The notes under the pieces: model-generated | Database searches by the model: none | What the model was told of the DNA's origin: nothing | The model's input: the letters and a program-made list of their open reading frames with translations, nothing else | Origin: Vulcanimicrobiota bacterium | GTDB taxonomy: Bacteria > Vulcanimicrobiota > Vulcanimicrobiia > Vulcanimicrobiales > Vulcanimicrobiaceae | Direction: 5' to 3' | Assembly (NCBI GenBank): GCA_963833095.1 | Contig: CAWHWQ010000004.1 | Coordinates: 160,001 to 224,000, forward strand | DNA: 64,000 nt | Position numbers and translations under genes: made by a program | Shown: positions 1-64,000 of the stretch, one piece after another | Layout of the letters: each line of letters starts with the position of its first letter | Position numbering within the stretch: the stretch's first letter is position 1

Positions 1-390
1 GCCGCGCTCGCGCATCGCCGGCAAAAACGCGCGGTTGACCCGCAGGGGTCCAAAGACGTTGATCGCATATTGCTGCTCCACGAGCGCAGGCGTATACGCT
101 TCGAGCAGGCCAAAGTACGCGGCGCCCGCGTTGTTGACGAGCAGATCCGGCGTTGCGATTGCAACGATCGCTCTCGCCGCAGCGTCGACCGAGGCGTCAC
201 TGGTCACGTCGAGCTCGACGACCTTTGCCCCAAGCGCGCGAAGCGTTTTTGCAGCCTCGGCATTGGCGGCGGCCGCGTTGCGCATGGTCGCAAAGACGCG
301 CCAGCCCTCGCCCAGGAGCAACTCCGCCGTCACGCGGCCAAAGCCGGAGTTGGAACCGGTGATGACCGCCGTGCGCTGCGCTGACATCAT
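1..390 (-). CDS. SDR family oxidoreductase (3' end runs off the window)
   Basis: Manual minus-strand translation MMSAQRTAVITGSNSGFG...LLVNNAG shows the TGxxxGxG and NNAG SDR motifs; not in the ORF track because it is truncated. Confidence 0.85.
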   Translation of the reverse strand, partial: MMSAQRTAVITGSNSGFGRVTAELLLGEGWRVFATMRNAAAANAEAAKTLRALGAKVVELDVTSDASVDAAARAIVAIATPDLLVNNAGAAYFGLLEAYTPALVEQQYAINVFGPLRVNRAFLPAMRERG

Positions 391-472
391 CTAGTTATAC
401 CATCAGAATACGCGCCCCGCATCACGTATCTAGGTGATGTAGGTTGTCTCCATTCGTGGGACGGTAGACACC

Positions 473-871
473 ATGAGAGTCCTCCTGATTACTGCGATTA
501 CACTGCTCGCCATGACCTCGGCTGCGCTCGCGGTCACCGAAAACAGTCCCGCCCCAGTCCAAATTACGGCCTGTGTCGTAATGCTGGCCGGAAATGCGGA
601 TGCCGTTGGTGCACCCGGTGTGAGCCTGACCAACGGTGTGACCACAACGCTGGTGAATAACAGCGGCAAGGTCATCAAGGGGTTGACGGTTGCGGGCGAC
701 TACCACGGCCGCCATGAATCCGCCAGCGCAAGCTTCACGTTCAATCCCGGAACCACGGTGCAGATCACGCGCCACTTTACGCAATCGGCGTACGTTGACC
801 CCGACGCGAAGTGCCGCGTGACGCACGTGGACTTCGCCGACGGAACCTCGTGGAGCGCGCCCAGCCAATAG
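473..871 (+). CDS. Secreted hypothetical protein
   Basis: Signal peptide MRVLLITAITLLAMTSAALA; two Cys; C-terminal VDFADGTSW. Confidence 0.65.
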   Translation: MRVLLITAITLLAMTSAALAVTENSPAPVQITACVVMLAGNADAVGAPGVSLTNGVTTTLVNNSGKVIKGLTVAGDYHGRHESASASFTFNPGTTVQITRHFTQSAYVDPDAKCRVTHVDFADGTSWSAPSQ

Positions 872-879
872 CGCACCTG

Positions 880-2409
880 ATGCGCTATAACACCGCCGCG
901 ACGCGAGCGGCCTGCATCATTCTCGGTTCGCTCTTGGCGGCGTTTATCGACCGATCGACGGCTACCGCGACGGGTGCCGTCCTGCCCTGGGCCCAAGGCG
1001 ACCTTGCAATTTCGGGCGATGACGCGCCGCTCGTCGCCGTTGCGTACAATGCCGCGTACTATAGCGGCATATTGCTTGGTCCGTTTCTTGTAATGCGCGC
1101 GGGGCGGATTCGCTATCTGGCCCTCTGCCTTGTGACCTACGCCGTTGCGGCGTTGTGCTGTGGCCTCAGTCAATCGTTCTGGGAACTGGTCGTGTTTCGG
1201 ATCGTTCTTGGCGCTGCAGGCGGTGGATTTTTTCTCGGCGGCCTCCTGACAAGTTTCGCCAACCTCCCGCCGCGCGTAACGCCGCTCTTTATCCTCGGCT
1301 ATGCTGCGGTGTCACAATGCGCAAGCGCGGTGGCGCCGCTTTTGGCCGGGTCGGTCGTCAACGATGAGTCCTGGCGCATCCTCTACCTGGTGCTAGGGCT
1401 TGGCGCTGCAGCGGCCGCAGCACTGGTGACCGTTCCCGCATCGGAGAGCGGCCTCGATAAAGACCTGCGCAAGCAGAACGCGCAGACGTCGACGGACTTC
1501 GTCGGCCTCAGTCTCCTGGTTGTTCTTATTTCCGCCTACGCCTACACGATGGGATACGGCGAGCAGCGCGATTGGCTCAACGCGGACGACGTCGCGTTCG
1601 CGATAGGACTGCTTGCAATCGTCGCGATCGCGCTTCTTGCTTGGGAACGATTCGGCGCGCGCGATCCGATTGTTCCGCTCGCGATCTTCGGCGAACGCGA
1701 CGTTCGGCTCGGCGTAATCCTCGGCCTCGCCGCCGGATTTCCGCTTTACGGCACCTCGGTACTACTGCAATACCTCGAAGGCACGCTGAACTTTCCGCTC
1801 CACCTCGCCGGCGGCGTCATCGCGATACGCGCGATCTCGCTGTTAGTCTCCGCGCCGGTAGGAAGCGCGCTTGTGGCACGTGGTGTGGACTCGCGCGTGG
1901 TCATGGCGGCAGGGTTCGTCATGAGCGCGGTCGCCTTTGCATGGGAGTCGTCGGGTATCACCAGCGGCGCGGAGTTCGCGAGCTTCATTGGGCCCGAAAT
2001 TCTGGTTGGACTCGGTTTTGGCCTCACCTACGCCCCACTGTTGCTCACCGTTGTTAGCAACGTACGCGCGGTATATATCCCATTTGCTATCGCGCTCATG
2101 AACTTCGTATTTGTCTTGCCTGGATCGTTTGCCAATGCTGCGCTCGGCACGCTCTTCGATCATCGCCTTTCGAGCCACTTAGCGGATCTCGCTTCATCCG
2201 CGAGTCTCGCCCGTCCGGTTATTCGCGAAGCGATGCGGCAGGATCCGTCGGCAACGCTGCGCCTCCTCGCCGAGCTCGTCTACCAGCAGTCGGCCGTCAT
2301 GGCATTCGTCGACGTCGCGCTCGGGTGCGCGGCGGTTGCCGCCATCGCCCTTCCGTTCACGCTCATCCTCCGCCCGGCAAGGTCCGAGATCGCGCAAACG
2401 ACGCCATGA
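880..2409 (+). CDS. MFS transporter, DHA2/EmrB-like
   Basis: Many hydrophobic segments, GRIR loop, FRIVLGAAGG, DPIVPLAIF motif; start moved to ATG 880. Confidence 0.8.
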   Translation: MRYNTAATRAACIILGSLLAAFIDRSTATATGAVLPWAQGDLAISGDDAPLVAVAYNAAYYSGILLGPFLVMRAGRIRYLALCLVTYAVAALCCGLSQSFWELVVFRIVLGAAGGGFFLGGLLTSFANLPPRVTPLFILGYAAVSQCASAVAPLLAGSVVNDESWRILYLVLGLGAAAAAALVTVPASESGLDKDLRKQNAQTSTDFVGLSLLVVLISAYAYTMGYGEQRDWLNADDVAFAIGLLAIVAIALLAWERFGARDPIVPLAIFGERDVRLGVILGLAAGFPLYGTSVLLQYLEGTLNFPLHLAGGVIAIRAISLLVSAPVGSALVARGVDSRVVMAAGFVMSAVAFAWESSGITSGAEFASFIGPEILVGLGFGLTYAPLLLTVVSNVRAVYIPFAIALMNFVFVLPGSFANAALGTLFDHRLSSHLADLASSASLARPVIREAMRQDPSATLRLLAELVYQQSAVMAFVDVALGCAAVAAIALPFTLILRPARSEIAQTTP

Positions 2410-2717
2410 TTTCAGGACGGCTCGAACTTGATGAAGACCAGCGTGCGTTGTGCGGGCGCATACGAGCTTGTATTGAACGAGCAACGGCAGCGGATCCATG
2501 GCTTGCGGCTGACGCCCAGGCGGCGATGCTCGAGCTGTCCGAGGCTCTCGTGTCGGGGCCCAGCGACCTTGACCTCGTGCATTGGAGGCGATTCTTTAGC
2601 GTGGTAGTGGCGATCGCTCGAAGGCTCGACACGATGCCGATCACGCTCGCGCAGCAACTCGCAGTGGTTCATCTCGCGCGCCTTATCGATGAGAATCGCG
2701 ATCTCATTGACGCATAA
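2406..2717 (+). CDS. Hypothetical protein
   Basis: ATGA overlap with the MFS stop; helical-looking sequence. Confidence 0.45.
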   Translation: MISGRLELDEDQRALCGRIRACIERATAADPWLAADAQAAMLELSEALVSGPSDLDLVHWRRFFSVVVAIARRLDTMPITLAQQLAVVHLARLIDENRDLIDA

Positions 2718-2722
2718 GCTGA

Positions 2723-3466
2723 CTACTTCGCTGCGCTGACATCGGCCGCGGTCACGGGACCGCCATGGTTTCCCCAGGACGTCCGGATGTAGGTGATGAC
2801 CGCTGCCACTTGCGCAGCCGTCAACGCCTGTTTCCAACCAGGCATCGTACCTTCGTATGCGGCGCCGTTCACGGTGATTTTTGCGTTGAGTCCGTTGTTG
2901 ACGATCTCGATGACCTTGTTCGCCGGGCCCGTCACGTCCGGATTATTCGCCAGCGGCGGGAAGACGCCGGGCGTCCCTGTGCCCGCGGCGCCGTGACACG
3001 CAGAGCAATTCGCCGTGTAGACGGTCTCGCCGACCGCCGTGCTTGCGACAGCGGTTTCCTTCGCCGTGCGTTCGCCGGCGTATCCGCGAAGCAACGCGAT
3101 CTCGCTCGCGCTCTTTCCCTCTGGAATCGACACCAGGTAGCCATAAATCTTCGCCGCGTCCTGATCGGAAACGATCAACGCGCTGTACGCCGGCATTGCG
3201 TCTCTCGGCGTACGCAATTGTGTTAGGAACGCGCTATAGGGCTTCGGATGAGGCGCCAGCATCGGTCCCCAGCCGCCGCTCCCGCGCCGCCCGCTCCCTT
3301 GCCCGACCGTGCCGTGACACTCATAACAGCCGACGCGCATGAAGAGCGCTTTCCCGACCTTTGCATTGCCGGCGGGCGCGCTGCTTTGGCCGAACACAGC
3401 GCCCGTCCCCGCGAGTAGAGCGAACCCGAGTGCCGTGGCAAGTCCGATCGAACGTCGTGTGTCCAT
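2723..3466 (-). CDS. Exported diheme c-type cytochrome
   Basis: Signal peptide; two CxxCH motifs (CYECH, CSACH), each followed by a distal MP motif. Confidence 0.88.
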   Translation of the reverse strand: MDTRRSIGLATALGFALLAGTGAVFGQSSAPAGNAKVGKALFMRVGCYECHGTVGQGSGRRGSGGWGPMLAPHPKPYSAFLTQLRTPRDAMPAYSALIVSDQDAAKIYGYLVSIPEGKSASEIALLRGYAGERTAKETAVASTAVGETVYTANCSACHGAAGTGTPGVFPPLANNPDVTGPANKVIEIVNNGLNAKITVNGAAYEGTMPGWKQALTAAQVAAVITYIRTSWGNHGGPVTAADVSAAK

Positions 3467-3468
3467 GG

Positions 3469-5400
3469 TTAGCGGCCTTGCGAAACGACATCGATCAGCG
3501 CGGGTTCACCGCGCTTTACGACGGTTAGCGCCCGAGCTATTGCCGGGCCGAGGTCCGCAGGCGAGCTGATTGGACCTTGTCCGTAGATGCCAAGGCCACT
3601 TGCGATCTTCGCGTAGTCGATGTCCGGTCGCGTGAGCGTCGTACCGATCCCAGCGCGCTCGGGATGCCGATTGCGGCGCGCGGTCTCGACCTGAATGGCC
3701 ATTTCTTCTTGGTGATAGGCGCGGTTGTTATGAATGAGCGTCAAGAGCGGCAGCTTATGGTGCGCAGCCGACCAATGCGAGCCCGGAAGCATCATGAAGT
3801 CGCCATCTCCCTGAATGCTCACGCACACGATCCCGTCATTGCGATGCGCAAGCGCTGCTCCGACCGATGCAGGGCCGTTGTACCCAATTCCAATTGCGCC
3901 GGAACCACCAATGTATTGGTGATGCTTCGTGAAGTCCCATAAACGTTGTTGCCAGTTGCTTTGAAAGGCCGACCACGAGACCAGGGCCCAATCGATATCT
4001 TGTATTTGGTTCCAGAGCTCCATGACCAAGCGCGGAACGCTGATGGGACTCGCGTCCCAGCCTACCGCCGCGGCGTTGGCGTCGGCTGCACGCCGGGCGG
4101 CGAAGGCATTCTTTAGCTTGTCCGCGCGATCCGCGTTCTGGTTACGACGCGATTGTGACATCGCTCGCTGCACCGCCTCAATCAGACCCGGGAGCGTCGC
4201 CTCCGAATCGCCGGCAACGGGCAGATCCGCCTGATAGAAGCGCTGCTTGACCTGATAGTTTCCTTCGGGAACGTTGAGTTCGGCGTCGATCGAGATGACT
4301 TTGACGCCGCCGGCAATGCGGTACCTCGTTTCGTGAATCACCCCATCCGATACGGATCCGACGACCGAGAAAAGATCTCCGACATCGAGCGCGAGCAACA
4401 CATCGGCCTGCGTCACCACGAACGCGGGCGACCACAGATGATGATTGCTCGGAAAGTTCATGCGCCCGAGCAAATCGACAACCGGCGCTTGGAGCGTCTC
4501 GGCTAATGTTACCAGCAGTTCGACCCCTGCCGGTGTGCGCGCTGCGCGGTCTACCACGATGACGGGATACTTTGCGTCAACCAGCAGCGTCGCAATTTCC
4601 GCAACGGCGTTTGCATCCGCCGCCGGCGGTCGAACGGCAACGAACGGTTTCATCGTGGGCATACCGCTCGTCGTCATGTCTTGCAAATCTTGATCGAGGA
4701 CGAGCGCGACCGGCCCCATCGGCGGCGTCGTTGCCAACCCGTGCGCCCGCCCAAGTGCTTCGGCAAAATCTTCCAGCGAGCCAGGTTGCTCGTCGTATTT
4801 GAGGTACCCGCGCAGCATTGCGAGGCCATCGGTTGCGTTGTGGTACCAGTCTGGTGGTGAAATGCGATGGGTGGCGTCCGCGTAGTTTCCGGTCAGCAGC
4901 AACATCGGAACACGATCGGCGTAGGCATTATAGACGCCCATGGAAGCGTGTTGAACGCCGACGACACCGTGCACCGCAAACGCCATTGGTTTGCCCGAGG
5001 CCTTTGCATAGCCGTGCGCGACTGCGGCTGAAATCTCTTCGTGCGTCACCGTCAGCCACTCGGGCTTCCCGTCGGTTGGATAGTTGAGGACCGATTCCTG
5101 AAAGCCGCTAAACGTCGTCCCGGGGATCGCCGCGACATACTCGTAACCCAGTGCCTTCAAGCACGCAACCATGAAGTCCGAACCCGGATTCGTCACGTGG
5201 TAAACCGGATCGTATGCCTCTGCTTGAGCGATCTCGATTCCGGCGAATTCCGTCAGCGCTGACGGCGCCAGCTTTGCCGGCGCAGATGGCGGCACAGACG
5301 CCTGCGCCGTGGCCGCCGACACGCCGGCGGTCGCAGCCGCCGCAACGGCTGCAGTTGCAGAAAGGAACGCGCGACGATCGACGCCGTTTGCTTTCTTCAC
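3469..5400 (-). CDS. Thiamine-diphosphate-binding enzyme (ALS/benzoylformate decarboxylase-like) with Tat signal
   Basis: DRRAFL twin-arginine motif plus Ala-rich h-region; HEE catalytic Glu; GDGDF...HNN ThDP/Mg motif. Confidence 0.85.
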   Translation of the reverse strand: MKKANGVDRRAFLSATAAVAAAATAGVSAATAQASVPPSAPAKLAPSALTEFAGIEIAQAEAYDPVYHVTNPGSDFMVACLKALGYEYVAAIPGTTFSGFQESVLNYPTDGKPEWLTVTHEEISAAVAHGYAKASGKPMAFAVHGVVGVQHASMGVYNAYADRVPMLLLTGNYADATHRISPPDWYHNATDGLAMLRGYLKYDEQPGSLEDFAEALGRAHGLATTPPMGPVALVLDQDLQDMTTSGMPTMKPFVAVRPPAADANAVAEIATLLVDAKYPVIVVDRAARTPAGVELLVTLAETLQAPVVDLLGRMNFPSNHHLWSPAFVVTQADVLLALDVGDLFSVVGSVSDGVIHETRYRIAGGVKVISIDAELNVPEGNYQVKQRFYQADLPVAGDSEATLPGLIEAVQRAMSQSRRNQNADRADKLKNAFAARRAADANAAAVGWDASPISVPRLVMELWNQIQDIDWALVSWSAFQSNWQQRLWDFTKHHQYIGGSGAIGIGYNGPASVGAALAHRNDGIVCVSIQGDGDFMMLPGSHWSAAHHKLPLLTLIHNNRAYHQEEMAIQVETARRNRHPERAGIGTTLTRPDIDYAKIASGLGIYGQGPISSPADLGPAIARALTVVKRGEPALIDVVSQGR

Positions 5401-6086
5401 GCGAGAACGGACGCGGCTTTGGCTGCTGACTCGATCAGTGTTGTCACCTCGTCGGGATGCGAGACCATTGCGACATGACTCGACGGGACCTCGACGATCG
5501 TCGCATTCATGCGCTTGGCCATCGCGCGCTCAGCGTCGGGTGGAATCGCCTGGTCCTTTGCGGCGACGAGATACCACGACGGAAAGGTCTTCCAGGCCGG
5601 TTCGCCCATCGCGGTACCGAACGCCGCCGCAGCCAACGGCTGCTGTGTCGCGTACATCACGTTGGCCCGCGCTGGATCGACGTCAAACGCAAAGTGCTTG
5701 ACATAGTCGTCCTGCGGAATCCAGGCCATGCCTTGTTTATCGATCGCTAGGTGCGCGATTGCCGGCATCGGCGGGCCGGGTGCCGCTCCCAGCGACTCAC
5801 CTTGGTCGATGCCGAAGGCGGCGATGTAGACCAGACCGCACACGTTTGGTGCATCCTTACCGAGCGCTGTCATGATCTGGCCACCATACGAATGGCCGGC
5901 GACGATCGTCGGGCCGTTCTGCAGCGCGAGCACTTCACGCAGTCGGGCAACGTCGTCGCTCAGCGCGGTCAGCGGAAATTGCGGCGCGGTGACGTTGTAT
6001 CCGGCCGCTTGCAGGCGTTCGATGACGGCGCTCCAACTGGAACCGTCGGCCCACGCTCCGTGGACGAGGACGATGTTAACGGACAT
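5397..6086 (-). CDS. Alpha/beta hydrolase
   Basis: LVHGAW, GHSYGG nucleophile elbow, SSH; stop overlaps the GTG of the ThDP gene. Confidence 0.85.
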   Translation of the reverse strand: MSVNIVLVHGAWADGSSWSAVIERLQAAGYNVTAPQFPLTALSDDVARLREVLALQNGPTIVAGHSYGGQIMTALGKDAPNVCGLVYIAAFGIDQGESLGAAPGPPMPAIAHLAIDKQGMAWIPQDDYVKHFAFDVDPARANVMYATQQPLAAAAFGTAMGEPAWKTFPSWYLVAAKDQAIPPDAERAMAKRMNATIVEVPSSHVAMVSHPDEVTTLIESAAKAASVLA

Positions 6087-6161
6087 TGCACGTTCCTTTC
6101 GTCAATAGGACGATTGTGGCGCTGCCGGGAAGCGATAGCGTCACCCAATTAGGTGAGGCAT

Positions 6162-6533
6162 ATGAACGTAAAGCTCGGCTCCGTTGCGCACTTTTCGCTG
6201 CCTGTACGCGAACCGGTCGCAAGCGCGAAATGGTGGATGACCAACTTCGATCTCGCCGAAGTCCGTGCGTCCGCCGACCGCGTGCTGCTGCGAAATGACA
6301 ACTTCATGCTGGTCCTGTTTCGCGGCGAGCCGCGTCGTGACGCCGGAGAGCACATGGCTTTCAACGTCGCCGACGTCGATGCGCTTACCGAAGCCGGCAT
6401 CGCACTGCTGGCAAAGGGCGTCGAACTCGAAGACGGCGAGAATGCGATCGGGCCGGTGGTGCCGGGATCAAGTAGTCTTGGTTTGTGGTTTCGAGATCCC
6501 GACGGCTACCGGTGGGAGCTCTACGTCCGTTAG
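6162..6533 (+). CDS. VOC/glyoxalase family protein
   Basis: HFSLPV, HMAFNV, WFRDPDGYRWEL motifs; GAGG RBS. Confidence 0.8.
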   Translation: MNVKLGSVAHFSLPVREPVASAKWWMTNFDLAEVRASADRVLLRNDNFMLVLFRGEPRRDAGEHMAFNVADVDALTEAGIALLAKGVELEDGENAIGPVVPGSSSLGLWFRDPDGYRWELYVR

Positions 6534-6671
6534 TTCGGCAAGACGCGCATCTTCATATCTGCGGTTCGCCCTGGGACTGCAACGAATATCAGCCTGGCGA
6601 CCGCGCCGTTTGGACAATGGCGTACGCCCGCTAACCAGGGGATCGATTTCGCTGCCATAACATGATGGGGC

Positions 6672-9398
6672 ATGAAGGCCCAGGTCCCTGACCTCAGGTC
6701 CACACCGCAGCTTCTCGGGCGATTACTCGAACTCGAACAAGCGCGCGACGTGCTCGAAGAGACGGCACGAACCGGCCAAGCCTCAGCGATTCTCATATCC
6801 GGTTCGCCGGGAATCGGCAAGAGCGCCGTGCTCGACCGCATCATTCAAGACGCGCACGAGTCGGGCTACGCTGTCGGGCGCAGCAAGGCCGACGAGGCCG
6901 ATCAGATCGCACCGATGGCGTTGTTGTTGCTCGCGTTGCGCTACGGCACAAATCCGCTCGTGTCTCGGCAGGCCTTCAGCAATCTCGCGCCGTTGCGCGA
7001 TCAACCGCTCTGGCTCATCGACGAGCTGATCGCCATTCTCGAAGAGCGCTCCATGCAAACGCCGATCCTCATCGCACTCGATGACATCCAATGGGCCGAT
7101 CGGCTGACACGCTCGTGCCTGCGATTGATGCCCGCGCGCCTTGCCGGCTCACCCATCGTGTGGGCACTGTCGGTGCGCGTCGGCGACCGATCGTTGGTGG
7201 AAGTTCGCGAAACGCTCGCGCGCGATCTCATGCGCGTCGAGGAGCTAGCGTTGGCACCGCTCGATGAGCAAACGATTGAAGAGATCGCAAACGTCTATCT
7301 TGGCGAACCGCCGGATGCTCGGACGCGAGACCTCTTGAGGAATGCAGGCGGTAATCCGTTCCTTGCGGTGCAGTTGTTGTACGGCCCTCAGCGCCTTCGC
7401 GAGAGCGTCCAGCAGCGCGTTGAAGCCTTGGGACAAGCCGCTGTCGCTCTGGTTCGGTTCGCGGCCGTGTTGGGTCGTCCGTTTACGTTCACGGATGCCG
7501 CGGCGATCCTCGAGGACGCTTCTTCTCACACAATACTCGCTTCGCTCGAAGCAACGGTGCGAGCTGACATTTTCGTTGAGGACGCGACAACGGTCGCATT
7601 CAAACACGATTTGCTTCGCCAGGCAATCTACGAAGAGACCCCTCCCTCGCAGCGTCTGGCGCTGCACCGCGCGATCGCGGCGCATCTTTTGGAAACAGCC
7701 GGCCCCATCGACGCGACCTCGCACGTCCTCGCAAGCGCCAGCGTCGCCGACCGCGGTGCGGCCGACGTCGTGGCGCGCGCGGCGACAGCGGTGCTTTCGG
7801 CGACGCCCGCGGTCGCCGCCGAACTCGTGATAAAGGCGTTCGCCTTGATTCTTCCCTCCGACCCGAATTGGCTCGACGTCGGTCTCACGGCACTTTCGAT
7901 TCTCGTCAAGGCGCGGCGCCCACGCGAAGCCGTCGCATTGGCCGATCAACTGCTTGCCGCAGAACCAGGCAACACCGTGCACGCGGAAATCCAGAGTTAC
8001 GCGGCACGCGCGCTGTGGGAGATGGGTTACGCCCGGCAAATCGTCGCGCGAGCCGACGAGGCGCTTGCACTCGGCGGCCTGTCTGGTTCGTCGCGAGCAG
8101 AGTTGCTTGCTCACCGCGCGATCGGGTTAGGGCGCACCGGAAGCTACGAAATGGCGATTGCCGCGGGGCAGGAAGCGCTTGAAGAAAGTCGCCGCGAGAA
8201 TAACGCCGATGCGACAACGCTTGCGCTGCGCGCCTTGACCGACGCCTCGACCAGCGACGGACGCTACGTCGATGCCTTGCAGTACGTTCGCGAGATCGAT
8301 TCCGCCGAGGATACAATTGGCACGATCTGCCAAGAAGTCATGCTGTTGCAGCAGCTCGACCGATACGATGAGGGACGAGCCCTGCTCGCGCGCGGCTACG
8401 CGCTCGCCGAAGGAAGCGCCCCGGTCTCGGACCTTGTGCTCGCTCAGCTCTGGCTCGAGTACACGACGGCAAACTTTCAGGACGCTGAAGCCTTAGCGCT
8501 CACGCTGGTTCGCGAGTGCGACGAGGTTCACGAGAAGACGTACGAAGTCGAAGGACGCCTGTTGCTTGCGCGAGTCGCTCAAGCGCGCGGTGACTACGTG
8601 GCCTCGCATCGCCACCTCGAGCTTGCCGCTGAAGACGACAACAATGCGACCTCCGATGATACGCGCCGGATGCTGCGACTCGTCGCGAACGCGTGGTTGT
8701 GCGAAGCGGAAGACGACGTCGTCGGGGCGCTCGCGTGCGTGCGTGAAGTCGTGCACTCCGAACGCGGTGTGCGTCATCGGTGGCGCTGGCAGAGCGGCTG
8801 GCTGGCGCTCGCGGCGCGTTGCGCGGCGCTCGGCGGCGACGCCGAACTTGGGCGCGAACTCGCCGCTTCGGCGACCGCGCTTGGCGAGCGGAATCCGAAT
8901 GTTGCGTCGATCGTCGGAATCGGGCACTACGCTCGCGGACTTGCTACGGCGGATCTCGCCGCGCTCGAACGCGCGATGGAAACGTTTCAATCAAGCCCCC
9001 GCCCCACGATGCTCGCCGATGCGCAAGCAGACTACGGGCGCGAGCTGTTGCGACGGGGCCAACGTCGCCTTGGCGTCGCCGCGCTCAAAGAGGCCCTGCA
9101 GCGATTCGAGTCGGTTGGCGCCTTCAGCGATGCCGAACGCGCGCAACGCTCGCTGCTCGCGGCCGGCGTCCGGATGCACAAGCCACCGGCCCCGAGGGCC
9201 GTCGAGGGCTGGGCATCGCTGACGAAGACGGAGCGGCGCGTAGCGCGTCTCATCGCTGACGGGCACACGAACCGCTCGGCCGCCAAGGAGTTGGCCCTCT
9301 CGCCCAACACCGTTGCGACCCACTTACGCAGCGTCTTCGGGAAGCTCGCGGTGAACTCGCGCGTTCAGCTTGCGCGCGCGATGATGAACCTCACCTAA
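6672..9398 (+). CDS. Large ATP-binding LuxR-family (LAL) regulator
   Basis: Walker A GSPGIGKS, DDIQWAD, GGNPF, C-terminal LuxR HTH (GHTNRSAAKELALSPNTVATHL). Confidence 0.88.
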   Translation: MKAQVPDLRSTPQLLGRLLELEQARDVLEETARTGQASAILISGSPGIGKSAVLDRIIQDAHESGYAVGRSKADEADQIAPMALLLLALRYGTNPLVSRQAFSNLAPLRDQPLWLIDELIAILEERSMQTPILIALDDIQWADRLTRSCLRLMPARLAGSPIVWALSVRVGDRSLVEVRETLARDLMRVEELALAPLDEQTIEEIANVYLGEPPDARTRDLLRNAGGNPFLAVQLLYGPQRLRESVQQRVEALGQAAVALVRFAAVLGRPFTFTDAAAILEDASSHTILASLEATVRADIFVEDATTVAFKHDLLRQAIYEETPPSQRLALHRAIAAHLLETAGPIDATSHVLASASVADRGAADVVARAATAVLSATPAVAAELVIKAFALILPSDPNWLDVGLTALSILVKARRPREAVALADQLLAAEPGNTVHAEIQSYAARALWEMGYARQIVARADEALALGGLSGSSRAELLAHRAIGLGRTGSYEMAIAAGQEALEESRRENNADATTLALRALTDASTSDGRYVDALQYVREIDSAEDTIGTICQEVMLLQQLDRYDEGRALLARGYALAEGSAPVSDLVLAQLWLEYTTANFQDAEALALTLVRECDEVHEKTYEVEGRLLLARVAQARGDYVASHRHLELAAEDDNNATSDDTRRMLRLVANAWLCEAEDDVVGALACVREVVHSERGVRHRWRWQSGWLALAARCAALGGDAELGRELAASATALGERNPNVASIVGIGHYARGLATADLAALERAMETFQSSPRPTMLADAQADYGRELLRRGQRRLGVAALKEALQRFESVGAFSDAERAQRSLLAAGVRMHKPPAPRAVEGWASLTKTERRVARLIADGHTNRSAAKELALSPNTVATHLRSVFGKLAVNSRVQLARAMMNLT

Positions 9399-9440
9399 AT
9401 AGGTGAGTCGCCGTGCGCCACGCGGTGATAGCGTAGCGCC

Positions 9441-9842
9441 ATGATGCCCGGAAAGTTCTGGGAGGACATCGTCCGGAACAGCACGCCCGAACAGTTCGCT
9501 GCTGCCTTCACGCCGACGGCAACGCTCGAGACCGCTGTAACCAACATGCCGATCGAAGGCGCCGCTGCGATCCGGGTTTTCATGCTCGCTGCAGCGGCCG
9601 TATATGAGCGTCTCGCCTTTTCCAGCGAGACGCGCGGCGAGGGGGTCATCTACCTCGAGTGGGACGGTGTTGCGTTCGGCGAGCCGGTTGCCGGCATCAC
9701 GGCATTTCATCACAATGCGGCCGGTGAGTTCGAGGCTATCCTCCTCCAACACCGCCGGCTATGCACGATCGTGCGTTTCGCCCGCGAGCTCGCAAAAAAG
9801 CTGGACGGTCAATTCCCCACCGATCTCTTCGCACTCGAGTAA
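9441..9842 (+). CDS. SnoaL/NTF2-like protein
   Basis: FAAAFTPTATL...GAAAIR pattern and size; -10-like hexamer 6 nt upstream. Confidence 0.55.
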   Translation: MMPGKFWEDIVRNSTPEQFAAAFTPTATLETAVTNMPIEGAAAIRVFMLAAAAVYERLAFSSETRGEGVIYLEWDGVAFGEPVAGITAFHHNAAGEFEAILLQHRRLCTIVRFARELAKKLDGQFPTDLFALE

Positions 9843-9855
9843 AAGGAACATAACC

Positions 9856-10275
9856 ATGCCTATGATCGACGTCACCGCCGCCGCGGGAACATTCACAAAG
9901 AAACACGATCTCGCGCAAGCCTTGGCCGAATGCATGATGCGCTGGGAAAAAGTTCCGCCGATTGCATTGTTCAAAGACAACACCGCCGCATTCATTCACG
10001 ATCTGCCGCCCGATGCGCTATCGAACGCAGCCGGCGCTTCGAACTACGTCCGCGTCAACGTGCTTACTCCAACCGGCGTGCTCGATCGCGATAAAAAGCT
10101 CGGCGTGGTCAAAGAGATGACCGATATCGTCGCCGCGGCGGCCGGCGACCCGACGCTCGTGGAACGCACGTGGGTACTCATCTCCGAAGCACCGGACGGC
10201 GGCTGGGGGATCGACGGCCACGCTTACACGAACGCCGAGATCGGCGAGCGTGCCCGCAAAGACCTCGGGAAATAG
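9856..10275 (+). CDS. Tautomerase superfamily protein
   Basis: Begins MP (catalytic Pro1); WVLISE..GGWGIDG; AAGGA RBS. Confidence 0.75.
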   Translation: MPMIDVTAAAGTFTKKHDLAQALAECMMRWEKVPPIALFKDNTAAFIHDLPPDALSNAAGASNYVRVNVLTPTGVLDRDKKLGVVKEMTDIVAAAAGDPTLVERTWVLISEAPDGGWGIDGHAYTNAEIGERARKDLGK

Positions 10276-10368
10276 TTTGTCATGCCGAGCGCGCAGCGCT
10301 TTGTCATGCCGAGCGCGCAGCGCTTTGTCATCCCGAGCGTAGCGAACGAAGTGCGCGCAGTCGAGGGA
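10276..10368 (+). repeat. TGTCA-tagged REP-like cluster (2 short units + 1 full unit)
   Basis: TTTGTCATGCCGAGCGCGCAGCGC x2, then TTTGTCATCCCGAG...TCGAGGGA. Confidence 0.85.
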
Positions 10369-10445
10369 TTGCGGGCGGATGGCCTACAACGCAAGATTCA
10401 GTTGCGACCACAAGACGTCTTTATCAATCTGGTCCGCAATACGCG

Positions 10446-11196
10446 TCACGCTGAACAGATAAACTGCGCGGCGCGCTCGACAACTGCGGGATCCTTGAGG
10501 ATGCGCATGTGCCCCAAGACCGTCGACGGTGAGAAACTCGCTCCCGCGCCAAGCGGCGGCGACCCTGCGCGCGCCTTCGATCTTGCAAGTGCGATCATCT
10601 TGCGAATGCACGATGAGCGCCGGGGTGTCGAATGCGGACACATTCTCCGGCATAACCAGCGATGTCGTGTCCACACCGCGCGCTCGAAGCGTGTCGATGA
10701 GGCGTTCGGCGTCGACGCCTTCTTCTTGCGCGAACCAGCGCACGTAGCGCTCCCATCGCTCCGGCGTCGCAATGAGCGCGACGCGCTGCACGCGTAACCC
10801 GCCCCGCATCGCGATCGCGATCGAGGGACAGCCGCCCGAATGTCCGATCGCGCCGAGTAGTGGTCCGACGTGCGCGCCGAGCTCCCCGATCGCCCCGCCG
10901 CAATCTAGTGGTGACGCGGTCACGCCGCCGCTTTCGCCGTGGGCGGGCAGATCGACACTGATAACGCGCGCACCGCGTGCCAGCAGCGGCGCAACGAAGG
11001 CATCCATCTGCGCGTGCCAGCCTTCCCAGCCGTGAATCAACAGCACCGCCGGGCCCGAACCGCTCGTCCAATACGCGATTGGACCGTGCGGAGTATCCAG
11101 TGTTTCGCGCGATTCCCACCGCACGGTCGATGCTGCCGGCTCGCCGCGCGCAGGTGTGAGCAAGGCATCTGCGATGCGCTCAAGTTCGACGCTTAT
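10446..11196 (-). CDS. Alpha/beta hydrolase with one frameshift near 10513; start uncertain
   Basis: LIHGWEG, GHSGG; removing one G from GGGG restores VDGLGHMRILKDP. Confidence 0.75.
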
Positions 11197-11660
11197 GAGA
11201 GTTGCTTCTCCATGAAGTAACTGGTCTTGATCGCGCTTGCCGGCAGCGACGCATATGGTTCGAAGGCGCGGCATGGCACGAAACCGTGACGGCGATAGAA
11301 CCCGATGGCGGCCGGCTGATGGACGCCGGTCTCGAGGCGCACCATGCGCAGTCCCGCACTGCGCGCTTCGTTTTCCAGTCGTTCGATAATCGCGTCGGCG
11401 ACGCCGTCGCCGCGGGCAGCGGCGCGCACGTACATGCGTTTGAGCTCCGCGTAGTCGCTGAAAAACGCGACACCGCCGCACCCGACGGCTTGGCCGTCCA
11501 GGCGCGCGATGAAAAACCGCACCAAGGGCTGGAAGATGGCGTCGATCGTCAGTCCGTGGCGCTGCTCGGTCGTGTAGGTTCCCGCAAGCTCGGCGTCAAG
11601 CTCGCCGATGAGGGCATGCACATCGTCAGTAGGTGTAAGGACCTGCTCAATTACTGTCAT
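11193..11660 (-). CDS. GNAT acetyltransferase
   Basis: VGCGG, AELKRMYV, RGDGVA, LETG, FYRRHGF; start MTVIEQ with AAGGA RBS. Confidence 0.85.
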   Translation of the reverse strand: MTVIEQVLTPTDDVHALIGELDAELAGTYTTEQRHGLTIDAIFQPLVRFFIARLDGQAVGCGGVAFFSDYAELKRMYVRAAARGDGVADAIIERLENEARSAGLRMVRLETGVHQPAAIGFYRRHGFVPCRAFEPYASLPASAIKTSYFMEKQLS

Positions 11661-11679
11661 CGTGGTTTCCTTCGACACC

Positions 11680-11716
11680 TTGCCATGATGACCATTTATA
11701 GTCATAATATAGTCAT
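11680..11716 (+). promoter_or_regulatory. Predicted promoter/operator of the TA operon
   Basis: TTGCCA-17-CATAAT; imperfect palindrome ATGAC-N8-GTCAT at 11688-11705; TATAGTCAT direct repeat. Confidence 0.55.
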
Positions 11717-11978
11717 GAGACAGGTTGGGATCGCCGAATTGAAGGCGCGGTTGAGCGAGTACCTCCGAGCAGTTCGCAGGGGCGAGACCATATCCGTGTT
11801 GGATCGCGAAACGCCCATCGCGCGTATCGTGCCCGCGACCGAACGGACCACGCTTCATGTCCGCAAGACCGCAGCTAACGCTCCTGCGCTCAATCGCGTG
11901 CCGCTGCCCGGTAGGCCGTTGAAGCTGGGCGTTGATATCGTTGACCTGCTCCTCGAAGAGCGCCAGGGATCGCGTTGA
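11715..11978 (+). CDS. Phd/YefM-family antitoxin
   Basis: MRQVGIAELKARLSEYLRAVRRGETISV...PIARIVP. Confidence 0.85.
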   Translation: MRQVGIAELKARLSEYLRAVRRGETISVLDRETPIARIVPATERTTLHVRKTAANAPALNRVPLPGRPLKLGVDIVDLLLEERQGSR

Positions 11979-12391
11979 TCGCCTATATCGACGCATCCGT
12001 GCTCCTGCGCGTCGCCCTCGAACAGCCCAATGCGCTGAGCGAGTGGGCCCAAATCGAGCGAGGCGTGTCAAGCGCGCTTCTGAGCACCGAGTGCTTGCGC
12101 ACGCTCGACCGGCTGCGACTGCGTACTCGCATAGACGATACGGAGATAGCGCTGCGCCGCTCGACGATTCTGAATCTCATTGCATCGATCGAACTCGTCG
12201 ACATCGACGGCTCCGTTCTTCAACGCGCCGCGCAACCGATGCCGACCGAACTCGGTACACTGGATGCAATCCACCTGGCGACCGCGCTTCTTTGGAATGA
12301 GACCAAAGGAACGCGCCTGACGGTAGCAACGCACGATAGTGCGCTGGGGATCGCCGCTCGCGCGCACGGCATGGCGGTAGTCGGCACCTAG
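11975..12391 (+). CDS. vapC: PIN-domain toxin (VapC-like)
   Basis: YIDAS, TLDAIHLATA, THD acidic PIN motifs; overlaps the antitoxin stop. Confidence 0.88.
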   Translation: MIAYIDASVLLRVALEQPNALSEWAQIERGVSSALLSTECLRTLDRLRLRTRIDDTEIALRRSTILNLIASIELVDIDGSVLQRAAQPMPTELGTLDAIHLATALLWNETKGTRLTVATHDSALGIAARAHGMAVVGT

Positions 12392-12446
12392 AAATGTGCA
12401 GTTTTTCTGGCTAGACCCGTGCTACGGCATTGGCTACCTTGACCCC

Positions 12447-13754
12447 ATGTCGAACAATTTCTTCAATCGTCGTGGCTTTATCGGCACCGCCGCCGCCGCG
12501 GTTGCCGCCGCTCCGCTCGGCCTCTCGGCGCAAACACCCACGAGCAGCTCCGCAATTCGCCCCTTCCATGTGAGCTTTCCGGATTCGACCCTTGACGATA
12601 TGCGCAAGCGCATCAAGGCGACACGATGGCCCGACCGCGAGACCGTGAGCGATGATACGCAAGGCGTTCCGCTAGCGATGATTCAGGGGCTCGCCGCCTA
12701 TTGGGCAACCGACTACGACTGGCGCAAGTGCGAGGCGAGGCTCAACGCGCTGCCCGAATTCATCACGACGATCAACGGGGTCGACATCCACTTCATCCAC
12801 GTGAAGTCCAGACACACACACGCGCTGCCGCTCATCGTCACGCACGGATGGCCCGGTTCGATCATCGAACAACTCAAGATCATCGGGCCGCTCACCGATC
12901 CGACCGCCCACGGTGGCAGTGCATCGGATGCATTCCACGTCGTTATTCCCTCGATACCCGGTTACGGGTTCTCGGGAAAGCCGCGTTCGCCCGAGTGGGA
13001 CACCGCCGCGACCGCGCGCGCCTGGGCCGTGTTGATGCAGCGCCTTGGCTATACGCGCTACGTTGCGCAAGGCGGCGACCTCGGTTCGGTGGTGACGACA
13101 TTGATGGGCAAACAAGAGCCGCCCGGACTACTCGCGATCAACACCAGCTTGCCCGCGACCGTTCCGCCGGCGATTGCAAAGTCACTCAACTGCGGCGACC
13201 CTGCGCCGGCAACGCTCTCCGTCGACGAAAAGCAAGCCTACCAGCAATTGCAACTCTTATATGGAAAGCAGTTCGCTTACGCGGCGATCCAGCACACGCG
13301 TCCACAAACGCTCTACGGCATCGCCGATTCCCCGATCGGCCTCGCAGCCTGGCTGCTCGATCATGGCGACGGTTGGAACCAACCGGCGGCAGCCGTTATT
13401 TCCGCGGTGGCGGGACACACCGTCGACGGACATAGCGCCGGTGCACTAACGCGCGACGACGTCCTCGACAACATCACGCTGTATTGGCTGACCAATACTG
13501 GGGTCTCCGCGGCGCGCTCGTATTGGCTCAATAAAACCAGCCCATTCAACGCCGCTAACGTCTCGCTCGCGACGGCCGCCATCGTCTTCCCGGGCGAAAT
13601 CTACTTAGCGCCGCGCAGTTGGACCGAACAAGCATTTACCAAACTCATCTACTACAGCCGCGCGAGCGCCGGCGGCCACTTTGCCGCGTGGGAACAGCCG
13701 CAAGTCTTTTCGCAAGAGGTTCGCGCGGGCTTTAGGTCACTTCGGACGACATGA
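12447..13754 (+). CDS. Epoxide hydrolase family protein with Tat signal
   Basis: NRRGFI signal; YDWR, HGWPGS, GGDLG, GGHFAAWEQP. Confidence 0.88.
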   Translation: MSNNFFNRRGFIGTAAAAVAAAPLGLSAQTPTSSSAIRPFHVSFPDSTLDDMRKRIKATRWPDRETVSDDTQGVPLAMIQGLAAYWATDYDWRKCEARLNALPEFITTINGVDIHFIHVKSRHTHALPLIVTHGWPGSIIEQLKIIGPLTDPTAHGGSASDAFHVVIPSIPGYGFSGKPRSPEWDTAATARAWAVLMQRLGYTRYVAQGGDLGSVVTTLMGKQEPPGLLAINTSLPATVPPAIAKSLNCGDPAPATLSVDEKQAYQQLQLLYGKQFAYAAIQHTRPQTLYGIADSPIGLAAWLLDHGDGWNQPAAAVISAVAGHTVDGHSAGALTRDDVLDNITLYWLTNTGVSAARSYWLNKTSPFNAANVSLATAAIVFPGEIYLAPRSWTEQAFTKLIYYSRASAGGHFAAWEQPQVFSQEVRAGFRSLRTT

Positions 13755-13816
13755 CCGCACGCGATGTCGTCGGCCCTGCACCGGTTGAGCCGCTGACCAC
13801 GCCGGAACCGCCAACC

Positions 13817-13907
13817 TGTCACCCTGAGCTTGTCTCTGTCACCCTGAGCCTGTCGAAGGGCGCGAGCGTGTCATCCTGAGGTGTGAGCGTTAGCGAGCCT
13901 CGAAGGA
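13817..13907 (+). repeat. REP-like cluster
   Basis: TGTCACCCTGAG x2 (second ends TCGAAGGG), then TGTCATCCTGAG...TCGAAGGA. Confidence 0.85.
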
Positions 13908-13990
13908 CGAGGGGCCGCGATAATCAATTGCAGCCGCGGTAGCGTTCTTCACAGCGCGCTGATGACGTGGCTCCATGCTTGGACCCGAAT

Positions 13991-14530
13991 TTAGACTACG
14001 GCGGGTTCGCCGGACCACTTTTGCATTTTAGTTAGGTAGCCGACCAAACCGACCGCATCATCCGCCGCGATGCGACCGATCGCGCCGCTCGAATACACGA
14101 CCAGCGCGATATCGCCGTCGGGATCGATGATAAATCCCGTCGAGTTGATGTACGTCCCGTGCGCGTCCGTAGATGAGTAGGCGCCGAATCTCGCGGCGAC
14201 ATCGGTTGCGTCTGCGCCGTAAAGAACCGGGTACGTCAAATGAGAACGCTCGACGGTCTTTGACGCATCGCTTTGCGAATCGACCGAGATGGCGACGACT
14301 CGGGCGCCAAGCTTCTCCAGGCCTTCCAGTTTTCGCTGGAATCCGCTGAGTTGCGCATTACAAAATGGGCACCAGTCGCCACGATAAAACAGCACGGCGC
14401 CCCACGCGCCCTTCAAATATTGCGATAGGATCGTCGTTCCACCCCCAACGCGAGGCAGCGTCAAATCCGGCAACGCGTCCCCGTTCTTCAAGCGCCGCGC
14501 AGACAATTCCATCAATTTATTATTCTCCAT
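13991..14530 (-). CDS. AhpC/TSA peroxiredoxin-like protein
   Basis: FYRGDWCPFC, VVAISVD. Confidence 0.8.
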   Translation of the reverse strand: MENNKLMELSARRLKNGDALPDLTLPRVGGGTTILSQYLKGAWGAVLFYRGDWCPFCNAQLSGFQRKLEGLEKLGARVVAISVDSQSDASKTVERSHLTYPVLYGADATDVAARFGAYSSTDAHGTYINSTGFIIDPDGDIALVVYSSGAIGRIAADDAVGLVGYLTKMQKWSGEPAVV

Positions 14531-14559
14531 ATGAATGATTTTGTGCCAATGAGTTTAGA

Positions 14560-15147
14560 CTACGGCCGCCGCGGCCAGGTTCGCATAGCGGCCTCGACGA
14601 TGTCGTGCAGCCACGCCACGTCGGCGCACGCCTTGTGTACAACACCCAGACTCATCGCGACCGCGACATAGTATCGCGCAAGCTGCTGAGCGTCGGTCGT
14701 CGCCGGAATCTGTTTCGTGTCGATTGCATGTTTGATCGCGAGCTCGACGCGCGACTCCATGTTCGAGATGTTGCTCGAAACGGCGGATTCGATTGGAGTC
14801 GTATTCCCGGTACACGCCACGGTCGAATTCGTCATTAGGCAGCCGGCGGGAACGTCGGGGCAACTCATGCGCTCGACGATGGCAAGCAGCATAAGCCGGA
14901 TGCCCTCGCCGACGTCCTCGTGCTCGAGTTGCGCAAGCGGCGGACCGCCGAATGTCTTCTGGTACCGATCCAAGACGGCCAGAAACAAGCCTTCCTTATC
15001 GCCGAACGCGTTGTAGAGGCTCCCGCGCCCCAGCCCGGTGGCGGCTTCAAGCTCAAGAATGGACGTGGCCTCGTAGCCGGCCCGCCAGAAGACCTCGGCG
15101 GCGCGGTCCAAGACCTCGTCCGTTTCAAAATCTTTAGGGCGGCCCAT
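14560..15147 (-). CDS. TetR family regulator
   Basis: MGRPKDF, GYEATS, GSLYNAFGDKEGLF, GCLM. Confidence 0.9.
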   Translation of the reverse strand: MGRPKDFETDEVLDRAAEVFWRAGYEATSILELEAATGLGRGSLYNAFGDKEGLFLAVLDRYQKTFGGPPLAQLEHEDVGEGIRLMLLAIVERMSCPDVPAGCLMTNSTVACTGNTTPIESAVSSNISNMESRVELAIKHAIDTKQIPATTDAQQLARYYVAVAMSLGVVHKACADVAWLHDIVEAAMRTWPRRP

Positions 15148-15246
15148 GCCTGCTCAGACTCATGCCGTCGTTGGTTCTTGACTGTGCGTTACAAAACCCT
15201 CTATACTCAGCGAACCTCGATCTCCCCCAGCAAAGGCTTGGACATT

Positions 15247-15990
15247 TTGAAGCTCAAGGACAAGGTCGCCCTTATCACCGGCGGCACGACAGGCATGGGC
15301 GCGGCGACGGCGCTACTATTTCAAAAAGAGGGCGCGAAGGTTATCGTAACGGGTTCCAACCCGTCTACACTCAAGGCGGCGCGCGAAGCGATGCCCGGAA
15401 TCGAAGTTGTCGCGTCGGACGCGGCGGATCCCGCTGCCAGCGCAAACCTCATCGGTACGATCAAAGCGAAATACGGACGGATAGATGTGCTGTTCGTCAA
15501 CGCGGGTGTCGCGAAGTTTACGCCGATCGAAGCAGTCGACGAAGCGTTCTTTGACGCACAGTTCGACGTCAATGTGCGCGGCGCGTATTTCACCATCAAG
15601 CACGCGGTCCCGATCATCGCCGACGGCGGCTCAATCATCCTCACCGGTTCGACCGCTGCAACCGGCGGCGCGCCGGGACGAAGCGTCTACGGCGCCACCA
15701 AGGCCGCGCTTCGCGCGTTTGGCCGCAACCTTGCCGCTGAACTCGCGCCGCGAAAGATCCGCGTGAACACCCTGAGCCCCGGGCCGATCGAAACGCCCAT
15801 CATTGGGAAGCTCGGCCTGACGCCTGAGGCGATGGCCGAGTTCGAGAAGACCGTAACGGGAGCTTCCCCGCTCGGCCGTATCGGCCAGACCGAAGAAATC
15901 GCAACGGCCGCGTTGTTCCTGGCTACGGACGCGTCGTCGTACGTCACCGGCGCCGACCTTCCGGTCGACGGCGGCCTGGCCCAGGTCTAA
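15247..15990 (+). CDS. SDR family oxidoreductase
   Basis: TGGTTGMG, NAG, YGATK, VDGG; probable TTG start. Confidence 0.88.
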   Translation: MKLKDKVALITGGTTGMGAATALLFQKEGAKVIVTGSNPSTLKAAREAMPGIEVVASDAADPAASANLIGTIKAKYGRIDVLFVNAGVAKFTPIEAVDEAFFDAQFDVNVRGAYFTIKHAVPIIADGGSIILTGSTAATGGAPGRSVYGATKAALRAFGRNLAAELAPRKIRVNTLSPGPIETPIIGKLGLTPEAMAEFEKTVTGASPLGRIGQTEEIATAALFLATDASSYVTGADLPVDGGLAQV

Positions 15991-16917
15991 ATGAATATCG
16001 TGGTGATGGGCGCCGGTGGCCTCGGCGGCTACTTCGGCGCCCGACTAGCGACAGCGGGTAATGTTTTGACGTTCGTTGGGCGCGGAAAGCACCTCTCCGC
16101 GATACAACGGGATGGTCTGCGCGTCGAGAGCGCGGTTGCTCCACTACACGTGCGCGGCGTGCACGCGGTCGAACGCGTGGACGGCCTGCCACCGGCAGAC
16201 ATGGTGATCATTGCGGTCAAGCTTTGGGATACCGAAACGGCTGCGGAGGCTGTTCGGCCGGTTATCGGCGCACAGACCATGGTGGTCTCGTTCCAAAACG
16301 GCGTCGATGCTGCCGATCGGATCGCGAGCATCGTCGGCCGTGATCACGTGATCGGCGGCCTGAGCTATATTGCTGCTGCGATAGGGGAGCCCGGCGTCAT
16401 TCGGCACAGCGGCACGCTGCAACGGCTGGTATTCGGTGAACTCGACGGTCAAACCAGCGCGCGTGTCGAGGCCTTTGCTTCTGCGTGCGCTAGCGCCGGC
16501 ATTGACTATGTGGTCAGCGGCGACATTCAAAAGGCCATCTGGGAGAAGTTCGTCTTCCTCGTCGGCCTAAGCGCGTCGACGTGCCTTTTTCGGCGAAGCA
16601 TCGGTCCCATCCGGTCGCACCCACGCAGCCGCGCATTTCTGCGAGAGGTCATGCGTGAAGTCGTTGACGTGGCGCGTGCGCGAGGGATCGCACTCGACCA
16701 ATCGTTTACCGACGAGCGCCTCGCTTTCATGGATACGCTCCCCGAGGGCATGATTGCCTCGATGTACGGCGACCTTCAACGAGGTAATCGGTTGGAACTT
16801 CCGTGGCTTAGCGGGAAAGTTGGCGAGCTCGGAGCCCAGATGAATGTCCCGACGCCCGCCAATAATTTTGTAACCGACGCGCTCTCGCTGGACGTTGACG
16901 GTCGAATCGACGGATGA
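15991..16917 (+). CDS. panE: 2-dehydropantoate 2-reductase family
   Basis: GAGGLG, AVK, QNG, WEKF, SMYGDL...RLEL. Confidence 0.85.
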   Translation: MNIVVMGAGGLGGYFGARLATAGNVLTFVGRGKHLSAIQRDGLRVESAVAPLHVRGVHAVERVDGLPPADMVIIAVKLWDTETAAEAVRPVIGAQTMVVSFQNGVDAADRIASIVGRDHVIGGLSYIAAAIGEPGVIRHSGTLQRLVFGELDGQTSARVEAFASACASAGIDYVVSGDIQKAIWEKFVFLVGLSASTCLFRRSIGPIRSHPRSRAFLREVMREVVDVARARGIALDQSFTDERLAFMDTLPEGMIASMYGDLQRGNRLELPWLSGKVGELGAQMNVPTPANNFVTDALSLDVDGRIDG

Positions 16918-18008
16918 TGCTCGCGCCCAACCTCACGCTTCGCTCAATGACCGTGCGGCCCGTTCGCGTACCGCTTCGAAGACCACTCATGACGGGCGCA
17001 GGCCTCATCGGATCTGCACCGCTGGTCTTGATCGACATTCACACGCACGAAGGGGTGGCCGGTCACGCTTATGTCGTGTGCTACGTAGAACGCCTGCTCG
17101 CGCCTGTCTGCCGCCTTCTGGAAGAGAGTTTTACTCTGATTCAGGGACAGGTCGTTGCCCCTCTCGATATCGCGCAGACCTTCGAACGCGCATACCGTAT
17201 TCCAGGCCTCCGAGGACTCGTCTCCTACGCGCTCTCCGGCATCGACGTCGCCTGTTGGGACGCACTAGCGCGGGGCGCCGGCCTTCCATTGGTACGGCTT
17301 CTTGGTGCCGCATCTCGTACAATCCCAACCTATAATAGCAACGGCCTCAGTGTCGCCGATCCCGGAGCAACTGGCGACGAGGCGCTGGCGCTGCTCGCGG
17401 AAGGATTTGGCGCTGTGAAAGTTCGGCTGGGTTATTCCACGCTGGAGGACGACGTACGAGCCGTTCGTTCGGTCAAGGGCGCAATCGGCGATGGAAACTC
17501 AATCATGTGCGACTACAATCAAGCACTCTGCGTTCCCGATGCAATAGTGCGCGGTAAGGCCCTCGACGCCGAGGGCCTTGAGTGGATCGAAGAGCCCGTC
17601 GCTCACGACGACTACGATGGTTGCGCGCGTGTTGCCGACAGCGTCGCGACACCGATTCAGCTCGGTGAGAATCTCATTGGCTCGCGAGACGTCTTACGGG
17701 CCCTCGAGGCGCATGCGAGCGACTTGCTGATGTTTGACCTCATGCGTATCGGCGGCGTGACGGGCTGGCTGCGGGCGGCGGGTGTTGCGGAAGCCGCCGG
17801 CGTCCAAGTGTCGTCACATCTGTTCCCTGAGGTCAGTGCGCATCTACTGGCAGCGACGCCCACTGCGCACTGGTTGGAGTACGTCGACTGGGCAAATCCA
17901 ATTCTTTTCGAGCCACTTCGCGTCACCGACGGGCGAGTTCAGCCTTCAACGAATCCAGGAACCGGCGTGACTTGGGATGAGGATGCTGTCGAGGCATTCG
18001 CCGTGTAG
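16914..18008 (+). CDS. Mandelate racemase/muconate lactonizing enzyme family
   Basis: KVRLG, DYNQ, WIEEP, GEN, SSH, WLEY. Confidence 0.85.
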   Translation: MMLAPNLTLRSMTVRPVRVPLRRPLMTGAGLIGSAPLVLIDIHTHEGVAGHAYVVCYVERLLAPVCRLLEESFTLIQGQVVAPLDIAQTFERAYRIPGLRGLVSYALSGIDVACWDALARGAGLPLVRLLGAASRTIPTYNSNGLSVADPGATGDEALALLAEGFGAVKVRLGYSTLEDDVRAVRSVKGAIGDGNSIMCDYNQALCVPDAIVRGKALDAEGLEWIEEPVAHDDYDGCARVADSVATPIQLGENLIGSRDVLRALEAHASDLLMFDLMRIGGVTGWLRAAGVAEAAGVQVSSHLFPEVSAHLLAATPTAHWLEYVDWANPILFEPLRVTDGRVQPSTNPGTGVTWDEDAVEAFAV

Positions 18009-18025
18009 CTCACCCGCAATAGACG

Positions 18026-18556
18026 CTAGGCGCGCGATGGACCTATCTTCGCGGCGGTGAACCGCGATATCGTCGTCCACGTCTTGCCACGATCTGCGGA
18101 GATCTGAGTTGTCGCGTTCGCGTGCTTCCCATCTTGCGAAAACACGTGAACGGTACGCAGTATGAGCGTGCTTCCCTTGTAAGGAATATCTGCTGACGTC
18201 GTCCATGTATCCCCATTTATCGTAACGTGTTCTGCAAACGCCCTACGGTCTTTGAAAATTCCTAAACGCCCGTACGTGTGTGCGGCCGCATTATAGCTAA
18301 ATACCGCGAGATCGTTTGCGGGAACGCCGTTGCTCGGGCTGCTGTTGAGATAATCGCAGACCATGAAGCCTCGGTTCGGCGCCCAATTGCAATCACTCGT
18401 ACCGTTGTTCGTGTGAGCGCTGCTGTATGGCGTTTGGTAATCGCGCTCGGTATAGGCCCAGCGCCCTTCTTGCATTCCGAGCTTGTCCATCGGATTCGAT
18501 ACCTGCAAAGGATACTGTGTGGACAGTGCTATAATCGAAATCATGAGCATATGCAT
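18026..18556 (-). CDS. Hypothetical beta-rich protein (DUF1579-like), paralog of 20472-21029
   Basis: EGRW, TPYS, C-x-W..N..FMVCD, IPYKG, SADRGKTWT; start reset to ATG 18556. Confidence 0.65.
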   Translation of the reverse strand: MHMLMISIIALSTQYPLQVSNPMDKLGMQEGRWAYTERDYQTPYSSAHTNNGTSDCNWAPNRGFMVCDYLNSSPSNGVPANDLAVFSYNAAAHTYGRLGIFKDRRAFAEHVTINGDTWTTSADIPYKGSTLILRTVHVFSQDGKHANATTQISADRGKTWTTISRFTAAKIGPSRA

Positions 18557-18637
18557 TCGCGGATGATAGCATTGGAAATGTATGACGCGTGACGCCCAAT
18601 CGCTCGCCCGAGTCTTTTTCGCTCTGAGCCGCCGCGT

Positions 18638-19726
18638 TTGGTCGCCGAATTGAAAACGCATGGCGGCGCGCGGTTTCCCGGCTTTTGGACGTTGCAGGCG
18701 ATCGGTTTCGGCTGCTTCGGCATCTCGTCGCTCGTGGCGAATTTTACCCAGCTTGCGAATCTGCAGACGCTGCGCTCGAGCGGCTCGTATTTGCTCTGGA
18801 CGTTTGCGGCGAGCTGCTTGCTGCATTTCGTCTGCCGGTCGCTGTTCCGGCGAGGATTGTCATGGGTCGCCTTGGAGTTGTCCGCCGCTGCCTGGTGTAT
18901 CCCGTTTAGCTTGGTCAGCGGATTTCTCGATGCGCTAACCGCCCACGGATATCCACCCAGTGTGTATGCATGGCTCGTAATCTCCATGCAGATCATGTTC
19001 ATACTCGTTGTGTGGTGCAGCCTGTACTTCAGCATCAAAATGTGGCAGCAATCCACCCAGGAGCGCGAGCGGCTCCTCCGGGCCGAGGCCGAAGCGCGCG
19101 AGGCCAAGCTCAGCGCGCTGCGGTATCAACTCAATCCGCACTTTCTTTTCAACGCGCTCAATGCCGTATCCACACTAGTGTTGGAGGGACATTCACGTGC
19201 TGCCACGCGCATGCTGGCGCAGATCGGCGACCTTCTGCGGACGATCCTCGATGGAGGAACCAAACTCGAGATACCACTCTCCGAAGAGATGGCATTTATC
19301 GAGCAATACCTTTCCATAGAACACACGCGTCTTGGTTCGCGCCTCCGTACCGACGTTTCCATCGCTTCCGAAACGCTCGATGCGCTGGTGCCCAGCATGC
19401 TGCTGCAGCCATTGGTTGAAAATGCCGTTCGCCACGGCGTAGCTCCGCTGATCGAAGGTGGAGACGTCTACGTTGCAAGTCGAATCCAAGACGGCCAGCT
19501 CCACATCACCGTCCGCAACTCAGGGCCCGCAATCCATCCGCTGCAGCAACCGAATGCCCCGGCGGGGATCGGGCTGCGCAACACTGCCGAGCGCCTCGAG
19601 ACGCTGTATTCCGGGCGGCACACCTTTGCGCTCGAATGGCTGCCGCGCGGAGGCTGCCAAGTCGTCATCGAGCTTCCCTTCCGCAGGAACGGGTCCAATC
19701 CGGAGTCACGATCGTGCGCGTCCTGA
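18638..19726 (+). CDS. LytS/AlgZ-type sensor histidine kinase
   Basis: QLNPHFLFNALN, LQPLVENAVRHG, GIGLRN; N-terminal TM helices. Confidence 0.9.
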   Translation: MVAELKTHGGARFPGFWTLQAIGFGCFGISSLVANFTQLANLQTLRSSGSYLLWTFAASCLLHFVCRSLFRRGLSWVALELSAAAWCIPFSLVSGFLDALTAHGYPPSVYAWLVISMQIMFILVVWCSLYFSIKMWQQSTQERERLLRAEAEAREAKLSALRYQLNPHFLFNALNAVSTLVLEGHSRAATRMLAQIGDLLRTILDGGTKLEIPLSEEMAFIEQYLSIEHTRLGSRLRTDVSIASETLDALVPSMLLQPLVENAVRHGVAPLIEGGDVYVASRIQDGQLHITVRNSGPAIHPLQQPNAPAGIGLRNTAERLETLYSGRHTFALEWLPRGGCQVVIELPFRRNGSNPESRSCAS

Positions 19727-20475
19727 TTGTCGACGACGAGCCGCTTGCGCGGCGCGGCGTCTCGTTGCGCTTGCAAAGATTTCCCGATATCGAGATCGTC
19801 GGCGAATGCGGCGACGGAAAACAAGCGGTTGAGACCATTCTCGAACTCGCGCCCGACGTGGTCTTTCTCGACATCCAGATGCCGGGCATGGACGGCTTCG
19901 ATGTGCTCGCAGCGCTGCCGCCGCAGAATCTTCCGGCGGTGATCTTTCTTACGGCTTACGAGCAGCACGCGCTGCGCGCATTTGAGGTCCACGCGCTCGA
20001 CTACATCCTCAAGCCCGTGGACGACGAACGCTTTGCTTTTGCCGTTGGTCGTGCACGAAAACTGCTGGACGCCGCGACGAAGACCAAGCTCACCGATCGC
20101 ATCCTTGCCGTGCTCGAAGAACGCGCTAAGCAGTACGCGTCGCATTTCGTCGTCCGAACGGGCGCGCGGCTTCAGGTCGTGCTGGTTGAGGAGACGGAGT
20201 GGATTGCGGCCGCGGGCGACTATACCGAACTACATGCCCGCGGTCGTTCGCATCTTTTACGCGAGAGCATGAACTCGCTTGAGAAAAGGCTGGACCCCGC
20301 GCGCTTTTTAAGAATTCACCGCTCTCGCATCGTCCAAAGCGGCTGCATCACCGAGCTGCGAAGTCTGGATAACGGAGAGTATCTGGTGCAGCTTTCCGAC
20401 GGATCCGAGCACCGCACGAGCCGGACCTACGCCAAGAGGGTCGAGCGTTGGCTGCAGGCTGCAGAGCAGACCTAG
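19714..20475 (+). CDS. LytTR response regulator
   Basis: VDDEPLAR, FLDIQMP, FLRIHRSRIV; GTG start. Confidence 0.9.
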   Translation: MRVLIVDDEPLARRGVSLRLQRFPDIEIVGECGDGKQAVETILELAPDVVFLDIQMPGMDGFDVLAALPPQNLPAVIFLTAYEQHALRAFEVHALDYILKPVDDERFAFAVGRARKLLDAATKTKLTDRILAVLEERAKQYASHFVVRTGARLQVVLVEETEWIAAAGDYTELHARGRSHLLRESMNSLEKRLDPARFLRIHRSRIVQSGCITELRSLDNGEYLVQLSDGSEHRTSRTYAKRVERWLQAAEQT

Positions 20476-21029
20476 GGACCTGATTTTGTACCGACGCCGG
20501 TCGATACCAGCGTCCAACTCGTGCCCTGGTCTGCGGAAACCTCGAATCGCTTTTGGTATGTTGACGGCGACGTGAACGTGTAGACATCTTTGCATGCGAG
20601 CGTCTTGCCCTTGTACGGGATCTCGAACTGGTCCGTCCAGGTATCACCGTCACGATCCATTTTCTCGAAGAGCGGCTTGTCATCGCGGGTGATTCCCAGA
20701 TGGTGGTAGGCTTGTTCTGAGTTGCTGTAGGTAAACAGGGACAAATTGTTCACGACACTGCCGGCTCGTGGATCGGCGCCATTGCTTTGAAAGTCACAGA
20801 TCATGTAGCTCCGATTCGGCATCCACGAACAAGACGCGCCCCACGAAAGCGAGTAGGCGTGGCTATAGGGTGTTTCCAGGGTCTCGTCGGCGACGGTCCA
20901 GTGGCCTTCAAAAGCATTCAATCGGTCGAGCGCAGCCGCCGAATCAGACGGTGCCGCGCTTGCCGACATCGCGAAGCCGAACGCGAGAGCTGCCGCTGGA
21001 ATGATTGATCGCCAAGTAGTTCGTTTCAT
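20472..21029 (-). CDS. Secreted hypothetical protein (DUF1579-like)
   Basis: Signal peptide; AAGGAGG RBS; EGHW, TPYS, IPYKG, SADQGTSWT. Confidence 0.7.
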   Translation of the reverse strand: MKRTTWRSIIPAAALAFGFAMSASAAPSDSAAALDRLNAFEGHWTVADETLETPYSHAYSLSWGASCSWMPNRSYMICDFQSNGADPRAGSVVNNLSLFTYSNSEQAYHHLGITRDDKPLFEKMDRDGDTWTDQFEIPYKGKTLACKDVYTFTSPSTYQKRFEVSADQGTSWTLVSTGVGTKSGP

Positions 21030-21303
21030 GTTCCCTCCTTTGTCGTGACCGTTGCGCGCACAGTAACACGAATGGGGAATCACATGTAGGGGAGAATCTG
21101 CAGCCGGAGCCTCTCACACGGCGAAGCGAAGGATTTGAACGATAGACTGAACCGGGACCTGAGTTATGTCATCGCCGCGACCTAAATGCGAGCAGGAGCG
21201 CGCTGAGCAGGAGCGCGCTGAGCCGAACCGGCTGCTCCTGACGGAGCCGCCGTCTATCAGACTGATGATTGTAAGCAATCGGGATCGTGTCCGAAAACGG
21301 CGA

Positions 21304-21321
21304 GCTTACACGTATGTAAGC
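21304..21321. promoter_or_regulatory. Candidate operator palindrome
   Basis: GCTTACA-N4-TGTAAGC in a divergent intergenic region. Confidence 0.4.
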
Positions 21322-21369
21322 CATTACGATCATTGAAAAACAGCGATGAGCTTTTCAAGGGGGAATGTG

Positions 21370-21912
21370 ATGACGACGACACTGCAAGAAACGACCCGCT
21401 TCATCGAGGCGCTTGTTACTTCTGAACGCTCGCCGGAGATTCCGGCGACAGAGGACCTTTTCGGCCGCTTTCTCGGTTCCTGGGAGATCGGCGTTTTCGA
21501 CCATCAGAGGGACGGAACTGTTCGCGAGAGCATCGGGGAAGTGCATTTCAGCCGTGTTCTTGAAGGCCGCGCGATGCAGCTCGTGTGGGCGATTCCACGG
21601 CGTTCGGAGCGCAGTGCGAACATGCCGAAAACAGGAAACCGGTACGGCACGACGCTGTGCGTGTGGGACCCGCAGATCACTGCGTGGCACGTAACATGGC
21701 TCAATCCCGTTAGCGGCGTGCGAACCGAGTTGACGGCGCGTGCGAACGACGACTGCATAGTGCAGATCGGGCGACACGCGGACGGGACGCCGGTTCGGTG
21801 GAATTTTAGTGAGATCACGGAACGCTCGTTTCGGTGGACGGGAGAAGCGCTCGAGGCCGACGGAAAATCATGGCGCCTGGAGGTAGAGTTTCGCGCCACG
21901 CGCGTCGAGTGA
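21370..21912 (+). CDS. Hypothetical protein (DUF1579-like)
   Basis: FLGSW, VLEGRA, YGTT, RWNFSEIT..SFRW, DGKSW. Confidence 0.65.
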   Translation: MTTTLQETTRFIEALVTSERSPEIPATEDLFGRFLGSWEIGVFDHQRDGTVRESIGEVHFSRVLEGRAMQLVWAIPRRSERSANMPKTGNRYGTTLCVWDPQITAWHVTWLNPVSGVRTELTARANDDCIVQIGRHADGTPVRWNFSEITERSFRWTGEALEADGKSWRLEVEFRATRVE

Positions 21913-22008
21913 GCGCGACGCAACGACGTTTCAGCGCCGTGTCTGGAGCGCGCTTCGGCGCATCCGAAGCGGCCGAACACTATCCGCGGATCGGCAGCGC
22001 ATTCTGCC

Positions 22009-23451
22009 ATGATGCTTGATTCCACGGCGTGCTACCGCGCGCTTCGCGCGCGCGACCCACGCTTTGACGGGCGATTTTTCGTCGCGGTGAGCTCTACGCG
22101 TGTCTATTGCCGTCCTATCTGCACGGTCAAGACACCGAAGCGCGAGAATTGCAAATTCTACGCGAGCGCGGCGGCGGCTGAAGCGAACGGCTATCGTCCG
22201 TGTCTGCGATGCCGGCCGGAGCTTGCGCCGGGCAGCGCGAGCGTAGACGCCGGTTCGCGCCTGGCGTGGGCCGCGGCAAGCGCAATCGGCGACGGCATCC
22301 TCGAGAGCGGCAGCCTTGCAGACCTAGCCGCCGCGCTGCGGACGACCGATCGCCATTTGCGGCGCGCGTTCAGTGCGCGGTTCGGCGTTTCGCCGATCGC
22401 CTATGCTCAGACACAGCGGCTGCTGCTCGCGAAGCGCTTGTTGACCGACACGAGCTTGAGCGTGACACAGGTCGCGTACGCGAGCGGCTTCGGTAGTTTG
22501 CGGCGCTTCAACGCACTTTTCAAGGAACGGTATCGACTCAATCCCGTAGAGCTTCGGATGCGCGCGCAAACGGCTTCTCCCGAGTCACCGTTCGACGCAA
22601 TGACGTTCTCCCTCGCGTTTCGTCCGCCGTACGACTGGTCGCCGCTGCTCGCGTTCGTTGCCGCGCGCGCGATTGGCAGTGTGGAAGAGATCGACAACGG
22701 TGTTTACCGACGCGCCGTCCGCGTGGAGCGTGGCGGCACGGTCTGTTCAGGGTGGATAAGCGTGAGCCATGCCGCGGGCGTATCTGCATTGCGCGTCATT
22801 GTCTCGGACTCGCTCCTCAACGTGATCTCGTCCGTGCTGGCGCGCGTCGAGCACGCAATGGATCTCGCCGCCGATCCGCAAGAGATCGCCGCGGTACTCG
22901 GACCGATCGCGTCGCAGCATCCAGGATTGCGCGTACCAGGCGCGTTCGACGGCTTCGAAGTTGCCGTGCGCGCGGTCCTCGGCCAACAGATCTCGGTCAA
23001 GGGCGCGCGTACGATCGCCGGACGTTTTGCGGCCGAATTCGGCGCACCGATCGCTACGCCGTTCGCTGGCGTATCGCGGCTCTTTCCGCGCGCCGCGGAC
23101 ATCGCCGCTATTGACCCGGATCGGATCGCGTCGCTCGGAATCATCGGCTCGCGTGCGCAGACGATCGTCCGGCTCGCACGCGCCATTGCGGACGGCGAAC
23201 TCGATCTGCATCCTGGCTCCGATGTGCCGGCGACGCTTCATGCGCTGCGTGCGCTCCCTGGAATCGGCGAGTGGACCGCGCAGTACATCGTGATGCGCGC
23301 AGTCGGCTGGCCAGACGCCTTTCCCCACAGCGATCTGGGCTTGCGAAAGGCGCTGCGCGAAGACGATCCCAAGCAAGTGCTTCTCGCAGGCGAGGCCTGG
23401 CGGCCGTGGCGCGCCTATGCAGCAATGCACCTCTGGCAAACACTAGGATAG
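22009..23451 (+). CDS. alkA: Ada/AlkA fusion DNA-3-methyladenine glycosylase
   Basis: Ada Zn site (YCRPIC, RPCLRC), AraC HTH, GQQIS, LPGIGEWTAQY, WRPWRAYA. Confidence 0.9.
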   Translation: MMLDSTACYRALRARDPRFDGRFFVAVSSTRVYCRPICTVKTPKRENCKFYASAAAAEANGYRPCLRCRPELAPGSASVDAGSRLAWAAASAIGDGILESGSLADLAAALRTTDRHLRRAFSARFGVSPIAYAQTQRLLLAKRLLTDTSLSVTQVAYASGFGSLRRFNALFKERYRLNPVELRMRAQTASPESPFDAMTFSLAFRPPYDWSPLLAFVAARAIGSVEEIDNGVYRRAVRVERGGTVCSGWISVSHAAGVSALRVIVSDSLLNVISSVLARVEHAMDLAADPQEIAAVLGPIASQHPGLRVPGAFDGFEVAVRAVLGQQISVKGARTIAGRFAAEFGAPIATPFAGVSRLFPRAADIAAIDPDRIASLGIIGSRAQTIVRLARAIADGELDLHPGSDVPATLHALRALPGIGEWTAQYIVMRAVGWPDAFPHSDLGLRKALREDDPKQVLLAGEAWRPWRAYAAMHLWQTLG

Positions 23452-23456
23452 TCGAG

Positions 23457-24326
23457 TCACCGAACCGAGGTGAAGCTGTTGCTCTTGCGCCAGTGCGACG
23501 GCGAGCTCCCGTAACGTAGCGAAAATGCGCGGCTAAATGCCGGGTTGGAGCCGTAGCCTACGCGAGTGGCTATTTCTGCGATCGAAATCCCAGGATTACG
23601 AAGCAGTTCGGTTGCTCGGTCGAGGCGCCACGCGTTCAGGTAAGCCATCGGTGTTGCGCCGACGAGCGATTGAAACCGGTTCGCGAACGCCGTTCGAGAC
23701 ATCGGCGCCGTCTTAGCGAGTTTCGCAAGGGTCCAATCGACAGCAAAATTCTCGTGCATCGCGGCGAGGACTTTTCCAATCCGCTCGTCTACCGCTCCGG
23801 CAAGCCAGCCCGTTGTCGGCGGGCCTTCGCTCGCCCAAGTGCGGAGAGTTCGAACGAACAGAAGGTCGAGTAGGCGTGAAATCATCGACGCGGCACCCGC
23901 AAGGCCATTCATCGCTTCTTCCAGCATGAAGGCGCAGCAGACATCAACCCAAGGAAACGGCTTCCCGTCGGGCGGTCTGAGTGCGATCGCTTTCGGCAAC
24001 ACACTTAGAATGCGCGCGGCAACGATGGAGTCAAATTCAAATTCACCGCGCAGATACTCGGCATCCGACCCTGAGACGGCGTGGCTGCCGCCGCCAAGAG
24101 ACAAGAGTACATCACCCGCACGTAGGTGTTCGGCCATCTTCGATCCACTAACCGAAATCTGCAAGGCGCCCCGGCGCACGATGTAGATGCAAGGTCCGTC
24201 GCCTTCGAAGCGCGTCTTTTGTTTACCGGTCGAGCCGGATTGCACGCAAGTACCGCGCAAACGCAGCAGGTCGAGGACCTGCGAGAGCGCATCTTGATGG
24301 ATTGGAAAAATTGGCGCAGTAAACAC
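23457..24326 (-). CDS. AraC family regulator with cupin domain
   Basis: DALSQVL, MSRTAFANRF, VGYGSNPAFSRAF; GTG start chosen from GAGGAG RBS. Confidence 0.8.
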   Translation of the reverse strand: MFTAPIFPIHQDALSQVLDLLRLRGTCVQSGSTGKQKTRFEGDGPCIYIVRRGALQISVSGSKMAEHLRAGDVLLSLGGGSHAVSGSDAEYLRGEFEFDSIVAARILSVLPKAIALRPPDGKPFPWVDVCCAFMLEEAMNGLAGAASMISRLLDLLFVRTLRTWASEGPPTTGWLAGAVDERIGKVLAAMHENFAVDWTLAKLAKTAPMSRTAFANRFQSLVGATPMAYLNAWRLDRATELLRNPGISIAEIATRVGYGSNPAFSRAFSLRYGSSPSHWRKSNSFTSVR

Positions 24327-24438
24327 GGCCCGAGACTCCTCAGCGTGTACGACAAGTACAATATTGCGGTAAATTATTGATTCATGGTACTGACTTAGAT
24401 GATATGCTTGCCAAAACCATTTTTTTGGGAGAGCGCAT

Positions 24439-25215
24439 ATGTCGAAGTCGGTCCTGTTCGTGCACGGTGCTTGGGTAACGCCTGCGTGCTGGGAGCGATT
24501 CATATCGCTTTATACGGGGAGTGGCTATCGTTGCTTCGCACCGGCGTGGCCGTATCTCGATAGGCCCGTTGCCGAGCTTAAGGCGCATGTCGATCCAAGG
24601 CTGGCTGATCAGACGATCAGCATGCTGGTTGAGCACTATGCGAAAACAATTAGGGAATTACCGGAGCCTCCGATCCTCGTTGGTCATTCTTTTGGCGGCC
24701 TCATCGTGCAACTGCTACTCGACCGCGGTTTGGGGAGTTGCGGTGTCGCTATCGACTCGGGTCCCCCAAGCGGCGTTCTTCCGAGCTTTCCTGCATTAAA
24801 GGCAGCGCTTCCGGTCTTGCTGACTTGGAACGGGTGGAGCACGCTTCACACGATGTCGTTTGAAGCCTTCGCTAAGACTTTTGCAAACACGCTCCCAGCT
24901 TCGGAGATGCAGCAAACGTACGATGACCAGATCGTTCCGGCACCGGGCCGGATTTACTTTCAAGCCGCCATCGGCGTCGGAAACTCGTTGAATTTTTCGA
25001 ATCCGAGGCGGCCGCCGTTACTACTGATTACAGGCGAGAAGGACGTTACCTCGACGCCTTCGATGGTACGAGCCATGTACAAGAAACATCTGCGATCTCC
25101 GCAGCCGGTCGCCATCATGGAGTTTGCGGGGCGCAGTCATTGGATCATCGCGGAGCCCGGCTGGGAAGAAGTTGCAGAGAAGGCTATACGTTGGGTGGAG
25201 CAGCAGCTCACGTAA
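24439..25215 (+). CDS. Alpha/beta hydrolase
   Basis: FVHGAW, GHSFGG, GRSH. Confidence 0.85.
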   Translation: MSKSVLFVHGAWVTPACWERFISLYTGSGYRCFAPAWPYLDRPVAELKAHVDPRLADQTISMLVEHYAKTIRELPEPPILVGHSFGGLIVQLLLDRGLGSCGVAIDSGPPSGVLPSFPALKAALPVLLTWNGWSTLHTMSFEAFAKTFANTLPASEMQQTYDDQIVPAPGRIYFQAAIGVGNSLNFSNPRRPPLLLITGEKDVTSTPSMVRAMYKKHLRSPQPVAIMEFAGRSHWIIAEPGWEEVAEKAIRWVEQQLT

Positions 25216-25247
25216 ACGTTCACGAACAGCGACGCCGTGAAGCCGAA

Positions 25248-25394
25248 CTACGACTTTCCTAGGAGCGCAAGCGCGAGCGTGTGCCCGAGCGGATCGCCAC
25301 TGATCGTTCCGTGACCCGGAATCACGTGTCGTGGGCTTCCGTACTTTGACATGAGCGCCCGCATCGTTGCGGGCCACGCGGGGATGTCGGAATC
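25248..25394 (-). pseudogene. C-terminal remnant of a metallo-beta-lactamase-fold (B1-like) gene
   Basis: DSDIPAWPATMRALMSKYGSPRHVIPGHGTISGDPLGHTLALA; no N-terminal part upstream. Confidence 0.6.
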
Positions 25395-25487
25395 GGGTGA
25401 TCGGCGCGCATGAAACCTGTTTCCTACTGCTTCAAGATGGCGCCTCTATGGCGTCCATGCTCATCGTACTGCGGCTTGTCAGATTGA

Positions 25488-27095
25488 TTACGTCGGCGAG
25501 ATCGACACCGTGACGAGGGTGAGCATCCGGAGTAACCCGGGCGCATAGAGCCCGTTGATGTTGCTCGTCACCGACGTGTACGACGGCGGTGCCAAGATTT
25601 TGATGCTCTCGTCCGTGCTGTCTTGATCCGCGACGTAGAGGTTGTTCGCCGGATCGAGCGTGATGCCGGCTTGGGCGGCCCCGCCCCCGGTAATCGTCGC
25701 AATCGCGGCGCCCGTGTACGGCGGGGCGAACTCGAGTATTTCCGGAAGGCTGCTCACGTACTCGAGCACGAACAGATTCTTGTTGCTGTCGAAAGCGATG
25801 TCGCTTGGATACCCGCTGAGCGGGAAGTCCGTGTAGCCACCGGTGTACGGTGTCGCGTACTCGCGAACGTCTCCGTTGTAGGTGTTCGCGACCCAGAGAT
25901 TGCCGCTCGCATCAAAGACGATCCCGCCTGGGTTAGTAAGGCCTGAAATGACGGTCTGCGGCGTTCCGGTGTACGGCGGTGCGACGCTCGAGATCGTATC
26001 ACTGTACTCGTTGGCGATGTACAGCGTTCCGTTGGCCGCGACGGCGAGGCCGGTTGGAAAACCCGACCCGATGCTGGCGATGGTGGTGGTCGCCGTGGTG
26101 TAGGGCGGCGCGTACTCGGTGACGACCCCGCTGCTTCCCGACGCGAAGGTCGACACGAAGAGGTCGGCCTTGGAGTCGAGCGCGACGCCGTACGCCGCAG
26201 GCACGCTAACTGTGGTGCTCGGCGCGCCGGTGAACGGCGATCCGTAGATCGTCACGTCGTTCCCGACCTCGTTCGGAACGAAGAGGTTTTGCGACGCTTG
26301 CGTGGCCGTGTACGCGAACGTCGCCGTGCAGACCGCGCCCGACTCCGTGCACGCGTTGGTGACGTTCGTCCCGCTGTACGACGCGGTTACTTGGAGCGTC
26401 GTGGCGCCCGGTCCCGACGGCGTCGCGACGAACTCGTTCGGACTGGTCGTCGTCGGCTGGTCGAGCAAGACGGTCGTTCCCGCAGTTTGCGCAACCGTGA
26501 ATGTCGGCGCGCCCGGCCCGACGATGATGTTCCCATCCGCATCGAGCGCCTCGACAAGGACGGTGAACGCGTTTGGATTGGGAACGGCTGCGACAATCGA
26601 CGCCGGCACTCCGGAGAGCGAGAGCGAGATGCTGTTGGCCTGCCCTGCGGTGACGGTGAACGCTATCTGCTGCGCGGTCGAGAGCACGGTTCCGCTCGCG
26701 TCTGCCGTTGTCAGTGTTGCCGTGTAGCTTCCCGGCATCAGCGTGATTTGCAGCTGGCACAACGTCGTCGCCAGCGTGCTTGTGCATCCGCCCGAGGTCG
26801 GCGTGAGCGCGACCGTCGTTGGGAACCCGGAGACGTCGGTGCATGCGCCGGGACAGCCCGTCTGGATGTCGATCGTCATCTGCGTGGTCGCCGGGGAGAC
26901 GTACGCAGTGTGGCGCGCCGCGCTGCTGCTACCGGCCTTTGGGACGTCGATCTTGATCGTTACCGGCAGCCGCTGGTGCGCGCTCCCGGTCTGCGGGAGT
27001 GCCGCCCCCGTTTGCATTCCGCCGCCGGCACAACCGGCGAGTAGTGCGCAGGCGGCAAAAGCCGCGACCGTACCGACGCTGAAGAACTTCCGCAT
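25488..27095 (-). CDS. Lipoprotein with Ig-like regions and NHL-like beta-propeller
   Basis: LAGC lipobox; repeated D..GNL.V...APPYT blades. Confidence 0.75.
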   Translation of the reverse strand: MRKFFSVGTVAAFAACALLAGCAGGGMQTGAALPQTGSAHQRLPVTIKIDVPKAGSSSAARHTAYVSPATTQMTIDIQTGCPGACTDVSGFPTTVALTPTSGGCTSTLATTLCQLQITLMPGSYTATLTTADASGTVLSTAQQIAFTVTAGQANSISLSLSGVPASIVAAVPNPNAFTVLVEALDADGNIIVGPGAPTFTVAQTAGTTVLLDQPTTTSPNEFVATPSGPGATTLQVTASYSGTNVTNACTESGAVCTATFAYTATQASQNLFVPNEVGNDVTIYGSPFTGAPSTTVSVPAAYGVALDSKADLFVSTFASGSSGVVTEYAPPYTTATTTIASIGSGFPTGLAVAANGTLYIANEYSDTISSVAPPYTGTPQTVISGLTNPGGIVFDASGNLWVANTYNGDVREYATPYTGGYTDFPLSGYPSDIAFDSNKNLFVLEYVSSLPEILEFAPPYTGAAIATITGGGAAQAGITLDPANNLYVADQDSTDESIKILAPPSYTSVTSNINGLYAPGLLRMLTLVTVSISPT

Positions 27096-27107
27096 GATCT
27101 GCACTTC

Positions 27108-28213
27108 CTATTGAACGCCGAAGCTCGACGTGGTGTAGGTGACCGTGACGCTCTTTGCTTGTCCCGCGCCGTCGCTCAGCGTCAGCGTGCAGACTCCGGC
27201 CGTGGGCGAGCCGACGACCGATACGGTGAACGACGTGCCGCTCGACGGTGAAACGGACGCAATCGACGAACACGAGGCGCCCATCGTTGCGGTGACGCCT
27301 CGGTTGTACGGCGCGTTGGTCCAGCCGGTCTCCGACACCGAGAAGCTTCCGGTCGAGCCCGTTCCGCTCGCGGCATAGAGATCGATCTCAGGACTTCCGA
27401 GTACGAGCGGCCCGGAGTAGGATATCGGTTGCAGCGTCGGCGTAAAGGTCGCATTGCCGCTGGTTGCACCACTGGCGGATGCGGTAATCGTCGCCGGTAC
27501 GATTGCAAGTCCGGTGTAGCTCAAGGTCACGCTGTCGTTCGAGCTGAGCAACGTGCCGGTCGGCGGCGAATCGCTGCCGGAAGTCGCGAGCGTCGTCGCA
27601 CCGCTCGCGTCGCTGTCGGAAAGGTTCACCGCGTTTTCGTAGGTACCCATTATCGTGTTACCGTCGGCGTCTTTCACGCTGACTGCAACGCTTTGCGGGG
27701 GGAACGCGGTGCCCGCCGCACCGCTCGGCACGCCGGTGATCGAGAACGATGCCGGAACGCCGTCGAGCGTGATCGTGTTGGTGTTAGCTTGCCCTGCTGC
27801 GATCGAATACAGGCCGCTCGCGGTCGACACTACGTTGCCGGCCCCGCTCGTACCGTCGTATGCCGTAATCGTGAAACTATCGAGTCCGGCGGCACCGATG
27901 GTCCCGGCACGTTACACGGGCACGACGAGAGCGCAATATTTGTCGTGACGGTGGTCGTCAATCCGCCCGGCGGTGATCCGCCGTTGACGGTGTTGAGCGC
28001 GATTTTCACTGATTCGATGTTTGCGGTGACATAGGCGGGCCGTTTGCCGCTCTGTGCCGACTTTGGCGGCCCGAAAACCCAACTCGTCTTGACGACATTG
28101 GGCGCAGCCGGCGGAAGGCTGGTCGTTATGGTGCCGGCTGATTCGCCGCCGCTGCCGGAACAGGCGGAGATGACGAGCGCGCTCAGGATGCTCAAGACGC
28201 GAAGATGTTTCAT
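27108..28213 (-). CDS. Thr/Ser-rich lipoprotein (two track ORFs joined; frameshift near 27886)
   Basis: ISAC lipobox; adding one G restores PPGLDSFTITAYDG into the 27108-27830 frame. Confidence 0.7.
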
Positions 28214-28222
28214 GACACTCCC

Positions 28223-29023
28223 TTAGTGAGCGGATTGAACGACGAAGCCGCTCGTCGTGACCGTGATCGAAATGGTGGTGTGTTGCGAACTTGCGTCGGA
28301 GAAGGTCGCGCTGCATGTTCCGGCGTTCACTCCGACGGCAGTGAAGGTCGCCGTTGGTCCGGTCGCGCTCGCAGGCGTGATCGTCGCAATCGACGAGCAC
28401 GTGTTGGTCTGCGAGAACGAACCGCTATAGCCGGTCTCTTGCACGAAAGTTGCTGCCGCGTTGGCGTTGCCCGTGCCGTAGATCTGGACCGAGGTCGGGT
28501 TCACGCTGAGCACACCCGGTGGCGGTGGTGTTGGGGTCGGTGATGCTGTCGGCGTCGGTGATGCTGTCGGCGTCGGCGACGAAGCCGGTGAACCGCTCGA
28601 TGCCGTGACCGTCACGGGGATGCTGGTCGCGTTCCCGCTGTTGTCGGAGATCGAAATCGTTGCGCTTCCCACTCCGTCGGCGGTCACAACGAACGTCGCA
28701 CTGCCGGTCGCGTCACGGTGACGTGAATCACTTTCCGCGCTCGCCGCGACGCTCGCGGGCGAGACCGTTACCACGTTCCTATTCGAAGTCGTCGCACTGA
28801 AGATGCCGGTGTAGCCGGTCTCACTGACCGTGAACGAGGCGGTCGAGCCCGAGCCGCTTGTCGTCAGCGACAGCAACGAACCGCCGCCCGGCAACGTCAC
28901 CGTCAGGGCGGTCGGCGACGCCGTCGGCGGGCTAGAGACGCCTTGAGGTGTGCACGCGGCGAAAATCGCCGCACAGCTAAATGTGGCGAATAACGTGAAC
29001 GTGGCCAAGCGAGTAACGCGCAT
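28223..29023 (-). CDS. Thr/Ser-rich lipoprotein with PT linker
   Basis: FAAC lipobox; two ETGY-containing beta domains separated by SPTPTA repeats. Confidence 0.7.
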   Translation of the reverse strand: MRVTRLATFTLFATFSCAAIFAACTPQGVSSPPTASPTALTVTLPGGGSLLSLTTSGSGSTASFTVSETGYTGIFSATTSNRNVVTVSPASVAASAESDSRHRDATGSATFVVTADGVGSATISISDNSGNATSIPVTVTASSGSPASSPTPTASPTPTASPTPTPPPPGVLSVNPTSVQIYGTGNANAAATFVQETGYSGSFSQTNTCSSIATITPASATGPTATFTAVGVNAGTCSATFSDASSQHTTISITVTTSGFVVQSAH

Positions 29024-29086
29024 GAGCCCTCCCGTCGCTAGACGATAGGGGGCCATTCTCAATGGATCATCAAATAGCGGGCGACG

Positions 29087-30673
29087 ATGGCCTACGTTTC
29101 AAGGCTACCGATCGTCGGCGTGTTGATTCTCTTCGCGCTCGGCGCGTGCTCTCGGGCGGTGATTCCTTCGGATCACATCGTGATCGTTCAGGAGCGCGAG
29201 CCGCTTTCGCTCAATCCTGCGCTTGAACGGGGAGCCGTGCAAACGCAGTGGGGGATGCTCCTCTTCAACTACCTGGTCAAGTTCGACGATCGCGGACGCT
29301 TGATCGGAGACATCGCTACGGCCGTGCCGACTCGCGCAAACGGCGGCATCAGTCGCGACGGCAAGACAATCATCTATCACCTCCGCCCCGGCGTACGCTT
29401 TGCCGACGGCACACCGTTGACCGCGCATGATTGCGTCTACTCGATCGAAGCGATTCAGAATCCGGCCAATGACGTGCCGACCCGCTACGGTTACGATCGC
29501 ATCTTACGCGCAACCGCGCCAAACGACACCACCCTTGTGCTGCAGCTGCGCGAGCCGTTTGCGCCGCTCTTTACCGTCGTGCTCGCTCCGCAAGGTTTCC
29601 CGATTCTGCCGGCGCATCTGCTTGCGTCGCACCCGAATTTCAACCATTTGGCCTTCAACGAACGGCCGCTCGGCGGCGGGCCATACGTGGTACGACGGTG
29701 GTATCGTGGCGACCGGGTCGAGCTCGATGCAAATCCACTGTATTTCGGCGGCAGGCCGCGGATTGCGCACCTTACCATTCGCTTCATCCCTGACCCGAAT
29801 TCAGCGATCACGCAGATGCGCACGCACGAGGCGGACGTCTTTTTCAACGATTTCGATCTCGGAACGGTCTCGCAGCTCGAAAGCATTCCACATACGACCG
29901 TGTTGTTGACGCCGGTCAATGCCGTAGGCGCGTTGATCTTCAACACGCGCGACACCACGCTGCGCGATGCGGCCGTGCGCCGCGCACTCATCCAGGCGAT
30001 CGACATCCCCTCACTCGTTACCAAGACGTATCATGGCGCGGTTCGCTCATCCGGCGCAGGCGGCGGCCTCTTCCAATGGGCCTACGATCCCCGGTTTCCT
30101 TTAAATGCGCCCTATGCACCGGCTGCCGCACGGGCGGTGTTGGCGCCTCGGCGGCTGCACGTGCAGCTCGCGATCACGACGACCTTACCAGGTGACAACG
30201 TGCTCGGCAGCGTCATCGCGCAAGACGAGCGCGCGGCCGGTGTCGATCTGCAACTGCACGCCTATCCCATCAACTACCTCATTGCGCCGGCGAGCTTGGG
30301 CGGTCCAGTCTACGGCGGAAAATTTCAAATCGTCTATTGGCAGTTCTCTAATGGAGACGATCCGGACGTTGCCGGCCCGTTCGGCTGCGCGTACGTAGCT
30401 CCGCGCGGCTACAACATCTCGCGGTTTTGCGATCCCCAGCTCGATCGTCTCTTGCTGCTCGCACGCTCGACCTACGACCGCGCGCAACGTAAGCTCGCGT
30501 ACGTCGCCGTGCAAAAGGTATTAACGGAACAACTGCCTATGGCGTTGCTCTATCGCCGCCGCATGGTCGATGCCTACGGCCCGCGCGTCGGCGGCATCAC
30601 CGGATCGGTGTCGAGCATCTTTTGGAACGTTGCGTCGTGGTATGTAAAGACGCCATCATCCCGCTCCCATTGA
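29087..30673 (+). CDS. ABC transporter substrate-binding protein, family 5 (peptide/nickel)
   Basis: LGAC lipobox; NGGISRDG, LRPGVRFADG, GGPY, VRRAL; no permease adjacent. Confidence 0.88.
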   Translation: MAYVSRLPIVGVLILFALGACSRAVIPSDHIVIVQEREPLSLNPALERGAVQTQWGMLLFNYLVKFDDRGRLIGDIATAVPTRANGGISRDGKTIIYHLRPGVRFADGTPLTAHDCVYSIEAIQNPANDVPTRYGYDRILRATAPNDTTLVLQLREPFAPLFTVVLAPQGFPILPAHLLASHPNFNHLAFNERPLGGGPYVVRRWYRGDRVELDANPLYFGGRPRIAHLTIRFIPDPNSAITQMRTHEADVFFNDFDLGTVSQLESIPHTTVLLTPVNAVGALIFNTRDTTLRDAAVRRALIQAIDIPSLVTKTYHGAVRSSGAGGGLFQWAYDPRFPLNAPYAPAAARAVLAPRRLHVQLAITTTLPGDNVLGSVIAQDERAAGVDLQLHAYPINYLIAPASLGGPVYGGKFQIVYWQFSNGDDPDVAGPFGCAYVAPRGYNISRFCDPQLDRLLLLARSTYDRAQRKLAYVAVQKVLTEQLPMALLYRRRMVDAYGPRVGGITGSVSSIFWNVASWYVKTPSSRSH

Positions 30674-30707
30674 GGATCGGTTGATTCTTGCGGCCTAGAC
30701 TGGCCGC

Positions 30708-30860
30708 ATGGAGATACCGCGGGACGTCGTACTCGTGCGCTTCTTCCGGGGCCCGAACAACAAGCTGAGCGCCCGCATAACCGACGTGATGAGCAAATCG
30801 ACCTGGCTCATTGCCGATGCGCGCGCGCTCTGGCGTTCGCTTCGGCAACGGCGGGGGTAG
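30708..30860 (+). CDS. Small 50-aa protein not in the ORF track
   Basis: MEIPRDVVLVRFFRGPNNKLSARITDVMSKSTWLIADARALWRSLRQRRG; TAGACT 6 nt upstream; GC-rich third positions. Confidence 0.55.
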   Translation: MEIPRDVVLVRFFRGPNNKLSARITDVMSKSTWLIADARALWRSLRQRRG

Positions 30861-33800
30861 TACGCGCTAATCGCCGCGCCCGTACGGTCAACGCTTCGGC
30901 GCGAAGTCGCTCGGCGACATCGCTCGATCCCATCGACGCCGCATCGAGGGCGAGCGTTTCGAGCGCGACGTCGGCATCGAGCGGCGCGCTCGCACGCTGC
31001 AGCAGCGCGGTTGCCGCTTGCGCGATGCGTTCCCGCGCGTCAGCCGCGCCCGATCGCGCGGCGAGGCGCGCAATCGCCGATTCCCGGGTGAGGCTCATAC
31101 CGAACAGGTTGGGCGCGGGGGGATCGAGCGGCAGCATCAACGTTTCCTCGTGCACGCGTGCGAGGTCTTTGCGACCGCCGCGTCCGAGCAACGCTTCGAT
31201 CAGATGCAAGCGCGCAAACCCGCGACGGCTATATCCATCGGCCAGCGGATTGTGCAGCATTGCCTCTGCATGCGCGAGTGCCGCGTCCCAATTCCCTTCC
31301 GCGCGGGCATTCGTCGCAGCTTGTGCTGCAAACGCGAAGTAGATGAGCGGAAGAATCATACCGCTGCGCAGTGCCGTCGGAACGTGCTTGGAATGCAGGG
31401 CGACCGAGGTCGGTTCGAGTTCGCGGCTCGCCTCAGCGAGCCGGCCGCGCAGGTAGTGCAGCGATGAGCGACGGATGCCGACCATGGCCACAAACTGCGG
31501 GCTCGCGCCATGCACGATCGCGCTCGCTTCGTCGGCGACGCGCTCGGCCTCGTCGAGATGCAGCCAGACGCACGCGGCGGCGACGAAGCGTTCGCGCGCG
31601 GCACAGCGCGCGTCGACGATGCCCAAACGGTCGCTCACAGCAATCGTCTCGCGCGATACGTCGAGCGCGCCTTCGTCCCCGAGATACTGAAGGCAGAGCG
31701 ATCGATGCGTCAATGCATAGGCGATCTGCTCGTCGTCACCGAGCGCTCGCGAGAGCGCAAGAGCTTCGTCGATGCCACCCAGGGCGGCGGCAGGGTCGCC
31801 CATCTCCATGATCGACCACGCACGGCGCGCGAGCGCGCGCGCAAGCAGGAGCGAATCGTCGGTCTTTCGCGCGTGAATGACGCGCTGGTTTGCGTGATCG
31901 AGCGCTGCCTCCCGAGCGCCGCGTTCTTCCTGGGCCCGCGCGCCAATCTCGTGCAAGGCCGCGGCCGCAGCGTTCATCGCGGGGGAATCGAGCAGTTCTC
32001 GTGCAAGCTCGATTCCCGCTTCGACACAGAGCAAAGCGTCGCGCCAGGCGTTAGCGGTCAACATCGCCGCAGCCGCGAGTGCGTAGGCTTCTGCCGCGGC
32101 AAGCGTCTGACCACCGGCGCGCAGATGCTGCGCTCGGCGTACGACCGATTCACGTCGCGCATCCCCCGCGAGACGCTCCGCAAAGGCCACGTGCAGCCGC
32201 GCGCGGCGGCCACTGTTCAAGCAGCTTGCAGCCGTCTCACGAATGATATCGTGGGCGAAACGGAACTCTGAGCCGTGCTCGTCCGGTTCGATGAGCGAAA
32301 GCGAAAGCAGCGTGTCGATCGCGTCGAAGGTTCGGCTTTCGCCGAATCCACAGACGGCAACGAGATCGTCGGCCGAGGCGCGTACATCGAGCGCGAGGGC
32401 GCAGGCGACCGTGGCGGCGTCCTCACCATACGCGTATAGCCGGGCTTCGATATGTTCGCGAAGATCGCGCGGCACCGCGGCGTCGAGTGAGGATTGGGTT
32501 CGTTTCCAGTCACCTGCGTCGGTGCGCCGGAGGTGGCCATCGTGGGCGAGCGATTCAAAGAGTCGGCTTGCAAAGAACGGATTGCCGCCCGACCGCGCGT
32601 GGATGAAACGGGCGATTGGCTCCGCATCGTCGGGCGCGATTCGGCGAAGTCCCTCGTAGATCTCGCCGTGACTGAGCGGCGAAAGATCGATGCGCGTCGC
32701 GTCGCTGATCTGCGGGAGAAGCGCGCGCAAGCCTTCGGGCCGCGTGGCCATGATGAGGCCGAGTCCGTTCGGCCGGCGTTGCGCAAGCTGGATCAAGACA
32801 GCGATCGCATCGCCGCGTAGATATTGCGCGTCGTCGACGAAGAAACAACTCCGCTTGCCGGCGGCTTTAAGCAGCGCCGTCGAGAGCGCCGTGGCATCAC
32901 CGGCGACGTCCGATTCGGCAAACGGGGTCCCGGTCATGGAATCGTGCACTTCGGTCCACGGGCCAAACGGCCGCGCATCATCCTCCACACCGTTCACGTT
33001 GACGGCATAGAGTTTCAACCGTCGCGCCGCGAACATCGCGTGCTGCAGCATCGCGCTCTTTCCGGCGCCGGGTTCAGCGCTAAGCAACAGCGTCACGCGA
33101 CCGCCGCTAAGCACGCGGCGCAGCGATCCGTCGATCGAGGAAAGGGCTTGTACTCTGCCACAGAACGGCAATTTCGGTTCATCGCCGGCCGGTTGCATGT
33201 CGACGAAACGCGCTTCGAACGCGAGCGACGGTTCCGCATCGAGTTCGGCGAGAACCGCACGATAGCGATTGGCAACAGCGGTAGCAGAGGCGCGGCGGCC
33301 GTGCGCGATCTCATTTGCAGCAACGAGATCGTACGGCGCCTCGGCCATCGTTCCCCGATCGATCAAGATGCGAGCGCTGCGCAGGTCGCGATCGACATCG
33401 ACGCTCTCGCCCAAGAGCGCTTCGAAGATTGCATCGGCGCGCTCGCGCGTCGCGATCGCCCAATCGCTATAGTCGCCATCAAGGAAGTCACCGCGATAAA
33501 GTTCGATCGCCGATCGGCGAACCTCCCAGCGCTCGTCATTTGCGCGCGACTCGAACTCCGCGACGTCGAGCGTCACCTCGCCGAGCCACGATAGACGAGT
33601 CTTGTTCGCGGTTAGCATCGTATCGGGATCGACGCCGGCCTCGCGCAACGATCGGCGTATCGACCAAAGCGAAGTATTGAGATTCGAACGGCCGCGCTCG
33701 GGCTCCAAATCGGACCAGAAGAGTTCGACGACGCGTTCGCGTGCGATCTCCATTCCGCGATTCCATACGAGATAGGTCAACAGCGCGCGGCTTTTCTGGG

Positions 33801-33876
33801 TCGGCGGTACGGGACACTCGCGCTCGTCGCGGCAAAACCGGAACGCGCCAAGGGTCTGCAGCGACCATGCGCTCAT
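30808..33876 (-). CDS. SARP/BTAD-AAA-TPR transcriptional regulator
   Basis: N-terminal wHTH/BTAD (LYRGDFL..DW), AEPGAGKS, GGNPFF, FAHDIIRE. Confidence 0.82.
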   Translation of the reverse strand: MSAWSLQTLGAFRFCRDERECPVPPTQKSRALLTYLVWNRGMEIARERVVELFWSDLEPERGRSNLNTSLWSIRRSLREAGVDPDTMLTANKTRLSWLGEVTLDVAEFESRANDERWEVRRSAIELYRGDFLDGDYSDWAIATRERADAIFEALLGESVDVDRDLRSARILIDRGTMAEAPYDLVAANEIAHGRRASATAVANRYRAVLAELDAEPSLAFEARFVDMQPAGDEPKLPFCGRVQALSSIDGSLRRVLSGGRVTLLLSAEPGAGKSAMLQHAMFAARRLKLYAVNVNGVEDDARPFGPWTEVHDSMTGTPFAESDVAGDATALSTALLKAAGKRSCFFVDDAQYLRGDAIAVLIQLAQRRPNGLGLIMATRPEGLRALLPQISDATRIDLSPLSHGEIYEGLRRIAPDDAEPIARFIHARSGGNPFFASRLFESLAHDGHLRRTDAGDWKRTQSSLDAAVPRDLREHIEARLYAYGEDAATVACALALDVRASADDLVAVCGFGESRTFDAIDTLLSLSLIEPDEHGSEFRFAHDIIRETAASCLNSGRRARLHVAFAERLAGDARRESVVRRAQHLRAGGQTLAAAEAYALAAAAMLTANAWRDALLCVEAGIELARELLDSPAMNAAAAALHEIGARAQEERGAREAALDHANQRVIHARKTDDSLLLARALARRAWSIMEMGDPAAALGGIDEALALSRALGDDEQIAYALTHRSLCLQYLGDEGALDVSRETIAVSDRLGIVDARCAARERFVAAACVWLHLDEAERVADEASAIVHGASPQFVAMVGIRRSSLHYLRGRLAEASRELEPTSVALHSKHVPTALRSGMILPLIYFAFAAQAATNARAEGNWDAALAHAEAMLHNPLADGYSRRGFARLHLIEALLGRGGRKDLARVHEETLMLPLDPPAPNLFGMSLTRESAIARLAARSGAADARERIAQAATALLQRASAPLDADVALETLALDAASMGSSDVAERLRAEALTVRARRLARTTPAVAEANARARAHRQ

Positions 33877-33891
33877 TGCGTACGAAGCCCC

Positions 33892-34896
33892 TTATTGCTT
33901 AGGTTCATCCGGGCGGGCGCCCCCAACTTTGAGCACAACACGGCCTTGCGCCGTCCGGTCGAGTACGGTTTGCATCGCGTCTTTGAATTGCTCCAAGGGA
34001 AAAACAGCGCCCACGTGCGGCTTGAGTTTGCCTTGGGCGATCCATGCGAAAATCTGCTCGTCGGCGGCGATGCTCGCTTCGCGATAGCGCTCGGCCCACG
34101 CGCCCCAAAAGACGCCGACGATCGAATAGTTCTTGAGCAGCAGCAGATTCATCGGGACCGACGGGATCTCGCCGCTTGCAAAGCCGATCGGCAGCATCCG
34201 TCCACCCCAGTTCATGAGTCGCGTCATGGTGGTGAACACGTCGCCGCCGACGACGTCGAAGAAGACGTCCACGCCCTTGCCGCCGGTTACCGCCTTGATG
34301 CGTTCGCGCAAATCCTCGTGAAGGTAGTCGATCACTTCTTCTGCGCCGTGTTCGCGCACGATTCCAACCTTCTCTTGCGAACTCACGCCGGCGATGACCC
34401 GCGCTCCGAGACTGCGCGCTAAGTCCACGGCCGCAAGCCCGACGCCGCCCGCCGCGCCCGAGACAAACACCGTTTCCCCAGCCGCAAGCTTCGCGCGTTC
34501 CACGAACGCATAGTATGCGGTGCCGTAGCCGTGTCGCACGGTCGTTCCCGTGACGAAGTCGACGCTGGGTGGCAGTTGCACCGCCGAGAGCTGCGAGGCG
34601 ATCATCTGCGGTGAATAGGCGCCAGTCCAATTGCTGCAGGCGACGCGGTCTCCCGGTTGAAAGCGCGTGACGCCGTCGCCCACGGCGGCAACGATGCCGG
34701 CGGCGTCGGTGCCCGGGACGAATGGCGTCTGCGGCCGCAACTGATATTTGCCCGCCACCAGGAGACAGTCCATGAAATTTACCGCTGCGGCATGGACCTG
34801 CACGAGGATCTCTCCCGCCCCCGGTTTGGGCGCGGGCATTTCGCCAAACTCCAAATCATCGATTCCGCTAAACGACCGGCACACAACGGCATCCAT
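33892..34896 (-). CDS. NADPH:quinone oxidoreductase (MDR family)
   Basis: GKYQ..P..PFVPG, GAAGGVG, GFASG. Confidence 0.88.
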   Translation of the reverse strand: MDAVVCRSFSGIDDLEFGEMPAPKPGAGEILVQVHAAAVNFMDCLLVAGKYQLRPQTPFVPGTDAAGIVAAVGDGVTRFQPGDRVACSNWTGAYSPQMIASQLSAVQLPPSVDFVTGTTVRHGYGTAYYAFVERAKLAAGETVFVSGAAGGVGLAAVDLARSLGARVIAGVSSQEKVGIVREHGAEEVIDYLHEDLRERIKAVTGGKGVDVFFDVVGGDVFTTMTRLMNWGGRMLPIGFASGEIPSVPMNLLLLKNYSIVGVFWGAWAERYREASIAADEQIFAWIAQGKLKPHVGAVFPLEQFKDAMQTVLDRTAQGRVVLKVGGARPDEPKQ

Positions 34897-34955
34897 AGCG
34901 ACCGTCTTTCGCGGCAGGTAGGTTGATTCCGGTCGGCGTGGGGAACAGGTGATGT

Positions 34956-35810
34956 GTGGACACCTCAACTCAGCCCGAAACCGTGCTGCGCCTTCGCGTT
35001 GGCTGCGCGCTTTCGTTTGAGTTCGAGTACCCGACGCCGGCAGTCTTTCTCGTGCGTCCCGAAGACGGTGGACGCCATCACCTAATTCGCGAGCAGTGGA
35101 CGACGCAACCGGATGCGGCGTATCACGACTACACCGATCTGTTCGGCAACGCGTGCCGGCGCGTTACCCTGCCGCAAGGCGATGTCTCGCTGCGCTACGA
35201 TGCGATCGTGCAGACGTCCCGAGAACTCGACGCGGTTGATTGGAACGTGGAGCAACATCTCGTGCAGGATCTGCCCGACGACGTGCTCGTCTACACCTTG
35301 CCCAGCCGCTACTGTCTCTCCGACGTCTTGGTCGACCGCGCGGCGCAGCTCTTCGGTTCGGCTCCGCGCGGGCGCGGCTGCGTGCAGGCGATCTGCGACT
35401 GGGTGAACGCGCACGTCACGTTCACCGCCGGGACAAGCTCGCAGCTCACGACCTCGGTCGACGTGCTCGAAAGCGGGCGCGGCGTGTGCCGCGACTACGC
35501 GCACTTAGCGATCACGTTTTGCCGCGCGATGAATATCCCGGCGCGCTACGTCTTCGGGTATCTCCCCGACCTCGACGTGCCGCCGCCCTATCCCACGATG
35601 GACTTTTGCGCGTGGTTTGAAGCGTATCTGGGTGGAATGTGGTGGACGTTCGACCCGCGCAATAACGGGCCGCGCAAGGGGCGCATTCGCGTCGCGCTCG
35701 GGCGCGACGCGCTGGATGTGGCCATGCTCACGACCTATGGCCCCTCGCAATTCAAAACTATGAGCGTTTGGGCCGATGAAGTTAAGGATGGCGGAAAACC
35801 GGCTGGATAG
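34956..35810 (+). CDS. Transglutaminase-like protein
   Basis: LPSRYC, GVCRDYAH, IPARYVFGY, FDPRNN, GRDALDV. Confidence 0.88.
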   Translation: MDTSTQPETVLRLRVGCALSFEFEYPTPAVFLVRPEDGGRHHLIREQWTTQPDAAYHDYTDLFGNACRRVTLPQGDVSLRYDAIVQTSRELDAVDWNVEQHLVQDLPDDVLVYTLPSRYCLSDVLVDRAAQLFGSAPRGRGCVQAICDWVNAHVTFTAGTSSQLTTSVDVLESGRGVCRDYAHLAITFCRAMNIPARYVFGYLPDLDVPPPYPTMDFCAWFEAYLGGMWWTFDPRNNGPRKGRIRVALGRDALDVAMLTTYGPSQFKTMSVWADEVKDGGKPAG

Positions 35811-36693
35811 CGGCGACATCGGACACGTCGAGTTCCTCGACGAAAGCACCGTCGACTGGACGTCCGTCAGCGACGTTACCTACATCATCCACCAGCACAT
35901 CCGCTATAAGTATCCCGGGCCGATCGCCGACCTGCGGCAGCGTCTGATGATCTCTCCGCGGGACGGTCACGGCGGTCAGCGCCGTATCGTGCAGCGGCTC
36001 GACGTTTTTCCGCAGATGCCGGCGCACACGCACCATGACGCCTTTGGGAACAGTGTCATCGCGATGGCCGTTCCGCAGCTCGATTTCGGCATCGATTTCG
36101 AATACTGGGCAATCGTCGAACGCGACGCCTGGGTAACCGAACATCGTGAAAGGCACGGCGTCTTGGGAATGCGCAGCCTAATCCAACCGAGTTTGCTCAC
36201 CCGCGCCGACTCGAACCTGCGTGAAGTCGCGGGACTCCTGCGCGCGGCGCATCGCGATCCGCTCGAGCTCGCTCACGCGATCAATCACTTCGTGTTCACC
36301 TACATGACCTACGCCTTCGGCGTTACCGACGTTCACACGACGGCCGCCGCAGCCTTCATTCTCGGCAAAGGCGTCTGCCAGGATTACGCGCACGTGATGC
36401 TGGCCATCGCGCGCCATTGCGGCCTTGCGGCACGCTACGTCTCGGGCCATCTGCTAGGTGAGGGCGGGACGCACGCGTGGGTAGAGATCATGCTTCCCGA
36501 TGGCGACCATGCGCGGGTCATCGCGTTCGATCCCACCCACGACCGCGTCGTGACGATGAAGTATATCGTCGTCGCCGTTGGGCGCGACTATGCCGACGTC
36601 GCACCGACGTCAGGGGTCTTCATCGCGCCCTTCGCCGGCGAACTCACGGTGCGCAAGCGCGTTGGTCTTACCGAGGTCCGTTACGCCGCCTAG
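35788..36693 (+). CDS. Transglutaminase-like protein
   Basis: GVCQDYAH, ARYVSG, HAWVE, FDPT, GRDYADV. Confidence 0.88.
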   Translation: MAENRLDSGDIGHVEFLDESTVDWTSVSDVTYIIHQHIRYKYPGPIADLRQRLMISPRDGHGGQRRIVQRLDVFPQMPAHTHHDAFGNSVIAMAVPQLDFGIDFEYWAIVERDAWVTEHRERHGVLGMRSLIQPSLLTRADSNLREVAGLLRAAHRDPLELAHAINHFVFTYMTYAFGVTDVHTTAAAAFILGKGVCQDYAHVMLAIARHCGLAARYVSGHLLGEGGTHAWVEIMLPDGDHARVIAFDPTHDRVVTMKYIVVAVGRDYADVAPTSGVFIAPFAGELTVRKRVGLTEVRYAA

Positions 36694-36700
36694 CGCTCAT

Positions 36701-37155
36701 CTTGTCATCCCGAGCGTAGCGCAGCGTCCCTTTGTCATCCCGAGCGTAGCGCAGCGTCCCTTTGTCATCCCGAGCGTAGCGAAGCGTAGTCGAGGGACCG
36801 CCGCAACCAGTCACCCTGAGCTTGTCGAAGGGCGCGTCCCTTTGTCATCCCGAGCGTAGCGCAGCGTCCCTTTGTCATCCCGAGCGTAGCGAAAGCGTAG
36901 TCGAGGGACCGCCGCAACCAGTCACCCTGAGCTTGTCGAAGGGCGCGTCCCTTTGTCATCCCGAGCGTAGCGCAGCGTCCCTTTGTCATCCCGAGCGTAG
37001 CGCAGCGTCCCTTTGTCATCCCGAGCGTAGCGCAGCGTCCCTTTGTCATCCCGAGCGTAGCGAAGCGTAGTCGAGGGACCGCCGCAACCAGTCACCCTGA
37101 GGTGCCACACTGAGGCGCGACCTGAAAGGTCGCCTCGAAGTGGAGCCTCGAAGGG
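36701..37155 (+). repeat. Mosaic tandem REP-like array
   Basis: Nine TGTCATCCCGAG units and three GTCACCCTGAG units; no unique spacers. Confidence 0.92.
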
Positions 37156-37161
37156 TGCTCT

Positions 37162-39201
37162 ATGAGTACGGCGCGCGACGGAGTGTACTTTCGGGCCTGC
37201 AACCTTTGCGAGGCAATCTGCGGCCTGAAAATCACGGTTGAGCATGGGGCCATCGCCGATCTGCGCGGCGACCCGGACGATCCGCTTTCGCGCGGCGCGA
37301 TCTGCCCGAAAGCAACCGCACTGATCGATCTGCATTCCGATCCAAATCGTTTGCGCGTCCCGCATCGCCGCGTCGGCGACCGCTTTGAACCGATCGCCTG
37401 GGACGAAGCCTTCGATCTCGTCGCCTCGCGTCTGCGCGACATCGACGATCGGCTGGGTGGGGACGCGATCGCCACGTACCTCGGCAATCCGACCGTGCAC
37501 AACAGCGGCTCGTTGCTCAGCTCGAGCGGCTTCCTGCGGTTACTGCGCACGCGCAATCGCTTCAGCGCAACCAGCGTCGATCAGTTGCCCCACCACGTCG
37601 CGGCGACGCATATGTTCGGCCATCCGATGCTGTTGCCGGTGCCCGACGTCGATCGCACCGATTTCTTTTTGATCATGGGCGCAAACCCGCTGGTCAGCAA
37701 CGGCAGCATCATGACCGCGCCAGGTATGCGCGAGCGCTTGCGCGCGATTGGCGATCGTGGCGGTCGCGTCGTCGTCATCGATCCTCGGCGCAACGAAACG
37801 GCCAAGGCCGCGCACGAACATCACTTCGTGCGACCGGGAGCGGACGCGTTCGTGCTGCTCGCGCTAATCCACGTCATCTTCGAAGAGCGCCGCGAACGCC
37901 TGGGACGACTCGCCGATCGCTACGACGGCCTCGCGCAATTGCGCGACATCGCCGCGCGCTTTTCGCCTCAGCGCGTCAGCGCGCACACCGGCATCGCCGC
38001 CGCAACGCTGCGTTCGCTGGCCCGCGCATTTAGCGCTGCGCCGCGCGCGGTCGCCTATGGACGCGTCGGGCTCTCGACGCAAGCCTTCGGCGGGCTGTGT
38101 CAGTGGTTGGTGAACGTGCTCAATGCCGTCACCGGCAATCTCGACGAACCCGGTGGCGCAATGTGGCCTGCGCCGGCATACGACATGTTGTTGGGCAGCA
38201 AGCCCGGCGACGTTCACGAGGGGCGTTGGCACTCACGCGTGCGCAACTATCCCGAATTCAACGGCGAGCTGCCGGTCGCGACGCTGCTCGATGAGATGGA
38301 AACGCCGGGCGAAGGCCAGGTCCGCGCGTTCGTCACGGTCGCGGGCAATCCCGTGCTCTCAACGCCGAACGGCGCGCGTCTCGCGCAAGCGCTCGCGCGG
38401 CTCGACTTCATGGTTTCGATCGATCCCTACATCAATGAGACAACGCGCCACGCGCACGTGATCCTTCCGCCGGCGACCGGACTGGAAACCGATCACTACG
38501 ATGTCGTCTTCCATCACTTCGCGGTACGAAACACGGCGCGCATGAACCGCGCCGTTTTCGAGATCGACTCGACGCAGCGTTACGACTGGCAGATCTTTGC
38601 CGAACTCGCGCTGCGTTTGCGCGGCAAGAGCCTTACCCACCCCAACGAGCGCCTCGAGGCGGGCTTGCAACACGGCCCACGCGCAACGAGTATCGACGCG
38701 CTCCTTGCGCATCCGCACGGCATCGACTTTGGGCCGATGGAGCCATGCATGCCGCAGCGGCTCCTTACGGCGAAAGGACGCATCGATTTGGTTCCTCAAC
38801 CTTTTGCAGCCGACGTCAGCCGGCTCGAAGCGCAACTCGACGGGCCGCAACCCGAATTCGTTTTGATCGGACGCCGCTCGCTGCGTACCAACAATTCATG
38901 GATGAACGACCTCAAGCGGCTTAACCGCGGTGCAGACCCCTGCGTGCTTCTCATGAACGATGAAGACGCGCGCGATCGCGGCGTCGAGAGCGGCGCAACA
39001 ATCGAACTCACGACCCAAACCGGCAGCATCGGCGTGACCGTCGATCTGACGCCGGATCTTATGCGCGGCGTCGTGTGCTTGCCGCACGGCTTCGCGCGCG
39101 CAAACTATAATGAAATCATTGGAGACGATGTGGACGTGCTGACCGGCAATGCCGCACTCAACGGCGTAGCGGTCCATCTGACCTTGTCATCCCGAGCGTA
39201 G
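37162..39201 (+). CDS. Molybdopterin oxidoreductase catalytic subunit (4Fe-4S)
   Basis: CNLCEAIC...C cluster motif; GANPLVSNGS; NETT..A..ILP; NNSW. Confidence 0.88.
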   Translation: MSTARDGVYFRACNLCEAICGLKITVEHGAIADLRGDPDDPLSRGAICPKATALIDLHSDPNRLRVPHRRVGDRFEPIAWDEAFDLVASRLRDIDDRLGGDAIATYLGNPTVHNSGSLLSSSGFLRLLRTRNRFSATSVDQLPHHVAATHMFGHPMLLPVPDVDRTDFFLIMGANPLVSNGSIMTAPGMRERLRAIGDRGGRVVVIDPRRNETAKAAHEHHFVRPGADAFVLLALIHVIFEERRERLGRLADRYDGLAQLRDIAARFSPQRVSAHTGIAAATLRSLARAFSAAPRAVAYGRVGLSTQAFGGLCQWLVNVLNAVTGNLDEPGGAMWPAPAYDMLLGSKPGDVHEGRWHSRVRNYPEFNGELPVATLLDEMETPGEGQVRAFVTVAGNPVLSTPNGARLAQALARLDFMVSIDPYINETTRHAHVILPPATGLETDHYDVVFHHFAVRNTARMNRAVFEIDSTQRYDWQIFAELALRLRGKSLTHPNERLEAGLQHGPRATSIDALLAHPHGIDFGPMEPCMPQRLLTAKGRIDLVPQPFAADVSRLEAQLDGPQPEFVLIGRRSLRTNNSWMNDLKRLNRGADPCVLLMNDEDARDRGVESGATIELTTQTGSIGVTVDLTPDLMRGVVCLPHGFARANYNEIIGDDVDVLTGNAALNGVAVHLTLSSRA

Positions 39202-39243
39202 TGGGTGAACGCTTGCGTTCACCCGCGTAGTCGAGGGACCGCA
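39184..39243 (+). repeat. REP-like unit overlapping a stop codon
   Basis: TTGTCATCCCGAGCGTAG-GGGTGAACGC hairpin-TCGAGGGACCGCA. Confidence 0.85.
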
Positions 39244-39244
39244 G

Positions 39245-39853
39245 TCACCGTGGGCTTGTCGATGCGCTAAGATCAAGAAACGCGGCTGTTGCATCGTGGG
39301 CACGCTTTTCGATCTCGCGCGGACTCGGTGGTTTCGCGACACCGAGTAATAAGTTTACGTGCAAATCGCCGAACAGTAACGCGGCAAAAAGCCTGGCAAG
39401 TTCCGGCGGACTTCCCTCGAGCAGCCCTGACTTCTTCGCTTGGGTCATGATGCTTCGCAAGGCGACGCGCCGGGTCTCGCGCGCAATCGAATCGAGCGTC
39501 TGCGCAACCTCGGGCGCGCGCGGCGCCTCGGCGATTGCCAATCGAAAAGCCGCAACAACCGTTGGGTCGCTGACTTCGCGCACGAGCTGAGATCCATAGG
39601 ACACCAGCACCTGCTCGAGCGTCCTGCGATCGCGTACGATCGGCAACTCCGCCGGCATATGGAGACGCTTTGCGCGTGCGCGAATACAGGCGGTCAACAT
39701 CTCTTGCTTGTCGCCTACGAGCGCATAAAGCTCGCGCTTTGAGACGTGCGCCCGTGCGGCGATCTCGGCGGTGCTGGTTGCCGCAAAGCCGGCGTCGGTG
39801 AACGCTGCAAAGGCAGCCTCGAGGATGCGGTCTCGAATCGCGTCGTCGCCCAT
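39245..39853 (-). CDS. TetR family regulator
   Basis: RILEAA, GFAATS, VSKRELY. Confidence 0.85.
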   Translation of the reverse strand: MGDDAIRDRILEAAFAAFTDAGFAATSTAEIAARAHVSKRELYALVGDKQEMLTACIRARAKRLHMPAELPIVRDRRTLEQVLVSYGSQLVREVSDPTVVAAFRLAIAEAPRAPEVAQTLDSIARETRRVALRSIMTQAKKSGLLEGSPPELARLFAALLFGDLHVNLLLGVAKPPSPREIEKRAHDATAAFLDLSASTSPR

Positions 39854-39864
39854 TTCGCCCTCCC

Positions 39865-39924
39865 TTGACAACTAATGGTACCACGCAGTACCATAATCAC
39901 CTGTTGGTACCTGCTGGTACCAAC
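39865..39924. promoter_or_regulatory. Promoter with twin TGGTAC-N6-GTACCA operators
   Basis: TTGACA-18-TACCAT; palindromes at 39875-39894 and 39903-39924. Confidence 0.7.
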
Positions 39925-39942
39925 TCGAAAGGACGACGCCTC

Positions 39943-40461
39943 ATGCCGCCGCAAGTCATTTTCCTCACGCAACTCGTCTTGGGCTACGTCGCGTGTCTGC
40001 TGCTCATCGGCGGCTACGCTTGGCCCAGACTCAAGTCGATGGATCGCGTCGATGCGCTTCGCGCGATCGCGACCTTCCACAGCTTCCGATTCTTTGGCCT
40101 CGTCTTCATTCTGCCCGGCGTGGTGGGAGCGAACTTGCCCGCGGCCTTCGCGACGGGTGCGGCGTACGGCGATTTTGCAACAGGCGTGCTTGCGCTGCTC
40201 GCGCTACTCACGGTACGGATGCGCGCGCTCTTCTGGTTCTTCACGGTTGCGTTTAATCTGGTGGGTGCGGCCGACATTCTTCTCGACTACTATCACGGCA
40301 TCCAAAGCGGTCTTCCCAACGTCGCGGGACAATTGGGCGTCGGATATGCGATCGTGATCATCTACGTGCCGGCGCTGATGATCACGCATGTCGTCGCGTT
40401 GTACTTACTGACGCGCCCCTCTACTCGCGCGGCTTTGGCGAGGGCGGCATCGCCGCTTTGA
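39943..40461 (+). CDS. Integral membrane hypothetical protein
   Basis: About 5 TM segments; HSFRFFG, AYGD, YVPALMITH. Confidence 0.7.
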   Translation: MPPQVIFLTQLVLGYVACLLLIGGYAWPRLKSMDRVDALRAIATFHSFRFFGLVFILPGVVGANLPAAFATGAAYGDFATGVLALLALLTVRMRALFWFFTVAFNLVGAADILLDYYHGIQSGLPNVAGQLGVGYAIVIIYVPALMITHVVALYLLTRPSTRAALARAASPL

Positions 40462-41838
40462 GCTTGAGCGTAAGGTCCGTCATAGACGCCTTCCGTGCGG
40501 GGTCCTCGGGTGCGGCGTGCACGGCGCTTAGATGTTGAACGTCGGTTGAACTCAGTGCCGGCGGCGCGCTCAACGTCGCCAGTGTGACGCTTCCCCGGCT
40601 GACGTCGGCTGCATGCGGCTGCGAAACGGGCGCGCTCGTCTTAAGCAAGGCTTCGACTTTGCTGCGCGCGCTAGGATCGGTGATTCGGGCGAGAATGTCG
40701 CTGGGTTCGTTGGGTTCCTCCCAGTCCTGCGTTTGAGCGACAGCGGTATGCACGGTCTCGCTTTCCTTGGGATTGTTTGGGCAGCGTATACGTCGAGAGC
40801 ACGGTGAGCACGCCGTCTTCGGCGGTCCCCGACTGGGGAAGGCCCACGCCGACCGAAATCGTCTGCACCTGCGCCATCGGTTTCTGGGCCAAACGTCAAT
40901 TGGTTCACACCGCCGCGAATGGTCGGCGCCCCGACGTTGTTACCGGCGGTCCAGTATTCGGAGTGTGCCGCGACCTGCAGCAAGTTGCCGGGTAGAAAGA
41001 TACTCACTCCAACCACCGGCAGCGTAAGGTACCAACTTCCGTTGCGACCTCCCCAGGTGAATTCTTGCGATCCGCAACCACCCTCGTTGCCTGAATTGCG
41101 AATGAAATACTGCCAGGTCGATTGCACGGTCTCGGTCGTTTTTGTTTTCGACGAGATCTGTTCGTTGGTCAAGATCGCGAGCGAGAGCACGGGGTGAATC
41201 TCGGTCCAACCTCCATGGTGCACGCCATCGACTCCGAGCACGCCGGAGGCGACTGCGAAATCTCCGTTGATGTTGCTGCCGATTTGACCCGGTTGCCAAA
41301 ACGGGTCCCCAAAATTGTTGATCGTTTCGGTCGAGTCGAACTCGAGGCCGAGCGAGGCCTCCCCCGCAGTCAGCGGTTCGGTTACCGGAAGATACGGATC
41401 GAGACGCATGTTGATGTCGTTGTCGTTGGGCCAGCTCCCCGACGCGCCTTCCCACTCGATGTATCCGATGTCGGTTACCGTATCCCAATTGAGGTGACCG
41501 GGGAACGGGTCTCCACTGCACTCGCCAAAGGTGGCAAACGGCGCATCTTGTGGATCCCATTCCGTCGGTTGGCTCGTACACGCCGCGTTCGGTGGATAGT
41601 ATCCACCCGGACCGCAGATCGTATTGAAATTCGGTGATTGGTTGGAGTGCTTTTCTTGATAGGCCCAGATCGGATTGACCGGAAATCCGTTCGCGTCGAC
41701 GTCTTGGCTCGAATGCCATTCAAGATCGAACGGCGCCTTGCCGGCCGGATATCCCGAAAACGTCAGGGCGTCGGCGGTGCGCGGCAAAAGCGCGGCGGCA
41801 AGTGCGAAAACAATTACGATGAGTATGGACTTCGACAT
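40421..41838 (-). CDS. Secreted hypothetical protein with two apparent frameshifts (about 40890 and 40760)
   Basis: Signal peptide; TEIHPV motif; reading continues across three track ORFs. Confidence 0.55.
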
Positions 41839-42078
41839 CACGTGTCCCCTCCCGCAAGGACACCGCAACTATACTCCGCACCTACGCAATTCACAATCGG
41901 CCCGATGCTAAAAGACTACACCGCAACGAATGTTACGGCGGCGTGAGCACGATCTGCATGCGCACGAAATCGAACGTCACAGCGTTGTTATCGAAGAATG
42001 TGCCCATCGGTGATCCGCCCGGACCATACGCCCCTTGCACGTTGTGCTGGCAGGCGGTCGAAAGACAGATTTCGTCGG

Positions 42079-42191
42079 CGAGCGTAGCGCAGCGTAGCCC
42101 CCTGTCATCCCGAGCGTAGTGCAGCGCCCCTTGTCATCCCGAGCGTAGTGGGTGAACGCTTTGCGTTCACCCGCGTAGTCGAGGGACCGCA
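42079..42191 (+). repeat. REP-like cluster
   Basis: Partial unit plus TGTCATCCCGAG x2; last unit nearly identical to 39184-39243. Confidence 0.85.
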
Positions 42192-42229
42192 TCAAGAGCG
42201 GCGAAGCGCTTCCTAGCGGAGGTATCTTC

Positions 42230-44014
42230 TTGCGTTCTACTCTTTTTGCGCTGCTCGGCGCCGCGGTGCTGTTGGCATCGACGACGCTCTTCCTCACGGC
42301 GGCCGCCCCCACGACGCTCAAGACATCGCCGTGCCGGATCGGCCAAACCCACGCGGCGGCAATCTGCGGGACGCTCACTGTTTTTGAAAATCGCGCCACT
42401 CGCACCGGCCGCACGATCGACCTTCACTTTATCGACATCGCGGCCAAGCACCCAATGCATCAGGCGGTCGTCTTTAATCCCGGAGGGCCCGGCGCTTCTG
42501 CGACCGCGATGGCCGCTGATTTTGCCGATGCGACGGACGGAGCATTCGCCACGCTGCGCGACCGCTACGACATTTTGCTCGTTGACAATCGCGGCACGGG
42601 ACAATCAGCTCCGCAAGATTGTAACTTTGCGCCTGCGGCTCACCCTGAACTGTATTTCGCGCAGTTGTGGCCCGATACGATCGTTCGCTCGTGTCGTGAC
42701 GGCCTTGCCGCGCACGCGGATCTGAGTCTCTACTCGACCAGCGTGGCGTCCGACGACTTGGACGAGCTGCGCGCCGCTCTGGGCTATCCCAAACTCGTGC
42801 TGTTCGGCGGATCGTACGGGACGCGATTCTATCTAGACTACGCTCGCCGCCACCCCGGCACCGTCGAAAGCGTTGTGCTCGAAGGCGTGGCGCCACCGCA
42901 TTTCTACATCATCCCGCTGCCGATGGCTCGCGGTGCACAAACGGCGATCGATAATCTCGAACGGGCCTGCCGCAACGATCCAAGCTGTTCGGCGCACTTT
43001 CCCCACTTCACCGAACATTTCGCGGCCCTGGTGCAGCGTTTCGATTCCGGCCCGGTTATGCTTGCCGTGCAAAACTCCGTCACCCACCAATCGCAGCGCG
43101 TGCAACTCACAAAAGAAGTCTTTGTCGAGACCATCCGCCACGCGCTGTACTTTCCATCCGGCGCCGCGTACCTTCCCGTGACAATCGAACGAGCGTACCA
43201 CGGCGATTATACGCCGCTCGCCGAGATGGTCAGCCAGTTGTCGCTCCTGTTCGCGAACATTGTCGACGGCGGGATCAATCTTTCGGTGACGTGCGCGGAG
43301 GACATTCCGTTCATTACCGAGGCCGATGTTACGCAATACAGCGCAGGCACGTTCGAAGGTGACGCTCGCGTGCGAGCGCAGAAGAGTGCGTGCAAGACCT
43401 GGAACGTCGATCCGGTGCCGGCGACCTTTGTTGATCCGGTACGCAGTGATGCGCCGATCCTGATGATTTCCGGGACCGACGACCCGGCATCACCGCCGGA
43501 GTACGCTCGAGACGCGCTCCCGTACTTGCCTCACGCGCGGATCATGCTCGTGCCGGGTGCCTCGCACGACAGCAACTTGCCGCCCTGCGTCGATGCCACG
43601 ATCGTCGCGTTTGTGAAAGCTCGTTCCGCTGCGGGGCTTAATCTGAGCCGCTGCGCGGCGACGTATCACCGGCCCTCGTTTGTCACCCTTGCCTACGATG
43701 AGCCCGCCGCCGGCGAAAATCACGCGCAGACCGAACGATTCACGAAGATCCTTGACGCGATGATGCACGGTGGGATCGATCGCTCGCAGTTCACGCCCGC
43801 GTTTTCAAAACAGCTTCCCGACGCGGAGGTCAAAGGCGTGGCGTCGGGTCTTCAATCACTGGGGGGACTGCAGGCGATCGTTTTCAAAGGGGAGACGGGA
43901 TCGCCCAAAGCCCGGATCTATACCTACCTGATGCGCTTCGCGCGAGGCAACGTGCTCGTGACGTTCACGCTCGATACGTCAAACCACCTAAGCAATCTCG
44001 ATCTCTCGGGCTAG
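42230..44014 (+). CDS. Secreted alpha/beta hydrolase (TAP-like peptidase) with extra C-terminal domain
   Basis: Signal peptide; GGPG, DNRGTG, GGSYG, CAED, DPASP, GASH. Confidence 0.82.
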   Translation: MRSTLFALLGAAVLLASTTLFLTAAAPTTLKTSPCRIGQTHAAAICGTLTVFENRATRTGRTIDLHFIDIAAKHPMHQAVVFNPGGPGASATAMAADFADATDGAFATLRDRYDILLVDNRGTGQSAPQDCNFAPAAHPELYFAQLWPDTIVRSCRDGLAAHADLSLYSTSVASDDLDELRAALGYPKLVLFGGSYGTRFYLDYARRHPGTVESVVLEGVAPPHFYIIPLPMARGAQTAIDNLERACRNDPSCSAHFPHFTEHFAALVQRFDSGPVMLAVQNSVTHQSQRVQLTKEVFVETIRHALYFPSGAAYLPVTIERAYHGDYTPLAEMVSQLSLLFANIVDGGINLSVTCAEDIPFITEADVTQYSAGTFEGDARVRAQKSACKTWNVDPVPATFVDPVRSDAPILMISGTDDPASPPEYARDALPYLPHARIMLVPGASHDSNLPPCVDATIVAFVKARSAAGLNLSRCAATYHRPSFVTLAYDEPAAGENHAQTERFTKILDAMMHGGIDRSQFTPAFSKQLPDAEVKGVASGLQSLGGLQAIVFKGETGSPKARIYTYLMRFARGNVLVTFTLDTSNHLSNLDLSG

Positions 44015-44045
44015 TGACACCTTGCTACTTACCGGAGGAATAACC

Positions 44046-44600
44046 ATGCGCTCTTCTCTTCTTGTGCTGATGTTTGCAGCGATGACGATTCTGCCGGCGG
44101 CGCCCGCCTCGGCTGATGCCACCAGCGACATGGTGGCGATGGCGCAAACCTTCGCAGCGGTGCAGTCGTTCCACGCTGATATCACCACGCCCAAGGGCAT
44201 CACGATGAGCATGGACATGATCAAGCCCGATAAGTTCCACGTGACGATGAACGGCATGCAAGTCATCGAGATCGGCAGCGACATGTGGATGAACATGACC
44301 GGGTCGTGGCAGCACATGAATATGGGTGGTGCGATGATTCAGCGACCGATGGACATGGCGCGCAACGCCGGCATGCATGGGAACGCCCCAAGCGATTACC
44401 AGATCACCGACCTTGGTCCGGCCATGCTCGACGGCATCCCGGCGCACAAGTACCACATGGCGGGAAAGACCGGCGACGCCGTCGACATGTGGGTTTCGAA
44501 GAATCTTCCGCTTCAGGTGCAAGCAACAGGCAAAAAGGGGACGGCTACGATCAAGTACTCCCAGTACAATAGCGTCCCTCCCATCACCCCACCGGTGTAG
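44046..44600 (+). CDS. Met-rich secreted protein, LolA/LppX-like
   Basis: GGAGG RBS; signal peptide; KPDKFH and YSQYN...ITPP motifs; 22 Met in 184 aa. Confidence 0.65.
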   Translation: MRSSLLVLMFAAMTILPAAPASADATSDMVAMAQTFAAVQSFHADITTPKGITMSMDMIKPDKFHVTMNGMQVIEIGSDMWMNMTGSWQHMNMGGAMIQRPMDMARNAGMHGNAPSDYQITDLGPAMLDGIPAHKYHMAGKTGDAVDMWVSKNLPLQVQATGKKGTATIKYSQYNSVPPITPPV

Positions 44601-44669
44601 CCCGCCCTGTGATCACTTTGATGGCTGTTGGGAAGGACGATCGAGGGAGGCACTCGGTAGTAGGATACC

Positions 44670-45108
44670 CATATGTGAAGCCTGTGTCATCACAGCGGCG
44701 CATCGCGCTTTCCCGCTCGCAGGCTGCTCTTCCGCGACGCTCCTCGCCAATGCAACGGGGCCGACCGCAACAGAGCGCGCTCGCGTGCAACGACGGGTGG
44801 AACGCTCACGTACCCTGCCGGGGGCGGATTCACCGCCGACTTTGCATACGGTAGCAATAACGCATCGTCGGCGCTGGTCGCGAGTGACGACGATTACCAA
44901 TCCACCGCGGCCGTGCCAAGGCACCTTCTCGCCGGACGATTGTGATCGCTACGAGCTGACGCTCAGTCAGGACGCGAAATTCACGGGTGGAACGGCTACG
45001 ACGGACCGACGACATTCTCAAGCGATCGAGCCGGCGTTGGACACACGCCGATACGAAGCTAACGACCTCACCTTGGCGGTCGCAGAAGGCTCCGATCCGC
45101 GAACGTAG
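44670..45108 (+). pseudogene. Possible decayed lipoprotein gene
   Basis: LAGCSS lipobox-like stretch and Thr/Ser-rich fragments in shifting frames. Confidence 0.3.
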
Positions 45109-45689
45109 CGCATCGACGGTACGACGGCGCTCGTGACCGAGCAAGCAACGGTAGCGGATGTCGCACGGCAAGAGCCATACACGCGGCAACATCCGAGAAA
45201 GCCAAAAACGAACTGACGTGTTTCGCAGCGCTGCTGATATCCTTCTGTGGATAAGACGTTTGCGACTTGGGTGTAATGCCAATGCTCGAGTGGTGCAGGA
45301 ACAGCGCGCGAAGAAACCACACAACTAACGGCTGCGGTGCATGAGCTCATTCTAGAATTGCGCGACAGCGGGCCTAGCCCGAAAAGATCACGGTGGCGGG
45401 ATAGAGTAATTCGTTGAAGATGTGCATGGGGCACCCGCGCCCCACTAGCGAGGCAGGCGGTAATGACTGAACGAACACCCCGAGGCGAACTCTCGCAACG
45501 AATCCCAACGCTAGCAATAAGGCAGTCGTTAATATGCACGCGAGCAGTCCCGTCGCACGACGAGATCGGAAAAGCGTGAACTACCCCTGAATTGACCGCC
45601 GAAATTTACGGATCCGATGCGGCTGCCCGCACGCAGAACGAAAGGCGACCACGTGGATTATCGCCTCGAAACGATTCGTTCGAGTTGCT

Positions 45690-46320
45690 GGATTGCCGCA
45701 ACAGGCGGAGGCCATTTTCGTCCTGGATCAGGGAGCCTCCGTACTGCGAATTCAATTGGGAGCTAGAGAAATAGCGCGACGCTGCATCGTGCTTTCAATG
45801 AACCCGAGTTTGCGAAGCTATTCTGCTTTTGCAACACGCAAGAAGGTCGCTAACCTGATAAGGTATCTACATCCAGTTCGGAGTTCACGTTACGCTTTCT
45901 TCCAGCGAAACAGAAGCTCCACGATGGGACGCTTGAGAGCGATGCGAAGGCGCTCTTCAAAAAACACGACGAGCCACAAACGGTTAGCGCGTACGAGCTG
46001 GAGGCATGGAGTAAGTGGCAGCATGGAGATATTGTAGCCCTCGCGGACGCCGCCAAATGCGTCGAGAATGCGAGGACTTCAAGACGCATTAACGGATTTC
46101 AAACGGGATGTGTAGCACTGATACACCGCGCCTGCGGATTCGTTCTCACGCTGCTGTATGTCCTATCGTGGTTTGGCGTCCAAGATCAGAAGTTAGACGA
46201 ATATGTTCAGCGCTTTGCTACTTCACGCCGGCCATCGCCGAGCAAATCACGGCCCTAAGAAATGCCCTAGCGATTATCGAGAATGCAATCGCAGCGGACG
46301 CGAATAAGAAAGCAAATTAA
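45690..46320 (+). pseudogene. Fragmented lower-GC gene
   Basis: Start-less open frame about 45854-46257 (…YELEAWSKWQHGDIVALAD…) flanked by other-frame fragments. Confidence 0.35.
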
Positions 46321-46389
46321 AACCGCGTCGTTGGAGCGATCCGCCGCGACGGCACTAAGGACAAGGGACGCCCGTGCCCCGCCACCGTC

Positions 46390-46567
46390 AACCCTCGGTA
46401 ATGCCCCTTGACCGGCCGACCCTACTGCTGCCACCATCCTCGCACCATGATCTCGATGTTCGTTTCGACGACCACGACGACCACCACCACCACGACCACT
46501 GTCGTTCGGTGCAGGTTGACGTAGGCTAAAACACGAGATCAAGGACAGCTTACGAATTAGGGAGCCA
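46390..46567 (+). repeat. Direct-repeat copy of the thr promoter/leader (46995-47208) lacking the terminator
   Basis: 46444-46556 identical to 47049-47161; 36-nt hairpin segment absent. Confidence 0.92.
46447..46524 (+). CDS. Duplicate Thr-rich leader peptide ORF
   Basis: MISMFVSTTTTTTTTTTTVVRCRLT, identical to 47052-47129. Confidence 0.55.
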   Translation: MISMFVSTTTTTTTTTTTVVRCRLT

Positions 46568-46649
46568 TCAGCGTGGCGAAAGCCATCCAGGATTCCTAAG
46601 GCGAAGCGAAAAAACGCATGCGCACGTTCTACGCTTGCAGGAGGGCAAC

Positions 46650-46991
46650 ATGAAGATACTTCGTGCACTTTTTGCCGTCGTCATTGCCTTTAGCATCCCC
46701 GTCGTAGCTCTGGCGGATTGCTATGTTTACGCTACGTGGTCGCCGGGACTTCTCGTCTACCAACCGGCGAATAATTCGTGCGTCACGGTAAAGCACGGAT
46801 TCCGATGCAAATTTGGCGCCGGAAAGACGATCTCCCTCGGTTTCGGTGGCCCGAACAGCACACGCACCGCCTGCATCGCGACGCTGCAGAACGTGGGCAG
46901 CATGTTTGCGGATAAGTGGCATCTTAGCACGAGCAGCGGCTGCAGCTTCCACTGGAAAGGTTCAAACACGGTTGAGGTCAGCCTTCGTTAG
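46650..46991 (+). CDS. Small secreted Cys-containing protein
   Basis: AGGAGG RBS; signal peptide ending ALA; 5 Cys. Confidence 0.7.
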   Translation: MKILRALFAVVIAFSIPVVALADCYVYATWSPGLLVYQPANNSCVTVKHGFRCKFGAGKTISLGFGGPNSTRTACIATLQNVGSMFADKWHLSTSSGCSFHWKGSNTVEVSLR

Positions 46992-47012
46992 GTTAACCCT
47001 CGGTAATGCCCC

Positions 47013-47042
47013 TTGACCGGTCCACCCCGCTGCTGCTAAGGT
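47013..47042 (+). promoter_or_regulatory. Predicted sigma70 promoter of thr leader
   Basis: TTGACC-18-TAAGGT with TG extension. Confidence 0.65.
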
Positions 47043-47051
47043 AGCCAAACC

Positions 47052-47129
47052 ATGATCTCGATGTTCGTTTCGACGACCACGACGACCACCACCACCACGA
47101 CCACTGTCGTTCGGTGCAGGTTGACGTAG
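47052..47129 (+). CDS. thrL: Threonine attenuator leader peptide
   Basis: 11 consecutive Thr codons directly upstream of a terminator and thrC. Confidence 0.88.
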   Translation: MISMFVSTTTTTTTTTTTVVRCRLT

Positions 47130-47158
47130 GCTAAAACACGAGATCAAGGACAGCTTAC

Positions 47159-47196
47159 GAAGCCCCGCACCGATTGGTGCGGGGCTTCTTGCATTT
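47159..47196 (+). terminator. Attenuator terminator
   Basis: GAAGCCCCGCACC-GATT-GGTGCGGGGCTTC 13-bp stem followed by TTGCATTT. Confidence 0.85.
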
Positions 47197-47210
47197 GTTA
47201 GGGAGCCAAC

Positions 47211-48347
47211 ATGCGCGTGGAATGTAGCGACTGCGGCGCGGTCGCCGACCCCCTGGAGATCTGCCGGTGCGGCGGGTTGCCCGAGTTCGTGCTCGAGCCG
47301 CTGCGCCTCGACCCAGTCGGCCTGCGCCGCCTCGTGCGCGAGCGCCGCGCCAGCTACGAACCGCTCTTCGCCTCGGGCGTCTGGCGCTGGCGCGAACTGC
47401 TGCCCGCGATCCCGGCCGACTCGATCGTGTCGCTGGCCGAAGGCAACGTCCCGCTCTACGCCTCCGAGTCGGGCGCGCGCTACGCCGGCGTCGATCGCCT
47501 GGCCTATCTGCACCTCGGCATGAACCCGACCGGCTCGTTCAAGGATCTGGGCATGACGGTTGCGATCTCGGCCGCCAAAGCGTCGGGTGCGCGCGGCGTG
47601 GTCTGCGCCAGCACCGGCAACACCGCCTCATCGATGGCCGCCTACGCGGCGCGCGCCGGACTCGACGCGTATGCGATCGTCCCGCGCGGTCGCGTTAGCG
47701 ATGCCAAGCTCGCGCAGATGCGTGAGTACGGCGCACAGTTGATCGAAGTCGACGGTTCGTTCGACGACGCGTTCGCGTCGCTCCAACTGGTCAGCGATGC
47801 GGCGGTGGTGAACTCGGTCAACGCCTATCGCATCGAAGGTCAGAAGTGCGCGGCCTTCGCGATCCTCGAAGCGCGCGGCTGGGATGTCCCCGACTGGGTC
47901 GTGCTGCCCGGCGGGAACCTCGGCAACATCTCGGCGATTTCCAAAGGTTTCCGCGAAGCGTTACAACTCGGCTTGATCGACAAGCTCCCGCGCCTCGCGC
48001 TGGTGCGCGCGTCACTCGGCGTCGCCACGACCGCTAGCGCGATCGCGGTCGGCAATCCGAAATCGCGCAACCGCGCCTCGCGCGCGCTCGATCGTTTCAA
48101 CGGCGTCGAACTCGCGGTCAGCGACGAGGCGATCCTCGATGCCAAAGCCCACATCGGGCGCGAAGGCATTGGCTGCGAACCGGCTTCGGCCGCGTCGCTG
48201 GCCGGCGCGCGTCGACTGCGCGAATGCGGCAAGATCGCGCCCGACGCCGACGTCGTCGCGATTCTCACCGGCCACATCCTCAAAGATGCACGCCCTTCGA
48301 GGCTCCCTTCGGTCGCACCTCAGGATGACAACTATGCAGTTGCGTGA
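47211..48347 (+). CDS. thrC: Threonine synthase
   Basis: N-terminal Cys ribbon; NPTGSFKD PLP lysine; ASTGNT; NSVNAYRIEGQK; GNLGN; GHILKD. Confidence 0.92.
   Translation: MRVECSDCGAVADPLEICRCGGLPEFVLEPLRLDPVGLRRLVRERRASYEPLFASGVWRWRELLPAIPADSIVSLAEGNVPLYASESGARYAGVDRLAYLHLGMNPTGSFKDLGMTVAISAAKASGARGVVCASTGNTASSMAAYAARAGLDAYAIVPRGRVSDAKLAQMREYGAQLIEVDGSFDDAFASLQLVSDAAVVNSVNAYRIEGQKCAAFAILEARGWDVPDWVVLPGGNLGNISAISKGFREALQLGLIDKLPRLALVRASLGVATTASAIAVGNPKSRNRASRALDRFNGVELAVSDEAILDAKAHIGREGIGCEPASAASLAGARRLRECGKIAPDADVVAILTGHILKDARPSRLPSVAPQDDNYAVA
48291..48330 (-). repeat. REP-like unit inside the thrC 3' end
   Basis: Reverse complement TGTCATCCTGAGGTGCGACCGAAGGGAGCCTCGAAGGGCG. Confidence 0.8.
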
Positions 48348-49246
48348 TCGCTTCGTCGTCAGTGTTCCCGCCACCAGCGCCAATCTCGGGCCGGGCTTCG
48401 ATTGTGTCGGCATCGCGCTCGACCTGCGCGCCCGCGCGATGGTCGAACCCGCGAAACGGCTTCTCGCTCGAATTCAGCGGCCCGGAACAACCCACGCACA
48501 TCGGGTTCGAACGGATGATCATCGACGCGATGCACACGATCAGCAGCGAGCTGCCGCGCGTGCGCGTACACCTCAACAATGCGATTCCGCTGGGCAAGGG
48601 CGTGGGCTCCAGCGCCGCCGCAAGCGCGCTCGGCATCACCATCGCCGCGCGTGCCTACGGCCTCGAGCTCTCTCGTGACGACATCGCGGATCGCGTGTGC
48701 GCGCTCGAGGGCCATCCCGATAACGCGCTGCCCGCCGTCTACGGCGGCATCGTGATCGCCACCTCGGCACGCGCCAGCATCAAACTCCCCGCGCCGCGCG
48801 ATTTACACGCGATCGTCGTCGTGCCCGAGTTCGATCTTGCAACCGAAAAAGCGCGCGCACTGCTTCCGATCCAGTACGATCGCCGCGACGTCGTCTTCAA
48901 CATTCAGCGCGCGGCGCTGCTCGGCGCCGCACTCGCCTCGGGCAACTGGAACCTGCTGCGCGAAGCGATGAACGACCGCTTCCACCAGCCCTATCGGGGC
49001 GAGGTCGTGCCCGGACTGGCCGACGCACTGCGCGTCGATTCACCCGAACTGATCGGCATCGCGCTCTCGGGCGCGGGGCCCAGCGTGCTAGCCATCGTCC
49101 GCGACCGTGCCGCGTGGCGCCCCATCGCCGCCCGCATCGCCGCTTGCTTCGAAGCCGCCGGCATCGCCGCCCGGAGCTACCGCCTGCCCTTCGCCGCGCG
49201 CGGCCTAGTTTCGCGCCGGCACTTGACGGAGCGCAAAGCGGCATGA
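48334..49246 (+). CDS. thrB: Homoserine kinase (frameshift near 48455)
   Basis: VPATSANLGPGFD in one frame; PLGKGVGSSA, EGHPDN, HQPYR, LSGAGPS in the next. Confidence 0.9.
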
Positions 49247-49252
49247 TAGCCT
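49223..49252 (+). promoter_or_regulatory. Predicted sigma70 promoter of the hom-metY-metX leader
   Basis: TTGACG-18-TAGCCT with TG extension, overlapping the end of thrB. Confidence 0.65.
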
Positions 49253-49259
49253 ACCCGAA

Positions 49260-49343
49260 ATGTTCGCGCCCACCATGATGACCTGTTCCATGTGCATTAT
49301 TCAAATGAATAAGGCGGGGACTGTCATTGGGAGCACCGTGTAA
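49260..49343 (+). CDS. Putative Met/Thr/Ile/Cys-rich attenuator leader peptide
   Basis: MFAPTMMTCSMCIIQMNKAGTVIGSTV; ATG 7 nt after the -10 box. Confidence 0.72.
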   Translation: MFAPTMMTCSMCIIQMNKAGTVIGSTV

Positions 49344-49367
49344 AACACGGAATCGAGAAAGCACCAA

Positions 49368-49407
49368 AACGACGCCTCCGCCGATACGACGGGGGCGTCG
49401 TTCTTTT
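49368..49407 (+). terminator. Attenuator terminator
   Basis: AACGACGCCTCCG / CGGGGGCGTCGTT 13-bp stem followed by CTTTT. Confidence 0.82.
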
Positions 49408-49432
49408 ACTCGGAGCTCAAAGGGAAACCATC

Positions 49433-50557
49433 ATGGACTGTACGGTTGGAATCGGATTACTCGGATGCGGCACGGTCGGCGCGTCGGTCGCGCAGCGTCT
49501 GCTCTCCGAGCGCGACGCGATCGAGCGGCGCAGCGGCGTGCGCTACAAACTCCAGGCGATCGCCATCGCCAATCCGTTAAAAGCCCGCCCGGCCGAAATC
49601 GATCCGGCGCTCTTCACGAAGAACGCGCGCGCCGTCATCGACGATCCGCGCGTCGATCTGATCGTCGAAGCGATCGGCGGCACCCACGACGCCTCCGAAC
49701 TGCTCGAATACGCGCTCGAACGCGGCCGCACGGTCGTGACCGCCAACAAAGATCTCATCGCGACGCAAGGCCCGCGCCTCTTTGCCCTGGCCCATTCGCG
49801 CGGTGCGCGCTTGCGCTACGAAGCCGCCGCCTGCGGGGCGATTCCGGTGATCCGCGTGCTCGACGACGCGCTCGCCGGCGATTACGTTCACGCCTTCGGC
49901 GGCGTGGTCAACGGCACGTGCACCTACATTCTCTCGCAGATGGAACGCGGCGAAGAGTACGACGTCGCGCTGCGCCGCGCACAAGAACTGGGCTTTGCCG
50001 AAGTCGATCCGACCAGCGACGTCGAGGGCCTCGACGCCGCGCACAAACTCGCACTGCTCATGCAGCTCGCGTTTCAAATGGCGGTGATCTCGCCGCGCTT
50101 ACGCCGCAGCGGCATCAGCGGGGTGAGCAAACGCGACGTGGCCCGCGCGCAAATGCTCGGCTATCGCATTCGCCTGGTCGCCGCCGCCACACGCAACGGC
50201 AACGTTGCCAGCGGCGAAGTCGCCCCGGTGCTCGTACCCGAAGCGCATCCGTTTGCGCAGGCCAGCGGACCCGAAAACGTCGTGCGCGTCGTCTCGCGCG
50301 ATGCGGGTGCGCTGCTGCTCTCCGGCACCGGCGCCGGCGGTTTTCCCACCGCGTCGGCGGTGCTCGGCGACGTGGTCACGGCGCTGCGCGACATCGCCAA
50401 TCAGCGCGCGGTGAATTACCCCGCGCTCAATCCCGCGCTCGATATCGCACCGCTGTTTGCGAACCTCGCGCGCCATCCCGAACTCCCACGCTATCCGGTG
50501 TGGGATGACTCGCTCCTCGAAGCTCCGGTCTCGCAGGTTGAAACTGCGTTCTCATGA
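49433..50557 (+). CDS. hom: Homoserine dehydrogenase (no evident ACT domain)
   Basis: GLLGCGTVG, VTANK, YEAA..GAIP, NGTCTYIL, DVEGLDAAHK, GAGGFPTASAV. Confidence 0.92.
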   Translation: MDCTVGIGLLGCGTVGASVAQRLLSERDAIERRSGVRYKLQAIAIANPLKARPAEIDPALFTKNARAVIDDPRVDLIVEAIGGTHDASELLEYALERGRTVVTANKDLIATQGPRLFALAHSRGARLRYEAAACGAIPVIRVLDDALAGDYVHAFGGVVNGTCTYILSQMERGEEYDVALRRAQELGFAEVDPTSDVEGLDAAHKLALLMQLAFQMAVISPRLRRSGISGVSKRDVARAQMLGYRIRLVAAATRNGNVASGEVAPVLVPEAHPFAQASGPENVVRVVSRDAGALLLSGTGAGGFPTASAVLGDVVTALRDIANQRAVNYPALNPALDIAPLFANLARHPELPRYPVWDDSLLEAPVSQVETAFS

Positions 50558-52858
<2,301 letters not shown>

Positions 52859-52967
52859 GCATCCAATGGCCGGTGAGCGTTTTGAAACGCTTCTTGCGCC
52901 TTACGACCTATTTCCGGGCCGCCTTCCACGTGGGAATGATGATATACTCGTCCCACAAGGAGCCTGC

Positions 52968-53372
52968 GTGAGCGCCGAACCCCTCGAAAGCCGGATAGCC
53001 CGTATGGAGGGCGTCAACGTCCAGATCGCCGATCGCCTGAACAGCATCGACGGGCGGCTTGATTCGCTCGACGGCCGTATCGACTCACTCGATCGTAGCT
53101 TACGATCCGAGATTGGCGGAGTTCGCTCCGAGTTCGGCACCCTGCGCTCCGAGTTCGGCACCCTGCGCTCCGAGATGAATTCTCGCTTCACGCAGATCGA
53201 CGGTCGCTTTACGCAAATCGATGGGCGCTTTACACAAATCGACGGGCGCTTTTTGCAGATCGACGGCCGCTTCGCACAGATGGACCAAAAATTCACTTGG
53301 GTCATCGGCATTGTCGTGGCGTCTTGGACGACGAGCATGACGGCAACGCTGGCGCTATTCTTCCGCCACTGA
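52968..53372 (+). CDS. Heptad-repeat coiled-coil protein with C-terminal membrane anchor
   Basis: AAGGAG RBS and GTG; RSEFGTL x2, RFxQIDG x4; hydrophobic C-terminus. Confidence 0.75.
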   Translation: MSAEPLESRIARMEGVNVQIADRLNSIDGRLDSLDGRIDSLDRSLRSEIGGVRSEFGTLRSEFGTLRSEMNSRFTQIDGRFTQIDGRFTQIDGRFLQIDGRFAQMDQKFTWVIGIVVASWTTSMTATLALFFRH

Positions 53373-53476
53373 GCGGTCGCGAGTTCGCGCATTTGTGTTG
53401 CATTTACCCATTGTTGCAATAGTGGGGGAGCGCAACCCCCCAAGCTAAAAGCGTAAAGCATAGCTCTGCATGTGAG

Positions 53477-55435
53477 GTGCTTAAGGTGAGATGCTTTGCG
53501 ACGTCCGCTACCATCGGGATGTTAACGACTCTAGCTATTTTCGCTCCCGCAACGTCTTCGGCTGCGGATTTGTTTTCCGGACAAGTCCAAATCGGCCACG
53601 CTCCGATCCCAGGTGCGACCGTCACACTGTGGTCGGCGGGCACCGGCGCGCCGATGAAACTCGACGAGACGCGATCCGACGCAAACGGCCGCTTTAGCAT
53701 CCGCAGCTTTTTTCACGGCGATCAGAAGAACTTCGATCTCTATCTGATCGCGAAGGGCGCGCGACCCGGGCTCGTGCTGGCGACCGTCCTTGGAAATCGC
53801 GCACCGCACACCGTCGTCATCAACGAGCTTACGACCGTTGCCTCGGCGTTTACCAACGCACAGTTTTATCACGGTGATGCGATCTCCGGCAATCAACTCG
53901 GGCTTCAAATCGCCGCCGGAAATGTGCCCAATCTCGTGAATCCCTCCACGGGCACTTGGGGCAAGGTGCTCTTGGATCCGCTCAACAGCACGCAAACCGC
54001 AACGCTCGCGACATTGGATACACTGGGTTCACTGATCACCGCCTATGCAACAACCGCCGACGACACGTGGCGAGGCAGCTTCCTGAAATCCTCGGCCGAC
54101 ACGCTCCAAGCGATGAGCGCTATCGCGCGCACGTCGTGGAGCGACCCCAAAGGGCTGTTCGCACTCTTCGATCAGGCGTATCCTCAACCCAAGGACGGCT
54201 CGCGCCGCGCGGCGCCGTTCGTTCCGTATCTTGCCTGGGCGCCGCCCGACTTCGCGCTGAGCCTATGCTTTGCAGGCGGTGGAACGTATTCTGCCGGCCG
54301 GCTGATGTTCGACGCAAACGGCAACCTCTGGAGCGGTCAAAACTGGATGGCCGGCTCACAGTCCGGCGTTATTCAAAGCATCGGCGGCGGCGTGGTAAAG
54401 ATGGCGCCCAACGGAACCGCGCTCTCGCCGGCGATCACCGGATTCACCGGCATGGGCGTCGATGGCGTTGGATGGGGAACCGGCGTCACGCGCAGCAACG
54501 TCTGGGCAACCAGTTTCGACGGCAAGATCTTGATCATGGATTTCAACGGGCGGCCGGTGGCTAAAGAGAGCGATTTGCCGTTCAAGCAAAAGCTGCTCGG
54601 TTTGATGGGCGTTGGTATTGCGACCAACGGCGATGTCTGGATCGCCGACGGGTCCGACAATCAGCTCCTGTACTTTCCGGGGGGTCGAATCAAGAATGGC
54701 CGCATCGTCAAAGTCGCGGGGCTTAAATCGCCATTCGATATCGTCATCGACAATCAGAATCGCGTCTGGGTCAGCAACTCGCAGTCGTATACCGTCCTGC
54801 GCTTTCCGGCGAACGATCCTTCTAAGGTCGAGACCTTTAAGGTGGGAATCAGCGTACGAGCGCTTGCACTAGACACGCAAGGCAACGTGTGGGTCGCGAG
54901 CAACGCGTCGCTCGACTTCCCCGTTCCAACGATACCCGATGGCGCATCCATCATGGAGCAATTCCGTCTTCTGGGTGCAGCCGCGCTGCGCTACAACAAA
55001 CCGACCGGCTTCGTGAGCATGATCCGTCCCGACGGCACGCAGCCCAATCCCGAAGGCTTTACGGGAGGCGGCGTTATCAACATCCCCTGGGGCTTAAATA
55101 TCGACGGCAACGGTGACGTGTGGGTCGGCAACTTCAAAGGACGCAGCGTCGTGTTGATGGCGGGCGCAACGCCGAAGGGACATGCGGCCGGTGCCAAGAC
55201 CGGCGACGTTCTCCACGTGTTCAGCGGTGGCAGTATCCAAATGATCACGGATGTGTCGATCGATCCCGCAGGCAATGTGTGGGTCGCGAACAACTGGAAC
55301 GCGCCGGAAGGCGCGGGTGGGAATCCGCCGCCCTTTCCGGTTTCAACGTGGGGAGGCGGCTCAGGTATTACCGTCATCTACGGCGCAGCGGCGCCGGTGA
55401 AATCACCGCGAATGGGTCCGGTGCGACCGTATTAG
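53477..55435 (+). CDS. Secreted NHL-repeat beta-propeller protein
   Basis: Signal peptide; repeated D..GNVWV blades; VINELTTVASA. Confidence 0.8.
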   Translation: MLKVRCFATSATIGMLTTLAIFAPATSSAADLFSGQVQIGHAPIPGATVTLWSAGTGAPMKLDETRSDANGRFSIRSFFHGDQKNFDLYLIAKGARPGLVLATVLGNRAPHTVVINELTTVASAFTNAQFYHGDAISGNQLGLQIAAGNVPNLVNPSTGTWGKVLLDPLNSTQTATLATLDTLGSLITAYATTADDTWRGSFLKSSADTLQAMSAIARTSWSDPKGLFALFDQAYPQPKDGSRRAAPFVPYLAWAPPDFALSLCFAGGGTYSAGRLMFDANGNLWSGQNWMAGSQSGVIQSIGGGVVKMAPNGTALSPAITGFTGMGVDGVGWGTGVTRSNVWATSFDGKILIMDFNGRPVAKESDLPFKQKLLGLMGVGIATNGDVWIADGSDNQLLYFPGGRIKNGRIVKVAGLKSPFDIVIDNQNRVWVSNSQSYTVLRFPANDPSKVETFKVGISVRALALDTQGNVWVASNASLDFPVPTIPDGASIMEQFRLLGAAALRYNKPTGFVSMIRPDGTQPNPEGFTGGGVINIPWGLNIDGNGDVWVGNFKGRSVVLMAGATPKGHAAGAKTGDVLHVFSGGSIQMITDVSIDPAGNVWVANNWNAPEGAGGNPPPFPVSTWGGGSGITVIYGAAAPVKSPRMGPVRPY

Positions 55436-55528
55436 CGTGCGCATCGTGATCGTCGTCGCGACCATGCGCTCATTGCTACGGTAACTGCGCGCTGGGCGAG
55501 AATCCGCCCTGCTTTCTCTTCTATTACA

Positions 55529-55990
55529 CTAGCTGGGTTGGTCGAAGAAGCCCGGTTTGCTTTGCCCGACTTCGATGATGTACCCATCGGGATCGCGGAT
55601 GTAGCAGCGCGTCTCGCCGTACTTATCGAGCGGCTCGGTGAGAAACGTCGCGCCGCGGCTGCGCCACAATTCGTAGCACGCCGCGATGTCCGCAACGCGA
55701 AGATTCATGAAGCTGCTGATCACATGTGGGTTGGGAGTCTGGAGCGTTACGCCCGGTTTGTCCGGCGTCGGACCGCCTCCCGGGTTAAAGATGAGCCACG
55801 TGTTCGCGATTTGAACGTAGGCTGGGTCGTCGGGTCCTCTTAGGCTTTTGCGCGTAACTTTTGCGCCGAAAACCGTTTGATAGAATTGCACCGAGCGCTC
55901 GACGTCGGTGACGGTGAGAAAGAGCGCGGCGGTAAACCCCACTTGCGGTGGTATCGTATAGTCGATCTGCGCGACCTGGACTTCATCCAT
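55529..55990 (-). CDS. VOC/glyoxalase family protein
   Basis: Starts MDEVQV; ETRCYIRDPDGYIIEVGQ. Confidence 0.85.
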   Translation of the reverse strand: MDEVQVAQIDYTIPPQVGFTAALFLTVTDVERSVQFYQTVFGAKVTRKSLRGPDDPAYVQIANTWLIFNPGGGPTPDKPGVTLQTPNPHVISSFMNLRVADIAACYELWRSRGATFLTEPLDKYGETRCYIRDPDGYIIEVGQSKPGFFDQPS

Positions 55991-56851
55991 ACTTGAACCC
56001 CGATTTGCTTTGGCCGACTTCGATGATGTAGCCGTCAGGGTCGCGGATATAGCAACGCGTCTCGCCGTACTTGTCAGAGGTTCGGTCAGAAACGTTGCGC
56101 CGCGGCTCTTCCAGAGCTCGTAGCATGGCCTGAATATCGGCAACGCGAATATTCAAGAAACTGCTGAACTCGTTGAGGGTGGGTGGGGTTCGCAGCGTTA
56201 CCGTCGGTTTATCGGGTGTCGGGCCACCGCCAACGTTGAGAATCATCCACGTATTGGCAATCCGAATGTACGGTGGCTCACCTCCCTGGTCGCCCATGCT
56301 CACGATTTCTCCGCCGAAGACCGTCGCGTAGAAGTTGGCGGATCGCGCTTGGGGTCGGCCACGGTGAGAAATTGCGCGATCGTCAAATCTTCGCCCGACG
56401 GCACTTCCCTGTACCCGGGCGTGCTTTGCCCGACTTCGATGATGTAACCGTCAGGATCGCGGATGTAGCAGCGCGTTTCGCCGTACTTCTCGATCGGTTC
56501 GGTGAGAAAGGTTGCGCCGCGGCTCTTCCAGAGCGTGTAGCACTTCGCAATATCCGCCACGCGGATATTCATGAAACTGCTGAACACGTTGGGGTCAGGC
56601 GGGGTTCGCAGCGTCACCGTCGGTTTGTCGGGTGTCGGGCCGCCGCCAACGTTGAGAATCATCCAGATGTTGGCGATCTTGATGTAGGGCGGGGCATTCC
56701 CGTCGCCCATGCTCACGATTTCTCCGCCGAAGACCGTTGCGTAGTATTTCGCCGAGCGCTCGAGGTCGGACACGGTGAGAAACTGCGCAATGGTGATCCC
56801 CTCGCGGGGTGGCATCTCAAAGGTCTTCTGATCGACTTGTACTTCGTCCAT
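55983..56851 (-). CDS. Two-domain VOC protein; second domain has three frameshifts
   Basis: Two near-identical GGGPTPDKP...RCYIRDPDG modules; frame changes near 56340, 56128 and 56075. Confidence 0.7.
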
Positions 56852-56916
56852 GCCCCCATCCTAGCACTACGATTTACGAGCGCAATAGGTACTAAAAGTG
56901 TGCTATTTTGGAGTCT

Positions 56917-57510
56917 ATGATTCGGCGGCTCCGCAGGCGCGATTTGCCCATCGATACGATCGAGCTTGCCCGCTTCCTGATCGGCAAAATGCTGGTGCAC
57001 GATCTTCACGGGCAGCGAACCAGCGGCCGCATCGTGGAAACCGAAGCGTATCCGGTCGGCGATGCGGCCGGGCATGCGTTCGGCGGCAAAACGAAAAGGA
57101 ACGCGTCGCTCTACCTGTCGCCCGGTCACGCCTATGTGTACTTCGTCTATGGCATGTATTATTGCATGAACGTTTCGAGCGAACGCACCGGCGTCGGTGC
57201 CGGCGTGTTGATTCGCGCGCTCGAGCCGATCGACGGAATCGACCTGATGAAGGAGCGTCGCAGCGCGTCGTCACCGCGCGATCTTGCGCGTGGGCCGGGC
57301 CGTCTCACCCTCGCAATGGCAATCGATTTGCAGTACGATGGGGTGGATTTGTGCACGGATCGCGGACTGTGGCTTGGCGTGTCTGATGCCGAATATCGCG
57401 GCGTCGTGTCAGCGACGACGCGAATCGGCCTCAGCCGCGAGCAACACCAGCCTTGGCGCTTCTATGAGCACGGCAGCACGTTCGTCAGCGGACGACTACC
57501 CCGAGAGTAG
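56917..57510 (+). CDS. mpg: 3-methyladenine DNA glycosylase (MPG/AAG family)
   Basis: [40 protein letters not shown]. Confidence 0.92.
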
Positions 57511-59543
57511 AGGTCTTCGATCCTGACTGGAAGGTCGCGCACGCGCACGCCGGTCGCATGATACACGGCGGCAGTAATCGCGGGCGCGACGCCCGCCAAG
57601 CCGATCTCGCCGAGGCCGCGAGCGCCAAGCGCATTGAGCTCGTAGTCGGGATAATCCAGAAAGGTCACGTCCATCGCGGGGTGATCCGCATTCGACGCAA
57701 CCACGTAGTCGGCCAAGTTGCGATTGAGCGGCGCCGCGCTTTGCGGATCGTACCGCGTCTCTTCAAACAACGCCATGCCGACGCCAAAAACGACCGACCC
57801 TTCGATTTGGTTACGCGCCGTCATTGGGTTGATGATCCTGCCGGCATCGATCACGGTGACGGTGCGTCGCACGCGCAAACGCGCGATCTCGGGCTGCCAG
57901 GTGACTTCGACGAACTGCGCGCCGAAGCTATGGCTCGATTTCTTCGGCGTGGCGGTGTCGAGATACGTCCCGGTCGATCGGCCGATCCCGACGCCGTTTT
58001 TCAACGCTTCCGTACACGCCATAATCGTCGCGGGGATGAGCGATGCGGTCGCCATGGAGCCGCCGGACATGGGGCCGGGCGGCAGCGATGAATCGCCGAT
58101 TGAAACCGTAATCCGCTCGATTGGCATTCCCAACGCGTCGCTCGCGATCTGCGCGAGCATCGTGTAGGTTCCGGTACCGATGTCTTGGGTCGCACACAAG
58201 AGGCGCGCGCTGTCATGCTGCAGCTCCACGCGCACCTCGCAGTCCAGGCTGTCGGCGATGTATGAACAGCCCGCCATGCCCCAGCCGACGATCATGCCAT
58301 CTTTGCGCATCGAGCCGACCGCGGGTGTGCGTTGCTCCCACCCGAACTTCTTCGCACCCACGTCGTAGCACTCGGCGACGTGACACGACGTGAACGGGAT
58401 GTCGAGGCCTTCGTCATGTTGGGGCGCGCTGCGCAAGCGCAACGCGACGGGATCCATTTTCAACAGCACGGCCAGCTCGTCGAGAGCCGACTCGGTTGCA
58501 AAGAGTCCGGGAGCTGCGCCCGGGGCGCGCATCGAAGTCGGCGCGCCCACATTGCGCTTGGCAATGCCGCTGCTAATGCGCAGATTCGACGTACTGTAGA
58601 AGTAGGGCGTGGCCTCCCAACAGTACTCGTCGTAGTCGCCGAGCATGTTGCTGTGGTTGGTGTAGTCGTGTTGCAGCGACGTCAGATCGCCGTCTGCGGT
58701 GGCGCTCACACGCATGCGCTGCACGGTGACCGGGCGGTGCCCCACGTTCATGAACATCTGCTCGCGCGCGATGACCACTTTCACGGGTTGACCGAGATTT
58801 CGCGCGGCTGCCGCGGCGAGCGGTGAATGCGTCCACGGCCACAATTTTCCGCCGAATCCCGCACCCAGGTAACGCGTGATCACGCGGACCTTCTCGACTG
58901 GAATCCCGAGCATCTGCGCCAGCACGCCGCGGTGATTTACCACCGCCATGGAGGTCTCGTGAAGCGTAACCGCGTCACCGTCCCACCTAGCAACCGTCGC
59001 GTGCAACTCCATCGGATTGTGCGTCTCGACCGGCGTGCTGTAGGTGGCGTCGAGTTTGAACTCTGCCTGTGCGAATGCTTTGTCGGGATCACCGCGCTGG
59101 CTCACGATTTTGCGCTCGCCTTGCGCGACGGTGATCGGAGCCGTCAGCGCCACGTCGGGCGCGTAGCTAATCCGGAGGTGGGCTGCGCCTTCGGCCGCTG
59201 ACTCGAGCGTCTTTGCGACCACGAGCGCGACGTACTGTCCGTAGTACGCAATCTGGTCATCCACCAGCGGTGCGCGCGTCTCGTCGGCGTACGCGACGCC
59301 CGGCGCCAGTGGCGCTGTCAGCGAATGAAGAGCGCCGATGTTGGTATGATCGTACACGGCGACGACGCCCGGCACCGCAAGCGCAGCTTCGGCATCGACG
59401 CGCAGCACCTTACCTGCAGCGATCGTGCTGCCAACCGGCACGCCGTAGAGCATCCCGTTTTCGATGCGATCCGAGGCATAGTCGGCCGCGCCGGTTACTT
59501 TGAGCCGCCCTTCGATCCGGCGGATCGGTGTTCCCACGCTCAT
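57462..59543 (-). CDS. Xanthine dehydrogenase family molybdopterin-binding subunit
   Basis: [45 protein letters not shown]. Confidence 0.9.
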
Positions 59544-59577
59544 GACGTCACCTCATGTCACAACCACTTCTACGCGG

Positions 59578-60423
59578 TCACGGAACGATGGCGTAAACGC
59601 CGAGCGCGCCTACGCCCTGGTGCGTGGCAATCGTCAGCGAGGCTTCGCGCATGTATTCCTGCGCCGGCGCGTGACCCAGTTTTGTTTCGAACATTTTTTT
59701 GAGCGCTGTTGCCGCTTCTTCAGCCTGCGTGTGACCGAATGAAACGCGAACGTTTGGCGCGTGCCCAATCGCGCGAACGACCGCCTCGACCATCAGCTCG
59801 CACGTCTTCTCGAACGAAAAGCTCTGACCCGCCGGTACGATTACGCCATCTTCGCTAAACTTGAGCACCAACCGCACGTTTGTCAGCGAGCCGAGCGCAA
59901 CAACTGCAGCCGGCAGCCGGCCGCTGCGCCCGAGCGTCGCAAGATCGTGCATCGCAAAATACGCCGCGCTGTTGAGAGCCTTCGGGTCCACGCGCTTGGC
60001 AATCTCGGCCAGAGAGGTACCGCCCTTGGCAAGCTCGACGGCGTAGAGCGCGAGCAGCGTCTGAGCACCCGCCGAACCCTGCGAGTCAACCACGCGCACG
60101 CGAGCGTCGAACGCTTTTGCCGCAGCGAGCGCATTTGCGTAGCTCTGCGAAATCTTTGACGAGAGCACGATCGCCACGACGTCGTCTCCGGCGTCGATCG
60201 CTTTGGCGAAGATTTCCTGAAATTGCGCCTGAGACGGGGATTCGGTCTTGGGAATCTCGCCCGCCCCAACGCGGCGAAAAAAGGTCGCGCGATCGATGTC
60301 AATGCCGTCGCGAAAACGGTCATCTCCCAGCAATACCCACACGGGCACGATCTCGATTCCCAGGCTCGTTGCCTCGGCGCGGGAGAGATCGCTACCACTA
60401 TCGGTGACAACCGTAACGCCCAC
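59578..60423 (-). CDS. DegV family fatty-acid-binding protein
   Basis: VVTDSGSDL, PKTESP, LSSKISQSY, VVDS, SGRL. Confidence 0.88.
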   Translation of the reverse strand: MGVTVVTDSGSDLSRAEATSLGIEIVPVWVLLGDDRFRDGIDIDRATFFRRVGAGEIPKTESPSQAQFQEIFAKAIDAGDDVVAIVLSSKISQSYANALAAAKAFDARVRVVDSQGSAGAQTLLALYAVELAKGGTSLAEIAKRVDPKALNSAAYFAMHDLATLGRSGRLPAAVVALGSLTNVRLVLKFSEDGVIVPAGQSFSFEKTCELMVEAVVRAIGHAPNVRVSFGHTQAEEAATALKKMFETKLGHAPAQEYMREASLTIATHQGVGALGVYAIVP

Positions 60424-60508
60424 GATTCGTTAGATCCTCGAACCTCCATCGAACGCTGTCCTAGACGACCGCCGCCGGGCCCAGTCTGCCCGCGCTATCC
60501 TCAAATGC

Positions 60509-60949
60509 ATGCGTACAATAGGTTGCCTCGCAACCCTTCTCCTTTGCCTCGCCACAGCAGTGCCGTGTCTTGCTACCGGCACTTTTCGCGTCCAGGAGAG
60601 CAACGGGCCCGTGCGCGTTTATAAGGACGTCTCGATTAAGGTCGTCCACCAAACGCTGCGCGTCACGTCCGCCGACGGCGAAGCGACCTTCGTTATCAAT
60701 CACGCGGCCTGCGCCTACGATGGCTATCTCGAGCGCTGTACTCCCATCAAAATGAGCCTCGAGCGAGACGGTACCACAAGATCGATCGATTTCACCGGCG
60801 GAACGATCTACGTCAACCCGACCCGCAGCACGCAGCAGCTCACACACTCGTCGACGCAGTTGCCGCCGCATGGCATCCTCTTCTCCATCCGTACGAAGAT
60901 CGGCGCCTTCGTGTCGCTGAGCGGACAGATCGATGGGTTAGTGCGCTAG
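60509..60949 (+). CDS. Secreted hypothetical protein
   Basis: Signal peptide; TATCCT 7 nt upstream of ATG. Confidence 0.65.
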   Translation: MRTIGCLATLLLCLATAVPCLATGTFRVQESNGPVRVYKDVSIKVVHQTLRVTSADGEATFVINHAACAYDGYLERCTPIKMSLERDGTTRSIDFTGGTIYVNPTRSTQQLTHSSTQLPPHGILFSIRTKIGAFVSLSGQIDGLVR

Positions 60950-61858
60950 ATGCTGCACGGGCTACTGCTGGCAGTAGCGCTGCTGGCTTCGGGAACACCA
61001 ACGCCGGCGCCCTCGGCACAGCCCTTCGACCTTAGCAAACTGACGCCGCAACAGCAGGCGGCCGTCCAAGCCGCGATCGTGAAACTCTCGCAAAATCCGG
61101 TCGGAAATATCGCCGCGATTCCGTTCCAAAACAACTTCAATTTCGGCGTTGGTCCGTACGCGCGCTTTCAATATAATCTCAACGTGCAGCCGGTGATCCC
61201 CGTGGCCCTGGGTACGAGCGCGAACCTCATCCTGCGCACGATCATCCCCGTCTTGGTCCAGCCGTCGTTTGCGTCACCGGCGACCTGCGGCCGGACCGAA
61301 GTCTGCGCATCGACGTCGGGCGTCGGCGACATTCAAGAGCAAACGTTCTATGCGCCAAAAACCAAGCCGGGCGAACTGGTGTGGGGCGCGGGGCCCGTGT
61401 TTCAAATCCCAAGCGCGACGCCGGGAACACTGGGCGCCGGGAAGTGGGCGGCCGGTCCGGACCTGGTGCTCTTGGAGATGCCCGGTCGTACGGTGTTCGG
61501 AATCCTGATGACGCAAATTTGGTCCTTTGCCGGTCAGACCAATCGGCAAAACATCAGCGCTGCGCTGTTTCAGCCCTTCTTCAACTACAACCTCAAAAAC
61601 GGGTGGACGCTTTCGACCGCGCCGAGCATCACCGCGAACTGGGTCGCGGCCAAGAATAAATGGGCCGTTCCACTGGGCGCCGGCGTATCGAAAACGTTCA
61701 AAGCCGGCGATCAGGTGATGCAACTCTCCGCGCAATATTACAGCTACGTCGCGCGGCCGATCACCGCACCGCAAACCAACGTAAAAGTCTCATGGTCCCT
61801 CCTCTTCCCGATCAAACGCGGCATCGACATTGGCGAACTGATCAAGGAGAACATGTAA
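60950..61858 (+). CDS. Putative outer-membrane beta-barrel/transporter-like protein
   Basis: Signal peptide; QNPV...PFQNN, NVQPVIP, GVGD, QPFFNYN, aromatic amphipathic strands. Confidence 0.65.
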   Translation: MLHGLLLAVALLASGTPTPAPSAQPFDLSKLTPQQQAAVQAAIVKLSQNPVGNIAAIPFQNNFNFGVGPYARFQYNLNVQPVIPVALGTSANLILRTIIPVLVQPSFASPATCGRTEVCASTSGVGDIQEQTFYAPKTKPGELVWGAGPVFQIPSATPGTLGAGKWAAGPDLVLLEMPGRTVFGILMTQIWSFAGQTNRQNISAALFQPFFNYNLKNGWTLSTAPSITANWVAAKNKWAVPLGAGVSKTFKAGDQVMQLSAQYYSYVARPITAPQTNVKVSWSLLFPIKRGIDIGELIKENM

Positions 61859-61859
61859 C

Positions 61860-62699
61860 ATGACGCCGGAAAAACTCGCGGTTGTCGTCTTTCTGATCTG
61901 TTTCATGCTAGTGGCCGGCTTGCAATGCGACTTCGCCGAGCTGCGTGAAGCATTTCAAAGTCCGATGCGCTTGCTGCGGATCTTCGCGGCGAATTTCGTG
62001 CTCGTTCCGATCATCGGCGTGATCGTCGTCCGGTTGTTTGCGCTCGACATCTATGTCGCGACCGGCATTCTGCTCATGGCGATCTCTCCCGGCGTTCCCT
62101 TTCTCCCGTTGATTGCCGGATCGGGCAAGGGCGGAAGTGCCGGCCTTGCAACTGGCCTCGCCGTGATCTTGCCGGCCGTCTCGATCATCACCGTTCCCAT
62201 CACCGCGCCACTGGTGCTTCCCGCCGACGCGGCTGCGCACATCACCCTCGCCTCATTCATTGCAAGCCTCCTGCTGGTCCAGTTGCTGCCGCTGTGCGTT
62301 GGTCTCGTTATCCGGGCGCGCTTCGGCAAGGTCGCCCCGATGCTCACCAAGCTCGTCGCGATTGTCCTCGCCGTCGCCGGCATCGTGGTGCTCTTCTACC
62401 TCGTTCCGCAAATGGGCAAAGCCTTTGCGGCCGTTTACGGATCGCGCGGCCTGATTGCGTCGCTCGTGATCATCGTGCTCTGCGCCGGCGTCGGTTTGCT
62501 CCTTGGCGGAAAGACGCCGGCGTACCGGGTCACCCTATCCATTTCCACGATCATGCGCAACGTTGGTCTAGCAACCCTCATCGCGACGCAGAATTTCCAC
62601 GGCACGGTCGCAGGAGCGGCCGTACTCGCGTATTTCGTCATGCAATTCATCTTTGCCAACCTGATCGGCATGTACTATAAACGAAGAGAGGCCAAATGA
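61860..62699 (+). CDS. Bile acid:sodium symporter family protein
   Basis: ANFVLVP, SPG, QLLPL..GL, RNVGLA. Confidence 0.82.
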   Translation: MTPEKLAVVVFLICFMLVAGLQCDFAELREAFQSPMRLLRIFAANFVLVPIIGVIVVRLFALDIYVATGILLMAISPGVPFLPLIAGSGKGGSAGLATGLAVILPAVSIITVPITAPLVLPADAAAHITLASFIASLLLVQLLPLCVGLVIRARFGKVAPMLTKLVAIVLAVAGIVVLFYLVPQMGKAFAAVYGSRGLIASLVIIVLCAGVGLLLGGKTPAYRVTLSISTIMRNVGLATLIATQNFHGTVAGAAVLAYFVMQFIFANLIGMYYKRREAK

Positions 62700-63439
62700 C
62701 GCCGTTGATCTTTAGTCCGGAGTTCGGGCTGTTCACCCTTGGCACGATCGGGATCATCGATCTTATCGCCGCCACCACCAACGCGTTCAACGGAACGCTG
62801 CTCGCGCGCTCGCCCAGTCACTACAAGCATTTCACCATTGTCGGCGTAGCATTGCTGGGACTCGCGGGCGGTATCGGCGGCGGCACGTTGCGCGATATCC
62901 TCCTCAACGAAGTCCCCGCGCCGCTGGTCAACCCATGGTACATGTTCTTCTGCATCGCGGCGATCATAGTTGCGCTGTTGATCGCCTATAATGGCGGGCA
63001 AAAGTTCCGCGCCGGCCTGCTTTCGTTCATGACCGCATTTACGCTGCCATGGTATGCGATCGTCGGCGCCGACAAGGCGATGACGCACCACCTGGGATAC
63101 GGCGCGGCGATTCTGATCGGCGTCATCGGCACAACCGGCGGACGCTGGATCATCGATCTCTCCTGTATGAAGATTCCCCAACAATTGGTGCGCGGCGAAT
63201 TCTTTGTCGGGACGGCTGCAATGACCGCGCTGCTCTACGTCATTTTGCGCTTCTCGCTCGGCATGGATATCATTGTTGCGACCGCCATTGCGGTGCTGTT
63301 TGGTTTCGGCTTCCGCTTGCTCTCACTGTACATGGGCTGGGAAGAGTGGGAACCGTCGGAACCGGACGCGTTGCGGGCGGGCGAAAAAGAACACCACAGC
63401 CTGACCGTCGATATCCGCGAGGAATTTAGGGAAAGCTGA
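62696..63439 (+). CDS. TRIC/UPF0126 family membrane protein
   Basis: GIGGGTLRDILL and TTGGRWIID repeats. Confidence 0.82.
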   Translation: MTPLIFSPEFGLFTLGTIGIIDLIAATTNAFNGTLLARSPSHYKHFTIVGVALLGLAGGIGGGTLRDILLNEVPAPLVNPWYMFFCIAAIIVALLIAYNGGQKFRAGLLSFMTAFTLPWYAIVGADKAMTHHLGYGAAILIGVIGTTGGRWIIDLSCMKIPQQLVRGEFFVGTAAMTALLYVILRFSLGMDIIVATAIAVLFGFGFRLLSLYMGWEEWEPSEPDALRAGEKEHHSLTVDIREEFRES

Positions 63440-63443
63440 GCCG

Positions 63444-63992
63444 CTACAACACTGCGTGCCGGATGATTTCGACGCCGACCGCGATGAAAAAGACGCCCAG
63501 CGCAACGTCGACGTAACGGCGGTATTGCGCGAGGTGCGCAACCTTGGGCGCCACAAACAGAATTGCCGTTGCGAGAGCTGAAAACACGACCGCGTAAATA
63601 AACCCCACGCCGCTCGCGCGCAGCGCGCCCAGCAATGCAAACAGCGGCACGTACATCGCAACGTTGTCGATTCCGGTAGCAAACACGATGGCCGCGATCG
63701 ATGCCGAGCGCGCGGTCGCGGTTTGCTTTCCAAACGCGGTGATCACTTTGCCCAGACCAATCGCCGCCGGCACGATCCCGAGCCATGCCACATTTCCGGC
63801 CGAGATCGTGTCCATGGCAAACGAAGCGATCAGGCAAGCGATTACCAAAAGCCCAAAGGCAATCGAGGCTTCGATGCTCGCGCGTAGCCAGCGCGCTGGA
63901 GAATTGACCGCCGCCTCGGCCGCTAAGCAGCTAAAACCATCGATATTCGTGAGAACAAAGGCCATAACGAGCACGAGCATCTGGTAGTCCAT
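63444..63992 (-). CDS. CadD-like (cadmium resistance transporter family) membrane protein
   Basis: TNID, LGIVPAAIG, GIDNVAMYVPLF. Confidence 0.65.
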   Translation of the reverse strand: MDYQMLVLVMAFVLTNIDGFSCLAAEAAVNSPARWLRASIEASIAFGLLVIACLIASFAMDTISAGNVAWLGIVPAAIGLGKVITAFGKQTATARSASIAAIVFATGIDNVAMYVPLFALLGALRASGVGFIYAVVFSALATAILFVAPKVAHLAQYRRYVDVALGVFFIAVGVEIIRHAVL

Positions 63993-64000
63993 GCTACCCA

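Follow-up and report, generated by a model that had tools for sequence, protein, structure and literature searches.

We consider it quite probable, from comparison of related loci and from RNA folding, that the hom-metY-metX leader of this Vulcanimicrobiota bacterium is a ribosome-mediated transcription attenuator of the classical kind that senses charged Met-tRNA and Cys-tRNA. The evidence also leans towards a wider reading, in which family-wide leaderless Met/Cys attenuators replace SAM riboswitches for methionine synthesis and sulfur uptake in the Vulcanimicrobiaceae, with the Met:Cys ratio tuned to each operon.

The window, meaning the whole stretch of 64,000 nucleotides that was analysed, contains profile matches to thrC and thrB upstream of the leader and to hom, metY and metX downstream, the latter three on the forward strand. 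The first gene under predicted control is hom (49433..50557), which codes for homoserine dehydrogenase and scored above the cut-off of NCBIfam NF004976. It was found as a single copy in the genome, which is 81% complete. metY (50582..51848), from the O-acetylhomoserine sulfhydrylase family, matches TIGR01326 in two pieces (profile positions 1-232 and 260-418), and metX (51845..52831), from the homoserine O-acetyltransferase family, matches NF001209 with an E value of 5e-79, which is under the curated cut-off. The assembly has frame breaks in thrB (near 48459) and in metY (near 51307). Both are indels relative to all four close relatives compared and are probably assembly errors. The closest named hom proteins share 88-98% identity and belong to Eremiobacteraeota, Ca. 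Aquilonibacter or similar. Ca. Aquilonibacter is a member of the Vulcanimicrobiaceae (Vulcanimicrobiota), and Vulcanimicrobiota/Eremiobacterota are the nearest named relatives of this bacterium. Near-identical pieces covering the hom leader are present among assembled contigs of four metatranscriptomes (5-12% of words present). Some of these pieces start within thrB and others cross the terminator; such contigs say nothing of strand, transcript ends or expression level, and they could derive from DNA.

A predicted sigma-70-type promoter (49223..49252, forward strand) precedes the leader. Its -35 box TTGACG (49223-49228) and its -10 box TAGCCT (49247-49252) are separated by an 18-nt spacer, and 7 nt lie between the -10 box and the ATG at 49260. 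Reading the sequence directly, we found that the coordinates given for this promoter and ATG in an earlier note on the same DNA were all correct. That note had missed the TG at 49244-49245, which makes this an extended -10 element (TG-n-TAGCCT, 49244-49252). The same TG begins the thrB stop codon, the promoter is encoded in the final thrB codons (49223-49246), and the leader ATG lies 13 nt past the thrB stop. No terminator lies between thrB and the leader, and transcripts that read through from the thr promoter would therefore meet the attenuator too. A consensus promoter scan over the leader called no promoter, and support for the promoter comes from its conservation in relatives.

We examined this conservation at 87 hom loci from 84 genomes, which were chosen for generic diversity among the best matches and so form a non-random sample in which kin are not independent. 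The earlier note had suggested looking for a conserved Met-rich reading frame upstream of hom in related genomes. A promoter-like pattern, an adjoining ORF of 22-30 codons and a terminator were found at 66 of the 87 loci, spanning 24 genera and including 12/12 loci in the bacterium's own genus. An RNA model picked up a 67th leader. Of the 21 loci without a leader by the search pattern, one was missed by the pattern, one sits at a contig edge, six are operon-internal genes, nine are members of another hom group whose upstream segment differs, and four have a promoter without a leader, two of these resembling clean attenuator deletions. At L069 and L092 the promoter is fused straight to the post-terminator segment, apparently by natural deletion of the attenuator. 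The other hom group (L017, L018, L019, L021, L081 and L025-L028) has no leader ORF and carries a strongly conserved segment of about 40 nt after the promoter. The segment could encode an N-terminal extension or act as an RNA element; Rfam gave no match for it (7/9 loci scanned).

Numbered from the ATG, the promoter bases T-13 (66/66), A-12 (65/66), G-15 (65/66), T-8 (64/66) and T-16 (61/66) are nearly invariant in the 66 relatives, and TTGAC lies 35-37 nt upstream of the ATG. The loose -35 and -10 boxes required by the search pattern make this conservation partly circular. Several features that the pattern did not demand are conserved as well. The end of the -10 box lies exactly 7 nt from the ATG in 64/66 leaders, the TG extension is present in 61-65 of the 66, and a Shine-Dalgarno-like word precedes the leader ORF in just one of 66, in keeping with the absence of a Shine-Dalgarno sequence noted earlier at the hom leader. 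The fixed 7-nt geometry leads us to infer a start site at AUG 49260 or one base before it. We conclude from these comparisons that the leader element is real and conserved and is likely to be functional.

The leader ORF (49260..49343, forward strand) has no Shine-Dalgarno sequence and codes for 27 amino acids. Its four internal Met codons (6, 7, 11 and 16), two Cys codons (9 and 12), four Thr codons (5, 8, 21 and 26) and three Ile codons (13, 14 and 23) agree with the counts made before, and codons 6, 7, 9, 11 and 12, with 16 as a possible addition, are the candidate Met/Cys control codons. In this single peptide only Met and Cys exceed chance: binomial tails against the proteins of the genome were 0.001 for Met, 0.02 for Cys, 0.07 for Thr and 0.15 for Ile. 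Up to codon 14, the part in which stalling can take effect, there are just two Thr and two Ile codons.

Three RNA structures with mutually exclusive pairings are predicted in the leader, all on the forward strand. In the protector hairpin (segments 1:2, 49278..49327), which is the predicted fold of the untranslated transcript, the control codons pair with segment 2. The antiterminator (segments 2:3, 49313..49382) would join GGCGGGG (49313-49319) to CTCCGCC (49376-49382), with extensions at 49322-49325/49371-49374 and 49327-49330/49364-49367. The earlier note had picked out these two words; both are present, and constrained folds produced the predicted pairing between them. The intrinsic terminator (segments 3:4, 49368..49407) has the 13 contiguous base pairs reported previously (49368-49380/49390-49402, one of them G-U), two further pairs and an imperfect U tract, TTCTTTT (49401-49407). 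The fold of the leader has a z score of -4.26, and none of 200 shuffled sequences was equally stable.

We scored these structures on an alignment of 64 leaders, obtained from the 66 by removing two near-duplicates. Terminator columns do not line up between genera, and RNAalifold consequently returned just 11 pairs; the structures were then named by hand, so the pair counts below lean towards hand-named pairs. With this reservation, the protector and terminator are 82.7% paired, 23 of their 27 pairs change on both sides, and their covariation score is 0.271, compared with 0.160 for shuffled and at most 0.139 for slid controls. Both-side changes occur at all six pairs of the protector's inner stem (49297-49312) and at 9 of 10 terminator pairs, the terminator being 88% paired. 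For the antiterminator, 83.4% of cells are paired against at most 58.8% in slid controls, with 13 cells showing both-side change. Covariation in this pairing is modest: 4 of 8 pairs, and a score of 0.121 where one of the slid controls reached 0.118. The stem covariation proposed as a check in the earlier note was thus borne out for the protector and terminator but only modestly for the antiterminator, where the support is conserved complementarity more than covariation. An alignment-free test of cognate against foreign duplexes favoured a leader's own antiterminator partner in 34/64 leaders and 12/24 genera. We rejected this permutation test as antiterminator evidence, as the irrelevant 1:3 pairing, included as a control, also looked significant.

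We folded nascent transcripts with a stalled ribosome, modelled by blocking 13 nt from the A-site codon. In the hom leader at 49260 the antiterminator forms with the ribosome at codons 6-14, and its main helix is lost at codon 16. The terminator arm is freed when the ribosome is at the stop codon, and the protector hairpin forms when no ribosome is present. Across the family, the terminator arm is sequestered with a ribosome at the last Met/Cys codon (among codons 5-15) in 65 of 66 leaders, compared with 17 of 66 with a ribosome at the stop. In the full transcript with a ribosome on Met11, the terminator is the more stable structure at equilibrium (-38.7 vs -27.0 kcal/mol for the antiterminator), and read-through must therefore depend on the order of folding. 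When no ribosome is modelled, 40 of 66 nascent leaders fold into the antiterminator, and no single default state is therefore predicted for the family.

These features suggest how the switch at hom would work. Transcription would start at or next to AUG 49260, and a ribosome would initiate there with no Shine-Dalgarno sequence. With Met and Cys plentiful, the ribosome would pass codon 15, reach the stop codon and cover segment 2, so that the terminator forms and the transcript ends near 49405. With Met or Cys scarce, a pause at codons 6-12 would cover segment 1 and leave segment 2 free to pair with the 5' arm of the terminator before the 3' arm is made, giving read-through into hom-metY-metX. 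If the leader were not translated, the 1:2 hairpin would form and transcription would terminate. Translation, pausing and regulated termination are thus steps that we infer for this leader from its layout and folds.

We determined which amino acids the leaders encode by comparing 59 distinct hom-leader peptides with 914 long ORFs of the bacterium's own genome. Met was enriched 8.7-fold and Cys 10.7-fold, compared with 1.35-fold for Thr and 0.66-fold for Ile, and one peptide per genus gave the same picture. The Met bias is almost wholly a matter of the reading frame: AUG makes up 15.6% of in-frame codons, compared with 1.2% and 0.1% in the other two frames, and in 64/64 aligned leaders the most conserved Met column shares the frame of the start codon. 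Cys accounts for 8.9% of leader residues and 0.8% of protein residues, and both of its codons are used (80 TGC, 52 TGT). It is also common in the +1 frame (11.9%), which is a by-product of the Met codons. The in-frame Met/Cys codons stand at a constant distance downstream of the conserved promoter, at positions where stalling would free the antiterminator. Of the 531 codons that lie 39-13 nt upstream of the antiterminator strand (segment 2), 293 are Met or Cys, 30 are Thr (5.6%) and 18 are Ile (3.4%); past that strand Met and Cys fall to 59 of 674 codons. Several Met codons lie within self-complementary stems, and RNA structure may help to retain them.

As a control set we used 25 loci for a sulfonate-type binding protein whose leader the RNA model had picked up in the bacterium's own genome, with one locus from an unpublished genome left out, and found the same kind of leader at 19 of the 25. 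Genomes flagged as unpublished support none of the claims made here. Genus means over codons 2-15 differed between hom and transporter leaders for Met (2.94 vs 1.9) and Cys (2.2 vs 3.7). The corresponding means for Thr (1.15 vs 0.9, p = 0.60) and Ile (0.66 vs 0.85, p = 0.33) did not differ, although these transporter operons are unrelated to homoserine; the p values are overstated because genera are related. This comparison of leader codons indicates that Met and Cys are the signal and that the ratio between them follows the pathway.

The hom leader was first described as sensing Met, Thr, Ile and Cys together. Such integration, at least in the bacterium's own genus, would suit a single hom that serves all of the homoserine-derived amino acids and adjoins thrC-thrB, and one hom match is what the genome contains. 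Two Thr and two Ile codons do lie within the permissive zone, ten related peptides of the genus average 12% Thr and 11% Ile over codons 2-15, and Thr is in mild excess across the family ahead of the Met/Cys cluster (44 of 273 codons, 16%). However, neither Thr nor Ile is enriched over the 59 peptides, so the four-amino-acid reading fails family-wide; only its Met and Cys part survives. Ile is absent from 30 of the 59 peptides, and the level of both amino acids is the same as in transporter leaders. The Ile codons at 13-14 make up one side of a covarying stem, and true Thr leaders in this family hold 7-11 Thr codons. We therefore regard a four-way sensor as unlikely, and Thr and Ile codons would be at most a minor, genus-specific input. 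It is quite improbable, too, that Cys codons alone are sensed, as in mycobacterial polycysteine leaders, with AUG retained for hairpin fit. Met shortage would on that account block leader initiation and not stall elongation. Cys shows the highest enrichment and occurs at least once in 59/59 peptides, Met codons often fall within palindromic stems, and Cys sensing by leaderless ORFs has been shown in mycobacteria (bioRxiv 10.1101/834739, in the part available). Against this, AUG hardly ever occurs in the other two frames, hom leaders have more Met than Cys and transporter leaders the reverse, Cys occurs just once in 16 of 59 peptides, and leader L134, before a Cys/Met-metabolism enzyme, has five internal Met and no Cys.

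Two further explanations dispense with sensing of tRNA charge. The nascent peptide or the RNA might respond to a metabolite such as SAM, with arrest caused by contact between peptide and tunnel in place of waiting for a tRNA. Met genes usually respond to SAM, the searches turned up no known SAM riboswitch to fill that role, and the leaders share a loose pattern in which Met and Cys keep their positions. The remaining residues nevertheless vary widely, sister leaders swap codons by pathway as tRNA sensing predicts, and Rfam gave no significant match at this locus or at 20 related ones, all of which makes metabolite arrest very improbable. That the terminator is simply leaky at a fixed level behind an untranslated chance ORF we find scarcely credible: the promoter was uncalled by the consensus scan, but the frame, the length (22-30 codons), the codon bias and the pairings are all kept in 24 genera.

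Attenuation by Met- and Cys-tRNA also has to be weighed against the regulators expected for these genes. Genes for methionine synthesis are normally under SAM riboswitches, T-boxes or protein regulators. An Rfam scan of the hom locus at E <= 10 gave five weak, unrelated matches, the best at 19.3 bits and all far under gathering scores, with none to SAM riboswitches or T-boxes, as the earlier note's reading of the locus implied. Rfam gave no match at 20 related loci. We found the SAM-I riboswitch in 0 of 61 family genomes and no T-box or MetJ in the bacterium's own genome (81% complete). Other SAM riboswitch classes were sought at the loci only, and all of these results mean "not found" and not "absent".

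The leader at hom has relatives elsewhere in the genome and the family. A BLAST search of the hom leader against its own genome returned only the self-match at significance, whereas an RNA model built from this leader matched three other sites in this genome and numerous ones across the family; we inspected 30 matched sites and could name 16 of the downstream proteins. Leader codons differ with the gene that follows. Tyr, Phe and Trp codons precede EPSP synthase and prephenate dehydratase, Leu and Val codons precede ilvB and ilvC, Ile codons precede an ilvA-like PLP dehydratase, and Thr codons precede a different kind of hom. Met/Cys leaders also occur before metY, PAPS reductase, sulfite reductase and the sulfonate-type binding protein, and the leader before the Cys/Met-metabolism enzyme (L134) has Met without Cys. 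In one genus (g35), a hom that heads a threonine-type locus has a leader with 7-8 Thr. The same architecture with other codons before other amino acid genes thus serves as a natural control. In a sister family of the same class, Met/Cys ORFs were found at two of three hom loci examined, one with a Shine-Dalgarno-like word; matches to the RNA model outside the family were weak, the best at 34 bits.

A strict genome-wide scan gave 33 sites with a promoter and an ATG, 16 of them with short ORFs and three with terminators, namely the hom, transporter and ilvB leaders. The transporter leader is a second leaderless Met/Cys leader with a terminator, before the sulfonate-type binding protein (L100:1501-1668, G000:C5:569992). 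The ilvB leader is leaderless, rich in Leu, Val and Ile, and likewise followed by a terminator (L102, G000:C5:455693, minus strand). The scan missed a leaderless poly-Thr leader within the window (47052..47190, forward strand) and so undercounts. This leader contains 11 Thr codons in a row and is followed by a strong terminator; it stands before thrC-thrB and is separate from the Met/Cys switch. It overlaps a 170-nt direct repeat with 92% identity (46387-46556 and 46992-47161), and a second copy of the poly-Thr leader, which lacks the terminator, precedes a small ORF (46635-46991) of no known family. The repeat region looks like an insertion with duplication.

A further conserved element lies between the terminator and the start codon of many family members. 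It consists of a core, TTCCCRTC, followed by the Shine-Dalgarno sequence, with a predicted hairpin that masks the latter and a conserved loop (for example at L013, L020, L039 and L100). The element was found in 49 of 66 hom leaders (21 of 24 genera), at 11 of 25 transporter loci and in none of 12 non-sulfur leaders. It is missing from all 12 hom leaders of the bacterium's own genus and retained where the attenuator is deleted. One copy was present in each of four of five genomes searched, and Rfam gave no match. The element may be a second, translational layer of sulfur/Met control in most other genera.

Sensing Met by stalling has a built-in difficulty, as we see it, in that Met shortage can halt initiation on the leader itself, for which termination is predicted at hom. 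If the proposed family-wide set of Met/Cys attenuators is correct, it offers a direct test of how elongator Met-tRNA can be sensed by a leader whose initiation itself needs Met. The family is conserved and includes natural variants (Met-only, Cys-heavy and leader-deleted), and this question is therefore testable. Among the cases in the literature we searched, such a set would also be the first with good support in which Met-codon attenuation of transcription controls a Met biosynthetic operon. That literature, from which subscription journals are largely missing, contained no attenuator with Met codons that had been tested and did not cover this phylum. The "ribulon" idea would be widened, from Cys alone to Met/Cys and from control of translation to that of transcription, and the leaders provide a means of annotating sulfur genes in a soil phylum of which most members are uncultured.

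Comparative-genomics reports by Vitreschak et al. in 2004 are said to describe Met codons in Pasteurellales thr-operon leaders. The mechanism itself is not new. The earlier note had called it unusual for met genes; it is a textbook mechanism with a rarely documented amino acid pair, and Met-rich leaderless leaders have already been proposed for Deinococcus metS and Streptomyces metNIQ. The SAM-I riboswitch, T-box and MetJ act on the same target genes, and the two RNAs among them share the terminator/antiterminator output; none was found in the loci and genomes searched. In the parts of these sources available to us, a survey of Actinobacteria detected no conserved RNA element upstream of methionine operons (PMC1262725), PMC1183508 argues that attenuator sensitivity requires selective loss of charge by the tRNA that reads the control codon and leaves methionine unmentioned, and PMC2965389 yielded nothing on Met leaders.

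The nearest counterparts are other leaderless leaders. According to the available part of PMC4007540, Deinococcus deserti has leaderless leader ORFs genome-wide with mapped starts at or one base before the AUG, among them Deide_09379, which is Met-rich and precedes the gene for Met-tRNA ligase (metS), Deide_16409 before Cys-tRNA ligase, and Deide_15739 before asd. These leaders are putative, the Met leader precedes a synthetase, and none of the 14 listed there precedes hom, metY or metX. The metL leader of Streptomyces lividans is also leaderless, codes for 29 amino acids with Met and Cys codons, precedes metNIQ and has been proposed as a Met attenuator (PMC8079986, as far as available). Its target is an import system and it has no typical intrinsic terminator according to its authors, whereas the hom leader has a covarying terminator, a predicted antiterminator and a biosynthetic operon downstream. 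The mycobacterial "Cys ribulon", as described in the accessible portion of bioRxiv 10.1101/834739, resembles the present family in that leaderless short ORFs report sulfur amino acid supply at several operons. Its Cys sensing acts on translation, however, through a polycysteine tract and masking of the Shine-Dalgarno sequence with no terminator, while the hom leader has mixed Met/Cys codons, two separated Cys and an intrinsic terminator. The classical attenuators (E. coli trpL, Salmonella hisL and thrL; bioRxiv 10.1101/834739 and PMC1183508, in the parts available) share with the hom leader an ORF with control codons, the protector, antiterminator and terminator, and an amino acid biosynthetic operon. 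The hom leader differs in its Met/Cys codons, in an ORF placed apparently at the 5' end of the transcript with no Shine-Dalgarno sequence, and in its host, a member of the Vulcanimicrobiota. With the ORF, the cognate codons upstream of the antiterminator strand and the terminator all present, it likely works as those attenuators do.
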